In this document: positions 1-41,196 of the stretch, piece after piece
How positions within the stretch are numbered: the first letter of the stretch is position 1
Layout of the letters: each line of letters opens with the position of its first letter
Origin: Anaerolineales bacterium UBA4826
GTDB taxonomy: Bacteria; Chloroflexota; Anaerolineae; UBA4142
Direction of reading: 5' to 3'
Assembly (NCBI GenBank): GCA_002400365.1
Contig: DHFK01000084.1
Coordinates: 3,678 to 44,873, forward strand
Length of the DNA stretch: 41,196 nt
Made by a program: the position numbers and the translations under genes
The notes under the pieces: model-generated
What the model was told of the DNA's origin: nothing
The model's database searches: none
What the model saw: the letters and a program-made list of their open reading frames with translations, nothing else

Positions 1-613
1 TGACCGCGTGCGGCGCGAGCGAGTCGCGCAGTTTCTTGACGCCGGCGACGAACCCGGCTGGATCGTGCGGCAGCCACGCCGCGTTGTCGTAGCCATCGCG
101 CAAATAACACGCGAGCACGCGCGTCCCGTCCGACGCCTCCCACCACAATTCGGTTGGCTCGTCCGCCAAGCCGCGCCGAAACGCCGCCGCGCTAAAGCCA
201 AAGCCGCGCAGAATCTGGGGCATCTGGCTGATGTGTCCAAAGGGGTCGGGGATGTAGCCGAGGCGCATCGCGCCGCCAAAAGCGTTGGCAGTGCGAACGC
301 CGCGCAGCAAGTTGCGGATGAGCGCTTCGCCGCTTACTAGGAATTCATCGGGCAGGATGTACCATGGGCCGACCTGCAACTTGCCGCCGGCGACCAGATC
401 GCGCAGCGTTTGTTCGCGATCGGGGCGCACTTCGAGATAGTCTTCGAGGACGATGGTTTGTCCGTCGAGCAAAAAGGACCGGTAATCTGGATCGGTTGCA
501 AATAGGTCGAGCAACTGGTCAATGCACTTGACCAGGCGCAGTCTAAAGACCTGGAATGGCTCGTACCATTCGCGATCCCAGTGCGTGTGTGAAACGACGT
601 AGAGAGTTTGCAT
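1..613 (-). CDS. Glycoside hydrolase family 38 (alpha-mannosidase / mannosylglycerate hydrolase-like), N-terminal part; the gene runs off the window start
   Basis: Not in the ORF track because there is no stop in the window. My reverse-complement translation from the ATG at 613 is open to position 1: MQTLYVVSHTHWDREWYEPFQVFRLRLVKCIDQLLDLF...GPWYILPDEFLVSGEALIRNLL...PDPFGH. The HTHWDREW and PDEFLVSGE motifs are typical of the GH38 N-terminal domain. Confidence 0.75.
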   Translation of the reverse strand, partial: MQTLYVVSHTHWDREWYEPFQVFRLRLVKCIDQLLDLFATDPDYRSFLLDGQTIVLEDYLEVRPDREQTLRDLVAGGKLQVGPWYILPDEFLVSGEALIRNLLRGVRTANAFGGAMRLGYIPDPFGHISQMPQILRGFGFSAAAFRRGLADEPTELWWEASDGTRVLACYLRDGYDNAAWLPHDPAGFVAGVKKLRDSLAPHAV

Positions 614-626
614 GGTTGAGGTTCAT

Positions 627-2021
627 TCAAGCAGGAGGTTGGTCAAAATTATCCCGCGCCAACGGCGAATCACGCGCTTCGACAGTGCAGGCACAGATTG
701 CTGGTGGAGCAGATACGCAAGAAGCAATTGGCGCGCTCTGAGCGGGGGCGTCCGGCGCGGCGTAAACGGCGATGCGTCCCCGTCCTTGTTCCTTCGCCAG
801 ATACAGCGCGATATCGGCGTGCGACAGCGCGGCGTGCATCGGCTCGGCGCCGTCAATCTCAGCCAGCCCGATACTCAATCCCAGTTTGCAGGCATGTCCT
901 TGCGTAACGAAAGCATGGTCGCTGACCGCGCGCGCCATGCGCTCGGCGACGATCTTGGCTTGTTCGAGATTCGATCCCTCGAGCAGGACCGCGAATTCAT
1001 CTCCGCCGATGCGCGCTAGCAGATCGCCGGCGCGCAAGTCCTTTTGAATCAATTGGCTCAGGGTAATCAGGGCTTGATCGCCAGCCGGATGACCCAGGGT
1101 ATCGTTGATCTCCTTGAAATGATCGGCGTCCATCAAGAGGAGCGTGCTGGGGATGCCGCGGCGCGCGCGCGCGCTGGCGTGTTTCAATACCTCTTCCAAC
1201 AGCCGCCGATTGGCTTGCCCGGTGAGCGGATCGTGGAGGGCGAGAAAAGCCAGTTGTTCTTCCTGAACTTTGCGCGCGGTGACGTCACGCGAAATGCTGC
1301 CCACGAGGTAACCATTGGGCGTCTGGATGCGAAAGGTGCGCGTCTGCAAGTACCGCGACGCGCCGTCGGGACGTTCGATCTCCATTTCGCGCAGCGACTC
1401 GGGTTCGAATTGATGCGTCTTGAGGAGGCGCAATGTCGCGGATTTGAGTTGTTGATATGCCGCCGTCGTCGCGCGTTTGTTCGATCGGATTTGGAATTGA
1501 ACGTCCCAGAGATAACGTCCGACCGCTTTCGCGCTGGGCAAGCCGGTGATTTCCTCTTGGGCGCGATTCCATTCGACGATCACGCCATTTTCGTCAGTGA
1601 GAACGATGCCGTCGCCGGAATGTTCGATGATGCTGCGGAATTTCTGCGCGGCGCGCCGCAGCGATTGCTCGACGCGGACCTGTTCCGCGCGTTGATTGTG
1701 CAGCCGGTCGGCGATCTGGTCCACCGCGCTTTCCAGTTGTCCCAGGTCCCCGTTGGCGGACGCGCGACTGTGGCGCGCCGTCCAATCGCCGTGGGTAACG
1801 CGCTGGAGCGCGCTCTGCAACTTGGCGAGCGGACGCGCGAGCGCCAGGTGAATGCCGATTTGCAGAATGACCCACGCGCTCAGAACGCCGGTTGCCAACG
1901 CGACGCCATAGTCATTCTGCGCCCAGCCCAGGTACACGCCCAGTCCCAGCAAAGGAAGACTGGCGGCGAGCGCGATCAGCGTGACGCGTGCGCGCAGACC
2001 GACGACCAGATCGAGTCGCAT
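627..2021 (-). CDS. Membrane sensor diguanylate cyclase (TM-HAMP-PAS-GGDEF)
   Basis: 464 aa ORF. N-terminal TM helices, a HAMP-like segment, a PAS-like region (FRSIIEHSGDGIVLTDENGVIVEWNRAQEEITG) and a GGDEF domain (DPLTGQANRR...RIGGDEFAVLL). Confidence 0.9.
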   Translation of the reverse strand: MRLDLVVGLRARVTLIALAASLPLLGLGVYLGWAQNDYGVALATGVLSAWVILQIGIHLALARPLAKLQSALQRVTHGDWTARHSRASANGDLGQLESAVDQIADRLHNQRAEQVRVEQSLRRAAQKFRSIIEHSGDGIVLTDENGVIVEWNRAQEEITGLPSAKAVGRYLWDVQFQIRSNKRATTAAYQQLKSATLRLLKTHQFEPESLREMEIERPDGASRYLQTRTFRIQTPNGYLVGSISRDVTARKVQEEQLAFLALHDPLTGQANRRLLEEVLKHASARARRGIPSTLLLMDADHFKEINDTLGHPAGDQALITLSQLIQKDLRAGDLLARIGGDEFAVLLEGSNLEQAKIVAERMARAVSDHAFVTQGHACKLGLSIGLAEIDGAEPMHAALSHADIALYLAKEQGRGRIAVYAAPDAPAQSAPIASCVSAPPAICACTVEARDSPLARDNFDQPPA

Positions 2022-2024
2022 ACC

Positions 2025-3374
2025 TTATCCATCCAACCGCGCGGCGATGAGTGGCACGAGCATTTCCTCTGCCGCGAGTCCACCGTGGCGGCCCAGCATT
2101 TTGGATTCCTCGGCGCGATCCCACAAGAAGGAATTGCCGCGCGCGAGGACGATCAAATCGCCCAGCCGATGCTTGACCTCGGGCGCAATATCGCCGGACC
2201 CGAACAAACCTCCCTCCAGCGCGCTCCGCGCCTCGACGACGACGAATTCGTCCGCGAGGTGTGTCTTGAAATACTCGCGCACGGCTTCCACTTCGCCGTT
2301 GCGGCAGTACAGGTACGCCGCGCGCGGATCGCCGGTGAAATCCATCAATAGCCGATCGCGCAAGCGCGGGTGATCTCGCAGACATACCGCCGCGTGAGGC
2401 GGCGTATCTATTTGACCATGATCGGCGACGAAGAGGAAGAGCGTGCCGGCGCGCGCGGCGGGCGACAGGCGGCGCAAGAATTCGCGCTCGCCCGAGAACG
2501 CCAGGTTGTTGATTTCGGCGACGACGGTTTCGGACGACGCGCCGTAGCGGTGCGCGATCGAATCCGCCGCGCTCCAGTAGGCGACGAACAGCGCGCGCTC
2601 GGCGCGATGCGCTTCGACGTGCTCGCGCAACGCGACCCACATATCGGAGGAGGAGACGAAACCGCGCGTCTCGCGCGCGCCGCGAATCTGCACGCGCGCC
2701 AGCGCGCTCTCGACGTACGGCTCTTCGATGAAATGATAGACCGGCGCGCCAACGGGCGCGAGCGTTTGCGGCAGCGACGGCGCGGCGAGGAATTTGTCGG
2801 GTTCCAAGCCAGCCGCCAAAAGTTGCTCGCTGCCCAGTTCTTTGGTGGCAACCGGGCTGAAACCAATCATCTCCGTGCGCGCGCCGTAATCGCGCAGGAA
2901 CAGTTGATAGCCAACCAAGCCGTGTTCCGCGGGCGTATAGCCGGACCAGAGCGTAGTCAACGCGGCGGTCGTCGTCGAAGGGAAAACGGAAGTGAGCGGC
3001 GCGAGGCGCGCGCCGGCGCGCAAGAGCGCGTGGAAGCCGTTGTGGGGATTGGTTTCCAGCGTCTCGATCAGTCGGACGTAGCCCACCGCATCGGCGATGA
3101 CGAGGACGATGCGGTCAACGCCGGTTGCGAAATCCTGAATGAGCGCGGGCTCGAGCGGCGCGGTGCGAATAGTGCCACCCAGTATGCGAATGATGCTCGC
3201 GGCAAGGTTGGCGATAGATCTGCCGCCATAATTCGGCGCGATGAATTCACTGGGCAGGGCGAGGCGTTTCAAGCGCGTGGCGCGCTCGGCGCGAATCTTG
3301 CGTTCGATAGTGTCGGCGAGTGACATGACTTTACCGCTGGATCGAGAACTTTCGCTTGCAGCAGAGTCTAGCAC
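2025..3374 (-). CDS. Alkaline phosphatase superfamily protein (type I phosphodiesterase/nucleotide pyrophosphatase-like)
   Basis: 449 aa ORF with the motifs VFPSTTTAALTTLWSG and LFLFVADHGQ typical of this superfamily. The true start may be the internal Met at 3326 (MSLADTIERK). Confidence 0.7.
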   Translation of the reverse strand: MLDSAASESSRSSGKVMSLADTIERKIRAERATRLKRLALPSEFIAPNYGGRSIANLAASIIRILGGTIRTAPLEPALIQDFATGVDRIVLVIADAVGYVRLIETLETNPHNGFHALLRAGARLAPLTSVFPSTTTAALTTLWSGYTPAEHGLVGYQLFLRDYGARTEMIGFSPVATKELGSEQLLAAGLEPDKFLAAPSLPQTLAPVGAPVYHFIEEPYVESALARVQIRGARETRGFVSSSDMWVALREHVEAHRAERALFVAYWSAADSIAHRYGASSETVVAEINNLAFSGEREFLRRLSPAARAGTLFLFVADHGQIDTPPHAAVCLRDHPRLRDRLLMDFTGDPRAAYLYCRNGEVEAVREYFKTHLADEFVVVEARSALEGGLFGSGDIAPEVKHRLGDLIVLARGNSFLWDRAEESKMLGRHGGLAAEEMLVPLIAARLDG

Positions 3375-3401
3375 GAGTCTCCATTACGCGCAAGCCCCCG
3401 A

Positions 3402-3430
3402 TTGACGAAACAGAGTCGGTGTGCTAAGAT
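3402..3430 (+). promoter_or_regulatory. Sigma70-like promoter for the 3486-4806 gene pair
   Basis: TTGACG (3402-3407), 17 nt spacer, TAAGAT (3425-3430) preceded by TGc (extended -10). It sits about 55 nt upstream of the ATG at 3486. Confidence 0.5.
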
Positions 3431-3485
3431 GTGTCCAGAATGTCGCGGCGGTCGGTTGCCGGCGGTCGCATAAGTGAGGTGCACG

Positions 3486-3752
3486 ATGTTGAAATTCGAA
3501 TTGGATGAGCAAGAGCGCCAGGTGCTGCAAGCGCTGGCGCGCGGCGGCGCGATGAGCCCCAGCCAGGTCTCGGCGGAGACGCTGATTCTGCCCGGCGACA
3601 CAGCCAAGTTGCTGCAGATGCTCGCCGATGTGGGATTGGTGTTGATGCGCGATGACAGCGACAGCGCGGACGGCAAGTTGGTCGCGCTCAGCGCGCAAGC
3701 GCGCGATCTGTTGAATGTGAACCGGGCGGCGCAAATGCAGATCAAGAGGTGA
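3486..3752 (+). CDS. Small winged-helix-like DNA-binding protein (hypothetical)
   Basis: The track ORF is 3474-3752. I prefer the ATG at 3486, preceded by GTGAGGTG as an SD. The sequence ERQVLQALARGGAMSPSQVSAETLILPGDTAKLLQMLADVGLV looks like a MarR/wHTH-type helix-turn-helix. Confidence 0.5.
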   Translation: MLKFELDEQERQVLQALARGGAMSPSQVSAETLILPGDTAKLLQMLADVGLVLMRDDSDSADGKLVALSAQARDLLNVNRAAQMQIKR

Positions 3753-3756
3753 CGCG

Positions 3757-4806
3757 ATGACTCTCGATTCCAGTGGGACCAGCGGACCTCATTCCGAACG
3801 TGAATCGCGGCGAGGGCTAGGCGGTTGGACGATTTTGCTCGTCCTGCTGCTCCTAGCCCTCGTCGTTTTTCTCGCGCTTCCTCTCGACGGACTCGGCGTT
3901 GCGTCCTGGGCGCTGACGTTCCAGGCGCAACTGCGCGCCGCGCTCTACGCGGCGGGACCGTTCAGCGTCGTCGCGCTGCTCGGCGCGGTCGTCGGACTGG
4001 CGGAGATCGCGGCGACTTTTCCGAACTATCCGCGCGAAGCGCTCGGCGCGCGCTGGGCGCAAACGCTCATCCTCGTCAACGCGCTCGCCGCCATCTTTGC
4101 GTTTTGGGTCGCGCGCACGTACGCGCCGTCGGCGGACCTGATCCTCACCGTCGTCGGGGTTGGCATCGGCTTCCAGGCGATCATTCGCACGCGGTTCACC
4201 ATCGCCAAGCAGATCGGCGGCGCGGGCAGCAGCGACATCAATTTGAATATGGGCTGGCTGTACGATCAGTTCCAGAACTTGTGCAAGACGCAGATTGATA
4301 TGGAGTTGATGCGCGGACGGCGCACGGCGGTGACGCGCCTGCTCGAACGGTTTCCGACGCTGGCGCAGTTGTACGACATCGCGCAGTACACCATCGTCGC
4401 GCGCGCGACGCTGACGACCGAAGAGGAAAAGGCGCGCCTGCAAGAGTTGGACACGTTGTTCAACCCCAAAGCGCCGGCGAGTTTCGCGCGCACGAGCATG
4501 GCGCTGATGATTTTGGAAAACGGCGGCCAGGCGTACGTAGATCTGCTGCTCAACCAACCAGAGGCAGGTGTTGCCAAGCCGACGACATCAGAAGTCGTCG
4601 TCAAGCGGTTGGTCGAAAAATACACGCTCGAGCAGTTGGTCGCGTTGGCGCTGCGGCTGTTGACCGCGCCGAGCGAGCAGACCTGGGTGCAGGAAGCCGC
4701 CAAGCCCGCCGCCGGCGTCAGCGAGGCGAGCCAGAAAGCGACGATCGCGCATTTCCTCGTGCAGCGCGTCGGCGCGGAGACGGTGTTGCGCGAAATCGGC
4801 GCGTAG
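3757..4806 (+). CDS. Hypothetical membrane protein: about 4 N-terminal TM helices plus a helical soluble C-terminal domain
   Basis: 349 aa ORF starting 4 nt after the previous stop, with an AGAGGTGA SD. Hydrophobic segments span about residues 20-150. I recognise no family. Confidence 0.6.
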   Translation: MTLDSSGTSGPHSERESRRGLGGWTILLVLLLLALVVFLALPLDGLGVASWALTFQAQLRAALYAAGPFSVVALLGAVVGLAEIAATFPNYPREALGARWAQTLILVNALAAIFAFWVARTYAPSADLILTVVGVGIGFQAIIRTRFTIAKQIGGAGSSDINLNMGWLYDQFQNLCKTQIDMELMRGRRTAVTRLLERFPTLAQLYDIAQYTIVARATLTTEEEKARLQELDTLFNPKAPASFARTSMALMILENGGQAYVDLLLNQPEAGVAKPTTSEVVVKRLVEKYTLEQLVALALRLLTAPSEQTWVQEAAKPAAGVSEASQKATIAHFLVQRVGAETVLREIGA

Positions 4807-4825
4807 GGGGTGGGTCAATCCGCCC

Positions 4826-5170
4826 CTACCTGGTCGAATGAGCCGTTTTGTCCCGGTAATCCTCTCGCACCGGGTAGAACGTGTCAATGACCCGGCAGTT
4901 CGTTATCGCTTTGCCGGTGTGCGTGGCGTTTGGTGGAATCACGACGACGGCGCCAGGTCCCATGCTGCGCGTTTCGCCGTTCAGCGTGAAAGCAAACTCG
5001 CCTGCGAGGACGCGGGTGATCTGCTCGTGCGGATGCGCATGCACAGGCAGCGCCGCGCCGGCTGTGATCGTCCAGTCGGCGAGCGTCATGTGATCAGAAT
5101 GGACAAAGCGCCCCCGGAAACCGGGGACTGGCTCGAATTGCTTTAGTTCGTCCAGCATAACGAATGGCAT
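4826..5170 (-). CDS. Cupin domain protein
   Basis: 114 aa. The motifs LPVHAHPHEQITRVLAGE and GAVVVIPPNATH match the two cupin motifs. An AAGGAG SD lies upstream. Confidence 0.8.
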   Translation of the reverse strand: MPFVMLDELKQFEPVPGFRGRFVHSDHMTLADWTITAGAALPVHAHPHEQITRVLAGEFAFTLNGETRSMGPGAVVVIPPNATHTGKAITNCRVIDTFYPVREDYRDKTAHSTR

Positions 5171-5187
5171 AGTGATCTCCTTTGCAG

Positions 5188-5221
5188 AGACCTTCGAGGT
5201 TTCGTCAAACCTCGAAGGTCT
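5188..5221. repeat. Perfect 15-bp-stem hairpin (agaccttcgaggttt-cgtc-aaacctcgaaggtct)
   Basis: Read directly. It lies between two minus-strand genes. The T-run follows it only on the plus strand, where there is no upstream gene. Confidence 0.7.
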
Positions 5222-5227
5222 TTGTTC

Positions 5228-6214
5228 TCACCGTGTCACCAACTGGAATGTCAGATAGTAGCGCGTGTGCGCGTTCTGGATTTTCATGCGCACGCTGTAC
5301 AACCCCAAGCCGCTGATCTTGTCGCTAGGATACGCGCCGCCAACCTGGATGGGCCAATGGTTCGCGATGAACGAGTAGTTGCAGTTGCACATGTCGCTCG
5401 CGGGTTTTTCGGGACCCAGATCGCCCACCGTCGCGAGGGTGCCGTCGTCTTTGGTTACTTTGAGCGGCGCGCTCTCACGCCAGCCGCCCGCGCCGATTAG
5501 CATTACGTAGATGTTGGTGCCGGTGTCGCCGCCGGGCAGATTGGGACAATCATTACGCGTGTCGCGGTCGTCGCAATAGAGCGCGCGCGCGAGATGCCAG
5601 TACTTTTGCCCCGCCGCGACGCTCACCGGTTCGAATTTTGCGCCAGGGGGCCATTCGGCGGGGAAGGGCGGGATCCAATTCGTCGGCGCGATCGGCGCGG
5701 GCTTGGTCGCCGTCGCGCGCGGGCGCGTGGGCGTACGCGTGGGCGTTGCCGGGGGCGTGGTCGTTTCAGTCGCCGTGGGTGTGAGCGTCGGCGCGGTCGT
5801 TCGGGTCGGCGGCGGCGTCAGCGTGGCGGTGGGCGTTGGGGTCGTCGCGATGAACGCGATCGCTTGATCGGGATTCCCCAGCGCGACAGCGAGCGCAGCC
5901 AGATTCGCGGCGCTCGGATCGTTCTGGGTGTTGTACTGCTTTGCCAGCGCGGCAACGCGGTCGTTCACCGCGGGATCCTTTAGTTGCGTCAGGCGTTCGC
6001 GGGCGCGGGGCAGGTTGTGATCCAGGGCGTACGCGTTTGCCACGAGCACCACCAGTTCTTCTTGCGCCGCGGGCTTCAAGTCGGTCGCGTCAACATTGGC
6101 GATTTGCACGGGCCATAGACTCCAGCCCACCCATAGTCCAGTGGCAAGCCCGCAGACCAAGCCCAACGCGATGACCACGATCAGCGCGCGCGCGCCGAGT
6201 TTCAGTTCAGTCAT
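5228..6214 (-). CDS. Membrane-anchored protein: N-terminal TM, helical segment, Pro/Thr-rich linker, Cys-containing C-terminal domain shared with the upstream gene
   Basis: 328 aa. TM helix ALIVVIALGLVCGLATGLWVGW, linker TTPTPTATLTPPPTRTTAPTLTPTATETTTPPATPTRTPTRP, and C-terminal motifs GQKYWHLARALY and PSDKISGLGL. Confidence 0.65.
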   Translation of the reverse strand: MTELKLGARALIVVIALGLVCGLATGLWVGWSLWPVQIANVDATDLKPAAQEELVVLVANAYALDHNLPRARERLTQLKDPAVNDRVAALAKQYNTQNDPSAANLAALAVALGNPDQAIAFIATTPTPTATLTPPPTRTTAPTLTPTATETTTPPATPTRTPTRPRATATKPAPIAPTNWIPPFPAEWPPGAKFEPVSVAAGQKYWHLARALYCDDRDTRNDCPNLPGGDTGTNIYVMLIGAGGWRESAPLKVTKDDGTLATVGDLGPEKPASDMCNCNYSFIANHWPIQVGGAYPSDKISGLGLYSVRMKIQNAHTRYYLTFQLVTR

Positions 6215-6217
6215 CTG

Positions 6218-8173
6218 CTATTTGTTTCTTTCCACGTCCAGAAAAGTTGCGATGGCGCGCTTCCAGGTCAAGAGAAAACTGACGTGTTGCTTGAGCGGCA
6301 ATCCGATGCCGCGCACGCGGTCGCTGGGCAAGCCGTCAACCCATGCCTGGTATGCCCCCGTCTCGCCGCGCTCGGGCGCAAACGATGCCCACAGGGGTAG
6401 ATTCGCTTCGCCCCGTTCATTCGTCAGCGCGTCGGTCGCGCCATCCGACCAGCCCTGCCACACCTTTTGATATTCGATCGGTTTGTTCTGCTGGTCAACG
6501 ACAGTGTAGTAAACCTGGTGCTCGTCGTTCGATTCGCCGGGACCTTGATAGATCGCGCGGACGAGTTTCCAGTACGCCTGGCCCGGTTCGATCTCGGCTG
6601 GCTCGATGGCTAGCCCCAGTGCGTCGAGACGCCAATCCCATTCCACTTGAGCGGGGATGGCTAGCGGTTCGGACGGAGGCGCGATCGGTTTTTCCGTCGG
6701 CGGCGCCATTTCTTCCGGCGCGGCGATGGTCGGCGTCACGCGCTCGGGCGCTGGCGCGGCGATCGGTGCTTCGACGACCGGTGCTCGCGCCGGCGCGCTG
6801 GGAGTTGGCAGCGGTGTATCGCGCAGCCACGATGGGAAATCGGCTGGCGCGCGCCGCGCTGGCGGCGCGATGAATTCCGGCGCGGCAGGCGCGTGCACGA
6901 TCGGTTCGACTTGTTCCGGCGCGGGCTTGGGGCGGAGCGGGATTGCGGGTTGGATTGGCGGCGTCGGCTGCGCGCCCGGCAAGCGACGCGCGAGATTCTG
7001 CATGGCTTTAACTGTATCAACGACGGGCAGGCGATCGCCCAACGTCACGTGCGGGACGGCGATTGCCGGAATGTCGTCAAAGCCAAAGGGCGCGTCTTGG
7101 AAGGCGCGCTGCCAAAACGCGCTGCGCCACGCGTCCGGTTCGTGCGCGTCCGATGCGATCAAGAGCGTCGGGACGGCGGCGAAATAGTAATCGGGCGCTT
7201 GTCGCTGCATATAGTCGAACAGCGCGACGGTTTGGTCGCGCTGCGCCTCGGGCGTGACGCGCGGGTAACGCACATCCTCGCGCTGGCCCACGTGATAACC
7301 ACCGGCGACGCTGATGATCGGGATCGAGCGTCCCAGGTATCTTATTGCCAGCGCGTCATAGTATTCGAATTCGCGAAAGCACGCGTGGTCTTGCGCGAGC
7401 GCCGGCGTCGAGTTCGCGCCGTTCGCGCGCAGAACGTTGATTTCGTCGAGCGTGTCCGCGCGGCGGTGCGCGGCGTTCCACCACGCCCATTGCGCGAACA
7501 GGCCAAGATCGTATTGCTCTAGCGTGAGCGCCTGCCCGGCGCGATTGATCGGATCGTCCGGAAAATTGAGTGGGCGATTCTGACACTCGTTGCGCAGCGC
7601 GATCCAGCACCCTTCCAGCAAAATGTCTTGGCGACCGAGCGCGAGCAGCGCGCTCATCAAATCCATGTTGCCGCCGCCGCTGATGGCGGGCAAGCCGGGC
7701 AAGCCGCCGGCGGACAGGATCAAGCGCGCGTCGAAGAGCCAGTTGAGCGCGACGATTTTCGCGGCTTCCAGCGGATGGCTGGGCATCGCGTTGTGTTTCC
7801 ATTCCGTCGCGAGATTCGGCTCGTTGTTCGTCTCAAAATATCGAACGCCCGCGGTAATCAGGCGTTCGATTGTTTTCTCTTCGGGTCCGCCGATGTGACC
7901 GGGATTTGGCTCGGGGGTGTCGTTGGGCGGCGGATCTCGACGGAGAATGCGGACAATCGGAAAAATGCCGGCGGCGAGCAGTTTCTCGCACCAGGGCAGA
8001 CTGCTGCCGCGATCGTCAAGTACCTTGAACCACTTGACACCCATCTCGACGAGTTCGTTGATCCAGTAGGCGTAACCTTCATTGCCGCCGGTCCAGGCGG
8101 CATCCAGACTGCCGTGAAGACCACGCCCGTTGTCGCTCGGCGGGCGCGGGAAATCTTTCAGGTCTTTCGGCAT
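6218..8173 (-). CDS. Putative glycoside-hydrolase-like (TIM-barrel, NEP motif) protein with a Pro-rich linker and a C-terminal domain paralogous to that of 5228-6214
   Basis: 651 aa with a GGAGGAAG SD. RYFETNNEPNL resembles the clan GH-A acid/base motif. Pro/Ala-rich linker at about aa 410-520. C-terminal motifs GQAYWKLVRAIY and PSDRVRGIGL. No obvious signal peptide. Confidence 0.6.
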   Translation of the reverse strand: MPKDLKDFPRPPSDNGRGLHGSLDAAWTGGNEGYAYWINELVEMGVKWFKVLDDRGSSLPWCEKLLAAGIFPIVRILRRDPPPNDTPEPNPGHIGGPEEKTIERLITAGVRYFETNNEPNLATEWKHNAMPSHPLEAAKIVALNWLFDARLILSAGGLPGLPAISGGGNMDLMSALLALGRQDILLEGCWIALRNECQNRPLNFPDDPINRAGQALTLEQYDLGLFAQWAWWNAAHRRADTLDEINVLRANGANSTPALAQDHACFREFEYYDALAIRYLGRSIPIISVAGGYHVGQREDVRYPRVTPEAQRDQTVALFDYMQRQAPDYYFAAVPTLLIASDAHEPDAWRSAFWQRAFQDAPFGFDDIPAIAVPHVTLGDRLPVVDTVKAMQNLARRLPGAQPTPPIQPAIPLRPKPAPEQVEPIVHAPAAPEFIAPPARRAPADFPSWLRDTPLPTPSAPARAPVVEAPIAAPAPERVTPTIAAPEEMAPPTEKPIAPPSEPLAIPAQVEWDWRLDALGLAIEPAEIEPGQAYWKLVRAIYQGPGESNDEHQVYYTVVDQQNKPIEYQKVWQGWSDGATDALTNERGEANLPLWASFAPERGETGAYQAWVDGLPSDRVRGIGLPLKQHVSFLLTWKRAIATFLDVERNK

Positions 8174-8182
8174 CCACTTCCT

Positions 8183-8250
8183 CCAATTTCAGATTTCAGA
8201 TTGCTCGAAGGCGCTCCAATTTGAAATCTGCAATCTGCAATCTGAGATCA
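8183..8250. repeat. Hairpin repeat made of tandem 7-nt units (atttcag x2 / aatctgc x3)
   Basis: Left arm aatttcagatttcagattgc (8185-8204). Right arm gaaatctgcaatctgcaatctgagat. It shares a 19-nt core with 31682-31700. Confidence 0.8.
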
Positions 8251-8697
8251 GTCTACGCGCCAGCCGCCCAGCGCGATCTTGTACTCTTCCATCTGCGCGT
8301 CCGGAATTCTCAAATACGTGCCGATCGCTTCGACCGCGAGCGTGCCATCTTCCAGGCGAATCTCGCCGCGCCCCTCCAGCATCCGATTCGACTTTTTGAC
8401 GATTTCGCCTTTGAGTTTGAGCGGCGCGCCGATCGGCACCGGCTTTTTAAACCGGATTTCAAGTTTCGCGGTCATGCACCACATGTCGCTTGCAATCGCG
8501 GTGCGCCCAATGATCTCGTCGAGCATCGTGGTGACGAGCCCGCCGTGCATCACGCCGGGAAATCCTTGGTGTTCCTCACGCGGCACATAGTCGGCGTGGA
8601 CGCAACCCTCCCCGTCAGCATAAAAACGCATCCGCAAGCCGATGGGATTCTCGCGTCCGCAGACGAAACACATTTTGCTACTGGGCTGTTTTTGCAT
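8248..8697 (-). CDS. PaaI/4HBT-type hotdog-fold thioesterase
   Basis: 149 aa. CFVCGRENPIGLRMRF...GFPGVMHGGLVTTMLDEIIG is typical of PaaI-family thioesterases. Confidence 0.8.
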   Translation of the reverse strand: MQKQPSSKMCFVCGRENPIGLRMRFYADGEGCVHADYVPREEHQGFPGVMHGGLVTTMLDEIIGRTAIASDMWCMTAKLEIRFKKPVPIGAPLKLKGEIVKKSNRMLEGRGEIRLEDGTLAVEAIGTYLRIPDAQMEEYKIALGGWRVD

Positions 8698-9382
8698 CGG
8701 CGGCTTGGGACAGGATTTTTTCGAGGTGGTCTTGCGTTTTGGGCGGCAGGACCGCGCCGCGCCTGCTCTTGCGCAGCGTGTCTTTCAGATCGTCGGCTTT
8801 GACCACCGGCAGCGCGGGATCGTCCACCGCCAACTGTGCGCGCGGATCGGTGAAGACGACGTAGCCGTCCACCGGCACGAGCGCGGCGTTCTCGATCTTA
8901 TCGGCGAGGAATTTGCGGACCGTCGCGATCTCCGCGTTCATTTCCGCAATCGGATCGCCGAGCGGTTCTTGCCCCATGCCGCCGATCAAGCGCGACCACT
9001 GCCACGGGCGACGCCACTTGCCGTCTTGACACGCGATCGCACCGTCGTGCGCCTTCACCTTGAAAACCAAAATACCGGTGGGCGTGAGGAGCAGGTGGGA
9101 GACCGGGGGAAGGTAATTGTAGAGGTGATGCTTGTTGTCGAAACCCTTGAGCGCTTTTTCGAGCGCGCGATCGGCGCGCGGTTCTTTGATCCATTTGTTC
9201 GCCAGAAGCGAGCCGATATACGCGAGAATGAAACCGACGAAGAGTGAGATGTACGAAAGCGCATAGTTATTGGAAAACGAGATGACGAGCGAGGCGAGCA
9301 AGACGGCCAGTCCGCCAAAGGTGGCGTACCGCGCGAGTTTGGTTTGTCGTTCGATGAGTTTGTCGTTGGATGTCAGACGCAT
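8678..9382 (-). CDS. Membrane protein with a NERD-like (nuclease-related) domain
   Basis: 234 aa with two N-terminal TM helices. HLLLTPTGILVFKVKAHDG resembles the NERD core (DHLvItptGIfvIEtK), but the acidic residue appears to be replaced. Its 3' end overlaps the thioesterase start by 20 nt. Confidence 0.5.
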   Translation of the reverse strand: MRLTSNDKLIERQTKLARYATFGGLAVLLASLVISFSNNYALSYISLFVGFILAYIGSLLANKWIKEPRADRALEKALKGFDNKHHLYNYLPPVSHLLLTPTGILVFKVKAHDGAIACQDGKWRRPWQWSRLIGGMGQEPLGDPIAEMNAEIATVRKFLADKIENAALVPVDGYVVFTDPRAQLAVDDPALPVVKADDLKDTLRKSRRGAVLPPKTQDHLEKILSQAADAKTAQ

Positions 9383-9393
9383 TGTTTACCTCT

Positions 9394-9444
9394 ATGACAA
9401 ATGAGCAAATGACAAATGGCTCAAAGACGCTTTGTCATTTGTAC
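9394..9444. repeat. Hairpin repeat (gacaaatg units) overlapping the fabF stop codon
   Basis: atgacaaatgagcaaatgacaaatggc ... gctttgtcatttgtac. Confidence 0.7.
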
Positions 9445-10781
9445 CTCGCAAGCACCAGGCACGCGTTCTGTCCGCCCAGTCCGAATGAATTCGACAGGAC
9501 GACATCAACCTTGGCGTCGCGCGGCGTGTTCGGGACGTAGTCGAGATCGCACACGGGATCGGGCGTTTCATAATTAACGGTCGGATGGATCTTTTGGTCG
9601 CGGATCGTCATCACACAGGCGACGGCTTCAAACGCGCCGGCGGCGCCCATCGAGTGACCGATCATGGATTTCGTCGAGGAAATGGGGATGCGATAGGCGC
9701 GCTCGCCGAAAGCGGTCTTGATCGCCAGCGTCTCGCCGGCGTCGTTCAACGGCGTCGAAGTGCCGTGCGCGTTGATGTAATCCACTTGATCCGTCGTCAC
9801 GCCCGCGTTGCGCAAGGCGGCTTGCATCACCCGCGTCGCGCCGACGGCTTGCGGATCGGGCGCCGCAAAATGATACGCGTCCGAGTTGGTGGCATAGCCC
9901 AAGACCTCGGCGTAGATGCGCGCGCCGCGCGCGAGCGCGTGATCCAATTTTTCGAGCACCAGCACCGCGGAACCTTCGCCGACGACAAAGCCATCGCGGT
10001 TCTTGTCGAAGGGACGGCTCGCGTGCGTCGGGTCGTCGTTGCGCGTGGAAAGCGCGCGCATCACGCCGAACGCCGCGAACACAATGTCCGAGATGATCGC
10101 ATCGGTGCCGCCGGTCAGCATGATGTCGGCGTCGCCGCGCCGGATGACTTCTGCCGCCGCGCCGACGGCGTGCGTGCCGGCGGCGCACGCGGTCACGACC
10201 GTCGAGTTATAGCCGCGCGCGCGATAGTAATTCGCGAGATAGAACGACGGCATATTGGGCAGAATGACGGCGGCAAGAAACGGACTTACCCGGTCGGGCC
10301 CTTTTTGCAAAAAGCCATTGTGCGCTTCGATCGCCTCGACGAAACCGCCGAGCGCGGTGCCGAGCAGAACGCCGGCGCGCTCGTCTTCCTTCAGCCCAGC
10401 CTGAAAGCCGGCATCCGCCAGCGCGTCCCGCGCCGCGGCGAGCGCAAAGAGGGTGGCGCGGCCCATGCGCCGCGCGTCTTTCGAGTCAATGTTGTAGTGG
10501 GTCGCGTCAAAGCCCTTGGTCTCGGCGGCGATCTTGGTTTTGTAGTTGCTGGCGTCGAACAGCGTGATGGGCGCGATGCCGGATTTACCCGCCAGCAAGT
10601 TCCGCCAGAATTCTTCCGGCGTAAGTCCCAGCGGCGTGATCGCGCCCAGCCCGGTGACGACGACGCGCGCGCGCTTGGGCTGCGCGCGCGCCTGCATGAA
10701 TGCAAGCGCTTCGGGATTGAGTCGCCGATCGGTGAGCATTTCGAGCGGCGGCATTTCGCGCGTACCTGAAATCACGGACAT
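9435..10781 (-). CDS. fabF: Beta-ketoacyl-ACP synthase II
   Basis: 448 aa. RVVVTGLGAITPLG, the active-site region TVVTACAAGTHAVG, INAHGTSTPLND and GHSMGAAGAFE. A strong AGGAGG SD 5 nt before the ATG at 10781 supports the long N-terminus. Confidence 0.92.
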   Translation of the reverse strand: MSVISGTREMPPLEMLTDRRLNPEALAFMQARAQPKRARVVVTGLGAITPLGLTPEEFWRNLLAGKSGIAPITLFDASNYKTKIAAETKGFDATHYNIDSKDARRMGRATLFALAAARDALADAGFQAGLKEDERAGVLLGTALGGFVEAIEAHNGFLQKGPDRVSPFLAAVILPNMPSFYLANYYRARGYNSTVVTACAAGTHAVGAAAEVIRRGDADIMLTGGTDAIISDIVFAAFGVMRALSTRNDDPTHASRPFDKNRDGFVVGEGSAVLVLEKLDHALARGARIYAEVLGYATNSDAYHFAAPDPQAVGATRVMQAALRNAGVTTDQVDYINAHGTSTPLNDAGETLAIKTAFGERAYRIPISSTKSMIGHSMGAAGAFEAVACVMTIRDQKIHPTVNYETPDPVCDLDYVPNTPRDAKVDVVLSNSFGLGGQNACLVLARYK

Positions 10782-10829
10782 CTATGCCTCCTGGCGTCTG
10801 CTGTGAAACCTTGCTCGACCCGCGCAAGG

Positions 10830-11825
10830 TTAGTTCGTCTGCAATCCGCTGCGAATCAAATCGAGCACGTTGCCGGCGACCGCTTCTTTGGCGACGCGCA
10901 GCGCATTCTTGATCGCGTTCGCGTTTGAACGACCGTGTCCAATCACGACCACACCTTCCACGCCGAGCAGAATACTGCCGCCCACTTCAGAGGGATCGAG
11001 CCGCACCCTGAGCGCGTCGAACGCGGGCTTTGCCAGCGCCGCGCCGACGACGGCGAGCGGGCGCTTTGTGATTTCGTCCTTGATAAAGCCGACCAGGGTC
11101 TTGGCGAGCGCTTCGGTGAGTTTGATGACGACGTTGCCCACATAGCCGTCGCACACGATCACGTCGGCGTTGCCTTGGGGAATGTCTCTGCCCTCCGCGT
11201 TGCCGACAAAGTTGAGGCGACTCTTCTTTAGCAACGCGAACGCGTCGCGCACGACCATCGGGCCCTTGCCTTCTTCTTCGCCGTTCGATAACAGCGCGAC
11301 GCGGGGGTTGACGATGCCCATACCTTTCTCCGCGTAGATCGCACCCATGACGGCGAATTGGTACAGGTACTCTGGCTTGACGTCCGCGTTCGCGCCAATG
11401 TCGAGCAGAAGCACGCGCCCGGTCGCGGTGGGCAGAATAGTCGTCAACGCCGGGCGCTTGATCCCCTTGATGCGTCCCAGCGCGTGCGGTCCGACAATCG
11501 CGGCTGCCATCGCTGCGCCGGTGTTGCCGGCGGTCACAAAGGCGTCGGCTTGTTTATCCTTGACGAGTCGCATGCCGACGTTCATCGAAGCGTCTTTTTT
11601 TTCTTTGACCGCTTCGACGTGCTCGGTCATGGCGATTGCCGTCGGCGCGTGGACGATCGGCAAATCGAGTCCGTTGATGTCGTGCTTGGCGAGTTCGCTT
11701 TTGATCCTGTTCTCATCGCCGATGAGGATCACGGTGACGCCGTATGCGCGCGCGGCTTGGACCGCGCCTTCGACATCCGGCGCTGGATGCGTATCGCTTC
11801 CCATTGCGTCAAGGACAATCTTCAT
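10830..11825 (-). CDS. plsX: Phosphate acyltransferase PlsX
   Basis: 331 aa. MKIVLDAMGSDTHPAPDVEGA...FVTAGNTGA...GHGRSNA are typical PlsX motifs. Confidence 0.92.
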   Translation of the reverse strand: MKIVLDAMGSDTHPAPDVEGAVQAARAYGVTVILIGDENRIKSELAKHDINGLDLPIVHAPTAIAMTEHVEAVKEKKDASMNVGMRLVKDKQADAFVTAGNTGAAMAAAIVGPHALGRIKGIKRPALTTILPTATGRVLLLDIGANADVKPEYLYQFAVMGAIYAEKGMGIVNPRVALLSNGEEEGKGPMVVRDAFALLKKSRLNFVGNAEGRDIPQGNADVIVCDGYVGNVVIKLTEALAKTLVGFIKDEITKRPLAVVGAALAKPAFDALRVRLDPSEVGGSILLGVEGVVVIGHGRSNANAIKNALRVAKEAVAGNVLDLIRSGLQTN

Positions 11826-11912
11826 GGCTTCCTCTCATCATTCGCCTTGCCTTCTGCCGAGTATTTTACTCGACTTTTCCGAATTTGCAAGGTTTTCTTT
11901 TTCGCCGACTTG

Positions 11913-11921
11913 TGCTAGAAT
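11913..11921 (+). promoter_or_regulatory. Extended -10 element (TGcTAGAAT) upstream of rplI
   Basis: tgctagaat at 11913-11921, about 38 nt before the ATG at 11959. No good -35 at 17 nt. Confidence 0.4.
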
Positions 11922-11958
11922 GAGCGTGTCACGAGTTTGCAAGCGGAGAAGATAAACG

Positions 11959-12411
11959 ATGCAGGTCTTGTTGTTGAAGGACGTGCCCGGCGTCGGCAGC
12001 GCGGGGCAGGTGAAAAAGGTGGCGGATGGTTACGCGCGGAACCGCCTCTTGCCGCAGAAGTTGGCGGTCGTCGCAAGTGAAGGCGCGGTCAAGCAAGCCG
12101 AGGCGATCAAACAAGCCGCCGCGCGCCGCGAAGCCAAGACGCTTGGCGAAGCCCAGGAATTAGCCAAATTGCTGGCGGCGACCACGCTGACCTTTCGCGC
12201 CAAAGCCGGCGAGGGCGACCGACTGTTCGGCTCGATTACCTCGAGCGATATTGCCGAAAGACTTGCCGACGAGCGGCGCATCATGATAGATAAACGCAAA
12301 ATCGAGTTGCCGGCTCCGATCAAGGAATTGGGCGCGCGCCAGGTCTCGGTCAAACTGCATCCCGAAGTGACTGCACAAATGACGGTCGTGATCGAACGGG
12401 AACCGGCTTGA
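11959..12411 (+). CDS. rplI: 50S ribosomal protein L9
   Basis: 150 aa. MQVLLLKDVPGVGSAGQVKKVADGYARNRLLPQKLA is a canonical L9 N-terminus. It stops at the TGA at 12409-12411. Confidence 0.92.
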   Translation: MQVLLLKDVPGVGSAGQVKKVADGYARNRLLPQKLAVVASEGAVKQAEAIKQAAARREAKTLGEAQELAKLLAATTLTFRAKAGEGDRLFGSITSSDIAERLADERRIMIDKRKIELPAPIKELGARQVSVKLHPEVTAQMTVVIEREPA

Positions 12412-12422
12412 TCAGGGGATGT

Positions 12423-12776
12423 ATGAACCAGAACGCGCTGACCCAGGCGATCATTCGGCAAATCGTCGCGCACACGCGCTGCGCGGTGTGCGGTCACCAT
12501 TTCAGCATCAATGACGTGCGCGTCATCGGTCGGCGCGAAAACGTCTGGGCGATGAGCGTGAGTTGCCGCGAATGTCGCACGCAGGCGCTGCTCCTCGCCG
12601 CGATGGCGGAAGGCGCGATGCAGTCTTTGTACACCGACCTCACGCCGGACGAGTGGGAGCGCTTCCGAGAGCGCCCGCCGGTATCGGTTGACGACGTGAT
12701 TACCTTCCATCAGCACATGCGCGCGTACACGGGGGATTTTTCGGAGATTCTGGAAGAGCCGCTGCCAGAGGAATAA
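12423..12776 (+). CDS. Hypothetical protein with a CxxC...CxxC zinc-ribbon-like N-terminus
   Basis: The track ORF is 12408-12776. The ATG at 12423 follows a CAGGGGA SD. It contains CAVCGHH...CRECR. Confidence 0.5.
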   Translation: MNQNALTQAIIRQIVAHTRCAVCGHHFSINDVRVIGRRENVWAMSVSCRECRTQALLLAAMAEGAMQSLYTDLTPDEWERFRERPPVSVDDVITFHQHMRAYTGDFSEILEEPLPEE

Positions 12777-12778
12777 TC

Positions 12779-12813
12779 AATGCGACGCACCTGCGAGGTG
12801 CGTCGCATTTTGT
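12779..12813 (+). terminator. Rho-independent terminator after the rplI operon
   Basis: aatgcgacgcacc-tgcga-ggtgcgtcgcatt followed by ttgt. 13 bp stem, immediately after the TAA at 12774-12776. Confidence 0.75.
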
Positions 12814-12870
12814 ATGACCCGATTGTGTAACCTCCAGTCGGGTTTTTGCATCTAAAGGCGTGGCGATTTT

Positions 12871-12899
12871 TTGACAAACCCGTTCTCCATCGCTATAAT
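12871..12899 (+). promoter_or_regulatory. Consensus sigma70 promoter of the trxA redox operon
   Basis: TTGACA (12871-12876), exactly 17 nt spacer, TATAAT (12894-12899). Confidence 0.8.
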
Positions 12900-12907
12900 C
12901 GAATATA

Positions 12908-12928
12908 GCATACCCCGGTAGGGTATGC
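12908..12928 (+). promoter_or_regulatory. Palindromic operator candidate gcATACCC-cggta-GGGTATgc (CsoR-family-type site)
   Basis: Perfect 8-bp inverted repeat with a 5-nt centre, starting about 9 nt after the -10 box, so it overlaps the expected TSS. A CsoR-family repressor is encoded in the same operon. Confidence 0.55.
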
Positions 12929-12946
12929 AACCTGAGGAGGATCACA

Positions 12947-13282
12947 ATGAGCGCAAACGGCCCTTTGCACGTTACCGACGCGGACTTCCAGAAAACGGTC
13001 TTGGACGCCAAGACGCCGGTGCTGGTTGATTTCTGGGCGACGTGGTGCGGTCCCTGTCGGATGATCGCGCCCTTCGTCGAAGAGATCGCGCGCGATTACG
13101 CCGGGAAGGCGGTCGTCGCGAAAATAGACACGGACGCGAACCCGCAGACGCCGATGAAGTACGGCATCCTGGGTATTCCAACTTTGATTATTTTCAAGAA
13201 TGGCCGAGAGGTGGATCGCATCGTCGGCGCAGCGCCCAAGGCGGCAATCACCAAGAAACTTGACGCGGTGTTAGCGAGGTAG
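12947..13282 (+). CDS. trxA: Thioredoxin
   Basis: 111 aa. VLVDFWATWCGPCRMIAP...GIPTLIIFKNG. A GAGGAGG SD lies upstream. Confidence 0.93.
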   Translation: MSANGPLHVTDADFQKTVLDAKTPVLVDFWATWCGPCRMIAPFVEEIARDYAGKAVVAKIDTDANPQTPMKYGILGIPTLIIFKNGREVDRIVGAAPKAAITKKLDAVLAR

Positions 13283-13287
13283 GGGAG

Positions 13288-13491
13288 ATGCCGATTTACG
13301 AATATCATTGTGACGATTGTAAGGAACCCTTTGACCTGTTCGTTCGATCGGTCAACGCGGCGGTCAAGGCAGTCTGTCCCCAATGCGGCAGCGAGCATGT
13401 CGAAAAGGCGGTGACGGCGGCGAGCGCGCTCGGGCTGGGGAACGCGTCGTCGTTTGCCTCGTCGGCGGCTTCGTGCGCGCCAACCGGCTGA
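13288..13491 (+). CDS. FmdB-family zinc-ribbon protein
   Basis: 67 aa. MPIYEYHCDDCKEPFDLF...CPQCGS is the FmdB/CxxC_CxxC_SSSS signature. Confidence 0.8.
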   Translation: MPIYEYHCDDCKEPFDLFVRSVNAAVKAVCPQCGSEHVEKAVTAASALGLGNASSFASSAASCAPTG

Positions 13492-13545
13492 GCGCTGCCG
13501 CAGCGGTAGCCCGTTGGGTTACCTCAGAGAGCAGAGGTGGTTGGA

Positions 13546-13812
13546 ATGGCTCGGGAGTTCAAAACCGAGATGGTCAAGCGTTTGAAACGGATCGAAGGGC
13601 AAACGCGCGGCGTGCAAAAGATGGTGGAGGAAGACCGCAGTTGCGCGGAAATCCTGCATCAACTGACCGCGATCAACGAGGCGGTGCACAGCGTGAGTCG
13701 AATGCTGGCCGAGCAGTACGCCGTCGAGTGTATGCAGACGACGAGCACGCGCGGGAAATCGCGCGCGGCGATCGCGACGATGATTGACGTGCTGTCGCGG
13801 GTACCGCGGTAA
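13546..13812 (+). CDS. CsoR/RcnR/FrmR-family metal- or thiol-sensing transcriptional repressor (two-Cys type)
   Basis: The track ORF starts at the GTG at 13537. The ATG at 13546 lies 8 nt after the AGAGG SD. RLKRIEGQTRGVQKMVEEDRSCAEILHQLTAI is the family core, and the C-terminal part contains EQYAVEC. Confidence 0.85.
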   Translation: MAREFKTEMVKRLKRIEGQTRGVQKMVEEDRSCAEILHQLTAINEAVHSVSRMLAEQYAVECMQTTSTRGKSRAAIATMIDVLSRVPR

Positions 13813-13814
13813 GA

Positions 13815-13895
13815 GCGAATGGCAAATAGCAAATGGCGAATGGCTTATGGCTGATTGCAGTCTGCTATACGCCATATGCTATACGCTATTCGCCA
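13815..13895. repeat. Hairpin repeat of about 7-nt units (aatggc/aatagc ... gctatac/gctattc)
   Basis: gcgaatggcaaatagcaaatggcgaatggc ... gctatacgccatatgctatacgctattcgcc. It produces the spurious MANGLWLIAVCYTPYAIRYSP N-terminus of track ORF 13833. Confidence 0.8.
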
Positions 13896-13907
13896 AGAGG
13901 GGGTTGT

Positions 13908-14618
13908 GTGGCTTTGTTACGCGACGCTGACCGTGAGAACTTGCGCCAGGAATTGAGCAAGTTGCAAAACCCAGTCAAGTTGCTGTTTTTCTCACAGGCG
14001 TTGAATTGCGATTATTGTCCGTTGACCAAGCAAGTGCTCGAAGAGTTAGTTAGTCTGTCGGACAAGATTCAATTACAGGAATACAATTGCGCGATTGATC
14101 GCGACGCGGTCGCGCAGTACAAGATCGCGCGGGTGCCGGCAATCGCGCTGGTGCGCGTCGAGCCGCCGAAACTCTTGGTGACCGGCAACGAGCCGTCGCG
14201 CGAACGCGATTACGGCATTCGCTACTATGGCGTGCCGGCGGGCTTTGAATTCGCCGCGCTCGTCGGCGACATCATGGACGTTTCGCTCGGCGAGTCCGGC
14301 TTGAGCGACCAGAGCAAAGCCGCGCTCAGGCAACTGAAAGAACCGCTGCACTTGCAGGTCTTTGCGACCCCGACTTGACCGCATTGCCCGCGTGCGGTCA
14401 GGTTGACCCACAAAATGGCGATGGAAAGTGAATTGATTACGGCGGACATGGTCGAGGCGTCCGAGTACCCTGAACTCTCCGAGTTGTATCAGGTGTACGG
14501 CGTGCCGCTGACCGTCGCCAACGAAAAAGTGCGCGTGGAAGGCGGGATGCCAGAGCAGGTATTCATTTCGCAGATTCTGCAAGGCATCGGCGTGAGCCCC
14601 ATGGTGTCGGAGAACTAA
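13908..14618 (+). CDS. Two-domain protein disulfide oxidoreductase (PDO/glutaredoxin-like) with an in-frame TGA at 14376-14378; candidate Sec-containing UPHC active site
   Basis: Track ORFs 13833-14378 and 14403-14618 are in the same frame with no other stop between them. The joined translation ...LHLQVFATPT-[TGA]-PHCPRAVRLTHKMAMESELITADMVEASEYPELSELYQVYGVP... matches the second Trx-fold unit of archaeal/Thermotoga PDO (VFVTPTCPYCPLAVRMAHKFA...MVEAIEYPEW). The first unit carries CDYC. The GTG at 13908 follows an AAGAGGGGG SD and matches where the homologue N-terminus begins (LISDADKK ~ LLRDADRE). Confidence 0.65.
14376..14420 (+). promoter_or_regulatory. Candidate bacterial SECIS region downstream of the in-frame UGA
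   Basis: Two mutually exclusive hairpins read by eye. (A) UGACCGCA/UGCGGUCA, 8 bp, 14376-14400. (B) 14392-14411, GUG-(bulged C)-GGUCA / loop GGU / UGACC-CAC, starting 13 nt after the UGA. Confidence 0.45.
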
Positions 14619-14624
14619 TCGTCC

Positions 14625-15053
14625 ATGCGCGTGCTCATTTGGCACGTAGATTCTTTCGTCTGCCGGATCACCGAGAAAGGTCGTTCGCCCGTCGTCGAAC
14701 CGATGGGCGAACGCGCGACGCGCGTTGGCGAAGCGTTGCTGGTGCTGGCGAGCGTCGAAAAATCGGACGAGCGCGCGCCCCAAATCGTCGCGCAGCGCGC
14801 GGCGGCAATGCTGGCGGAACACGCGCGCAAACTTGGAGTGAACGCGCTCGTGCTACATTCGTTCGCGCATTTGTTCGCGGAACTTGCGGCGCCGGCGATT
14901 GCGGTGGAGGCGCTGAAGGAAACCGAACGGTTGCTGCGCGCGGAGGGTTTTTCGGTTTCCCGTCCGCCGTTTGGCTGGTTCAACGAACTGGAAATCAAAG
15001 CGAAAGGACACCCCCTCTCGCGGTTGGCGCGGACGATTTCGGCTGAGGTGTGA
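14625..15053 (+). CDS. Free-standing archaeal-type threonyl-tRNA synthetase editing domain (tRNA-Thr_ED / DTD2-like fold)
   Basis: 142 aa. MRVLIWHVDSF...ALLVLASVEKSDE...LHSFAHLFAELAAP...PPFGWFNELEIKAKGHPLSRLARTI closely parallels the Pyrococcus ThrRS N-terminal editing domain as I remember it (MRMLLIHSDY...ISVEK...YPFAHLSSELAKP...[25 protein letters not shown]). It starts 6 nt after the PDO stop. Confidence 0.78.
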   Translation: MRVLIWHVDSFVCRITEKGRSPVVEPMGERATRVGEALLVLASVEKSDERAPQIVAQRAAAMLAEHARKLGVNALVLHSFAHLFAELAAPAIAVEALKETERLLRAEGFSVSRPPFGWFNELEIKAKGHPLSRLARTISAEV

Positions 15054-15054
15054 G

Positions 15055-15453
15055 ATGGATCCGATCGAAAAGATTTACAAGGAATACAAGACGATTGCGG
15101 TGGTTGGCGCGTCGAACAATCCGGCGCGACCGAGTTATGAGGTCGCCAAGTATTTGCAGGATCATGGGTTCAAGATCATTCCGGTCAACCCAACGCTTGC
15201 CGAACTCTTCGGCGAAAAGTGTTACCCCGACGTGCGCTCGATTCCGGGATCGGTGGATGTCGTTGATATTTTCCGCAATCCAGATGCGGTGCCGGAGATC
15301 GTCGAGCAGGCGATTGCGAAAAAGGCAAAGGTGGTATGGCTGCAGCCGGGCGCGGAGAATCCTCAAGCCGCCGAGCGCGCGACGCAAGCCGGGCTGGAAG
15401 TGATTATGGGCGTGTGCATGATGAAAGAGCATCGCGGGTTGCAGTCGGGATAA
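15055..15453 (+). CDS. CoA-binding domain protein (YccU/YneT-like)
   Basis: The internal ATG at 15055 lies 1 nt after the upstream TGA. MDPIEKIYKEYKTIAVVGASNNPARPSYEVAKYLQDHGFKIIPVNP is typical of the CoA_binding_2 family. Confidence 0.88.
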   Translation: MDPIEKIYKEYKTIAVVGASNNPARPSYEVAKYLQDHGFKIIPVNPTLAELFGEKCYPDVRSIPGSVDVVDIFRNPDAVPEIVEQAIAKKAKVVWLQPGAENPQAAERATQAGLEVIMGVCMMKEHRGLQSG

Positions 15454-15460
15454 TCATTAT

Positions 15461-15524
15461 CCGCGAATCTCGCGAATCACGCGAATGAAAATCAGGCGAT
15501 TCGCGAGATTCGCGTTATTCGCGG
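15461..15524. repeat. Hairpin repeat of cgcgaat-type 7-nt units
   Basis: ccgcgaatctcgcgaatcacgcgaatg ... cgattcgcgagattcgcgttattcgcgg. Confidence 0.8.
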
Positions 15525-15545
15525 ATGAATTCCGGAGAGTGAATA

Positions 15546-16010
15546 ATGGCAGAAGTGAAAACTGCATCGGTGAAATGGGTTGAGGGGTTGGAGTTCCAGA
15601 CCTTTACGGGGTCGGGGCATCAGGGCGTGATCGACGCGGGCGACAAGTCAGGCGGCAAGAATCATGGTCCCAGCCCGATGGAACTTGTGCTGGTCGGTCT
15701 CGCGGGATGCACGGCCATGGATGTGATTGACATCCTGCGGAAAAAACGCTTGGCGGTGAGCGGCTTGGAGGTGAAGGTCGAAGGGACGCGCGCGGAAACG
15801 CATCCGATGTATTACACGAATCTTGACGTGGTCTACGTCGTGCGCGGCAAAGACATTCCGCCGAGTGCGGTCAAGCAGGCGATTCATTTGTCGGAAGAAA
15901 GGTATTGCAGCGTTGGCGTGATGCTCGGCAAATCGGCGCGGATCAACAGCCGCTACGAGATCATCGCGGAGCAAAATGGTTGGGATAAATTATCGTGTGC
16001 CGGTGATTGA
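15546..16010 (+). CDS. OsmC-family peroxiredoxin-like protein
   Basis: 154 aa. GPSPMELVLVGLAGCTAMDVIDIL and SEERYCSVGVML carry the two conserved OsmC cysteines. Confidence 0.88.
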   Translation: MAEVKTASVKWVEGLEFQTFTGSGHQGVIDAGDKSGGKNHGPSPMELVLVGLAGCTAMDVIDILRKKRLAVSGLEVKVEGTRAETHPMYYTNLDVVYVVRGKDIPPSAVKQAIHLSEERYCSVGVMLGKSARINSRYEIIAEQNGWDKLSCAGD

Positions 16011-16179
16011 CGCCGCCAAATGCCAGGCGTGCCGCCAATGCCTGGCGCGCAAGGCGTGTCGGCTGAAAGCGCTGGCGCAGTTCGAGGCGCACGAGTTACC
16101 GTACGTTGATCGCGAGTTGTGTCGCGGTTGTTTGTTGTGCCTGGCGGAATGTCCGTTTCAGGCGATTGTGGCGGAGTAG
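15976..16179 (+). CDS. Small 2x[4Fe-4S]-type ferredoxin-like protein
   Basis: 67 aa. CQACRQCLARKAC and CRGCLLCLAECP cluster motifs. Overlaps the OsmC 3' end by 35 nt. Confidence 0.65.
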   Translation: MVGINYRVPVIDAAKCQACRQCLARKACRLKALAQFEAHELPYVDRELCRGCLLCLAECPFQAIVAE

Positions 16180-16180
16180 A

Positions 16181-16208
16181 GGCGAGAGTATCTCGCCCTT
16201 TTTTGTTC
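16181..16208 (+). terminator. Rho-independent terminator closing the redox operon
   Basis: ggcgaga-gta-tctcgcc followed by cttttttgtt. Confidence 0.8.
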
Positions 16209-16237
16209 TTGCAATAATTCCCGGTCGTTTGTATAAT
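16209..16237 (+). promoter_or_regulatory. Near-consensus sigma70 promoter
   Basis: TTGCAA (16209-16214), 17 nt spacer, TATAAT (16232-16237). An AGAGGAGG SD and the ATG at 16263 follow. Confidence 0.7.
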
Positions 16238-16262
16238 CCAAGTCAGAGGAGGCAACTGGCGT

Positions 16263-16463
16263 ATGATCATCACCACCGAACTGAAAACGGACGGCACAGT
16301 CATCGGCGCGTTGACCGCGAACCCGAAAGAATTCAAGACCGGCAGTCGCGGTTTCTACGGGCAAGGCAAGATCGAGATTGACGGCAAGCGCTACCAAGTT
16401 CAAATTCAACTCGTCGAAATCGGCAGCAAAAAGACTGCCGGAGAAAGCGACTCGAAGGAGTAA
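16263..16463 (+). CDS. Small hypothetical protein (66 aa)
   Basis: Strong promoter and SD. MIITTELKTDGTVIGALTANPKEFKTGSRGFYGQGKIEIDGKRYQVQIQLVEIGSKK. I am confident of no family. Confidence 0.55.
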   Translation: MIITTELKTDGTVIGALTANPKEFKTGSRGFYGQGKIEIDGKRYQVQIQLVEIGSKKTAGESDSKE

Positions 16464-16477
16464 ACAAGGATGCGTTC

Positions 16478-17980
16478 ATGACCGGACGCCGGCTCTACGT
16501 CATCACTTTTGCGATGATGCTCAGTTTGTTTCTCGCTTCGATTGAAGCGACCGTCGTTGCCACCGCGATGCCGACGATTGCCGCACAACTGGGCGGACTC
16601 GAAATCTACGCGTGGGTCTTTTCCGCATACCTACTCACCTCGACGACCACAATCCCGATCTTTGGCAAACTCTCCGATATTTACGGACGCCGCCGCATCT
16701 ATCTCCTCGCGGTCGTGGTTTTCATGCTCGGTTCCGCGCTGTGCGGACAGGCGCAAACGATGCCGCAACTCATTCTCTTTCGCGCGCTGCAAGGTCTGGG
16801 CGCGGGCGGCATTCAACCGCTGGCATTCACCATCATCGGTGATATTTTCACTTTTGAACAACGCGCCAAAATGCAAGGATTGTTTTCGGGCGTGTGGGGC
16901 TTGTCAAGTCTCATCGGTCCGCTCGTCGGCGGATTCTTCGTGGACTATGTTTCGTGGCACTGGGTTTTCTATCTGAACGTGCCGTTCGGCTTGCTGGGCA
17001 TCGCGTTGATGCTTGCCGCGTGGCGCGACGTGAATCCGCGCACGGGAGGCAGTGTGGATTATCTCGGCGCGGCGCTGCTCAGCGGCGGCATTGTCGCGTT
17101 GATGCTCGCGCTGTTCGAGTTGCGCACGGGCTTGCAGACGAACTGGCGCGTCATCGGATTCGCGCTGCTGAGCGCGCTCGTCATGCTGATTGCGCTCGTG
17201 TTCGTCGAACGCCGCGCCGCGAATCCGATGTTGCCGCTCGCGCTCTTTCGGGAACGCCTGTTTGTCTCTGCGATCGGTCATGGTTTCTGCGCGGGCTTTG
17301 CCTTGTTCGGGAGCGCGGCGTTCGTGCCGCTTTTCGTCCAAGCCGTACTGGGCTTGAGCGCGACCGTCGCCGGCGCGACCTTGACGCCGCAGTTGTTTAG
17401 TTGGACGATTGCAAGCATTGTCGGCACGCGCTTGCTGCTGCGTTACCATTTCCGCTCGCTCGCGTTGAGCGGGGTGACCATGCTGTTGCTCGGTCTGACC
17501 CTGTTGACCCAGGTGAGCGCGACGACGCCGCAGTGGGTCTTGGCGATCGGCATGGCGTTAACCGGCGTCGGGATGGGGCTGTCCGTTCCGATCTTTTTGA
17601 TCGCGGTGCAGTCCACTGTGCCGCGGCCCCTGTTGGGCGCCGCGACCTCGACACTGCAATTCGGCCGCAGCATCGGCGGCGCGATCGGGACGAGTGTGCT
17701 GGGGGTGGTCCTCGCGGTTCGGCTCGCGGGCAGTCTCGTCGCGGCGGGATCTGATCCGAACCAGGTTTCGGTGGATGCGCTGCTCGATGCGAACGCGGGC
17801 GCGTCCGGCGCGCTAACCGACGCGTTGCGCGGCGCGTTGACGGGCGCGGTGCAGACTGTGTTCGTCGTCGCGCTCGTCGCCGGGGTCGGCGCGTGGATCG
17901 CGGTCGCGTTCGCGCCGCGCGTTCAAATCGGGACGCGCGTGCCCGTGCGCGTCGCGGAAAAAAGCGCGCCGGCAGAGTAG
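16478..17980 (+). CDS. MFS transporter, DHA2 (EmrB/QacA-like, about 14 TM) drug:H+ antiporter family
   Basis: 500 aa. LSLFLASIEATVVATAMPTIA...GKLSDIYGRRR...LQGLGAGG motifs. Confidence 0.88.
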   Translation: MTGRRLYVITFAMMLSLFLASIEATVVATAMPTIAAQLGGLEIYAWVFSAYLLTSTTTIPIFGKLSDIYGRRRIYLLAVVVFMLGSALCGQAQTMPQLILFRALQGLGAGGIQPLAFTIIGDIFTFEQRAKMQGLFSGVWGLSSLIGPLVGGFFVDYVSWHWVFYLNVPFGLLGIALMLAAWRDVNPRTGGSVDYLGAALLSGGIVALMLALFELRTGLQTNWRVIGFALLSALVMLIALVFVERRAANPMLPLALFRERLFVSAIGHGFCAGFALFGSAAFVPLFVQAVLGLSATVAGATLTPQLFSWTIASIVGTRLLLRYHFRSLALSGVTMLLLGLTLLTQVSATTPQWVLAIGMALTGVGMGLSVPIFLIAVQSTVPRPLLGAATSTLQFGRSIGGAIGTSVLGVVLAVRLAGSLVAAGSDPNQVSVDALLDANAGASGALTDALRGALTGAVQTVFVVALVAGVGAWIAVAFAPRVQIGTRVPVRVAEKSAPAE

Positions 17981-18057
17981 AACGCTTCTTCACAGACTCT
18001 CCGCACGCGCTTCATAATTTCTTCACGGTCGTGCCGCATAATCTGGTCGAAAAAGCA

Positions 18058-18744
18058 ATGGGTAAGAAAATCCTGGTCGTCGAAGACGAAAAGAAACTGG
18101 TCAACATTCTCAAGGGCTATCTCGAACAAGCCGGCTTTACCGTCGTCGCCGCGTACGACGGGCAGCACGCGCTGACGGTTTTTCGACACGAAAAACCCGC
18201 GCTCGTTCTGCTCGACCTGAATCTGCCGGGGATGGATGGACTCGACGTCTGCCGCGCGCTGCGCAAGGAATCGGCGGTGCCGGTGATTATGCTCACCGCG
18301 CGCGTCGAAGAGACCGACCGCTTGATCGGACTGGAGTTGGGCGCGGACGATTACATCAGCAAGCCGTTCAGTCCGCGTGAGGTCGTCGCGCGCGTGCGCG
18401 CGGTCTTGCGTCGAACCGAAGGACAGAGCGCGCGCGTGGAGACGCTGAGCGCGGGCGACTTGATAGTTGACCTCGGCAAACATTCGGCGCGGCTCAAGGA
18501 TCGCGCGATCGAGTTGACGCCGACCGAGTTCGCTCTGCTCGCGGTGATGATGCAGAATCCCGGTCGCGCGTTCACGCGTTTGCAGTTGCTCGATCAGGTG
18601 CAAGGCGAAGCGTTTGAAGGATACGAACGGACGATTGACGCGCACGTCAAGAATCTGCGCCAGAAGATCGAGCGCGACCCGAAGAACCCGCGCTATGTCC
18701 TGACGGTGTTTGGAGTTGGCTACAAATTCGCGGAGGATGCGTGA
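18058..18744 (+). CDS. OmpR/PhoB-family response regulator
   Basis: Internal ATG at 18058. MGKKILVVEDEKKLV...LLDLNLPGMDG...DDYISKPF receiver domain plus a winged-helix C-terminus (LTPTEFALL...VFGVGYKF). Confidence 0.92.
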   Translation: MGKKILVVEDEKKLVNILKGYLEQAGFTVVAAYDGQHALTVFRHEKPALVLLDLNLPGMDGLDVCRALRKESAVPVIMLTARVEETDRLIGLELGADDYISKPFSPREVVARVRAVLRRTEGQSARVETLSAGDLIVDLGKHSARLKDRAIELTPTEFALLAVMMQNPGRAFTRLQLLDQVQGEAFEGYERTIDAHVKNLRQKIERDPKNPRYVLTVFGVGYKFAEDA

Positions 18745-18751
18745 GCGACTT

Positions 18752-18846
18752 GTCATTGCGAGCGGAGCGAAGCAATCCCCAAAGTGCTAAGGAGATTGCT
18801 TCGTCGCAATCCTGCGACTTCGCTCAGGATCGCTCCTCGCAATGAC
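18752..18846. repeat. Nested inverted repeat of the 'gtcattgcgag...gaagcaatc' type
   Basis: gtcattgcgagcggagcgaagcaatcc ... ggagattgcttcg ... tcgctcctcgcaatgac. It creates the spurious N-terminus of track ORF 18784. Confidence 0.75.
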
Positions 18847-18858
18847 AGCGAGGAATGT

Positions 18859-20259
18859 GTGATCGTCAAGAGTCTATTCATCCGCCTGATGGCTGCTTTC
18901 GCGCTCGTCATCTTGATCGCCGTCGCGATCATTTTCGTCATCGTCAACCAAACGACGACGAACGAGTTTCGCGCGTACATGTTTCGCGGGCAGATGACGC
19001 AGTTCGACCAGATCGCGCGCGAATTGGCGGCGTACTATTCCGCGCGCGGCAGTTGGCAGGGCGTGGATCAATACCTCGCGCAGGCGTTGGATGCCGGCAT
19101 GGGCGCGATGATGGGCGGCGGTCCGAGAGGGCACGGCATGCTGGGGATGATGGACGCGTCGGTTTTGATTGCCGATGCCAATGGCGTAGTCGTCGCGTCG
19201 CGTGATGGCGCGGGTGTGGGTCAAAAAGCGTCGGGCGCGCAGATAGCGAACGGCACACCGATTCAGATCGGCGGACAAACGGTTGGGACTTTGATTGCTT
19301 CCACGCCGGCAACGGCAAGTTTCGACACGCAGCAGCAGGAATTCTTGCACCGCGCCAACTTGTCTTTGCTGCTTGCCGGCGCGGTTGCCGGAGCCATCGC
19401 GCTAGCGTTCGGTTTTCTTCTATTCTACCAGATCACCGCGCCGTTGAACGCGCTGGCCGCCGCGTCGCGCCAGATTGCGTCAGGCGATTTGACCGCGCGG
19501 ATCACCAGCCCGCGCGACGACGAAATCGGGCAGGTGGGACGCGCGTTCAACGCGATGGCGGCTAGTCTCGCCCAGTCTGAAGCCGCGCGGCGGAACATGA
19601 TCGCGGACATCGCGCACGAGTTACGCAATCCGCTCGGCGTGATCCAGGGACAACTCGAAGGCATGCTCGACGGCGTGTTTCCGCTGACGAGCGAGCAGAT
19701 CGCCTCGCTGCACGACGAGACACTCTTGCTCACACGACTGGTTGACGATCTGCGGGAACTCGCGCTGGCGGACGCGGGACAACTCAAAATCGCCAGGGAA
19801 CCGACCGACCTCGGCGCGCTCGTGGAAAAGACTGTCGGCGCGTTTGCGTCGCAAGCCGCCGAGAAACACATCGCGCTAGAGTCGGAGATTGTTGGCGGGT
19901 TACCCAAGACAAGCATTGACGCGCAGCGCATCGAACAGGTGCTTCGCAACTTGATCGGCAACGCGTTGCGGTACACGCCGGAAAACGGAACGGTCCGCGT
20001 GCGGTGTTCGGTTGGCAGCGACAAGCCGCCCGCCGTGATCGTGCGCGTGTCCGATACGGGACCTGGAATCGCGCCGGACGATTTGCCGCACGTGTTCGAG
20101 CGTTTCTATCGCGGCGATAAATCGCGCCCGCGCGTGGGCGGCGGCGCGGGGTTGGGGCTTGCGATCGCCAAGCAGTTGGTTGCCGCGCATGGAGGCGCGA
20201 TGGGCGTGGAGAGTGAGCCAGGCCGCGGCGCGACGTTCTGGTTCTCGCTGCCGACATAG
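18859..20259 (+). CDS. Sensor histidine kinase (TM-periplasmic-TM-HAMP-HisKA-HATPase)
   Basis: I prefer the GTG at 18859, after a GAGGAA SD and downstream of the repeat. [12 protein letters not shown]-box and [21 protein letters not shown]2 box. Confidence 0.9.
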
Positions 20260-20280
20260 TATTCATCCGCATGGAAATGA

Positions 20281-20317
20281 AAAGACCCGAGGAGTTTGAC
20301 AAACCCTTCGGGTCTTT
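20281..20317 (-). terminator. Hairpin terminator in the convergent gap (better U-tail on the minus strand)
   Basis: aaagacccgagg...ccttcgggtcttt. On the minus strand it is followed by ttttcatttcc. Confidence 0.65.
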
Positions 20318-20326
20318 ACGCGTCAA

Positions 20327-21046
20327 CTACCGCGGACTCGGCGCGTCCGGCGCGGGCGCAGCGCGACGATCGGTGGCTGGCATCGTCAGCAAAAAGCCGA
20401 CGAAGATGAGGATCACGGCAAGCAGTTCGCTCAGGCGGAAGAGTTCGATGCCTGCCAATACGCCGAGACTGTGCGCGATCGCCGCGACAATGCCGCCCAG
20501 CGCGATCAATCCGGTTGCCACTACGCGTTCGCCCTGCGTCCGCATTTGCGCGAATTTCCACGCCGACCACAACGCGCCGCCGACGAACGCGATCGTGCCA
20601 AATGTGTTCAGCACGATCAGCACGAGTTGCACCGGGAAAAAGGGGAATACTCTGAGCGGCAAAAAGCGATCGGGCGTCGTCTGCAACGCCGCGGGTTCGA
20701 TCTGCCACACGGCGATCAGGATGACGCCTAGCAACGAGAGAACGCCCAACCCCACCAAAACCCAGTTGACCCAGCGCTGTTGAAATACAAGAAACAAAGT
20801 GCCCATGCCCAGCCACGCGGGAATCAGCAGCGCGCCGGTGGCATAATACATACGATACGCGGGAGCGGACCAGCCGTTCAGCGTGGCGCTCAGTTCTGCG
20901 CCGACGCCGATGGTCCACAAGACGAGCGCGATGCCCCATATCAATTGGTGCATTTTCTTGCGCTCGACATATTGGCGCAGCACGAGCGCGGCAAAGGCAA
21001 GACTGATCAACATGCCCGCGCCGGTGATCAGAATGTTGAGATTCAC
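20327..21046 (-). CDS. Hypothetical polytopic membrane protein (about 7 TM)
   Basis: 239 aa, hydrophobic throughout. No recognised motif. Confidence 0.6.
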   Translation of the reverse strand: MNLNILITGAGMLISLAFAALVLRQYVERKKMHQLIWGIALVLWTIGVGAELSATLNGWSAPAYRMYYATGALLIPAWLGMGTLFLVFQQRWVNWVLVGLGVLSLLGVILIAVWQIEPAALQTTPDRFLPLRVFPFFPVQLVLIVLNTFGTIAFVGGALWSAWKFAQMRTQGERVVATGLIALGGIVAAIAHSLGVLAGIELFRLSELLAVILIFVGFLLTMPATDRRAAPAPDAPSPR

Positions 21047-21418
21047 GTTTCCTCTCCTTTCAATTTTCGAGCGGTCGCGATTCTATCACAAACCGGTTGA
21101 TCGCACAAGGGGCTGGGCGTCCGTTCTCACGGCTGTTGCAAAGTCCATTGACGCGCCCCTTTTGTCATTTCGAGAACGCATACCGCGTGGCGGCATGTTA
21201 GCGACAAGAAACTTGCGCGCGCTCGTTGTGGGCGATTTATCGCGGCCCCTTGCGCTGAAGCGCATACTACGAACGTCAAGTTTCTGGGTAGGCGCGGTTT
21301 TCCCTGGCACTTGCGTTCCCGCCAGGGCAAGTGTGCGCCGAGAAATCTCGTTTCCGGGGTGTGAGCGAGATTCCGAGTGAAGCGAGGAATGACATCTCCG
21401 CGACTTTGCGTCAGTTCT

Positions 21419-22078
21419 CTACATCTGTCCCTTTAGCGCGACGTTCCAAAAAATCTTGAAACGGCAATAGTCTTGCTGCGGATTGGAAACCCGGCAAGAG
21501 ATCTCTTGGACCGTATGCGTGTCGCCGCTGGCCCAGGCGAACGCGGCTTGGTAGAACGCGACTGGGATGTGGCACGCGCGCGTCTCGGGCGACGTCACTT
21601 TGCCGCGGACCAATTCGGCGCAGTAGGGGCAGTCGTGGATGTCCAGGACAAAGTCTTCGCCCTCCCGGCGGAGTTCGTGCTTGTTGCCCAACGAGCGCGA
21701 CAGTTCGGCGGTCAGCCGCCCGATCGCCATCGCGACGCGTTCCCGCTTGCTGCCCATCGCGTCGAAGGCGCGCAGGAATTGCGCAAAGGCAAGGACCTGG
21801 CTCTTGTTGAGATGCTCAAAGCCGCTCTGCGCGACGCGTCGAAAAATCTCGCGGGCTTGGTGCGGATCAAAGACCTGCCAGACCACGCCGATCAGGCGTT
21901 CGTATTCGCGCATGGTGATCGAAGGGGAATTGTCCATCGGCGGAGGTTTCGCGATGTAGCGTTCCAGCCCGGCGAGTTGCAGCAGGCGCGCCAGCGCTTC
22001 GGGGTTGGGCGTCTCCTCCGCGATAATGTCATACGAAATTCGGATGGTGTAGGATGGAAGTCTTCTCTCTGGATCCAT
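21419..22078 (-). CDS. V4R (4-vinyl-reductase-like) domain protein, putative small-molecule binding
   Basis: 219 aa. The C-terminal half, CPYCAELV...ACHIPVAFYQAAFAWASG...VQEISCRVSNPQQDYCRFKI, resembles the V4R pattern (C...C.F.I). GGAG SD. Confidence 0.55.
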   Translation of the reverse strand: MDPERRLPSYTIRISYDIIAEETPNPEALARLLQLAGLERYIAKPPPMDNSPSITMREYERLIGVVWQVFDPHQAREIFRRVAQSGFEHLNKSQVLAFAQFLRAFDAMGSKRERVAMAIGRLTAELSRSLGNKHELRREGEDFVLDIHDCPYCAELVRGKVTSPETRACHIPVAFYQAAFAWASGDTHTVQEISCRVSNPQQDYCRFKIFWNVALKGQM

Positions 22079-22164
22079 GATTCTACTCCGCGAGGCAGAG
22101 CAATTGCGATTTGCTCTACGTCAACCCCTTGCGTGAACGCGCTGCTTTTGCTAGAATAGACCCG

Positions 22165-23553
22165 CTACGCTTTCACTGACTGCGCCAAGCGCTTTTCCGA
22201 GGTAGCCAGTCGCAGCAGCGTTGCCAGCGCCACCAATCCCATGAGCGCGGTGACGACGATGATGCCATCCACGCCGCGCCAGTCCACAAACGGTCCGCCG
22301 AGCGTCGCGCCGAGAAACTGCCCGATGCCGAGGAAGACCGAATACAAGCCCATGATCGCGCCGCGATCGCTGGCGTGGTCTTCCGTGATGTCGGCGAGGT
22401 GCGCGAGCGCGGCGGGCGTAAAGCCGCTCTGAATCACGATGCTGACGATGAGCACCAGTGCCAGTGGCAAGACGAACGGAGCGTCAAGCGCGGGCTGATG
22501 GTTGAGCGCAAAAAGAAATAGGCATGTCAAAAAGAGTCCGCCCGTACCGATCAGCATCACAGTGGTTTTCTTGATCTGCGGAAAAAAGACGCTCCAAAAC
22601 AAAATGCCGAGGACGAAAACGACCGCGTACGCGGCGCGCAAGTTGCCGGCTTGAAAACTGTCAAAGCGTCCGACCAACAGTTGGTCGGTAAAACTGCTCT
22701 TGTCGGTGAAGATGCGCGCGGTAAAGTTGATCCATACGCCCAATACGGCGTTGATCGCGATCCACGCGGGCGCGAAACTTTGCACCCGCGGATTGGCAAA
22801 AATCTTTAGATAGTTCGACCAGGTTTCGCGCGCGGTCGTCGCGCGGCTGGGGTCGCGTTTGACTTCGCGGACTTCGCTCAAGCCGAACCAAAGGATCGCG
22901 AGACTGGCGAGATAAACGAGCGCGTTGAGCGCGAACGCCGGACTGGTGAGAGGGATTCCTAGAAAAATGGTCGGCGTTCCAAAATGTCGCCACAGCCAGC
23001 CGCCCAGCGAAAATCCAAGCGCAATGCCGCCGATCGTCGCGATCTCGAAAAAGCCGACGACGCGCGTCCGCAGTTTCGCCGAGTTTGACGTGGCTTCGGC
23101 GATATAGCCGAGCGAGGCGGGCGCATTCGCGGCGGTCGAGATGCCTTCCAGGAGCCGGGTAAAGACGAGCGCCCAGACCAACGTCGTCATCGCGGTGATC
23201 TGCACGGCGATCGCGCCAAACAGGGGCCCGAAGATGATGAATAGTTTCCGTCCGTACTTGTCGCTCCACGCGCCAAAGAGCGGCGCACCGATCAATTCGG
23301 CGGCGAAGAACGTGCCGATGAGAATTCCGCCCAGCGCGTAGGAAACCTCGTAGACATTCTGCGCGCCGGCGATCGTCCGCAGCGGGTGCGCGAGATCTTT
23401 TGCGGCTTCGTGGATGGAATTAAAGTAGAATTGGATATTCTCGCCCATCGCGCCTGCGGCAGCGCGGAGAAGCAGACTGCCCACGATCAGCGCGGCGAGA
23501 GAACGAATCAGATGTGGGGCAGTCGTTGTGGAGCCGGCATTGGACTGTGACAT
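22165..23553 (-). CDS. MFS transporter (12 TM)
   Basis: 462 aa. GAWSDKYGRKL-type loop motif. GGAGG SD. Confidence 0.85.
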   Translation of the reverse strand: MSQSNAGSTTTAPHLIRSLAALIVGSLLLRAAAGAMGENIQFYFNSIHEAAKDLAHPLRTIAGAQNVYEVSYALGGILIGTFFAAELIGAPLFGAWSDKYGRKLFIIFGPLFGAIAVQITAMTTLVWALVFTRLLEGISTAANAPASLGYIAEATSNSAKLRTRVVGFFEIATIGGIALGFSLGGWLWRHFGTPTIFLGIPLTSPAFALNALVYLASLAILWFGLSEVREVKRDPSRATTARETWSNYLKIFANPRVQSFAPAWIAINAVLGVWINFTARIFTDKSSFTDQLLVGRFDSFQAGNLRAAYAVVFVLGILFWSVFFPQIKKTTVMLIGTGGLFLTCLFLFALNHQPALDAPFVLPLALVLIVSIVIQSGFTPAALAHLADITEDHASDRGAIMGLYSVFLGIGQFLGATLGGPFVDWRGVDGIIVVTALMGLVALATLLRLATSEKRLAQSVKA

Positions 23554-23699
23554 TGGTACCTCCAGCCCGCATTATACCATAGAGGTACCGCTTGCCGCAA
23601 AATCTGCTTGCAACCGTTCAGATAGGACGCTGACGAGCGCAGACGAGCGCGGAAAAAACGACCAGCACGCCAGTCCCCATAGTTGGCGTTGACTACTTC

Positions 23700-23805
23700 G
23701 GCAATGTCACATTCCTTTTCTGCCACAGGGAACACAGAGGGCACAGAGACAAAAACGGGTTTTCTCTGTGTTCCCTGTGCCCTCTGTGGCGAATCTGACA
23801 TTGCC
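23700..23805. repeat. Nested inverted repeat with about 9-nt units (ctctgtgcc / ccctgtggc) in a divergent intergenic region
   Basis: gcaatgtcacattc...gccacagggaacacagagggcacagagac ... ttctctgtgttccctgtgccctctgtggc gaatctgacattgc. Confidence 0.8.
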
Positions 23806-23888
23806 AAACTACTTTCGCATTGAGAAAGACAATCCGCGTTAATCCGCGCTTGTCCGCGTCCCATTCAAACGACCTGGCTCAGTTGAGG

Positions 23889-24803
23889 ATGATCGGCAGA
23901 ATGAGTGTGCCCAGAAATTGTTTTGCGCCTTGGAGACTCGTAATGACAGTCGCCATGCTCGCGCTCGCCGCGTGCGTGGCTGACGCGCCAGTTCTCGCGC
24001 CGACTCCCGGCGTCCAAATCGTGCAGGTGATCGCGACCCCCGTCGCAACGCAGACTCCCACGGCGACCCGGCTGCCCACTACCGCGCCCACGCCAACTGC
24101 GTTCGTCACTGCGCCCGCGACAGGACAGGCGGCGATCGTTCCAATTTTGATGTATCATCATCTTGCCGATTTACCGGGCGACGCGGGCGAACTACGGCAA
24201 ACCTGGACGGTCGCGCCCAGAAATTTTAACGCGCAGATGGACTGGCTGGCGCAGCGCGGTTTCCACACGATCACGCTGGCGCAATTGACCGCGCACCTCA
24301 AACGCCAACAACCCTTGCCCGCCAAGCCCATCGTCATCTCGTTTGACGATGGCTGGGAAGAGCAATACGCCGTCGCGTTCCCGACGCTCAAGCGGCACAA
24401 TCTTATCGGCACATTCTTCGTCTACACCAATCCGATTGACCACGCCCAGTTCATGACCTGGGCGCAGTTGCAAGAGATGGCGGCGGCGGGCATGGACATC
24501 CAGGCGCATACGCTCTCGCATCCGCATTTGCGAACCCTTGCGCCCGACGCGGCGTACAAAGAAATCGTAGAGTCGAAGGCGATTTTGGAAAAGCGTCTGG
24601 GCAAGCCGATCATCGCGCTGGCGTATCCGTTCGGGGAATATAACAATGCGGTGATTGATCTGCTCAAGCGCGCGGGCTTTGAGAGCGCAGTCACTCTTGC
24701 AGCCGGCTATCGCCAGCGCGCGGACGAATTATTTACGCTGCATCGGATTCGGATGTCGTACAACGACACGCTGGACGATCTTGCCAAACGGCTGCCGCAG
24801 TGA
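23889..24803 (+). CDS. Polysaccharide deacetylase (NodB homology, CE4) lipoprotein/secreted protein
   Basis: LMYHHL...VISFDDGW...HTLSHPHL NodB motifs and a lipobox-like LALAAC. The start is uncertain (ATG at 23889, 23901 or 23943). The track start at 23820 lies next to the repeat. Confidence 0.82.
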   Translation: MIGRMSVPRNCFAPWRLVMTVAMLALAACVADAPVLAPTPGVQIVQVIATPVATQTPTATRLPTTAPTPTAFVTAPATGQAAIVPILMYHHLADLPGDAGELRQTWTVAPRNFNAQMDWLAQRGFHTITLAQLTAHLKRQQPLPAKPIVISFDDGWEEQYAVAFPTLKRHNLIGTFFVYTNPIDHAQFMTWAQLQEMAAAGMDIQAHTLSHPHLRTLAPDAAYKEIVESKAILEKRLGKPIIALAYPFGEYNNAVIDLLKRAGFESAVTLAAGYRQRADELFTLHRIRMSYNDTLDDLAKRLPQ

Positions 24804-24903
24804 TTCGCGACCTGGTGAACTTTCACGTATGTTTTATGGTATTTTCATCCTACTTTAATCAACTTGGCGCATAATCGGAGAGCAGAACAAAGAGGGGTGC
24901 GGA

Positions 24904-26037
24904 ATGCAGAAAACAAACAATGTCTTGTTGTCGTGTATCATCGTGCTGGCTGTGTTACTGGGAATCGTCGGCGGTGGAGTCATGGGTGGACTCGCCGGCT
25001 ACTATGTGGCTCAATCGGCTAGACCCGTGGAGGTCGCCGCGCCGATCGCGGCGTTAAACAGTCCGACGGCTTCGCCGGTAATCCCGACGACCAGTCTGAC
25101 TCTGAAAGAAGATTCGGCGGTGATTGACGCGGCGCGCAAGGTCAAGCCGGCGGTCGTCACCGTCGTCAATCGAATGCAACAGCGACGCGGATTCTTTGGC
25201 GGGATTATCTCGCCGGCTGCTTCGGGCTCGGGTCTTATCATTGATGACAAAGGATACATCGTGACGAACGATCATGTCGTCGAAGGCGCAACCAGTATCC
25301 AGGTGGTCTTTTCGGATGGCACCAAAGCCGATGCGAAACTGATCGGCGCAGATCCGCTGGCAGACCTCGCGGTGATTAAGGTGGATACAGCGGTGCCCGC
25401 CGCTGCGCCCTTTGGCGATTCCGCTTCGCTTCAGCCGGGGCAAATCGCGATTGCGATCGGCAGTCCGCTGGGCGATTTTCGCGGCACGGTCACGATGGGT
25501 GTGGTCAGCGCGCTGAATCGAACGGTCGGACGACAGCAGGGCTTGATCCAGACGGACGCCGCGATCAACAATGGCAATTCCGGCGGACCGTTGATCAATA
25601 CGCTGGGTCAGGTCATCGGCATTAATACGCTGGTCGTGCGCAGCACCAACGAAGGCAATGTGGCGGAAGGATTGGGCTTTGCGATTCCATCGAACCTAGT
25701 GCGCGAGATCGTGACGCAGTTGATTGCCAAGGGGCGGGTTGACCGCGCCTACATCGGTATCAGTTACCAGCCGGTGGATCCGCTGTCCACGAGCGGGTTG
25801 AACTTGAATACGACGTACGGCGTGGTGATTACCCAGGTTGAGCCGGGCACACCCGCGGCGCGCGCCGGCTTGCAAGAAGGCGACGTTCTCTTGGCGTTCG
25901 ATGGACAGCGCTTGGATCAAGATGCGCTGACGACCATGCTGTTGAAACGCAAAGCCGGCGAAACGATCACGTTGACAATTCTCCGCGACGGCAAGCAGTC
26001 GGATGTTCAAGTGACTCTGGTCGCGCGGCAACAATAG
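24904..26037 (+). CDS. HtrA/DegP-family serine protease with a PDZ domain
   Basis: 377 aa. N-terminal TM, TNDHVV (His), D-containing loop, GNSGGPL (Ser), and a C-terminal PDZ (GLQEGDVLLAFDGQ). Confidence 0.92.
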   Translation: MQKTNNVLLSCIIVLAVLLGIVGGGVMGGLAGYYVAQSARPVEVAAPIAALNSPTASPVIPTTSLTLKEDSAVIDAARKVKPAVVTVVNRMQQRRGFFGGIISPAASGSGLIIDDKGYIVTNDHVVEGATSIQVVFSDGTKADAKLIGADPLADLAVIKVDTAVPAAAPFGDSASLQPGQIAIAIGSPLGDFRGTVTMGVVSALNRTVGRQQGLIQTDAAINNGNSGGPLINTLGQVIGINTLVVRSTNEGNVAEGLGFAIPSNLVREIVTQLIAKGRVDRAYIGISYQPVDPLSTSGLNLNTTYGVVITQVEPGTPAARAGLQEGDVLLAFDGQRLDQDALTTMLLKRKAGETITLTILRDGKQSDVQVTLVARQQ

Positions 26038-26042
26038 ATGGC

Positions 26043-26072
26043 GAAACCCGGCGTTGCCAAGAGCCGGGTTTC
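26043..26072 (+). terminator. Hairpin after htrA
   Basis: gaaacccggc-gttgccaaga-gccgggtttc. Weak T tail. Confidence 0.5.
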
Positions 26073-26081
26073 TGGAAAGCG

Positions 26082-26114
26082 ATCACCCGCTCGGACAAGT
26101 TCCGGGCGGGTGAT
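26082..26114 (-). terminator. Hairpin after the 26118-27434 gene
   Basis: atcacccgc(t)cgga-caagt-tccg(g)gcgggtgat. About 14 bp stem with one mismatch. Confidence 0.5.
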
Positions 26115-26117
26115 TTC

Positions 26118-27434
26118 TTATTGAAACTTGGCTTTCAGAATTTCCGCTAACGTCGGCTGGCCGATCTCCTGCAACTCGTAACGCACGCGCTGCGTCGGGT
26201 GCTGGATGCGCACGACGCGGCGCAAATCAATCGGCGTAGCGATCAAGACCAGGTCCACCGGCGCGGCGTTGATCGTCGTCTCCAGTTCCTGAACCTGCTT
26301 GGCGCCATAGCCCATGGCGGGCAGCACTTGGCCGGTGGACGGATATTTCGCGTACGTTTCTTTGATCGAGCCGACCGCGTACGGACGCGGGTCAATGATC
26401 TCCGCCGCGCCGAATTTCTGCGCGGCGATCACCCCCGCGCCAAACGCCATCTCGCCGTGGGTCAGCGTGGGGCCATCTTCGATGACCAGCACGCGCTTGC
26501 CGCGAATGGATACCGGATCGTCCACGAAGATCGGGGAGGCGGCTTCGACGACGCGGGCGGTGGGGTTGGCGAAATGAACGTTCGCGCGCACCCGGTTGAT
26601 GCCCTCGACGTTCGCGGTGTCCACTTTGTTGATGACGACGACGTCCGCCATCCGCAAATTCGTTTCGCCCGGATGATACAGCAATTCGTGCCCGGCGCGA
26701 TGCGGGTCCACCACGACGATCAAGAGGTCGGGTTGATAGAACGGGAAATCGTTGTTGCCGCCGTCCCATAAAATAATGTCGGCTTCGGTTTCCGCCTGGC
26801 GCAAAATCTTTGCATAGTCCACGCCGGCGTAAATGACCGTGCCGTGAACAATGTGCGGTTCGTATTCCTCGCGCTCTTCGATGGTTGTCTGATGCTGGTC
26901 CAAATCGTCGAGCGTGGCAAAGCGCTGGACCGCTTGCTGGACGAGATTCCCGTATGGCATCGGATGGCGAACGGCGACGACGCGCTTACCCAGCGCGCGC
27001 AGTTCGGCGGCGACCGCGCGCGTGGTCTGCGATTTGCCAGCCCCGGTGCGCACGGCGCACACCGCGACCACGGGCTTGTCGGACCTGACCATCGTGGCGC
27101 GCGGTCCGAGAATTCGAAAATCCGCGCCGGTCGCGAGCGCGACCGACGCGCGGTGCATCACCGTTTCGTGCGAGACGTCGCTGTACGCAAAGATGACTTG
27201 GTCAACCTGGTGCGCCTGGACCAGGTTGGGCAAATCGCTTTCCGGGTGAATCGGAATTCCTTCGGGATAGAGCGAACCGGCGAGCCCGGCGGGGTACACG
27301 CGTCCTTCGATATTGGGAATCTGCGTCGCGGTAAACGCGACCACCTGGTACGCGGGGTTGTCGCGAAAACAGACATTAAAGTTGTGAAAGTCGCGCCCCG
27401 CCGCGCCCATGATGACGACTTTGATTTTGTTCAT
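26118..27434 (-). CDS. COG2403-type predicted P-loop GTPase (family often annotated cyclic 2,3-diphosphoglycerate synthetase-like)
   Basis: I prefer the start MNKIKVVIMGAAGRDFHNFNVCFRDNP at 27434 (GGAGA SD). The upstream extension lies inside a repeat. P-loop RTGAGKSQTT. Confidence 0.7.
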   Translation of the reverse strand: MNKIKVVIMGAAGRDFHNFNVCFRDNPAYQVVAFTATQIPNIEGRVYPAGLAGSLYPEGIPIHPESDLPNLVQAHQVDQVIFAYSDVSHETVMHRASVALATGADFRILGPRATMVRSDKPVVAVCAVRTGAGKSQTTRAVAAELRALGKRVVAVRHPMPYGNLVQQAVQRFATLDDLDQHQTTIEEREEYEPHIVHGTVIYAGVDYAKILRQAETEADIILWDGGNNDFPFYQPDLLIVVVDPHRAGHELLYHPGETNLRMADVVVINKVDTANVEGINRVRANVHFANPTARVVEAASPIFVDDPVSIRGKRVLVIEDGPTLTHGEMAFGAGVIAAQKFGAAEIIDPRPYAVGSIKETYAKYPSTGQVLPAMGYGAKQVQELETTINAAPVDLVLIATPIDLRRVVRIQHPTQRVRYELQEIGQPTLAEILKAKFQ

Positions 27435-27456
27435 CGGTTCTATTCTCCGTTTATGA

Positions 27457-27519
27457 ATGCGACGCACCGCTCCTTCGCCCTTCGACTACGCTCAGGGCGC
27501 TCAGGACGGTGCGTCGCAT
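27457..27519. repeat. 13-bp-stem inverted repeat atgcgacgcaccg...cggtgcgtcgcat with a 37-nt loop
   Basis: Read directly. The same 12-mer atgcgacgcacc forms the stem of the terminator at 12780-12809. Confidence 0.8.
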
Positions 27520-27520
27520 C

Positions 27521-28120
27521 TTATTCTGCTTCGTCCGGCGGTTCTTCCAGCGGGACGCGCAGGCGTTGGAGCGCGCGTGTGGTGTCGCGGTGATCGGCTT
27601 GCGCCACGCGCGCGCGGCGATAAGCCAAGATGGCATCGTCGAGTCGCCGCGCGCGTTCGTACGCCTGGCCCAGTTGGAACCACAAATCGGCGTCCTCCGC
27701 CAGCATCGCGCCGGCTTCCAATGCGCCCGCGGCTTGATCCCACATTTCCGCGCCGAGGTAGGCTTGCGCCAGCAAATGCGCGGCAGCGCCGTCGCCGGGC
27801 GCAAGGTTCAGCGTTTGGCGCAGTTGGTTCACCGCGTCGTCCAGGCGGTCTTGCGCCAAATAGATCTCGGCGAGTTCGCGCCGCGCTTGCGTGTCGAACG
27901 GCTCGAGGCGAATGACCTCGCGCAGTTCGATGATCGCGTGGTCGTCGTCACCTTGCTCGGCGTACGCGATGCCAAGATTGAAATGCGCGTCACCGTGGTC
28001 GGGATCGAGTTCGACGGCCTCCTGCCATTCCGCGATCGCGCGGTCGCGCAGTCCGCTTTCGTCGAATTGATTGCCGCGCGCGAAATGTTCTTCGGCGGCG
28101 CGGCGCAGGTCGGTAGCCAT
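27521..28120 (-). CDS. Tetratricopeptide repeat protein
   Basis: 199 aa. Repeated A..Y/F..LG.AY...G....A-type TPR units (AHFNLGIAYAEQGDDDHAI etc.). Confidence 0.8.
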   Translation of the reverse strand: MATDLRRAAEEHFARGNQFDESGLRDRAIAEWQEAVELDPDHGDAHFNLGIAYAEQGDDDHAIIELREVIRLEPFDTQARRELAEIYLAQDRLDDAVNQLRQTLNLAPGDGAAAHLLAQAYLGAEMWDQAAGALEAGAMLAEDADLWFQLGQAYERARRLDDAILAYRRARVAQADHRDTTRALQRLRVPLEEPPDEAE

Positions 28121-28128
28121 CGGTCGAA

Positions 28129-28551
28129 TCAGTGCCGCAATTCGCCGGCTGGATGCTCTTGCAAGAACGCGCCCAGTACGCCGTTCACAAAGCGGGGGGC
28201 GGTGTCGCTGCCGAACGTCTTTGCCAACTCGACGGCTTCGTTGACCGCGACCTTGATCGGGACGTCGGCGTTATGCCGCAATTCGTAGAGCGCGATGCGC
28301 AAGATGTTTCGATCTACGATCGCCAACTGGTCAACGGGCCATTCCGGCGCGTGCTTTTGGATGATGCCGTCGAGTTCCTTGACGCAATGGACGACGCCCT
28401 GGACCAGAGCGAGCGCAAACGCCGCGCCTTCTTCCGCCACGCGCTCATTCTCGATCCGATATTGGAGCGCCTGGGTGGGGTCGTGTCCTGCGCTGTCAAT
28501 CTCAAAAAGCGCCTGCAATGCGATGGCGCGTGCCTGGCGTCGAAGTTTCAA
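28129..28551 (-). CDS. nusB: Transcription antitermination factor NusB
   Basis: 140 aa. RRQARAIALQALFEID...IVDRNILRIALYEL...VAVNEAVELAKTFG...FVNGVL. Confidence 0.9.
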   Translation of the reverse strand: MKLRRQARAIALQALFEIDSAGHDPTQALQYRIENERVAEEGAAFALALVQGVVHCVKELDGIIQKHAPEWPVDQLAIVDRNILRIALYELRHNADVPIKVAVNEAVELAKTFGSDTAPRFVNGVLGAFLQEHPAGELRH

Positions 28552-28561
28552 AAATTCCTCC

Positions 28562-28589
28562 GTAGGACAAATTTACAAATTTGTCCTAC
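28562..28589. repeat. Palindrome gtaggacaaattt-ac-aaatttgtcctac, with a degenerate second copy at about 28611-28635
   Basis: Read directly. Lies between asp23 and nusB. The second copy overlaps the asp23 stop. Confidence 0.75.
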
Positions 28590-28621
28590 GCAAAAAGCGC
28601 CTGCGATGCGATAGGACAAGT

Positions 28622-28987
28622 TCACAAATTCGTCCGGCTTGATTCGCCGGGCGCGCGATCGGCGACGTCTTCGATGTGAATGTTGATTTCTTTGACCGGC
28701 ATCCCGATCCCGTCGTGGATCGCGCGCGTGATCTCGCGCTGCAAGGTTTGTCCCAGGTGCAGCATCTGCGCGTCCGGTTCGGCGACGATGTACACGTCAA
28801 TCGAAACGGTGTGATCCTCGATTTCGATTTCGATGCCCTCGGCTGCTTTGCCGCCGAACAATCGTTTGACGCCGCCTTGAAAGGTCGGCGCAAGGCGCGC
28901 GACGCCCGGCGTTGCCAGCGCGGTCAAGCGGACGAGCGACAGCAGCACTTCGGGCGCAACGGTCACGGTTCCCAGGTTCTCTTCCAT
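28622..28987 (-). CDS. Asp23/Gls24-family (alkaline shock) protein
   Basis: 121 aa. VTVAPEVLLSLVRLTALATPGVARL...VSIDVYIVAEPDAQM...IHIEDV. The asp23-nusB pairing matches yqhY-nusB in Bacillus. Confidence 0.85.
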   Translation of the reverse strand: MEENLGTVTVAPEVLLSLVRLTALATPGVARLAPTFQGGVKRLFGGKAAEGIEIEIEDHTVSIDVYIVAEPDAQMLHLGQTLQREITRAIHDGIGMPVKEINIHIEDVADRAPGESSRTNL

Positions 28988-29001
28988 TGGCGATGTCCTC
29001 T

Positions 29002-29745
29002 CTAGGTCATCCCGCCATCCGCGGCGATGACCTGACCCGTGATGTAACTCGCCTCGTCCGACGCGAGGAACGCGACGATGTTCGCGATCTCTTCGGGGGT
29101 GCCCATCCGTCCCAGCGCGGTCAACTTGACGATGCCATCTTTGATTTCTTGCGGCAATACGTTCGTCAGGTCGGTCGGAACGTAACCGGGCGCAACCGCG
29201 TTGACCGCGATGTTTTTCGCGCCGTACTCTTTCGCCATTGCCTTGGTGAAGCCGATGACGCCGGCTTTCGAAGCGGAGTAGTTGGTCTGCCCTGGATTGC
29301 CGACGATGCCGGCGACCGAGGTCATGTTGACGATGCGACCGTATTTCTGTTTCATCATCTGGCGCAGCACGGCTTTGCTCATGTTAAAGACGCTTTTCAA
29401 ATTGCTCTGGATGATGGAATCGAATTCCTCTTCCTTCATCAGCGCGAGGAGATTGTCGCGCGTGGTTCCCGCGTTGTTGACTAGAATATCCAGGCGGCCG
29501 TATGCTTCGACCGCGGCTTTGACGACGGCTTGCGCGACGGCGAACTGGCTAACGTCGCCCTGCACGGCAATCGCCGCGCCGCCGCTTTGCTTGATCTCCG
29601 CGACGACTTGATCCGCGGCGCTGGCGTTCTTGTTGTAATTGACGACGACGCGCGCGCCGAGCGCCGCGAGTTTGAGCGCGCACGCGCGTCCGATGCCGCG
29701 CGACGCGCCGGTGACGAGCGCGACTTTGCCCGTGAGGTTCATCAT
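29002..29745 (-). CDS. fabG: 3-oxoacyl-ACP reductase
   Basis: 247 aa. KVALVTGASRGIGRA...NNAG...YSASKAG...GQVIAADGGM. Confidence 0.92.
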   Translation of the reverse strand: MMNLTGKVALVTGASRGIGRACALKLAALGARVVVNYNKNASAADQVVAEIKQSGGAAIAVQGDVSQFAVAQAVVKAAVEAYGRLDILVNNAGTTRDNLLALMKEEEFDSIIQSNLKSVFNMSKAVLRQMMKQKYGRIVNMTSVAGIVGNPGQTNYSASKAGVIGFTKAMAKEYGAKNIAVNAVAPGYVPTDLTNVLPQEIKDGIVKLTALGRMGTPEEIANIVAFLASDEASYITGQVIAADGGMT

Positions 29746-29856
29746 ACACTCCTTCAGGTTATGTTTTTGCTCTTGTCCCGTGCTTTTTGGGCAACAGCGA
29801 AATCAGACTTGCGCCGTCACCTCACGAAATGAAGGGCGTGCTGTAGAACGCCATAG

Positions 29857-29923
29857 CCCCACGCAACGGCGGATGAATTGAAAGTACCTTCCAATTGCAA
29901 GCCGCCCCGCCGTTGTCGTGGGG
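29857..29923 (-). terminator. Long imperfect hairpin downstream of the antitoxin gene (possible terminator/insulator)
   Basis: ccccacgcaacggcgg ... ccgccgttg(t)cgtgggg, about 16 bp stem with a 34-nt loop. No clear U-tract. Confidence 0.35.
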
Positions 29924-29961
29924 CGTGTGTTTGGCGGCGTTCAGTTTTCGATTCGCGCGCC

Positions 29962-30234
29962 CTATTTGCGATTCCGTTCTTTCACGGCTTTCCAAAATTG
30001 ATCGCGCGATAGACCTTTGCCGTCCCTGATGCTTCGCCGTGACTTATTCAACAATGCTTGAAAGCGTGGTGAACGTGCCAAGAGCAGACGTTCCAGGTCT
30101 TCATCATCTTCAGGTGCAATCAAGACTGCCGCAGTTCTTCCATTGCGCGTGATGACAACAGGTCCCCTGCTTGGCAATTCCTCGATATAAGCACTCAGGC
30201 GCGCTTTAACGTCCGCCAGCGATGCTACTTTCAT
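29962..30234 (-). CDS. Phd/YefM-family type II antitoxin
   Basis: Internal ATG at 30234 overlaps the toxin stop (ATGA). MKVASLADVKARLSAYIEELPSRGPVVITRNGRTAAVLIAPEDDEDLERLLL. Confidence 0.8.
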   Translation of the reverse strand: MKVASLADVKARLSAYIEELPSRGPVVITRNGRTAAVLIAPEDDEDLERLLLARSPRFQALLNKSRRSIRDGKGLSRDQFWKAVKERNRK

Positions 30235-30554
30235 ATCTGAACCTCCTTTCCACCGATAAACAACTGACTGCCCTCTTTTTCTCCAATGGCTAGGACTTCC
30301 ACAGTTTGTTCGATCGAGTCTACCTCGTAGAAAACGCGGAAACGATTGTTTGCTCCGAAGCGCAATTCCCATGTTGCGCCAAAAGACGTAGGACGTTCAA
30401 GCGGCTTGCGATTGCGCGTCTCTTGGTCTGGCGCAAAACTCAACTGCTCATCAATTGTCTTTGCGATGAGACTGTGGTATTTGCGCTCAATGGCGTCAAG
30501 GTGGTCAACAGTTTCTGGGGCAAATTCGAGGGTAAATTTAGGTCGGTGTACCAT
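30231..30554 (-). CDS. RelE/ParE-superfamily type II toxin
   Basis: 107 aa. WELRFGANNRFRVFYEVDSIEQTVEVLAIGEKEG is the typical RelE/ParE C-terminal core. It lies upstream of its antitoxin. Confidence 0.78.
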   Translation of the reverse strand: MVHRPKFTLEFAPETVDHLDAIERKYHSLIAKTIDEQLSFAPDQETRNRKPLERPTSFGATWELRFGANNRFRVFYEVDSIEQTVEVLAIGEKEGSQLFIGGKEVQI

Positions 30555-30561
30555 GACTACA

Positions 30562-30589
30562 ATTATAGTCCCAATTCTGATCGTGTCAA
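30562..30589 (-). promoter_or_regulatory. Consensus sigma70 promoter of the TA cassette, predicted to give a leaderless mRNA
   Basis: The minus strand reads TTGACA (30589-30584), 16 nt, TATAAT (30567-30562), tgtagtc, ATG (30554). The -10 box sits inside the near-palindrome GACTATAATTGTAGTC (30555-30570). Confidence 0.7.
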
Positions 30590-30654
30590 TTTACGGTGGA
30601 AAGGCGCATTGCGGATTCAACGGCATGTCACAAACTTACGTTACCCGCAACCAA

Positions 30655-30719
30655 GTATCTACATATAGATGCTTGCATCTATATCTATGTGCTTTTCCTG
30701 GTATCTACATCTATATACC
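30655..30719. repeat. AT-rich cluster of ATCTA(C/T)AT(A/C)TA repeats
   Basis: gtatctacatatagatg / gcatctatatctatgtg / gtatctacatctatatacc. The 10-mer gtatctacat occurs twice (30655-30664, 30701-30710). Confidence 0.7.
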
Positions 30720-30749
30720 AGCGTGGCTTGACGCGCACTGCGCCGACGG

Positions 30750-31673
30750 CTACCCCGCCGCTTCCCCAAACGCCTTCACGCTCGCCACATCGCCAATGCT
30801 GACCGCGTGCAGGTCCTTGTTGATGCGGCGCACCAAGCCCGCCAGCACGTCTTTGGACCCCAGTTCGACGAATTGGGTCACGCCGTGCGCGGCAATGTAC
30901 TCCACCGACTTGATCCACTGCACCGACGAGGTCAACTGCGCGACGAGTTCACCGCGGATTTCGTCCGGCGTGGCAAGCGGCAGCGCGGTGACGTTCGAAA
31001 TCACCGGCGTCTTGGGCGCGCGGAGCGGCGTGCGCGCGACGGCGGCGGCAAATTCTTGCGCGGCGGACTCCATCAACCGTGAGTGCGAGGCGATGCTGAC
31101 CGCGAGCACGATCGCGCGTTTAGCGCCGCGCGCTTTGGCGAGTTCGACCGCGCGCGCGAGCGCGGGCTTGGCGCCAGAGATCACGATCTGCCCCGGCGCG
31201 TTATAGTTCGCGATTTGCACGCCGGCTTCGGCGCAGATGGCTTCGAGCGCGCGCGTGTCTATGCCGATCATCGCCGCCATCGCGCCCGGACTATTTTCGC
31301 CGGCTTGTTTCATCACGCGCCCGCGCGCCCGCACGAGTTTCAGCGCGTCGGCAAAATCCAGCGCGTCCGCGGCGACGAGCGCAGAGTACTCGCCCAGCGA
31401 ATGTCCGGCGACGAATGAAGCAAGCACGTCGGGCTTGAGTTGCTGCAAGACCCGCAACGCGGCGATGCTGTGCGTCAGGAGCGCGGGCTGCGCGTTGATC
31501 GTGTCGGTCAAGACGTCTTCGGGTCCGTCGAAGCAGAGCGCGGAGAGCGTAAAGCCAAGCACGGCGTCTGCCTCCTCGAAAAGCGCGCGCGCTTTGGGAT
31601 ATGCGGTGACGAGGTCTTGCCCCATGCCGACGTATTGCGAGCCTTGCCCTGGGAAAACGAATGCAGTCTTCAC
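30750..31673 (-). CDS. fabD: Malonyl-CoA:ACP transacylase
   Basis: 307 aa with a GTG start. AFVFPGQGSQYVGMG...GHSLGEYSALV. Confidence 0.92.
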   Translation of the reverse strand: MKTAFVFPGQGSQYVGMGQDLVTAYPKARALFEEADAVLGFTLSALCFDGPEDVLTDTINAQPALLTHSIAALRVLQQLKPDVLASFVAGHSLGEYSALVAADALDFADALKLVRARGRVMKQAGENSPGAMAAMIGIDTRALEAICAEAGVQIANYNAPGQIVISGAKPALARAVELAKARGAKRAIVLAVSIASHSRLMESAAQEFAAAVARTPLRAPKTPVISNVTALPLATPDEIRGELVAQLTSSVQWIKSVEYIAAHGVTQFVELGSKDVLAGLVRRINKDLHAVSIGDVASVKAFGEAAG

Positions 31674-31679
31674 AATTTT

Positions 31680-31753
31680 GGATTTCAGATTTCAGATTGC
31701 AGATTTTGTTATAGCGCAATTGTGACAATCTAATATCTGCAATCGGAAATCAC
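31680..31753. repeat. Hairpin repeat of 7-nt units (atttcag / aatctgc); same subfamily as 8183-8250
   Basis: ggatttcagatttcagattgcagatt ... acaatctaatatctgcaatcggaaatcac. Confidence 0.8.
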
Positions 31754-31760
31754 AAATTAA

Positions 31761-31801
31761 GGGTCTGGCGCACTGCGCTCGCGCGAAGGGCTGCCAGACC
31801 C
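31761..31801. repeat. Hairpin gggtctggc...gccagaccc
   Basis: 9 bp stem with a 23-nt loop, read directly. Confidence 0.6.
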
Positions 31802-31821
31802 GGAATCCTGGAAGGATGAAG

Positions 31822-31886
31822 GCACGCTTTGCGGGATGAAGACGCGTTCTCACAGTCGTTTTCATCCTTCATCCCGCGAAGCGTGC
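31822..31886 (-). terminator. 20-bp-stem hairpin (ggatgaag units) directly after the rpmF stop
   Basis: gcacgctttgcgggatgaag ... cttcatcccgcgaagcgtgc, one mismatch. The T-run is on the plus side only, so terminator function on the minus strand is uncertain. Confidence 0.4.
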
Positions 31887-31888
31887 TT

Positions 31889-32098
31889 TTAAGTACCACG
31901 AGCCTTACGCGCCGGTTTCTGCTCGACGGTAAAGATTTCTTCGCCCGCGTAATGGCCACAATGCGGGCAGACGTGGTGCGGCAAACGCATCTTGTGGCAA
32001 TTCGGGCAGGGCGTGAGATTTGCGCCCTGCCTCGCCAGGTGACTGCGGCGGCGATCGCGGCGCCCTTTCGATAACTTGCGTTTAGGTAGAGGTGGCAT
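31889..32098 (-). CDS. rpmF: 50S ribosomal protein L32
   Basis: 69 aa. PKRKLSKGRRDRRRSH...CPNCHKMRLPHHVCPHCGHY. Confidence 0.9.
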   Translation of the reverse strand: MPPLPKRKLSKGRRDRRRSHLARQGANLTPCPNCHKMRLPHHVCPHCGHYAGEEIFTVEQKPARKARGT

Positions 32099-32123
32099 GG
32101 TTCAGAAAAATCCTTTCGAGGTG

Positions 32124-32651
32124 TCATTCTTTGTCAAGCAACTGCTTCAACGGCTGCAAGCGCGGGTCTATCTCATCGCGTTTGCAATCGCAGGGACCTT
32201 CGTTCCAGTTCTTGCCGCAATGCGGGCATAGCCCCCGGCATTTCGTTCGACAGATTGGGCTTGGTGGAATCGCGAGCAAAATGCTCTGACGCACCACTTC
32301 GCTCAAGTCAAGTTCGTGATGCGCGTCAATCCGCGTCGCCGCGTCGTCGCCGTCGGAGAGGGGCAGACTCGCGCCCGTCGTAATGTCAATCGTCGGGCGG
32401 AACTCTTCCTCCAAGGCGAACTGGAGTGGCAGCGCAAAGGCGTCGAGACAGCGCGCGCAAACCAGTTCGAGCGATGCGCGCAACTTGCCCATGACGAGTA
32501 CGCCATCGGCGGTTCGAATCAATTGAAGGTTGCCATCCAGCGCGCTCAGCGGAACGATATCCGTGTCGAGATGGCTGATGTCTTCATGCAGCGTGTACTG
32601 GCGGGTATGCCCGCTTTGCTCCTTGAGCAATTGGGCGACATTGTATCGCAT
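32124..32651 (-). CDS. yceD: YceD/DUF177-family protein (23S rRNA accumulation protein)
   Basis: Internal ATG at 32651 (MRYNVAQLLKEQSGHTRQY). C-terminal CRTKCRGLCPHCGKNWNEGPCDC. The canonical position is upstream of rpmF. Confidence 0.85.
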   Translation of the reverse strand: MRYNVAQLLKEQSGHTRQYTLHEDISHLDTDIVPLSALDGNLQLIRTADGVLVMGKLRASLELVCARCLDAFALPLQFALEEEFRPTIDITTGASLPLSDGDDAATRIDAHHELDLSEVVRQSILLAIPPSPICRTKCRGLCPHCGKNWNEGPCDCKRDEIDPRLQPLKQLLDKE

Positions 32652-32743
32652 AGTACTCCAGAAACCCGTTCTCGCGATCGCTCCGCAGCGGAGACTCGAA
32701 AACGGGTTTCTCGCTTGCATTATAGGCAAGTCAAACGCACGTG

Positions 32744-33256
32744 TCAAGAATTCTGCCCGGCATCGTCAGGCGGCTCAGGCGCGGCTTGCTGTTGGATCAC
32801 GCTCAAGCCATTGTAGATTTGAGTTTGCAGCCCGGCAACTTGCTGCATGACCTGATCGAGGCGCGCCTGCAATTCCTTCAACACCTGTTCGGCGTACTCG
32901 TCGGCGCCCTGGCGCGTGGACTCAGCCGCCGCATTGGCTTGCTGATTGATTTGCGCGGCTTGTTGCTGCGCGGCTCTGACGATGGCGTGTTCGTTCGTCA
33001 GGCGCGCGGCATCTTCTTTCGCCAGATTCACGATGCGCGCGGCTTCTTCCTGCGCCTGCGCGATCACCCGGTCGCGATCCTGCACGATCTTCTTGGCTTG
33101 TTTGATTTCTTCTGGAAACGCGATCCGCATTTGGTCAACGATGTCGAGGAACTCGTCTTCGTCAATCATCGTCTTGGAAGTCACGGGGACGCGCCACCCC
33201 TTGCCAAGGAGGGCTTCCAGGCGGTCAACCAAGTAAAGAACGTCTATGGCTATCAT
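32744..33256 (-). CDS. Hypothetical coiled-coil protein
   Basis: I prefer the start MIAIDVLYLVDRLEALL at 33256. The upstream extension is translated repeat (NCKLEIGNWRV). Gln/Ala-rich coiled coil. Confidence 0.55.
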   Translation of the reverse strand: MIAIDVLYLVDRLEALLGKGWRVPVTSKTMIDEDEFLDIVDQMRIAFPEEIKQAKKIVQDRDRVIAQAQEEAARIVNLAKEDAARLTNEHAIVRAAQQQAAQINQQANAAAESTRQGADEYAEQVLKELQARLDQVMQQVAGLQTQIYNGLSVIQQQAAPEPPDDAGQNS

Positions 33257-33266
33257 CCCCTTTCGG

Positions 33267-33340
33267 TTTTGGAAGTTAGACGTTGGAAGACGCACTCTCC
33301 AATTTCCAATCTCCAACTTGCAATTTCTAACATCCAAATT
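33267..33340. repeat. Hairpin repeat of ttggaag / ctccaat units
   Basis: ttggaagttagacgttggaagacg ... ctccaatttccaatctccaacttgcaatttctaacatccaa. Confidence 0.75.
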
Positions 33341-33868
33341 CTATTCGCGCAACGAAACCAGTTTCACTTTCTCGTCGCGATCTTCGCCTAACTGCGTGAT
33401 CCGTTTGCGCAACGCGGCTTCGACGAAGGCTGGCACGATGTCGGAAATCGAGCCGCCGAGGAACGCGATTTCTTTCAGGTTCGAGGAACTCAGGAACGCA
33501 TGTTTGAGCGAGGTCATCAAGCAGACCGTGTCAATATCTTCGGCCAGTTGGCGATTCGCCAAGGCGGTCTGGTACTCGGCTTCAAAATCGAACGCGACGC
33601 GCAAGCCGCGCACCATCACCGTGGCGCCCTGGGTGCGCGCAAAGGCGACGGTGAGACCGTGGTATGGCATAATCCGAATGTTCGGAATGTCCCGCGCGGC
33701 TTCGCGCATAAACGCGATTCGCTCGTCAACGGTGAACATCAGATTCTTGAGCGGTCGGTCGTACGCCGCCCAGATCAGCGTGTCGAAAATTCTCGCGGCG
33801 CGCACGGCAATGTCAATGTGTCCATAGTGAATGGGGTCGAACGAACCGGGATAGATGGCGATGGTCAA
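33341..33868 (-). CDS. coaD: Phosphopantetheine adenylyltransferase
   Basis: IAIYPGSFDPIHYGHIDI...MVRGLR motifs. Proposed TTG start at 33868 overlaps the recG TGA (TTGA), 7 nt after a GGGAG SD. The longer track ORF overlaps the recG 3' end. Confidence 0.85.
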   Translation of the reverse strand: MTIAIYPGSFDPIHYGHIDIAVRAARIFDTLIWAAYDRPLKNLMFTVDERIAFMREAARDIPNIRIMPYHGLTVAFARTQGATVMVRGLRVAFDFEAEYQTALANRQLAEDIDTVCLMTSLKHAFLSSSNLKEIAFLGGSISDIVPAFVEAALRKRITQLGEDRDEKVKLVSLRE

Positions 33869-36282
33869 CTCAAGTCTCCCTTGCCTTTCCAGAATTCGGC
33901 GAGTTTTTGCGCCAGGAGGTGATGTTCGGGTTCCCGCAAATCTGGATCCTGGTCGAAGATGCCTTGCGCGATGCGTCTTGCCTCTTCCAGAATCTTGGTG
34001 TCGCTCAGTTTCGCGATTTTCAGATCGGGCAAGCCGGACTGGCGGGTGCCAAAGAACTCGCCGGGTCCGCGCAATTTCAAATCCTCTTCGGCTAGGCGGA
34101 AGCCGTCCTGGGTTGATTCGATGACTTTTAACCGTTCGTCGCTCGTCGTGCCCGATTTTTCCGCGAGCAACAGGCAATAAGATTGATGCTCGCCGCGGCC
34201 GACGCGCCCGCGGAACTGGTGCAACTGCGCCAGCCCAAAACGATCCGCGCCTTCGATCAGCATCACGGTCGCGTTGGGAACGTCAATGCCCACTTCGACC
34301 ACCGAGGTGGCAACCAGCACGTCAATGGCGTGCTCGCGGAACTGCGTCATCGTGGCATCTTTTTCGCTCGGCTTTAGTTTACCGTGAATCAGTCCTACAT
34401 GCAAATCCGGGTAAACGTCCTTGCGGAGGCGTTCGTACTCTTCGACGGCGGCTTTGGCGTCAATGCTTTCCGATTCTTCGATGAGCGGGCAGATGACGAA
34501 CGCCTGCCGCCCCGCCTTGACCTGATTGCGAATGAACGCATAGCCGCGTTCGCGCTCGCGCGGCTCCAGCCACTTGGTCTTGATCTCCTGGCGTCCCGGC
34601 GGCATCTCGTCAATGAGCGAGAGGTCGAGATCGCCATAGACCGTGAGCGCGAGCGTGCGCGGAATCGGCGTCGCGCTCATCACCAGGATGTGCGGATGAT
34701 AGCCCTTGGAACGGATCGTCGCGCGCTGTTCCACGCCGAAGCGATGTTGCTCGTCAATCACCGCGAGCGCGAGGTCTTGGAACTCGACGCCTTCCTGAAT
34801 GAGCGCGTGCGTGCCGACCGCGACGTTGATCTCGCCCGCCGCGATCTGCGCGCGCACCTCTTCTTTCTCGCGATTCTTCAGACTGCCGGTGAGCAAACGC
34901 ACGCGCGGCGGCTGGGGCTGCCGGGCGAAAACGGTCGCCAGCGTTTTGAAATGCTGTTCCGCCAGAATCTCTGTCGGCGCGAGGAGGGCGGCTTGCGCGC
35001 CATTCGCCACGGCGGTCAGCATCGCCGCCGCCGCGACGACCGTCTTGCCCGAGCCCACGTCGCCTTGCAGCAGACGACTCATCGGCTGCGCGCGTTGGAG
35101 ATCACCGAGAATTTCGTCTAGCGCGCGCTGCTGCGCGCGGGTGAGCGCAAAGGGCAGCGCCGCGAGAAAAGCCGGCACCGTGGCGGCATCCATTTGCAGC
35201 GCGCGCCCGGGCTGCTCGCGCCATTGCCGCCGTTGGCGCAGCACGCCCAGTTGGATGAGCAAGAACTCGTCCAACGCGAGGCGGCGGCGCGCCTGCTCCA
35301 TTTTTTCAAAGGAGGTCGGAAAATGGATTTCGCGCAGCGCGGTCGCGAGATCGTCCAGTTTTTCGCGCGCGCGGAGCGCCGCCGGCAGCGCGTCCGGGAC
35401 TTTGTCCGCCCAGTATTCGACGACGCTGTTGATCAATCGGCGCAGCCAGCGATTCGTGATGCCTTCGGTGAGCGGATAGATCGGAACGATGCGCGCAGTG
35501 TGCAAGAGTTCTTTGCTCAGCGGCTCCCATTCCGGCGACTTGAACGTGAGATGTCCCAGGTCTTGTTCCACGCGCCCACTGACGACGATCCGCCGCCCCG
35601 CCTTGAACTGTTGCTGGAGCCACGGTTGGTTGAAGAAAACCGCCGGCATCGTGCCGGTCGGATCGGCGAGCAGGACGTTCGTGATCGTCAAGCCGGCGCG
35701 ATGCGTTTCGCGGGTTCGCGCTTCACACACGGTCAGGAGCAGCGTGACTTCTTCGCCGTAAACCAACTGGCTGACGGTTTTAAGTTTGCTGTAATCGTCG
35801 TAGCGGCGCGGAAAGTGATAGATCAGATCGCCGACGGCGTAGATGCCGAGTTTCTGCAGTCTCTTCGCATGCGCGGGTCCCACATTTTGCAAGCGCGCGA
35901 CGCTGGCGTCGAGGCCCAAGCCCGGCGTGGAGGGCGGCTGCGCCGATTCTTTGGGCGCGGGCGCTTCGTCCAAGTCGTCGGGCGGTTCGGGTTGCGGCGC
36001 GGCCGTTTCCGCGACGGTTGTTTCGACGGCGATTTCTCCGCGCAGCAAACCGAGCGCGCGCGTGAGCATTTCGTGGCGCGCGTCCGGCGTCGCCGCGCCA
36101 TAGCCCTGCAACGTCCGCGCGATTTCGTCCGCTAACTGGATTCGTTCCGCATCACTCGCTTGTCTTTGCCTGGCGGTCCAGTTGTTAATGAACTTTTCCA
36201 ATCCGCCGATGACCAGATGGTCGTCGCACTTTTTTTGTTCGTTGACAAGTATTCGTTCCAGGTCTCCAAGAGCAGCAGCCAT
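33865..36282 (-). CDS. recG: ATP-dependent DNA helicase RecG (with an N-terminal extension of about 125 aa)
   Basis: 805 aa. HFPRRYDD, wedge region, LLQGDVGSGKT (Walker A), DEQHRFG, SATPIPRT and QLHQFRGRVGRG motifs. Confidence 0.92.
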   Translation of the reverse strand: MAAALGDLERILVNEQKKCDDHLVIGGLEKFINNWTARQRQASDAERIQLADEIARTLQGYGAATPDARHEMLTRALGLLRGEIAVETTVAETAAPQPEPPDDLDEAPAPKESAQPPSTPGLGLDASVARLQNVGPAHAKRLQKLGIYAVGDLIYHFPRRYDDYSKLKTVSQLVYGEEVTLLLTVCEARTRETHRAGLTITNVLLADPTGTMPAVFFNQPWLQQQFKAGRRIVVSGRVEQDLGHLTFKSPEWEPLSKELLHTARIVPIYPLTEGITNRWLRRLINSVVEYWADKVPDALPAALRAREKLDDLATALREIHFPTSFEKMEQARRRLALDEFLLIQLGVLRQRRQWREQPGRALQMDAATVPAFLAALPFALTRAQQRALDEILGDLQRAQPMSRLLQGDVGSGKTVVAAAAMLTAVANGAQAALLAPTEILAEQHFKTLATVFARQPQPPRVRLLTGSLKNREKEEVRAQIAAGEINVAVGTHALIQEGVEFQDLALAVIDEQHRFGVEQRATIRSKGYHPHILVMSATPIPRTLALTVYGDLDLSLIDEMPPGRQEIKTKWLEPRERERGYAFIRNQVKAGRQAFVICPLIEESESIDAKAAVEEYERLRKDVYPDLHVGLIHGKLKPSEKDATMTQFREHAIDVLVATSVVEVGIDVPNATVMLIEGADRFGLAQLHQFRGRVGRGEHQSYCLLLAEKSGTTSDERLKVIESTQDGFRLAEEDLKLRGPGEFFGTRQSGLPDLKIAKLSDTKILEEARRIAQGIFDQDPDLREPEHHLLAQKLAEFWKGKGDLS

Positions 36283-36294
36283 TCAATCCTCGCA

Positions 36295-36402
36295 GATAGC
36301 GTATGGCGTATGGCTGATGGCATATGGCTAACGGCTTGTTGCTCCATCTTTCCTATTTGCCTTCTACTATTCGCTATTCGCCATTTGCTATATGCCATAC
36401 GC
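36295..36402. repeat. Hairpin repeat of tatggc/gctattc 7-nt units; same subfamily as 13815-13895
   Basis: gatagcgtatggcgtatggctgatggcatatggctaacggc ... ctattcgctattcgccatttgctatatgccatacgc. Confidence 0.8.
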
Positions 36403-36413
36403 GCATTTGTCCG

Positions 36414-37256
36414 CTAGTATTTTCCGGTCAACCACGCGATCCCCACCGCGCCCGGTCCAACGTGAGTGCCCAGGACCGGTCCCGTTTCGCTCATCACGAT
36501 CTGCTCCATCGAAAAAGTGGTCGAGAGCATTTGCTGCACCATCTTGGCGAGGTGCGGCGCGTCCGCGTGAATCACCGCCAGTTCCTGAATCGGTCCCGAC
36601 GCCAGCGCGATTTCGACGAGGCGCTCGAGCGCGCGCTTCTGCGTCCGCACATTTTCCACGGGCATGATTTCGCCGTTGACGACCGAGAGCAAGGGCTTGA
36701 CGTGCAACAAGGTGCCGACCAACGCTTTGCCTTTGCCCAGGCGTCCGCCGCGCTGCGCGAATTCCAGTGTGTCGAGCATACCGATCAGGTGCACGCGCGG
36801 CATCGCATCTTGTACGATCTGCTTGATTTCGGCAAGCGGGCGACCCTCTCTTGCCGCGCGCGCGGCAAGGATGACGAGCCAACCCAGGGACATGCAGACT
36901 TGCTTCGAGTCAACCAATTCGATGCGAGCGTTTGTGACGCTTTCCGCCGCAAGGCGCGACGCGTTAAAGATCCCGCTGAGCGAGGCGATGGTGTGGAGCG
37001 CCAGGATCTGGTCGGTGGTCTCAGCCAGTTGGCGATAGACTTGCTCGAACACGCCGGTGGCGGGCTGGGACGTCGTCGGTAGCGTTGGGCTGCTCAAGAG
37101 TTTCTGATAGAACTCGGAAGGGAACAGATCAACTCGATCGCGAAATTCCTGGTCGCCGAAACGGACGATGCAGGGAATGGTCGCAATGTCCAGTTCTTTC
37201 AGCAGTGCCGGCGGAATGTCCGCGAGACTATCGGTTAGGATTTTGACGTTTGCCAT
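36414..37256 (-). CDS. DegV-family fatty-acid-binding protein (FakB-like)
   Basis: The ATG at 37256 lies 5 nt after an AGGGAG SD. MANVKILTDSLADIP...; DegV family. Confidence 0.88.
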   Translation of the reverse strand: MANVKILTDSLADIPPALLKELDIATIPCIVRFGDQEFRDRVDLFPSEFYQKLLSSPTLPTTSQPATGVFEQVYRQLAETTDQILALHTIASLSGIFNASRLAAESVTNARIELVDSKQVCMSLGWLVILAARAAREGRPLAEIKQIVQDAMPRVHLIGMLDTLEFAQRGGRLGKGKALVGTLLHVKPLLSVVNGEIMPVENVRTQKRALERLVEIALASGPIQELAVIHADAPHLAKMVQQMLSTTFSMEQIVMSETGPVLGTHVGPGAVGIAWLTGKY

Positions 37257-37265
37257 TTTCACTCC

Positions 37266-38108
37266 CTACATCCCTTCGTACACCACGACGCCGAGTGCGT
37301 CGGTGCCGACGTGCGTTGCGGCGACGGGACCGTAATGATCTACCGAAATGTCCAGGTTGGGCATCAGCAGATTCGTCTGCTCGATCAGCGTCGCGACGTC
37401 CTGGGGTGTGTTGCCGTGCAGGACGACCATTTTTTCGATGCGCGTGAATTCGGTGATGAACTCGACGAGTTTTTCGATGGCTTTGGCGCGCGTGCGCACT
37501 TTTTCCAGCGCGACGAGTTCGCCTTCTTCCAGGATCAGCAGCGGTTTGATGTTGAGCATGTTGCCCAACAGCGCCTGGGCTTTGCCGATGCGTCCGCCGC
37601 GTTCGAGATAGTCGAGCGTCTCGACGAAAAAGCCGATGTAGATACGCGGGATCATGCCGCGCACGAGTCGCACCACCTCGTCGAGCGATTCGCCGCGCGC
37701 CGCCGCGCGTCCGGCGGCGGTCACCAACATGCCTAGTCCAACGGTGATGAGTTGCGAATCAATCACGACGATCCGGCTGCGCCCCAGGAGCGGGAGCGCG
37801 GCGCGCTGCGCGTTGCGAAACGTCTGGCTCAGTCTGCTCGAGAGATGAATCGAGACGACTTCGCCGCCGTCCCGGATCAATTCGCCATAGGTCTCTTCGA
37901 ATTGGCGCGGCGAGGGCGGCGAGGTGCTGGGCGGCATGGACACGCGCGATAGACGCGTGACGAAATCAGACGGCGTCACGTCAACTCCGTCGCGCAAGAC
38001 TTTTTGCCCGAGATGGATGGTCAATGGCAGCACAGTAATGCCCAATTCTGCGACCACCTCGGGCGGCATGTCGGCGGTGCTGTCCGTTACGATTCTCACT
38101 CGTTCCAT
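37266..38108 (-). CDS. DegV-family fatty-acid-binding protein (FakB-like), second copy
   Basis: I prefer the start MERVRIVTDSTADMP at 38108. The track start at 38150 lies inside a repeat. Confidence 0.85.
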   Translation of the reverse strand: MERVRIVTDSTADMPPEVVAELGITVLPLTIHLGQKVLRDGVDVTPSDFVTRLSRVSMPPSTSPPSPRQFEETYGELIRDGGEVVSIHLSSRLSQTFRNAQRAALPLLGRSRIVVIDSQLITVGLGMLVTAAGRAAARGESLDEVVRLVRGMIPRIYIGFFVETLDYLERGGRIGKAQALLGNMLNIKPLLILEEGELVALEKVRTRAKAIEKLVEFITEFTRIEKMVVLHGNTPQDVATLIEQTNLLMPNLDISVDHYGPVAATHVGTDALGVVVYEGM

Positions 38109-38130
38109 AAGCCACTCATTCTGTCGTTGC

Positions 38131-38198
38131 TCATCCTTGCGAAGGGTCATCCTGAGCGGAGCGCAGCCAAGTCGAAGGAAACCTTCGCCAGGATGGAT
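38131..38198. repeat. Inverted repeat containing a 'gtcatcctgagcg...gaagga' unit
   Basis: tcatccttgcgaagg gtcatcctgagcggagcgcagccaagtcgaagga aaccttcgccaggatgga. Confidence 0.7.
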
Positions 38199-38206
38199 CA
38201 GTCACG

Positions 38207-39862
38207 CTATTCCAAAGAGATGATATAGTGGTAATGCGGCTGACTGCCGTTTACAACTTCGACTTCCTGGGACGCATAGACCTTGCGAATTTGCTCGGCG
38301 AGCGCTTCGGCGTCGCGCGCGGAAACAGTCTCGCCATAATAGAGCGTGATGATCTCGCTTTCCGCGGCGCGCATTTCCTCGAGCATCTGCAGGGTCAGCG
38401 CGGCGCGATCCTCACCCGCGCCGGCTAGATTGTCGTCAATCAGACCGATGAACTGTCCTTCCGCGACTTGGATGCCGTCGAGCGTTACCGAACGCGTCGC
38501 CGTCGTGATTTCGAGCGTACGAATGTGCTTTGCCGCGCGATCCATCGCCTTGAGATTCGTCTCCAGGTCACTTTGGAAATTGAACGCCAAGAGCGCGGCA
38601 ATGCCCTGGGGAATCGTCTTGGTCGGCACGAGCGCGACATCTTTCTTGGACAGTTTGCGCGCTTGCTCCGCCGCCGGAATGATGTTCTTGTTGTTGGGCA
38701 GCACGATCACGTGCTGGCTCTTGACCGCGTCAATCGCCTTTAGCAAATCTTCGGTGCTGGGATTCATCGTCTGTCCGCCGGCGACGATCTTGCCGACGCC
38801 GAGACTTTCAAATACGCGCGCCAGCCCCGCGCCCGGCGCGACGGTGACTGTTCCGATCCCGACGATTTCGTCGGCGGTAACCGGCGGGCGCGCGGTTTGA
38901 CCCGCCATAAAGTCAATGTACTGTTCCTGCATGTTTTCGACGATGACGTTCGTGATGACGCCGACGGAACAACCATAGTCGAGAATCGCGCCGGGTGTGG
39001 GCGCGTGGACGTGGACTTTGACGAGCGCGGAATCGCCGACGATCAACGCCGATTCGCCCATGCTCGCGATCTGGTCACGAATCGCGTCCACGGCGAGGTC
39101 TTTGCCGCGGATGTGGAACTGGATGTCGAACCCCCAGCCCTCCTCGCGCGTGATCTGTTCGAGCGCTTGCGCGCCCGCGCCGGCAGCGGCGAGTTCCATC
39201 GGCTCGCCGTTCAAGTACTTGAGCGCGCCTTCGAGGATCACGAGCAGCCCTTGACCGCCGGCGTCTACCACGCCGGCTTCGCGCAGCACAGGCAGCAGCA
39301 GCGGCGTCTTGACGACCGCCGCGCGCGCGGCTTCGACCGTCTGCGCCAGCACGCTCCGCAGGTCATCGCTCTGCGCGGCGGCACGCGTCGCCGCGTCCGC
39401 GGATTCGCGGCAAACGGTGAGGATCGTTCCCTCGACGGGCTTGACAACCCCTTTGTATGCGGTGCGCGCGCCTTCGACCATCGCCGCGGCAAAATCATGC
39501 GAGCCCAGGGTGTCTTTTTTCTCGAGCGCGCGCGCGAAACCGCGAATGATCTGCGAGAGGATGACGCCCGAATTGCCGCGCGCGCCGAGCAGCGCGCCGT
39601 GGGACAGCGCTTTGCTGATCGCGCCGGCGGAATGTTCCGGCGACGTGTTCACCTCTCGCATCGCGGCTTGCATCGTCAAGAGCATGTTCGTTCCCGAATC
39701 GCCGTCGGGAACCGGGAACACATTCAGACTGTTGACGTACGCCGCGTGGCGTTCGAGCCAAGCCGTGCTGGCGGCGAACAGTTGCTTGATTTCCTGTCCG
39801 CCGATGGATTGGAGCGGCGGCTTGGGTTCGGGCGCCGGGGTTGGGGTCTGAGGTGAGGTCAT
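38207..39862 (-). CDS. fakA: DAK2/DhaL-domain protein YloV = fatty acid kinase subunit FakA
   Basis: 551 aa. PVPDGDSGTNM, GARGNSGVILSQ (DhaL domain). Typical position between asp23 and degV/recG. Confidence 0.88.
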   Translation of the reverse strand: MTSPQTPTPAPEPKPPLQSIGGQEIKQLFAASTAWLERHAAYVNSLNVFPVPDGDSGTNMLLTMQAAMREVNTSPEHSAGAISKALSHGALLGARGNSGVILSQIIRGFARALEKKDTLGSHDFAAAMVEGARTAYKGVVKPVEGTILTVCRESADAATRAAAQSDDLRSVLAQTVEAARAAVVKTPLLLPVLREAGVVDAGGQGLLVILEGALKYLNGEPMELAAAGAGAQALEQITREEGWGFDIQFHIRGKDLAVDAIRDQIASMGESALIVGDSALVKVHVHAPTPGAILDYGCSVGVITNVIVENMQEQYIDFMAGQTARPPVTADEIVGIGTVTVAPGAGLARVFESLGVGKIVAGGQTMNPSTEDLLKAIDAVKSQHVIVLPNNKNIIPAAEQARKLSKKDVALVPTKTIPQGIAALLAFNFQSDLETNLKAMDRAAKHIRTLEITTATRSVTLDGIQVAEGQFIGLIDDNLAGAGEDRAALTLQMLEEMRAAESEIITLYYGETVSARDAEALAEQIRKVYASQEVEVVNGSQPHYHYIISLE

Positions 39863-40215
39863 GCCGGCTCTTCCACGTGCAAGCCCTGGACGTGCACGTT
39901 GACCTGGGCAACGGGCATGCCCAATGCTTTTTCGACGGTGAACTTGACGCGGTTCATAATCCCGTGCGCGACCTCGGAGATGCGCGTGCCAGATTGGATC
40001 ACGACATAGAGGTCAATGTTGATTTCGTGATCAATCACTTTGACGTCTATGCCGCGCCGCAAGTTGCCGCGCGCCAAGACCTCGGTGATGCCGTCGCGCA
40101 AGTTCTTGTTCGCCATGCCGACGACGCCGTAACATTCGAGCACGGCTTGCCCTGCCAGACTGGCGATCGCGTTCGGCGAGATTTCGATGCGTCCCAGATA
40201 ATTTTCTTCAGCCAT
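39859..40215 (-). CDS. Asp23/Gls24-family protein (YloU-like)
   Basis: 118 aa. GRIEISPNAIASLAGQAVLECYGVVGMA...VNVHVQGL. ATGA overlap with fakA. Confidence 0.85.
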   Translation of the reverse strand: MAEENYLGRIEISPNAIASLAGQAVLECYGVVGMANKNLRDGITEVLARGNLRRGIDVKVIDHEINIDLYVVIQSGTRISEVAHGIMNRVKFTVEKALGMPVAQVNVHVQGLHVEEPA

Positions 40216-40235
40216 TCTTTTGTCCCTGCCGTTAT

Positions 40236-40264
40236 TTGCCTAAATCTGACGATTGTGGTATGAT
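40236..40264 (+). promoter_or_regulatory. Sigma70 promoter of rpmB
   Basis: TTGCCT (40236-40241), 17 nt spacer, TGg-TATGAT (40259-40264, extended -10). Confidence 0.65.
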
Positions 40265-40308
40265 GCCGACCGTTCGATTCGCGGAATGATCAAAAGGAGT
40301 GAACACTT

Positions 40309-40494
40309 ATGGCACAGCGCTGCGACATTTGCAACAAGGGTCCATTGTATGGTCACGGTCGAAGCCATGCGATGAACGCCACGCACCGACGTTTCATGCC
40401 CAATCTTACAAAGCGAACGCTGGTCTATCAAGGCAAGAAGCAAAAGTTGAATGTGTGCGCCAATTGCTTGCGAACGCTCGGCAAGAATGGATAG
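40309..40494 (+). CDS. rpmB: 50S ribosomal protein L28
   Basis: 61 aa. MAQRCDICNKGPLYGHGRSHAMNATHRRFMPNL. AAAGGAG SD. Confidence 0.92.
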   Translation: MAQRCDICNKGPLYGHGRSHAMNATHRRFMPNLTKRTLVYQGKKQKLNVCANCLRTLGKNG

Positions 40495-40515
40495 GTCTAG
40501 GTCCGCGCGACATTG

Positions 40516-40552
40516 AACCAGCGGCTCGGCGATGAGACGCTGGTTTTTCTAT
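40516..40552 (+). terminator. Rho-independent terminator after rpmB
   Basis: aaccagcg...cgctggtt followed by tttctatttct. Confidence 0.75.
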
Positions 40553-40557
40553 TTCTA

Positions 40558-41196
40558 TTACCTCACACTCTCGCGCAGTTCCTTTATCGCCTCTGTCACA
40601 CTCACGGCGTCATTGAAGATCGCGCTCCCCGCCACGAGCACGCGCGCGCCCGCCGCGACCGCGCGCGGCGCGGTCGCCACATGAATTCCCCCGTCCACTT
40701 CAAGTTCGACGTTCAACCCACGCGCATCAAGCATCTGGCGCATTGCCGCGATTTTCCGCGGCATCGTCTCGATGAACGCTTGCCCGCCAAAGCCCGGGTT
40801 CACGGTCATTATCAGAACGAGATCAACGAATGGCAGAATCTCTTCCAACGTTTCGATCGGCGTCGCGGGGTTGAGCGCCACGCCCGCCTGCTTATTCAAC
40901 CCCTTGATCTGCTCGACGGTGCGGTGCAGATGCGCGCAGGCTTCTTGGTGCACGGTGATAATGTCCGCGCCCGCGCTCGCGAAATCGGCAATGAATTTTT
41001 CCGGCGACTCGATCATCAAATGCGCGTCGAGCGGCAAGCGCGTCCGCGGTCGCATTGCGGCGACGACGACGGGACCGATCGTCAGGTTCGGGACGAAATG
41101 CCCGTCCATCACGTCAACGTGGATGTAATCCGCGCCGGCGTTTTCGGCTTCTTTGACTTGCTCTCCCAGCCGCGCGAAATCGGCGGAGAGGATGGA
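40558..41196 (-). CDS. rpe: Ribulose-phosphate 3-epimerase (a few N-terminal codons lie beyond the window end)
   Basis: The frame is open to 41196: [39 protein letters not shown]...[10 protein letters not shown]...DGG. Confidence 0.9.

Follow-up and report, generated by a model that had tools for sequence, protein, structure and literature searches.

Does the in-frame TGA at positions 14376-14378 end a gene, or does it specify selenocysteine (Sec) within one? The codon lies in a 41,196-nucleotide stretch of DNA from Anaerolineales bacterium UBA4826, hereafter the window, in which the ORF track and its translation place it as the sole stop between two open reading frames of the same frame, 13833-14378 and 14403-14618. 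Re-translation of 13833-14618 bears out the claim of an earlier note on this DNA that nothing but the TGA separates the two frames, and reproduces the read-through sequence given there, ...LHLQVFATPT-[UGA]-PHCPRAVRLTHKMAMES...EYPELSELYQVYGVP. The ATG at 13833 that opens the first ORF does not hold as the start; comparison with relatives, which begin M[AP]LLR, replaces it by the GTG at 13908 (MALLRD...), with AGAGGGGG ahead of that GTG. The full gene runs from 13908 to 14618 on the plus strand, 236 codons closed by a TAA stop, with the proposed Sec at codon 157. Public gene callers report two pieces instead, as the earlier note had predicted of standard pipelines, namely a 156-aa fragment that ends at the TGA (13908-14378, plus strand; P0005) and a 67-aa 'Thioredoxin_3' fragment that lacks the CxxC motif (14415-14618, plus strand; the equivalent in the relative L002 is called at 5888-6091). 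The comparisons described below indicate that the locus very probably encodes a single protein disulfide oxidoreductase (PDO) in which the UGA at codon 157 is read as Sec and not as a stop.

The family assignment was examined with the read-through protein, Cys being substituted for the stop in all profile and structure searches. This protein scores 255.5 bits against NCBIfam TIGR02187.2 'PDO_seleno_TRX, protein disulfide oxidoreductase' (cut-off 185; model positions 2-208/209), a model whose very name includes 'seleno'. Pfam places a Thioredoxin match at residues 9-86 and a Thioredoxin_3 match at residues 148-225. HMMER aligns residues 2-226 end to end with the PDO of Pyrococcus furiosus (PDB 1a8l, E=2.9e-46), and the P. 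horikoshii enzyme (1j08) is likewise aligned end to end. In the alignment to 1a8l, and also in that to 1j08, the TGA coincides exactly with the leading Cys of TPTCPYCP, in the CxxC of the C-terminal unit, which is where the UGA had been supposed to lie; the resulting active site, U157-P-H-C160 (14376-14387, plus strand, its first codon being the proposed Sec codon 14376-14378), corresponds to CPYC of both structures. The N-terminal unit retains an ordinary Cys pair, C34-D-Y-C37 (14007-14018, plus strand), aligned with CQYC of the P. furiosus PDO, and the CDYC motif attributed to the first domain is indeed present. The encoded protein is thus predicted from its sequence to be a PDO / AhpF N-terminal-domain homologue composed of two tandem thioredoxin-fold units, with the C-terminal motif at the TPT-CxxC position.

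A search for PDO relatives across 5.8 billion proteins returns a few full-length relatives, 69-79% identical to the query and bearing the motif TPTCPHCP or TPSCPHCP (P0001-P0004), together with dozens of relatives of 156-175 aa that are 70-81% identical over a query coverage of 65-66%. All 11 of the 156-175-aa relatives that were retrieved end in ...LHLQVFxTPT. DNA was then obtained for 80 loci from genomes and as many from metagenomes. Comparison of orthologues at this codon, a check proposed in the earlier note, reveals a clean Sec/Cys pattern: among the 161 loci with the motif, the active-site codon is TGA in 55, against 106 with TGC (58) or TGT (48). Of the 13 species-level genomes nearest to the window, which are all Chloroflexota/Anaerolineae MAGs, 12 carry TGA and one, L009, has TGT. 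TGA recurs in a second Anaerolineales clade (L023, L031 and L046, with TGT in their sister L040), in two loci from Zixibacteria (L032, L078) and in four from Acidobacteriota/Terriglobia (L052, L075, L076, L083), and about nine exchanges between Sec and Cys seem to have taken place in the family over Chloroflexota, Zixibacteria and Acidobacteriota. The in-frame UGA would accordingly form with the catalytic Cys of homologues the kind of Sec/Cys pair by which selenoproteins are recognized.

A TGA would also appear here if a Cys codon had suffered a nonsense mutation or a base-calling mistake, given that TGC or TGT is one base change away from it and that other genes of the window do use TGA as a stop. 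The earlier note had asked for the reads at 14376-14378 to be inspected; three further assemblies of independent origin (GCA_002412505.1, contig DHVF01000377.1; Logan SRR1564103; Logan SRR1573578) contain an identical 60-nt stretch with the TGA in it, which excludes a base-calling error, as the TGA is identical in four independent assemblies when the window is counted. Against a pseudogene stands the presence of TGA in 55 loci that span synonymous saturation, and the frame decay by which a pseudogene was to be recognized is seen at none of them. Each TGA locus maintains an open frame of 71-83 codons 3' of the TGA, with no frameshift and no extra stop. Relative to the window, dN/dS by the Nei-Gojobori method is 0.05-0.24 over the 66 downstream codons, with dS from 0.5 to more than 2 and thus near saturation, and 0.06-0.29 over 60 upstream codons, so that purifying selection after the TGA (dN/dS of about 0.1) equals that before it.

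The stretch directly following the TGA bears on a further possibility, namely that the N-terminal piece of 156 aa and a C-terminal piece of 67-71 aa are translated separately and may reassemble. Gene callers predict both pieces everywhere, and possible starts are available in TTG 14403 and ATG 14415. Yet codons +1 to +4 after the TGA, which encode P-H-C-P and lie ahead of any possible restart codon, keep their amino acids in all of 27 distinct sequences despite variation at the third positions, and the whole P-H-C-P-x-A-V segment between TGA and restart is conserved in the same manner, as amino acids with variable synonymous sites. A restart would moreover forfeit the entire redox motif, and the Cys-form sister sequences run as one continuous frame. 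Conservation at the protein level, a second hallmark of selenoproteins, continues past the UGA. The intact downstream frames, the low dN/dS and the invariant P-H-C-P therefore reduce the likelihood of a pseudogene or sequencing error almost to nothing and render separately translated pieces highly improbable.

The in-frame TGA taken alone could also reflect a code in which UGA is a sense codon throughout the genome. The claim that TGA otherwise serves as a stop is sound, however: TGA terminates rplI (12409-12411), minus-strand fabF and the tRNA-Thr-ED-like gene that follows the PDO gene (15051-15053). For fabF the family model is matched over 406/407 positions to within four residues of the TGA stop, such that the protein has its full family length where the TGA ends it. 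These three terminations leave a reassigned code with a negligible probability. The PDO, thioredoxin and csoR genes end in TAA or TAG. The window also holds some 70 candidate pairs of same-frame ORFs split by a TGA, a tally that is uninformative in GC-rich sequence.

Decoding of UGA as Sec in bacteria calls attention to the mRNA directly 3' of the codon. Here we find a hairpin, GUG-(C bulge)-GGUCA / loop GGU / UGACC-CAC, that starts 13 nt after the UGA and spans 14392-14411 on the plus strand; we refer to it as the SECIS core. Its apical loop comprises 14401-14403 and is closed by the A14400-U14404 pair. The core alone folds at -9.4 kcal/mol. Folding from the UGA on (14376-14425), in answer to the earlier note's call for an RNA folding program, makes the downstream hairpin part of the minimum free energy (MFE) structure, at -18.4 kcal/mol, together with a lower stem.

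Conservation of this hairpin was assessed on an ungapped alignment (A1) of 27 sequences, all distinct, from the close Sec clade. In it 94.8% of the cells of the SECIS core pair, versus 23-44% for slid controls. Pair 21-33 is A-U in 15 sequences, G-C in nine, C-G in two and unpaired in one, hence three Watson-Crick pair types at a position that joins the third base of an Ala codon to the third base of a Thr/Ala codon, both of them synonymous sites; the single mismatch, in L012, refolds by a shift of the bulge. Pair 24-30 is C-G in 25 sequences, U-A in one and U-G in one. The covariation score of the core is reached in 0 of 500 shuffles, and parsimony on a neighbor-joining tree of the rest of the gene requires at least eight changes of pair state, with C-G arising twice independently. 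The loop of the Sec clade reads A-G-[G/U]-[U/C]-U, including the closing A-U, and G26 is invariant (27/27). The covarying substitutions that the earlier note had proposed to look for in the downstream hairpin are thus present in these 27 sequences.

The bSECIS rules set out in PMC13188914 after the model of Zhang and Gladyshev include an apical loop of 3-9 nt, an upper stem of 4-16 bp, a G within the first two loop positions in the pattern N1-G-[G|U]-N-N2, a distance of 16-37 nt from UGA to loop and an MFE of -7.5 kcal/mol or lower (PMC13188914). The window hairpin conforms to all four constraints as that source gives them, with a loop of GGU or AGGUU, a stem of 5+3 bp with the C bulge and a spacing of 22 nt. 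A possible lower stem, 14382-14388 with 14417-14423, encloses the core in the MFE structure of 14376-14425 and would extend the SECIS to 14382-14423 (plus strand). Although 93.1% of its cells pair, substitutions affect only one side of a pair and 12 of the 27 sequences lack pair 9-46, and we assign it to the SECIS only weakly. Rfam returns no match for the whole window at gathering thresholds, and only chance-level matches for 14340-14480 at permissive E-values.

The earlier note had described a further hairpin of 8 bp around the UGA itself as SECIS-like. Both hairpins exist, and of the two it is the downstream one that is conserved and covarying. In the MFE fold of the window the alternative appears as a 14-bp hairpin at 14371-14405 (plus strand) whose 5' arm contains the UGA; it cannot form together with the SECIS core and, at -23.8 kcal/mol (z=-3.0), is more stable in the window than the SECIS fold. 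On the same alignment 18 of the 27 sequences disrupt its pair 5-21 and eight disrupt pair 6-20, and compensatory changes are absent. We rejected this hairpin as a SECIS because of these frequent, uncompensated breaks; its UGA-to-loop distance of 6 nt also lies outside the range of 16-37 nt.

Codon choice in the hairpin of Sec forms is unusual, with the qualification that the counts for Arg, Leu and Val are not phylogenetically independent. The Arg codon of the loop is AGG or AGT in 27 of 27 close-clade Sec sequences, whereas Cys forms mostly use CGN (AGG in 7 of 91). The next Leu is TTG in 23 of 45 Sec forms versus 11 of 91 Cys forms, and the Val is GTC in 35 of 45 versus 20 of 91. In L009 and L090, two Cys-form sisters nested within the clade, G-G, U-U and G-A mismatches have abolished the hairpin pairing, and the Arg codon is CGC or CGA, not AGG; the core of L090 folds at only -2.3 kcal/mol. 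The other Sec clades possess hairpins of their own starting 11-12 nt downstream of the UGA; their loops are GGUC, GUC, GGU or GGUCA. Folding energy does not separate the two forms (mean -10.8 kcal/mol for Sec, -9.7 kcal/mol for Cys, p=0.08), because GC-rich genomes encode A-V-R-L-A with self-complementary codons.

These features permit a tentative proposal, to which we give less credence than doubt. The A-V-R-L-A segment that follows the CxxC (GCG GUC CGC CUG GC) may constitute a ready-made proto-SECIS, and in the window lineage the hairpin that buries the UGA could compete with, and so tune, Sec insertion. If true, a proto-SECIS could explain both the roughly nine Cys/Sec switches in the PDO family and how little Cys forms fall short of Sec forms in folding.

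The hairpin might, on the other hand, merely slow termination while a near-cognate or suppressor tRNA (e.g. Trp or Cys) decodes the UGA, in which case the product would contain no selenium. The leaky context UGA-C, present at every Sec-form locus, would favor such read-through, as would the results of our searches for the Sec machinery. No selA, selB, selD or tRNA-Sec gene lies in the 41-kb window according to ARAGORN, tblastn and NCBIfam or Pfam scans of 30 window ORFs, and ARAGORN detects no tRNA gene of any kind there. Among the 12 tRNAs in 1.47 Mb of the relatives' loci ARAGORN finds no tRNA-Sec, and tblastn with E. coli SelA, SelB and SelD against those loci and the window yields nothing at Sec-form loci, the sole match in the 1.47 Mb being a SelD beside the Cys-form PDO of L030, a Calditrichota MAG. 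Set against this reading are the location of the UGA, exactly at the nucleophilic Cys, where activity needs Cys or Sec; the properties of the hairpin, whose loop follows the specific bSECIS pattern, whose G is invariant and whose spacing is correct; and the standing of PDO as a recognized Sec family in organisms whose Sec machinery is known. Sec use has been reported in the literature for some Chloroflexota MAGs, and is therefore plausible in the phylum. Read-through by a tRNA other than tRNA-Sec consequently strikes us as unlikely, although it is the strongest of the competing explanations, and decoding as Sec is the reading that we retain. Those checks of the earlier note that were carried out all favor its interpretation.

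With Sec as the residue inserted, the following sequence of events may be envisaged. The mRNA encoding P-H-C-P-R-A-V-R-L-T-H would fold into the SECIS at 14392-14411, which starts 13 nt 3' of the UGA and presents the loop A-G-G-U-U. Upon arrival of the ribosome at UGA157, the hairpin, as a putative SelB-binding site, would recruit SelB-GTP-Sec-tRNA(Sec). Insertion of Sec at codon 157 would yield the full-length PDO of 236 residues, whose C-terminal unit has U-P-H-C as its redox centre and whose N-terminal unit has C-D-Y-C.

The redox partners of this protein can be proposed by analogy. PDOs of archaea and Thermotoga are reduced by thioredoxin reductase and pass electrons on to peroxiredoxins and disulfide substrates. 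By comparison with the PDOs of Pyrococcus, Thermotoga and Sulfolobus, the window PDO would most likely be reduced by a thioredoxin reductase and would, once reduced, deliver electrons to peroxidases or disulfide substrates. No thioredoxin reductase is found among the 30 window ORFs scanned with NCBIfam or Pfam. The surrounding genes comprise, upstream, a thioredoxin gene with the motif WCGPC (12947-13282, plus strand; identified by translation and by a Pfam Thioredoxin match on the syntenic gene) and, directly 5' of the PDO gene, a gene for a CsoR/RicR-family metal-sensing repressor (13537-13812, plus strand; NCBIfam NF052430, E=8e-17) that is syntenic in L001-L004. Downstream follow a CoA-binding gene situated between the PDO and OsmC genes (about 15055-15453; Pfam CoA_binding_2, E=2e-45) and an OsmC-family peroxidase-like gene (15546-16010, plus strand; Pfam OsmC, E=7.7e-17), the two being fused in the relative L001. 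Relatives keep the order thioredoxin, Zn-ribbon protein, CsoR-family repressor, PDO, tRNA-Thr-ED-like, CoA-binding and OsmC. The presence of the thioredoxin, CoA-binding and OsmC genes as neighbors suggests a role of the PDO in oxidative stress, the conserved order fits a thiol and oxidative-stress function, and the OsmC-family protein is a possible electron acceptor.

The practical consequences concern annotation. Dozens of orthologues are stored publicly as 156-aa plus 62-71-aa 'Thioredoxin_3' fragments or as hypothetical proteins, such that Sec-blind pipelines miss the active site of what is probably a central thiol-redox protein in widespread uncultured Chloroflexota. The 27-sequence alignment represents an unusually clean, covariation-supported bacterial SECIS within a coding region and is usable for a search model. 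The family would also gain further Sec clades in Zixibacteria and Acidobacteriota, and it illustrates repeated exchange of Sec and Cys; no new kind of system is involved, and the call, useful as it is for annotation, holds little surprise for a specialist.

Three comparisons place the locus among known systems. The PDOs of P. furiosus and P. horikoshii (1a8l, 1j08), like the homologues from Aquifex, Aeropyrum and Thermotoga (2ayt, 2hls), share the same architecture of two thioredoxin folds with a CxxC at both equivalent positions. The archaeal, Aquifex and Thermotoga enzymes contain Cys (CPYC) where the window protein has the UGA (UPHC), and relative to 1a8l the N-terminal unit of the window protein bears a 14-residue insertion (PPKLLVTGNEPSRE). 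The hairpin, for its part, resembles the E. coli fdhF-type SECIS and the bSECIS consensus in being a stem-loop in the coding region just 3' of the UGA, whose small apical loop carries a G and then G/U, whose stem has a single bulged base and whose loop lies 22 nt from the UGA. It differs from the fdhF-type element in that it has no sequence similarity to it and bulges a C rather than a U, and SelB binding is putative.

The closest counterparts are the predicted Sec-containing PDOs themselves. A PDO selenoprotein family with a UxxC motif has already been listed, with ABB15282.1 from Carboxydothermus hydrogenoformans as the reference example and further members in Symbiobacterium thermophilum and Asgard archaea, and the family has been graded 'predicted with high confidence' in review (PMC1794560, PMC9312934, PMC13188914). 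We assign the window gene to this family as a predicted member because all of the membership features that we tested are found in it. The window protein matches the NCBIfam model of this family above its cut-off and exhibits the same UxxC, with Sec predicted in place of the first Cys of the C-terminal CxxC; the likeness of the window protein to ABB15282.1 is drawn through the family model and its description. The differences lie in the host, which belongs to a clade of Chloroflexota/Anaerolineae where the catalogued Sec PDOs come from Firmicutes, Actinobacteria and Asgard archaea, and in the UPHC motif and clade-specific SECIS of the window gene. The Sec PDO family is thus a known one, to which the window gene and its relatives would, on the strength of these sequence comparisons, add a large Chloroflexota clade.

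Four Cys-form protein disulfide oxidoreductases (PDOs), L009, L090, L091 and L103, fall within the Sec clade and carry TGT in place of the TGA; they are close relatives, at 75–77% identity. In the two of these four that were examined, L009 and L090, the SECIS hairpin, which occupies positions 14392–14411 in the window, is degraded: stem pairs 21–33 and 24–30 (Sec-clade alignment numbering) are mismatched, and the Arg codon reads CGC/CGA, not AGG. Judged from these sequences, the Cys-form members look like products of a recent reversion from Sec to Cys, after which the constraint on the RNA would have been relaxed.

A separate Sec-form clade belongs to the Acidobacteriota and includes L052, L075, L076, L083, L147 and L151. 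The N-terminal motif was read in L075, a PDO from a Terriglobia MAG, where LEYG replaces the lost CxxC, so that this protein's sole redox centre is the UxxC in its C-terminal unit.

Within the window, the spacer between the upstream CsoR-like repressor gene and the start of the PDO gene contains a near-perfect hairpin of approximately 80 nt (13815–13893), the 5′ arm of which is built from five heptamer repeats, (AATGGCR)x5, and the 3′ arm from complementary GCTATAC/GCCATAT units. RNA folding assigns this element a minimum free energy of −42.2 kcal/mol (z=−4.9). Similar heptamers are matched elsewhere in the window, at 9408 and 36302–36385, with 10 matches observed against 2.1 expected. The related locus L001 lacks the hairpin, and its corresponding spacer measures only 23 nt. 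The hairpin may represent a small repeat element, or else act as a terminator or in regulation.

Three long predicted ORFs in the same window, of 651 aa (6218–8173, minus strand), 349 aa (3757–4806, plus strand) and 328 aa (5228–6214, minus strand), match no Pfam or NCBIfam model at the thresholds applied.

Directly 3′ of the PDO gene, the plus strand encodes a stand-alone 142-aa protein (14625–15053) that matches NF003068 (E=4e-31), namely the N-terminal editing domain of archaeal-type threonyl-tRNA synthetase and Ser-tRNA(Thr) hydrolase. This gene is syntenic in the same-species assemblies L002–L004, and in L001 a CoA-binding/OsmC fusion follows the PDO in place of the threonyl-tRNA editing-domain protein. 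At the Calditrichota MAG locus L030, where the PDO is of the Cys form, a homologue of SelD with 37% identity to the E. coli protein (E=1e-60) is encoded at L030:7506–8516, approximately 1.5 kb upstream of the PDO.

What the first reader, a model, noticed from the sequence alone, without database searches (positions are those of the whole stretch)
14625..15053. Stand-alone archaeal-type ThrRS editing domain (DTD2-like) embedded in a bacterial redox-stress operon
- **Similarity:** The 142-aa product matches the N-terminal editing domain of archaeal threonyl-tRNA synthetase almost motif for motif (MRVLIWH..., SVEK, FAHL..ELA.P, PFGW...KAKGHPLS.LARTI). That fold is the one shared with D-aminoacyl-tRNA deacylase DTD2.
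- **Not fused:** There is no synthetase body. It starts 6 nt after the PDO stop and ends 1 nt before the CoA-binding gene.
- **Why it is odd:** Bacterial ThrRS normally uses an unrelated N2 editing domain. A free trans-acting copy in a bacterium, co-transcribed with thioredoxin-system genes and a CsoR/FrmR-family regulator, is unexpected.
- **Hypothesis:** It may proofread or repair aminoacyl-tRNA under oxidative or aldehyde stress. ThrRS editing is known to be oxidation-sensitive in E. coli, and DTD2 has been reported to clear aldehyde-modified D-aa-tRNA.
Basis: partly seen in the sequence, partly recalled or inferred. Interest (0 to 1): 0.6.

Follow-up and report, generated by a model that had tools for sequence, protein, structure and literature searches.

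The report
Free-standing ThrRS-type tRNA editing protein
A small bacterial gene encodes a free-standing copy of the tRNA-proofreading domain that archaea normally carry fused to threonyl-tRNA synthetase; it belongs to a widespread, already noticed but never tested family with a remodelled substrate pocket, and only in this narrow lineage does it sit inside a thiol-stress operon.

Summary
ORF 14625..15053 (+) encodes a 142-aa protein that matches Pfam tRNA-Thr_ED end to end (E 3e-35). Its model superposes on the P. abyssi editing domain at TM 0.94.

Three parts of the interpretation need correcting.
- **Fold:** it is the DTD1-like fold, not DTD2.
- **Rarity:** the protein is not an oddity. At least 1,328 stand-alone clusters exist in more than 10 bacterial phyla and some archaea. 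Mukai et al. (2017, supplement) already noted such homologues as widely distributed and untested.
- **Redox context:** the operon is conserved only in two close relatives. Part of it, a selenocysteine PDO upstream, recurs in one Clostridiales MAG. That is 3 of 80 loci.

New here:
- The stand-alone family is a separate clade from all ThrRS-fused domains.
- It has near-invariant swaps at the pocket (Pab Y120F, K121N, E134R).
- It coexists with fully editing-competent ThrRS in bacteria and archaea.

The local operon has a perfect sigma-70 promoter, a CsoR-type operator and a His-less CsoR-family repressor.

Best reading: a Cys-free, trans-acting aminoacyl-tRNA deacylase. In this lineage it is probably recruited as a stress-inducible backup for the oxidation-sensitive N2 editing site. 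The substrate is unproven.

The scan has flagged this family before on four other genomes.

The parts
12871..12899 (+). sigma-70 promoter-like site, TTGACA-17-TATAAT (12 of 12)
   Evidence: sequence read
12908..12928 (.). perfect inverted repeat GCATACCC-N5-GGGTATGC just after the -10 box. It has the ATACCC...GGGTAT form that I recall for CsoR-family operators (recall, not tested).
12947..13282 (+). thioredoxin (111 aa), first gene of the operon
   Evidence: Pfam PF00085 E 1e-34
13288..13491 (+). Zn-ribbon protein (67 aa)
   Evidence: Pfam PF09723 E 1e-15
13537..13812 (+). CsoR-family repressor. It keeps both Cys, but the Cu-ligand His, four residues before the second Cys, is Tyr.
   Evidence: Pfam PF02583 E 5e-24; alignment to CsoR 4m1p and to 7mq1
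13833..14618 (+). PDO-like protein with two thioredoxin folds. An in-frame TGA at 14376-14378 gives TPT-U-PHC, a likely selenocysteine.
   Evidence: The TGA is conserved in L007, L008 and L085. SelA and tRNA-SeC are in the genome.
14625..15053 (+). the finding: stand-alone tRNA-Thr_ED protein (142 aa) with a DTD1-like fold, of the GRS / F-N / R subfamily
15055..15453 (+). CoA_binding_2 protein (132 aa); its start lies 1 nt after the ThrED stop
   Evidence: Pfam PF13380 E 1e-45
15546..16010 (+). OsmC-family protein (154 aa)
   Evidence: Pfam PF02566; NCBIfam NF008009 E 5e-36, 123.5 bits, below that model's 138-bit cut-off
15976..16179 (+). small 4Fe-4S ferredoxin (67 aa), last gene of the operon
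   Evidence: Pfam Fer4 families
16181..16197 (+). terminator-like hairpin followed by CTTTTTTGTT

Best explanation
The gene encodes a homodimeric, free-standing enzyme of the DTD1-like fold. This is the fold of the archaeal ThrRS N-terminal editing domain (NTD). The enzyme most likely hydrolyses the ester bond of wrongly acylated tRNA in trans.

It belongs to a distinct stand-alone subfamily, mostly bacterial. The subfamily keeps the NTD core (H82-L83, F116-G117-W118, G128-H129-P130) but has a remodelled amino-acid pocket (F119, N120, R133 from the partner subunit). None of its near-invariant positions is a cysteine.

In this lineage the gene has been placed inside an eight-gene thiol-stress operon: trx, Zn-ribbon, CsoR-family repressor, Sec-PDO, ThrED, CoA-binding, OsmC, ferredoxin. 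One promoter carrying a CsoR-type operator appears to drive it.

The most likely role here is a stress-induced, oxidation-insensitive backup. It would clear mischarged tRNA, with Ser-tRNAThr (U73) the first candidate, when the cysteine-dependent N2 editing site of the host ThrRS is oxidised.

- **Shown:** family membership, fold, subfamily signature, operon anatomy, intact N2 in thrS.
- **Predicted only:** the dimer.
- **Inferred:** deacylase activity, substrate, inducer, co-transcription.
For: **Fold and family**
- Full-length profile match.
- AF2 model with pLDDT 94.7. Foldseek gives TM 0.94 and rmsd 1.2 A to PabNTD and MjNTD.
- The homodimer model scores 0.91 against a best control of 0.00. 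The three runs agree in 100% of their contacts, and the partner's pLDDT is at least 94. In the tool's calibration this mark was reached by 20 of 30 proteins solved as pairs and by 1 of 23 solved as single chains. R133 touches H82 of the other copy. NTD dimers are solved, so this pass may be from memory.

**Chemistry**
- Residues shared with fused NTDs include H82 (Pab H83) and the F80-A81 backbone, which forms the oxyanion hole in NTD (PMC4491819).
- NTD catalysis uses the tRNA A76 2'-OH and main-chain atoms, with no side-chain nucleophile (PMC4491819). This fits an oxidation-insensitive enzyme.
- Cys126 of fused domains (71%) is Ala here (93%).

**Selection**
- dN/dS is 0.11-0.13.

**Operon**
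- Perfect promoter, operator-like repeat and terminator-like hairpin. The gaps on either side of ThrED are 6 nt and 1 nt.
- The repressor lacks the Cu-ligand His.
- Order and content are conserved in L007 and L008. Sec-PDO followed by ThrED recurs in a Clostridiales MAG, beside a peroxiredoxin-family (AhpC/TSA) gene.

**Host**
- thrS keeps the CRGPH cysteine.
- All three tRNAThr genes have U73. A review reports U73 as the determinant of NTD-type editing (PMC11295145).

**Precedent**
- ATD, another DTD-fold deacylase, backs up ThrRS editing when C182 is oxidised (PMC7302879).
Against: - **No assay:** no activity has been measured for any member of this subfamily.
- **Altered residues:** the three chemically active side chains near the scissile bond in NTD differ here. 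These are Y120, K121 (which positions the catalytic water and is 100% conserved in fused domains) and E134. They are near-invariantly F, N and R. That argues for a different substrate rather than plain Ser-tRNAThr.
- **Coexistence:** the family coexists with cis-editing ThrRS in 5 of 5 archaeal and 4 of 5 bacterial genomes checked. It is therefore not a replacement.
- **Context:** across the family the neighbourhood is neither redox nor translation related. No Pfam family is adjacent in more than 5 of 68 co-directional neighbours. A PDO lies within 6 kb in only 3 of 80 loci.
- **Patchy presence:** 26 of 401 sampled genomes of the phylum carry the gene.
- **U73 does not discriminate:** genomes of the same class without the gene also have U73 tRNAThr.
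Confidence: 0.45

Rival explanations
1. It is a trans-acting acyl-tRNA deacylase, but the substrate is not Ser-tRNAThr. The F / N / R pocket would select another misacylated or chemically altered species. Candidates are another U73 tRNA such as tRNACys or tRNAGly, an alpha-hydroxyacyl-tRNA, or an aminoacyl-tRNA whose alpha-amine is blocked or whose side chain is anionic. On this view the redox operon is a lineage-specific accident of gene order, or reflects damage to aa-tRNA rather than to ThrRS.
For: - The swaps at the pocket residues are near-invariant, including the charge reversal E134R across the dimer.
- The family is a separate clade from all fused NTDs (SH-aLRT 98).
- It coexists with cis-editing ThrRS in both domains.
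- Mukai et al. reached the same suggestion, 'aminoacyl-tRNAs or hydroxyacyl-tRNAs', from the Glu135 change.
- The metabolic neighbourhoods vary, as for self-resistance deacylases of the AlaX family (PMC13149037).
Against: - In NTD the Y120 and E134 side chains are dispensable for Ser/Thr discrimination (PMC4491819). Changed side chains therefore need not change specificity.
- No alternative substrate is indicated by any conserved neighbour.
- SepRS and SepCysS are not found in this genome, so the Ser-tRNACys idea has no source here.
Confidence: 0.35
2. The fold has been recruited for something other than tRNA. Examples are hydrolysis or binding of a small adenylated or CoA-linked ester, or a regulatory or chaperone partner of the neighbouring PDO or CoA-binding proteins.
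For: - It has no anticodon-binding or other tRNA-binding domain.
- K121, the water-positioning residue of NTD, is lost.
- It is translationally packed between a PDO and a CoA-binding protein in three genomes.
Against: - Residues shared with fused NTDs are conserved. Isolated NTDs of 140 aa are active on tRNA in vitro (PMC4491819).
- The PDO and CoA-binding neighbours are missing from 77 of 80 related loci, so they cannot be obligate partners.
Confidence: 0.12
3. One reading: a DTD2-like enzyme that clears D-aminoacyl-tRNA or aldehyde-modified D-aminoacyl-tRNA under aldehyde stress sensed by an FrmR-type regulator.
For: The regulator belongs to the CsoR/RcnR/FrmR superfamily.
Against: - No DTD2 (PF04414) match to the protein or anywhere in the genome.
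- The structural neighbours are NTD, then DTD1.
- The regulator scores best against CsoR and RicR models. It scores far below the FrmR cut-off, 34 against 133 bits.
- A DTD1 gene is present for D-aminoacyl-tRNA.
Confidence: 0.05
4. A decaying or passenger gene acquired by horizontal transfer, with no current function.
For: Patchy distribution and trans-domain spread.
Against: - Intact frame and dN/dS of 0.11-0.13.
- About 25 invariant residues across phyla.
- Tight operon packing conserved in relatives.
Confidence: 0.03

Closest known systems
[quoted passage not shown]
   Same: - Same Pfam family and fold (TM 0.94).
- Same predicted dimer with a cross-subunit pocket.
- Conserved H83-L84, FGW and GHP motifs and the F-A backbone of the oxyanion hole.
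   Different: - No catalytic or anticodon-binding domain.
- Separate clade.
- Y120F, K121N, E134R, S85F, C127A and A-x-K to G-R-S at residues 19-21 (18-22 in Pab numbering), all 93-100% conserved.
- Found mainly in bacteria, and alongside a complete ThrRS.
Stand-alone 'tRNA-Thr-ED' proteins of Mukai et al. 2017 (mBio, Text S1/Fig. S4) and 2022 (Front Genet)
   Same: - Same definition: the editing domain alone, Glu135 (Mj numbering) replaced, wide distribution among prokaryotes, function untested.
- Their sequence set contains a member with this exact signature (Peptococcaceae bacterium BRH_c8a KJS12371.1).
   Different: - The copies they discuss, linked to SepCysS or fused to SepRS, are of the canonical Y-K type.
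- This genome shows no SepRS or SepCysS.
- They described neither the F-N-R clade as such nor a redox-operon context.
ATD (Animalia-specific tRNA deacylase) and DTD1
   Same: - Free-standing dimeric DTD-like fold deacylases.
- ATD is an oxidation-insensitive second tier behind the ThrRS N2 editing site.
   Different: - Only distant structural similarity (DTD1 TM 0.67, 11-18% identity).
- No Pfam Tyr_Deacylase match.
- ATD edits Ala-tRNAThr in animals.
DTD2 (PF04414)
   Same: An aminoacyl-tRNA deacylase of archaea and plants.
   Different: No sequence or fold match here.

Membership tests
Pfam PF08915 tRNA-Thr_ED (NTD, DTD1-like fold) | Profile match above the gathering score over the whole domain | tested here: met
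   121.7 bits against 30.2, positions 1-137 of 137
Pfam PF08915 tRNA-Thr_ED (NTD, DTD1-like fold) | Three-dimensional fold of PabNTD/MjNTD | tested here: met
   Model pLDDT 94.7; TM 0.93-0.95, rmsd 1.1-1.4 A
Pfam PF08915 tRNA-Thr_ED (NTD, DTD1-like fold) | Homodimer with the active site completed by the partner subunit | tested here: met
   Prediction only. Score 0.91 against best control 0.00; the mark was reached by 20 of 30 solved pairs and 1 of 23 single chains; residue 133 contacts residue 82 of the other copy. NTD dimers are solved, so the pass may come from memory.
ThrRS-type Ser-tRNAThr editing domain (functional class) | His83 and the Pro/Phe/Ala backbone that forms the oxyanion hole | tested here: met
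   S79-F80-A81-H82-L83. H82 and L83 are invariant in both clades.
ThrRS-type Ser-tRNAThr editing domain (functional class) | Lys121, which positions the catalytic water and is 100% conserved in fused domains | tested here: not met
   Asn in 98% of 80 stand-alone members, including this one
ThrRS-type Ser-tRNAThr editing domain (functional class) | Tyr120 and Glu134, the two side chains of the amino-acid pocket | tested here: not met
   Phe (100%) and Arg (98%). Both are dispensable for discrimination in NTD (PMC4491819).
ThrRS-type Ser-tRNAThr editing domain (functional class) | Attachment to a ThrRS catalytic and/or anticodon-binding domain | tested here: not met
   142-aa ORF flanked by unrelated genes. 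Word-based search found no longer relatives. All fused forms fall in the other clade.
ThrRS-type Ser-tRNAThr editing domain (functional class) | Hydrolysis of Ser-tRNAThr but not Thr-tRNAThr | not testable with these tools
   Needs a deacylation assay
Stand-alone tRNA-Thr-ED group (Mukai 2017) | Editing domain alone, with the Glu135 (Mj) position substituted | tested here: met
   Same GRS...FAHLF...FGWFN...SRVAR signature as their Peptococcaceae sequence.
DTD2 (PF04414) | Profile or fold match to DTD2 | tested here: not met
   The Pfam scan returns only PF08915. The genome search finds none. Every listed Foldseek hit is an NTD or a DTD1 structure.
DTD1 (PF02580) | Profile match to Tyr_Deacylase | tested here: not met
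   No PF02580 hit to this protein; only fold-level likeness, TM 0.67. A separate DTD1 gene exists on C118.

The most novel reading that the evidence does not exclude
The GRS / F-N / R stand-alone proteins are a fourth functional branch of the DTD-like fold, beside DTD, NTD and ATD, and their substrate is not Ser-tRNAThr. The Glu-to-Arg reversal facing the aminoacyl group suggests acyl-tRNAs that lack a protonated alpha-amine (N-modified, alpha-hydroxyacyl) or that carry an anionic group. In this lineage the enzyme would be a stress-inducible repair factor for chemically damaged aminoacyl-tRNA, under a thiol-sensing CsoR-family repressor.
Probability: 0.25. Interest if true: 0.75.

Novelty: new variant of a known kind. 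Interest (0 to 1): 0.45.

Why it matters
**The open question.** Translation quality control by the DTD-like fold is described as three branches: DTD in bacteria and eukaryotes, NTD in archaeal ThrRS, and ATD in animals. Pfam still calls tRNA-Thr_ED 'Archaea-specific'.

**What this family adds.** It is a large stand-alone clade, mostly bacterial, with a consistently remodelled pocket. It sits beside editing-competent ThrRS, and its activity has never been measured.

**Why this locus helps.**
- It offers a concrete hypothesis: an inducible, cysteine-free second tier for the oxidation-sensitive N2 site, as ATD is in animals.
- It offers a clean regulatory handle (promoter, operator, repressor) with which to test that hypothesis.
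- If the substrate proves different, it would define a new proofreading or repair activity.

Tried and rejected
- **Longer relatives:** the word-based search for fused forms returned nothing. This is weak evidence only. Fused forms came from the exhaustive search.
- **SepRS/SepCysS link (Mukai's Ser-tRNACys idea):** SepRS was not found. There was only a 21.7-bit SepCysS-like hit in this 94%-complete genome. Rejected for this locus.
- **Selenocysteine link:** SelA-like genes pass the cut-off in 308 of 401 sampled genomes of the phylum, so there can be no informative correlation with the gene. By my own reading of the two listings, about 22 of 25 genomes that carry the gene have one. That tally includes five genomes flagged unpublished (G232, G043, G150, G178, G277). 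No other claim rests on them.
- **tRNAThr discriminator:** U73 occurs in the host and in four ThrED-carrying genomes of four phyla. It also occurs in two same-class genomes without the gene. Compatible, but not diagnostic.
- **Conserved partner genes:** clustering of neighbours, a Pfam scan of 68 adjacent co-directional ORFs and a PDO HMM found none.
- **Expression:** no RNA holder is listed. The four DNA holders come from one aquatic-metagenome study.
- **Compensation for a missing DTD1:** the short match is an assembly gap (N run), not a truncation.
- **Internal terminator:** a weak terminator-like hairpin lies inside the first codons of the gene (14629-14647). It is treated as chance: 17 sites were found against 7.7 expected.

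Full report
**1. The observation**

ORF 14625..15053 (+) runs from ATG to TGA and encodes 142 aa. The upstream gene ends with TAA at 14616-14618, 6 nt before the ATG. The next gene starts at 15055, 1 nt after the stop.

- Pfam gives one family: PF08915 tRNA-Thr_ED, E 3.1e-35, profile positions 1-137 of 137.
- NCBIfam matches only the first 141 positions of the archaeal ThrRS model and of the Ser-tRNA(Thr) hydrolase model.
- The closest solved chains are the M. jannaschii and P. abyssi editing domains, E about 1e-22 over the full length.
- An AlphaFold2 model built on 16 relatives has pLDDT 94.7. It superposes on PabNTD and MjNTD at TM 0.93-0.95 and rmsd 1.1-1.4 A.
- dN/dS against the two nearest orthologues is 0.11-0.13.

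The gene is real, intact and under selection.

**2. Which fold**

After the NTD structures, the next Foldseek hits are DTD1 proteins: E. coli 1jke at TM 0.67, then H. influenzae and P. falciparum. No DTD2 family matches the protein or the genome. Reviews and the primary papers place NTD in the DTD (DTD1)-like fold together with ATD. They treat DTD2 as a separate isoform (PMC11295145; PMC4491819). The 'DTD2-like' label should be dropped.

**3. How common it is**

- A length-restricted search found 1,328 clusters (90% identity) of 78-249 aa. Source names include Chloroflexota, Armatimonadetes, Nitrospinae, Tectomicrobia and Actinomycetota. NCBI already calls some of them 'threonyl-tRNA synthetase editing domain-containing protein'.
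- In one genome per species, 178 loci encode a relative. The best 80 come from Chloroflexota, Binatota, Nitrospinota, Tectimicrobiota, Myxococcota, Acidobacteriota, Planctomycetota, Actinomycetota, Bacillota and Abditibacteriota. Nine are archaeal MAGs (Bathyarchaeia, Heimdall- and Freyarchaeota, Aenigmatarchaeota).
- Almost all are MAGs.
- Inside the window's phylum the gene is patchy: 26 of 401 sampled genomes and 20 of 218 genera.
- The window's nearest relative is labelled Candidatus Aquidulcis, class Limnocylindria.

**4. A separate clade with its own pocket**

A tree of 149 sequences puts every ThrRS-fused or ThrRS-ed domain on one side of a branch with SH-aLRT 98. Canonical-type short proteins group with them. 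All 80 stand-alone loci, this one included, lie on the other side. This was a quick search on 146 columns, so deep order is unresolved. The nine archaeal stand-alone copies form one clade (97) among the bacterial ones.

Column counts for 80 stand-alone against 32 fused sequences show shared residues: H7, E45, D48, H82, L83, P90, A93, F116-G117-W118, G128-H129-P130-L131 and R136. They also show sharp, near-invariant differences:

| Position (window) | Stand-alone | Fused |
|---|---|---|
| 19-21 | G-R-S | A-(I/L)-K |
| 78 | H | Y |
| 80 | F | Y |
| 84 | F | S |
| 119 | F | Y (100%) |
| 120 | N | K (100%) |
| 122 | L | F |
| 126 | A | C |
| 133 | R | E (96%) |
| 135 | A | S |

P. abyssi numbering is window +1, so these include Y120F, K121N and E134R.

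In PabNTD, Tyr120 and Glu134 (from the partner subunit) are the two side chains of the amino-acid pocket. Lys121 positions the catalytic water. Discrimination and catalysis rest on main-chain atoms and the A76 2'-OH (PMC4491819).

A homodimer model scores 0.91 against a best control of 0.00. The three runs agree in 100% of their contacts and the partner's pLDDT is at least 94. In calibration this mark was reached by 20 of 30 proteins solved as pairs and by 1 of 23 solved as single chains. The model places residues 16-20, 80-85, 119-130 and 132-135 in the interface, and R133 against H82 of the other chain. NTD dimers are solved, so this shows likeness, not binding.

**5. It is not a replacement for a missing editing site**

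- The host thrS (597 aa) lacks the N1/TGS domain. It has tRNA_SAD with HSAAH and CRGPH, the E. coli H73/H77 and C182/H186 motifs.
- Four of five other bacterial hosts have thrS matching the model from position 1 or 13.
- All five archaeal hosts checked carry a second PF08915 copy. In four it lies in a 623-651-aa frame, that is, a normal NTD-ThrRS.
- DTD1 is present in the host; its short match is due to an assembly gap.

**6. Prior knowledge**

Mukai et al. (2017) defined 'tRNA-Thr-ED' proteins as editing domains without an anticodon-binding domain. They reported 'a wide distribution ... among prokaryotes' and noted that only the residue equal to Mj Glu135 is not conserved. They proposed hydrolysis of aminoacyl- or hydroxyacyl-tRNAs (Text S1).

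Their sequence file contains a Peptococcaceae protein with exactly this family's signature. The copies they discuss in detail are of the canonical Y-K type: those linked to SepCysS, and the SepRS fusions of the 2022 paper. I found no paper in the held library that assays any stand-alone member or describes the F-N-R clade.

The scan itself has four earlier first-reader notes on this family in other genomes. Two of them point to the same Asn/Arg swap.

**7. The operon**

- A perfect TTGACA-17-TATAAT lies at 12871-12899.
- It is followed at 12908-12928 by the perfect repeat GCATACCC-N5-GGGTATGC. This has the ATACCC...GGGTAT form that I recall for CsoR-family operators; that is recall, not a test.
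- Eight co-directional genes follow: thioredoxin, Zn-ribbon protein, CsoR-family regulator, PDO-like protein, ThrED, CoA_binding_2, OsmC, 4Fe-4S ferredoxin.
- A hairpin plus T-run lies at 16181-16197.
- The regulator aligns to Geobacillus CsoR but has Tyr where the Cu-ligand His sits, four residues before the second Cys. The 7mq1 protein has Asn there. It is therefore more likely a thiol-based sensor than a copper sensor (inference).
- The PDO gene has an in-frame TGA that gives TPT-U-PHC.

**8. Is the context conserved?**

- The whole arrangement recurs in L007 (83% identical ThrED) and L008 (79%).
- In one Clostridiales MAG (L085, 55% identical) the gene again follows a Sec-PDO. An AhpC/TSA protein, a CsoR-like gene and a P-type ATPase with heavy-metal-binding (HMA) domains lie nearby.
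- A PDO HMM finds no other case among the 80 loci.
- Among 68 adjacent co-directional ORFs, no family occurs more than five times. MFS occurs 5 times; DOPA dioxygenase, RidA and PNPOx 3 times each.
- Recurrent wider neighbours are generic enzymes.

The redox link is therefore real but local.

**9. Mechanism**

The conserved core, the dimer and the NTD precedent make an acyl-tRNA deacylase the most likely activity. I put this at about 0.8 when the best explanation and rival 1 are summed.

For this locus I favour a stress-induced, cysteine-free backup for the N2 site. Three things support it:
- N2 editing is abolished by oxidation of C182 from bacteria to mammals.
- ATD, another DTD-fold enzyme, fills exactly that gap in animals (PMC7302879; PMC4041444 abstract).
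- The host tRNAThr genes carry U73, the reported NTD determinant.

Against it stand the remodelled pocket and the family-wide lack of any redox or ThrRS association. These keep a different substrate nearly as likely. U73 does not help to decide, because relatives without the gene have it too.

**10. Verdict**

The gene is a new, well-placed member of a known-but-untested variant of the NTD family. It is a moderately interesting lead for biochemistry, not a categorical novelty.

Noticed in passing
window 13833-14618 (TGA at 14376-14378); L007 about 5747; L008 about 1901; L085 4815-5669: The PDO-like gene upstream has an in-frame TGA exactly where the first Cys of its second CxxC motif should be (TPT-U-P[H/Y]CP). 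The TGA is conserved in two Chloroflexota relatives and in a Clostridiales MAG. The genome has SelA and tRNA-SeC(tca). A 14-bp hairpin (dG -23.8, z -3.0) spans the codon. This is probably a selenoprotein that table-11 gene callers would split in two.
   Followed up: partly
window 13537-13812 and 12908-12928: The CsoR-family repressor keeps both Cys, but Tyr replaces the Cu-ligand His. A perfect 8+8 inverted repeat, GCATACCC-N5-GGGTATGC, sits directly after the -10 box of a 12/12 consensus promoter. This looks like an autoregulated, non-copper (thiol or persulfide?) sensor.
   Followed up: partly
L072 5460-5981 with 6001-6411; G270 contigs C11 and C19: Some Chloroflexia genomes carry tandem pairs. 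A copy matching only profile positions 1-119, and so lacking the C-terminal KGHP...R segment, lies directly upstream of a full copy. This may be a heterodimer or a decaying duplicate.
   Followed up: no
L002 1468-3261 (own genome, contig C103): The host ThrRS is 597 aa and starts directly with the N2 editing domain. No TGS/N1 domain is detected.
   Followed up: partly
L035, L040, L042, L043, L046, L050, L056, L065, L018: The nine archaeal stand-alone copies form one clade (SH-aLRT 97) placed among bacterial sequences, and they coexist with NTD-ThrRS. This suggests a single bacterium-to-archaeon transfer, but the tree is unrooted and shallow.
   Followed up: partly
phylum sample: SelA passes its curated cut-off in 308 of 401 sampled genomes of the phylum, a strikingly high share. 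The tally includes five genomes flagged unpublished.
   Followed up: no
window 16209-16463: A promoter-like site (10 of 12) at 16209-16237 precedes a 66-aa ORF (16263-16463) with no Pfam match. The ORF lies just upstream of a 500-aa transporter-like ORF (16478-17980) that I did not run through Pfam.
   Followed up: no
L006 1477-1827 (own genome, contig C118): The DTD1 gene is interrupted by a run of N (a scaffold gap), so automated annotation may call it truncated.
   Followed up: yes
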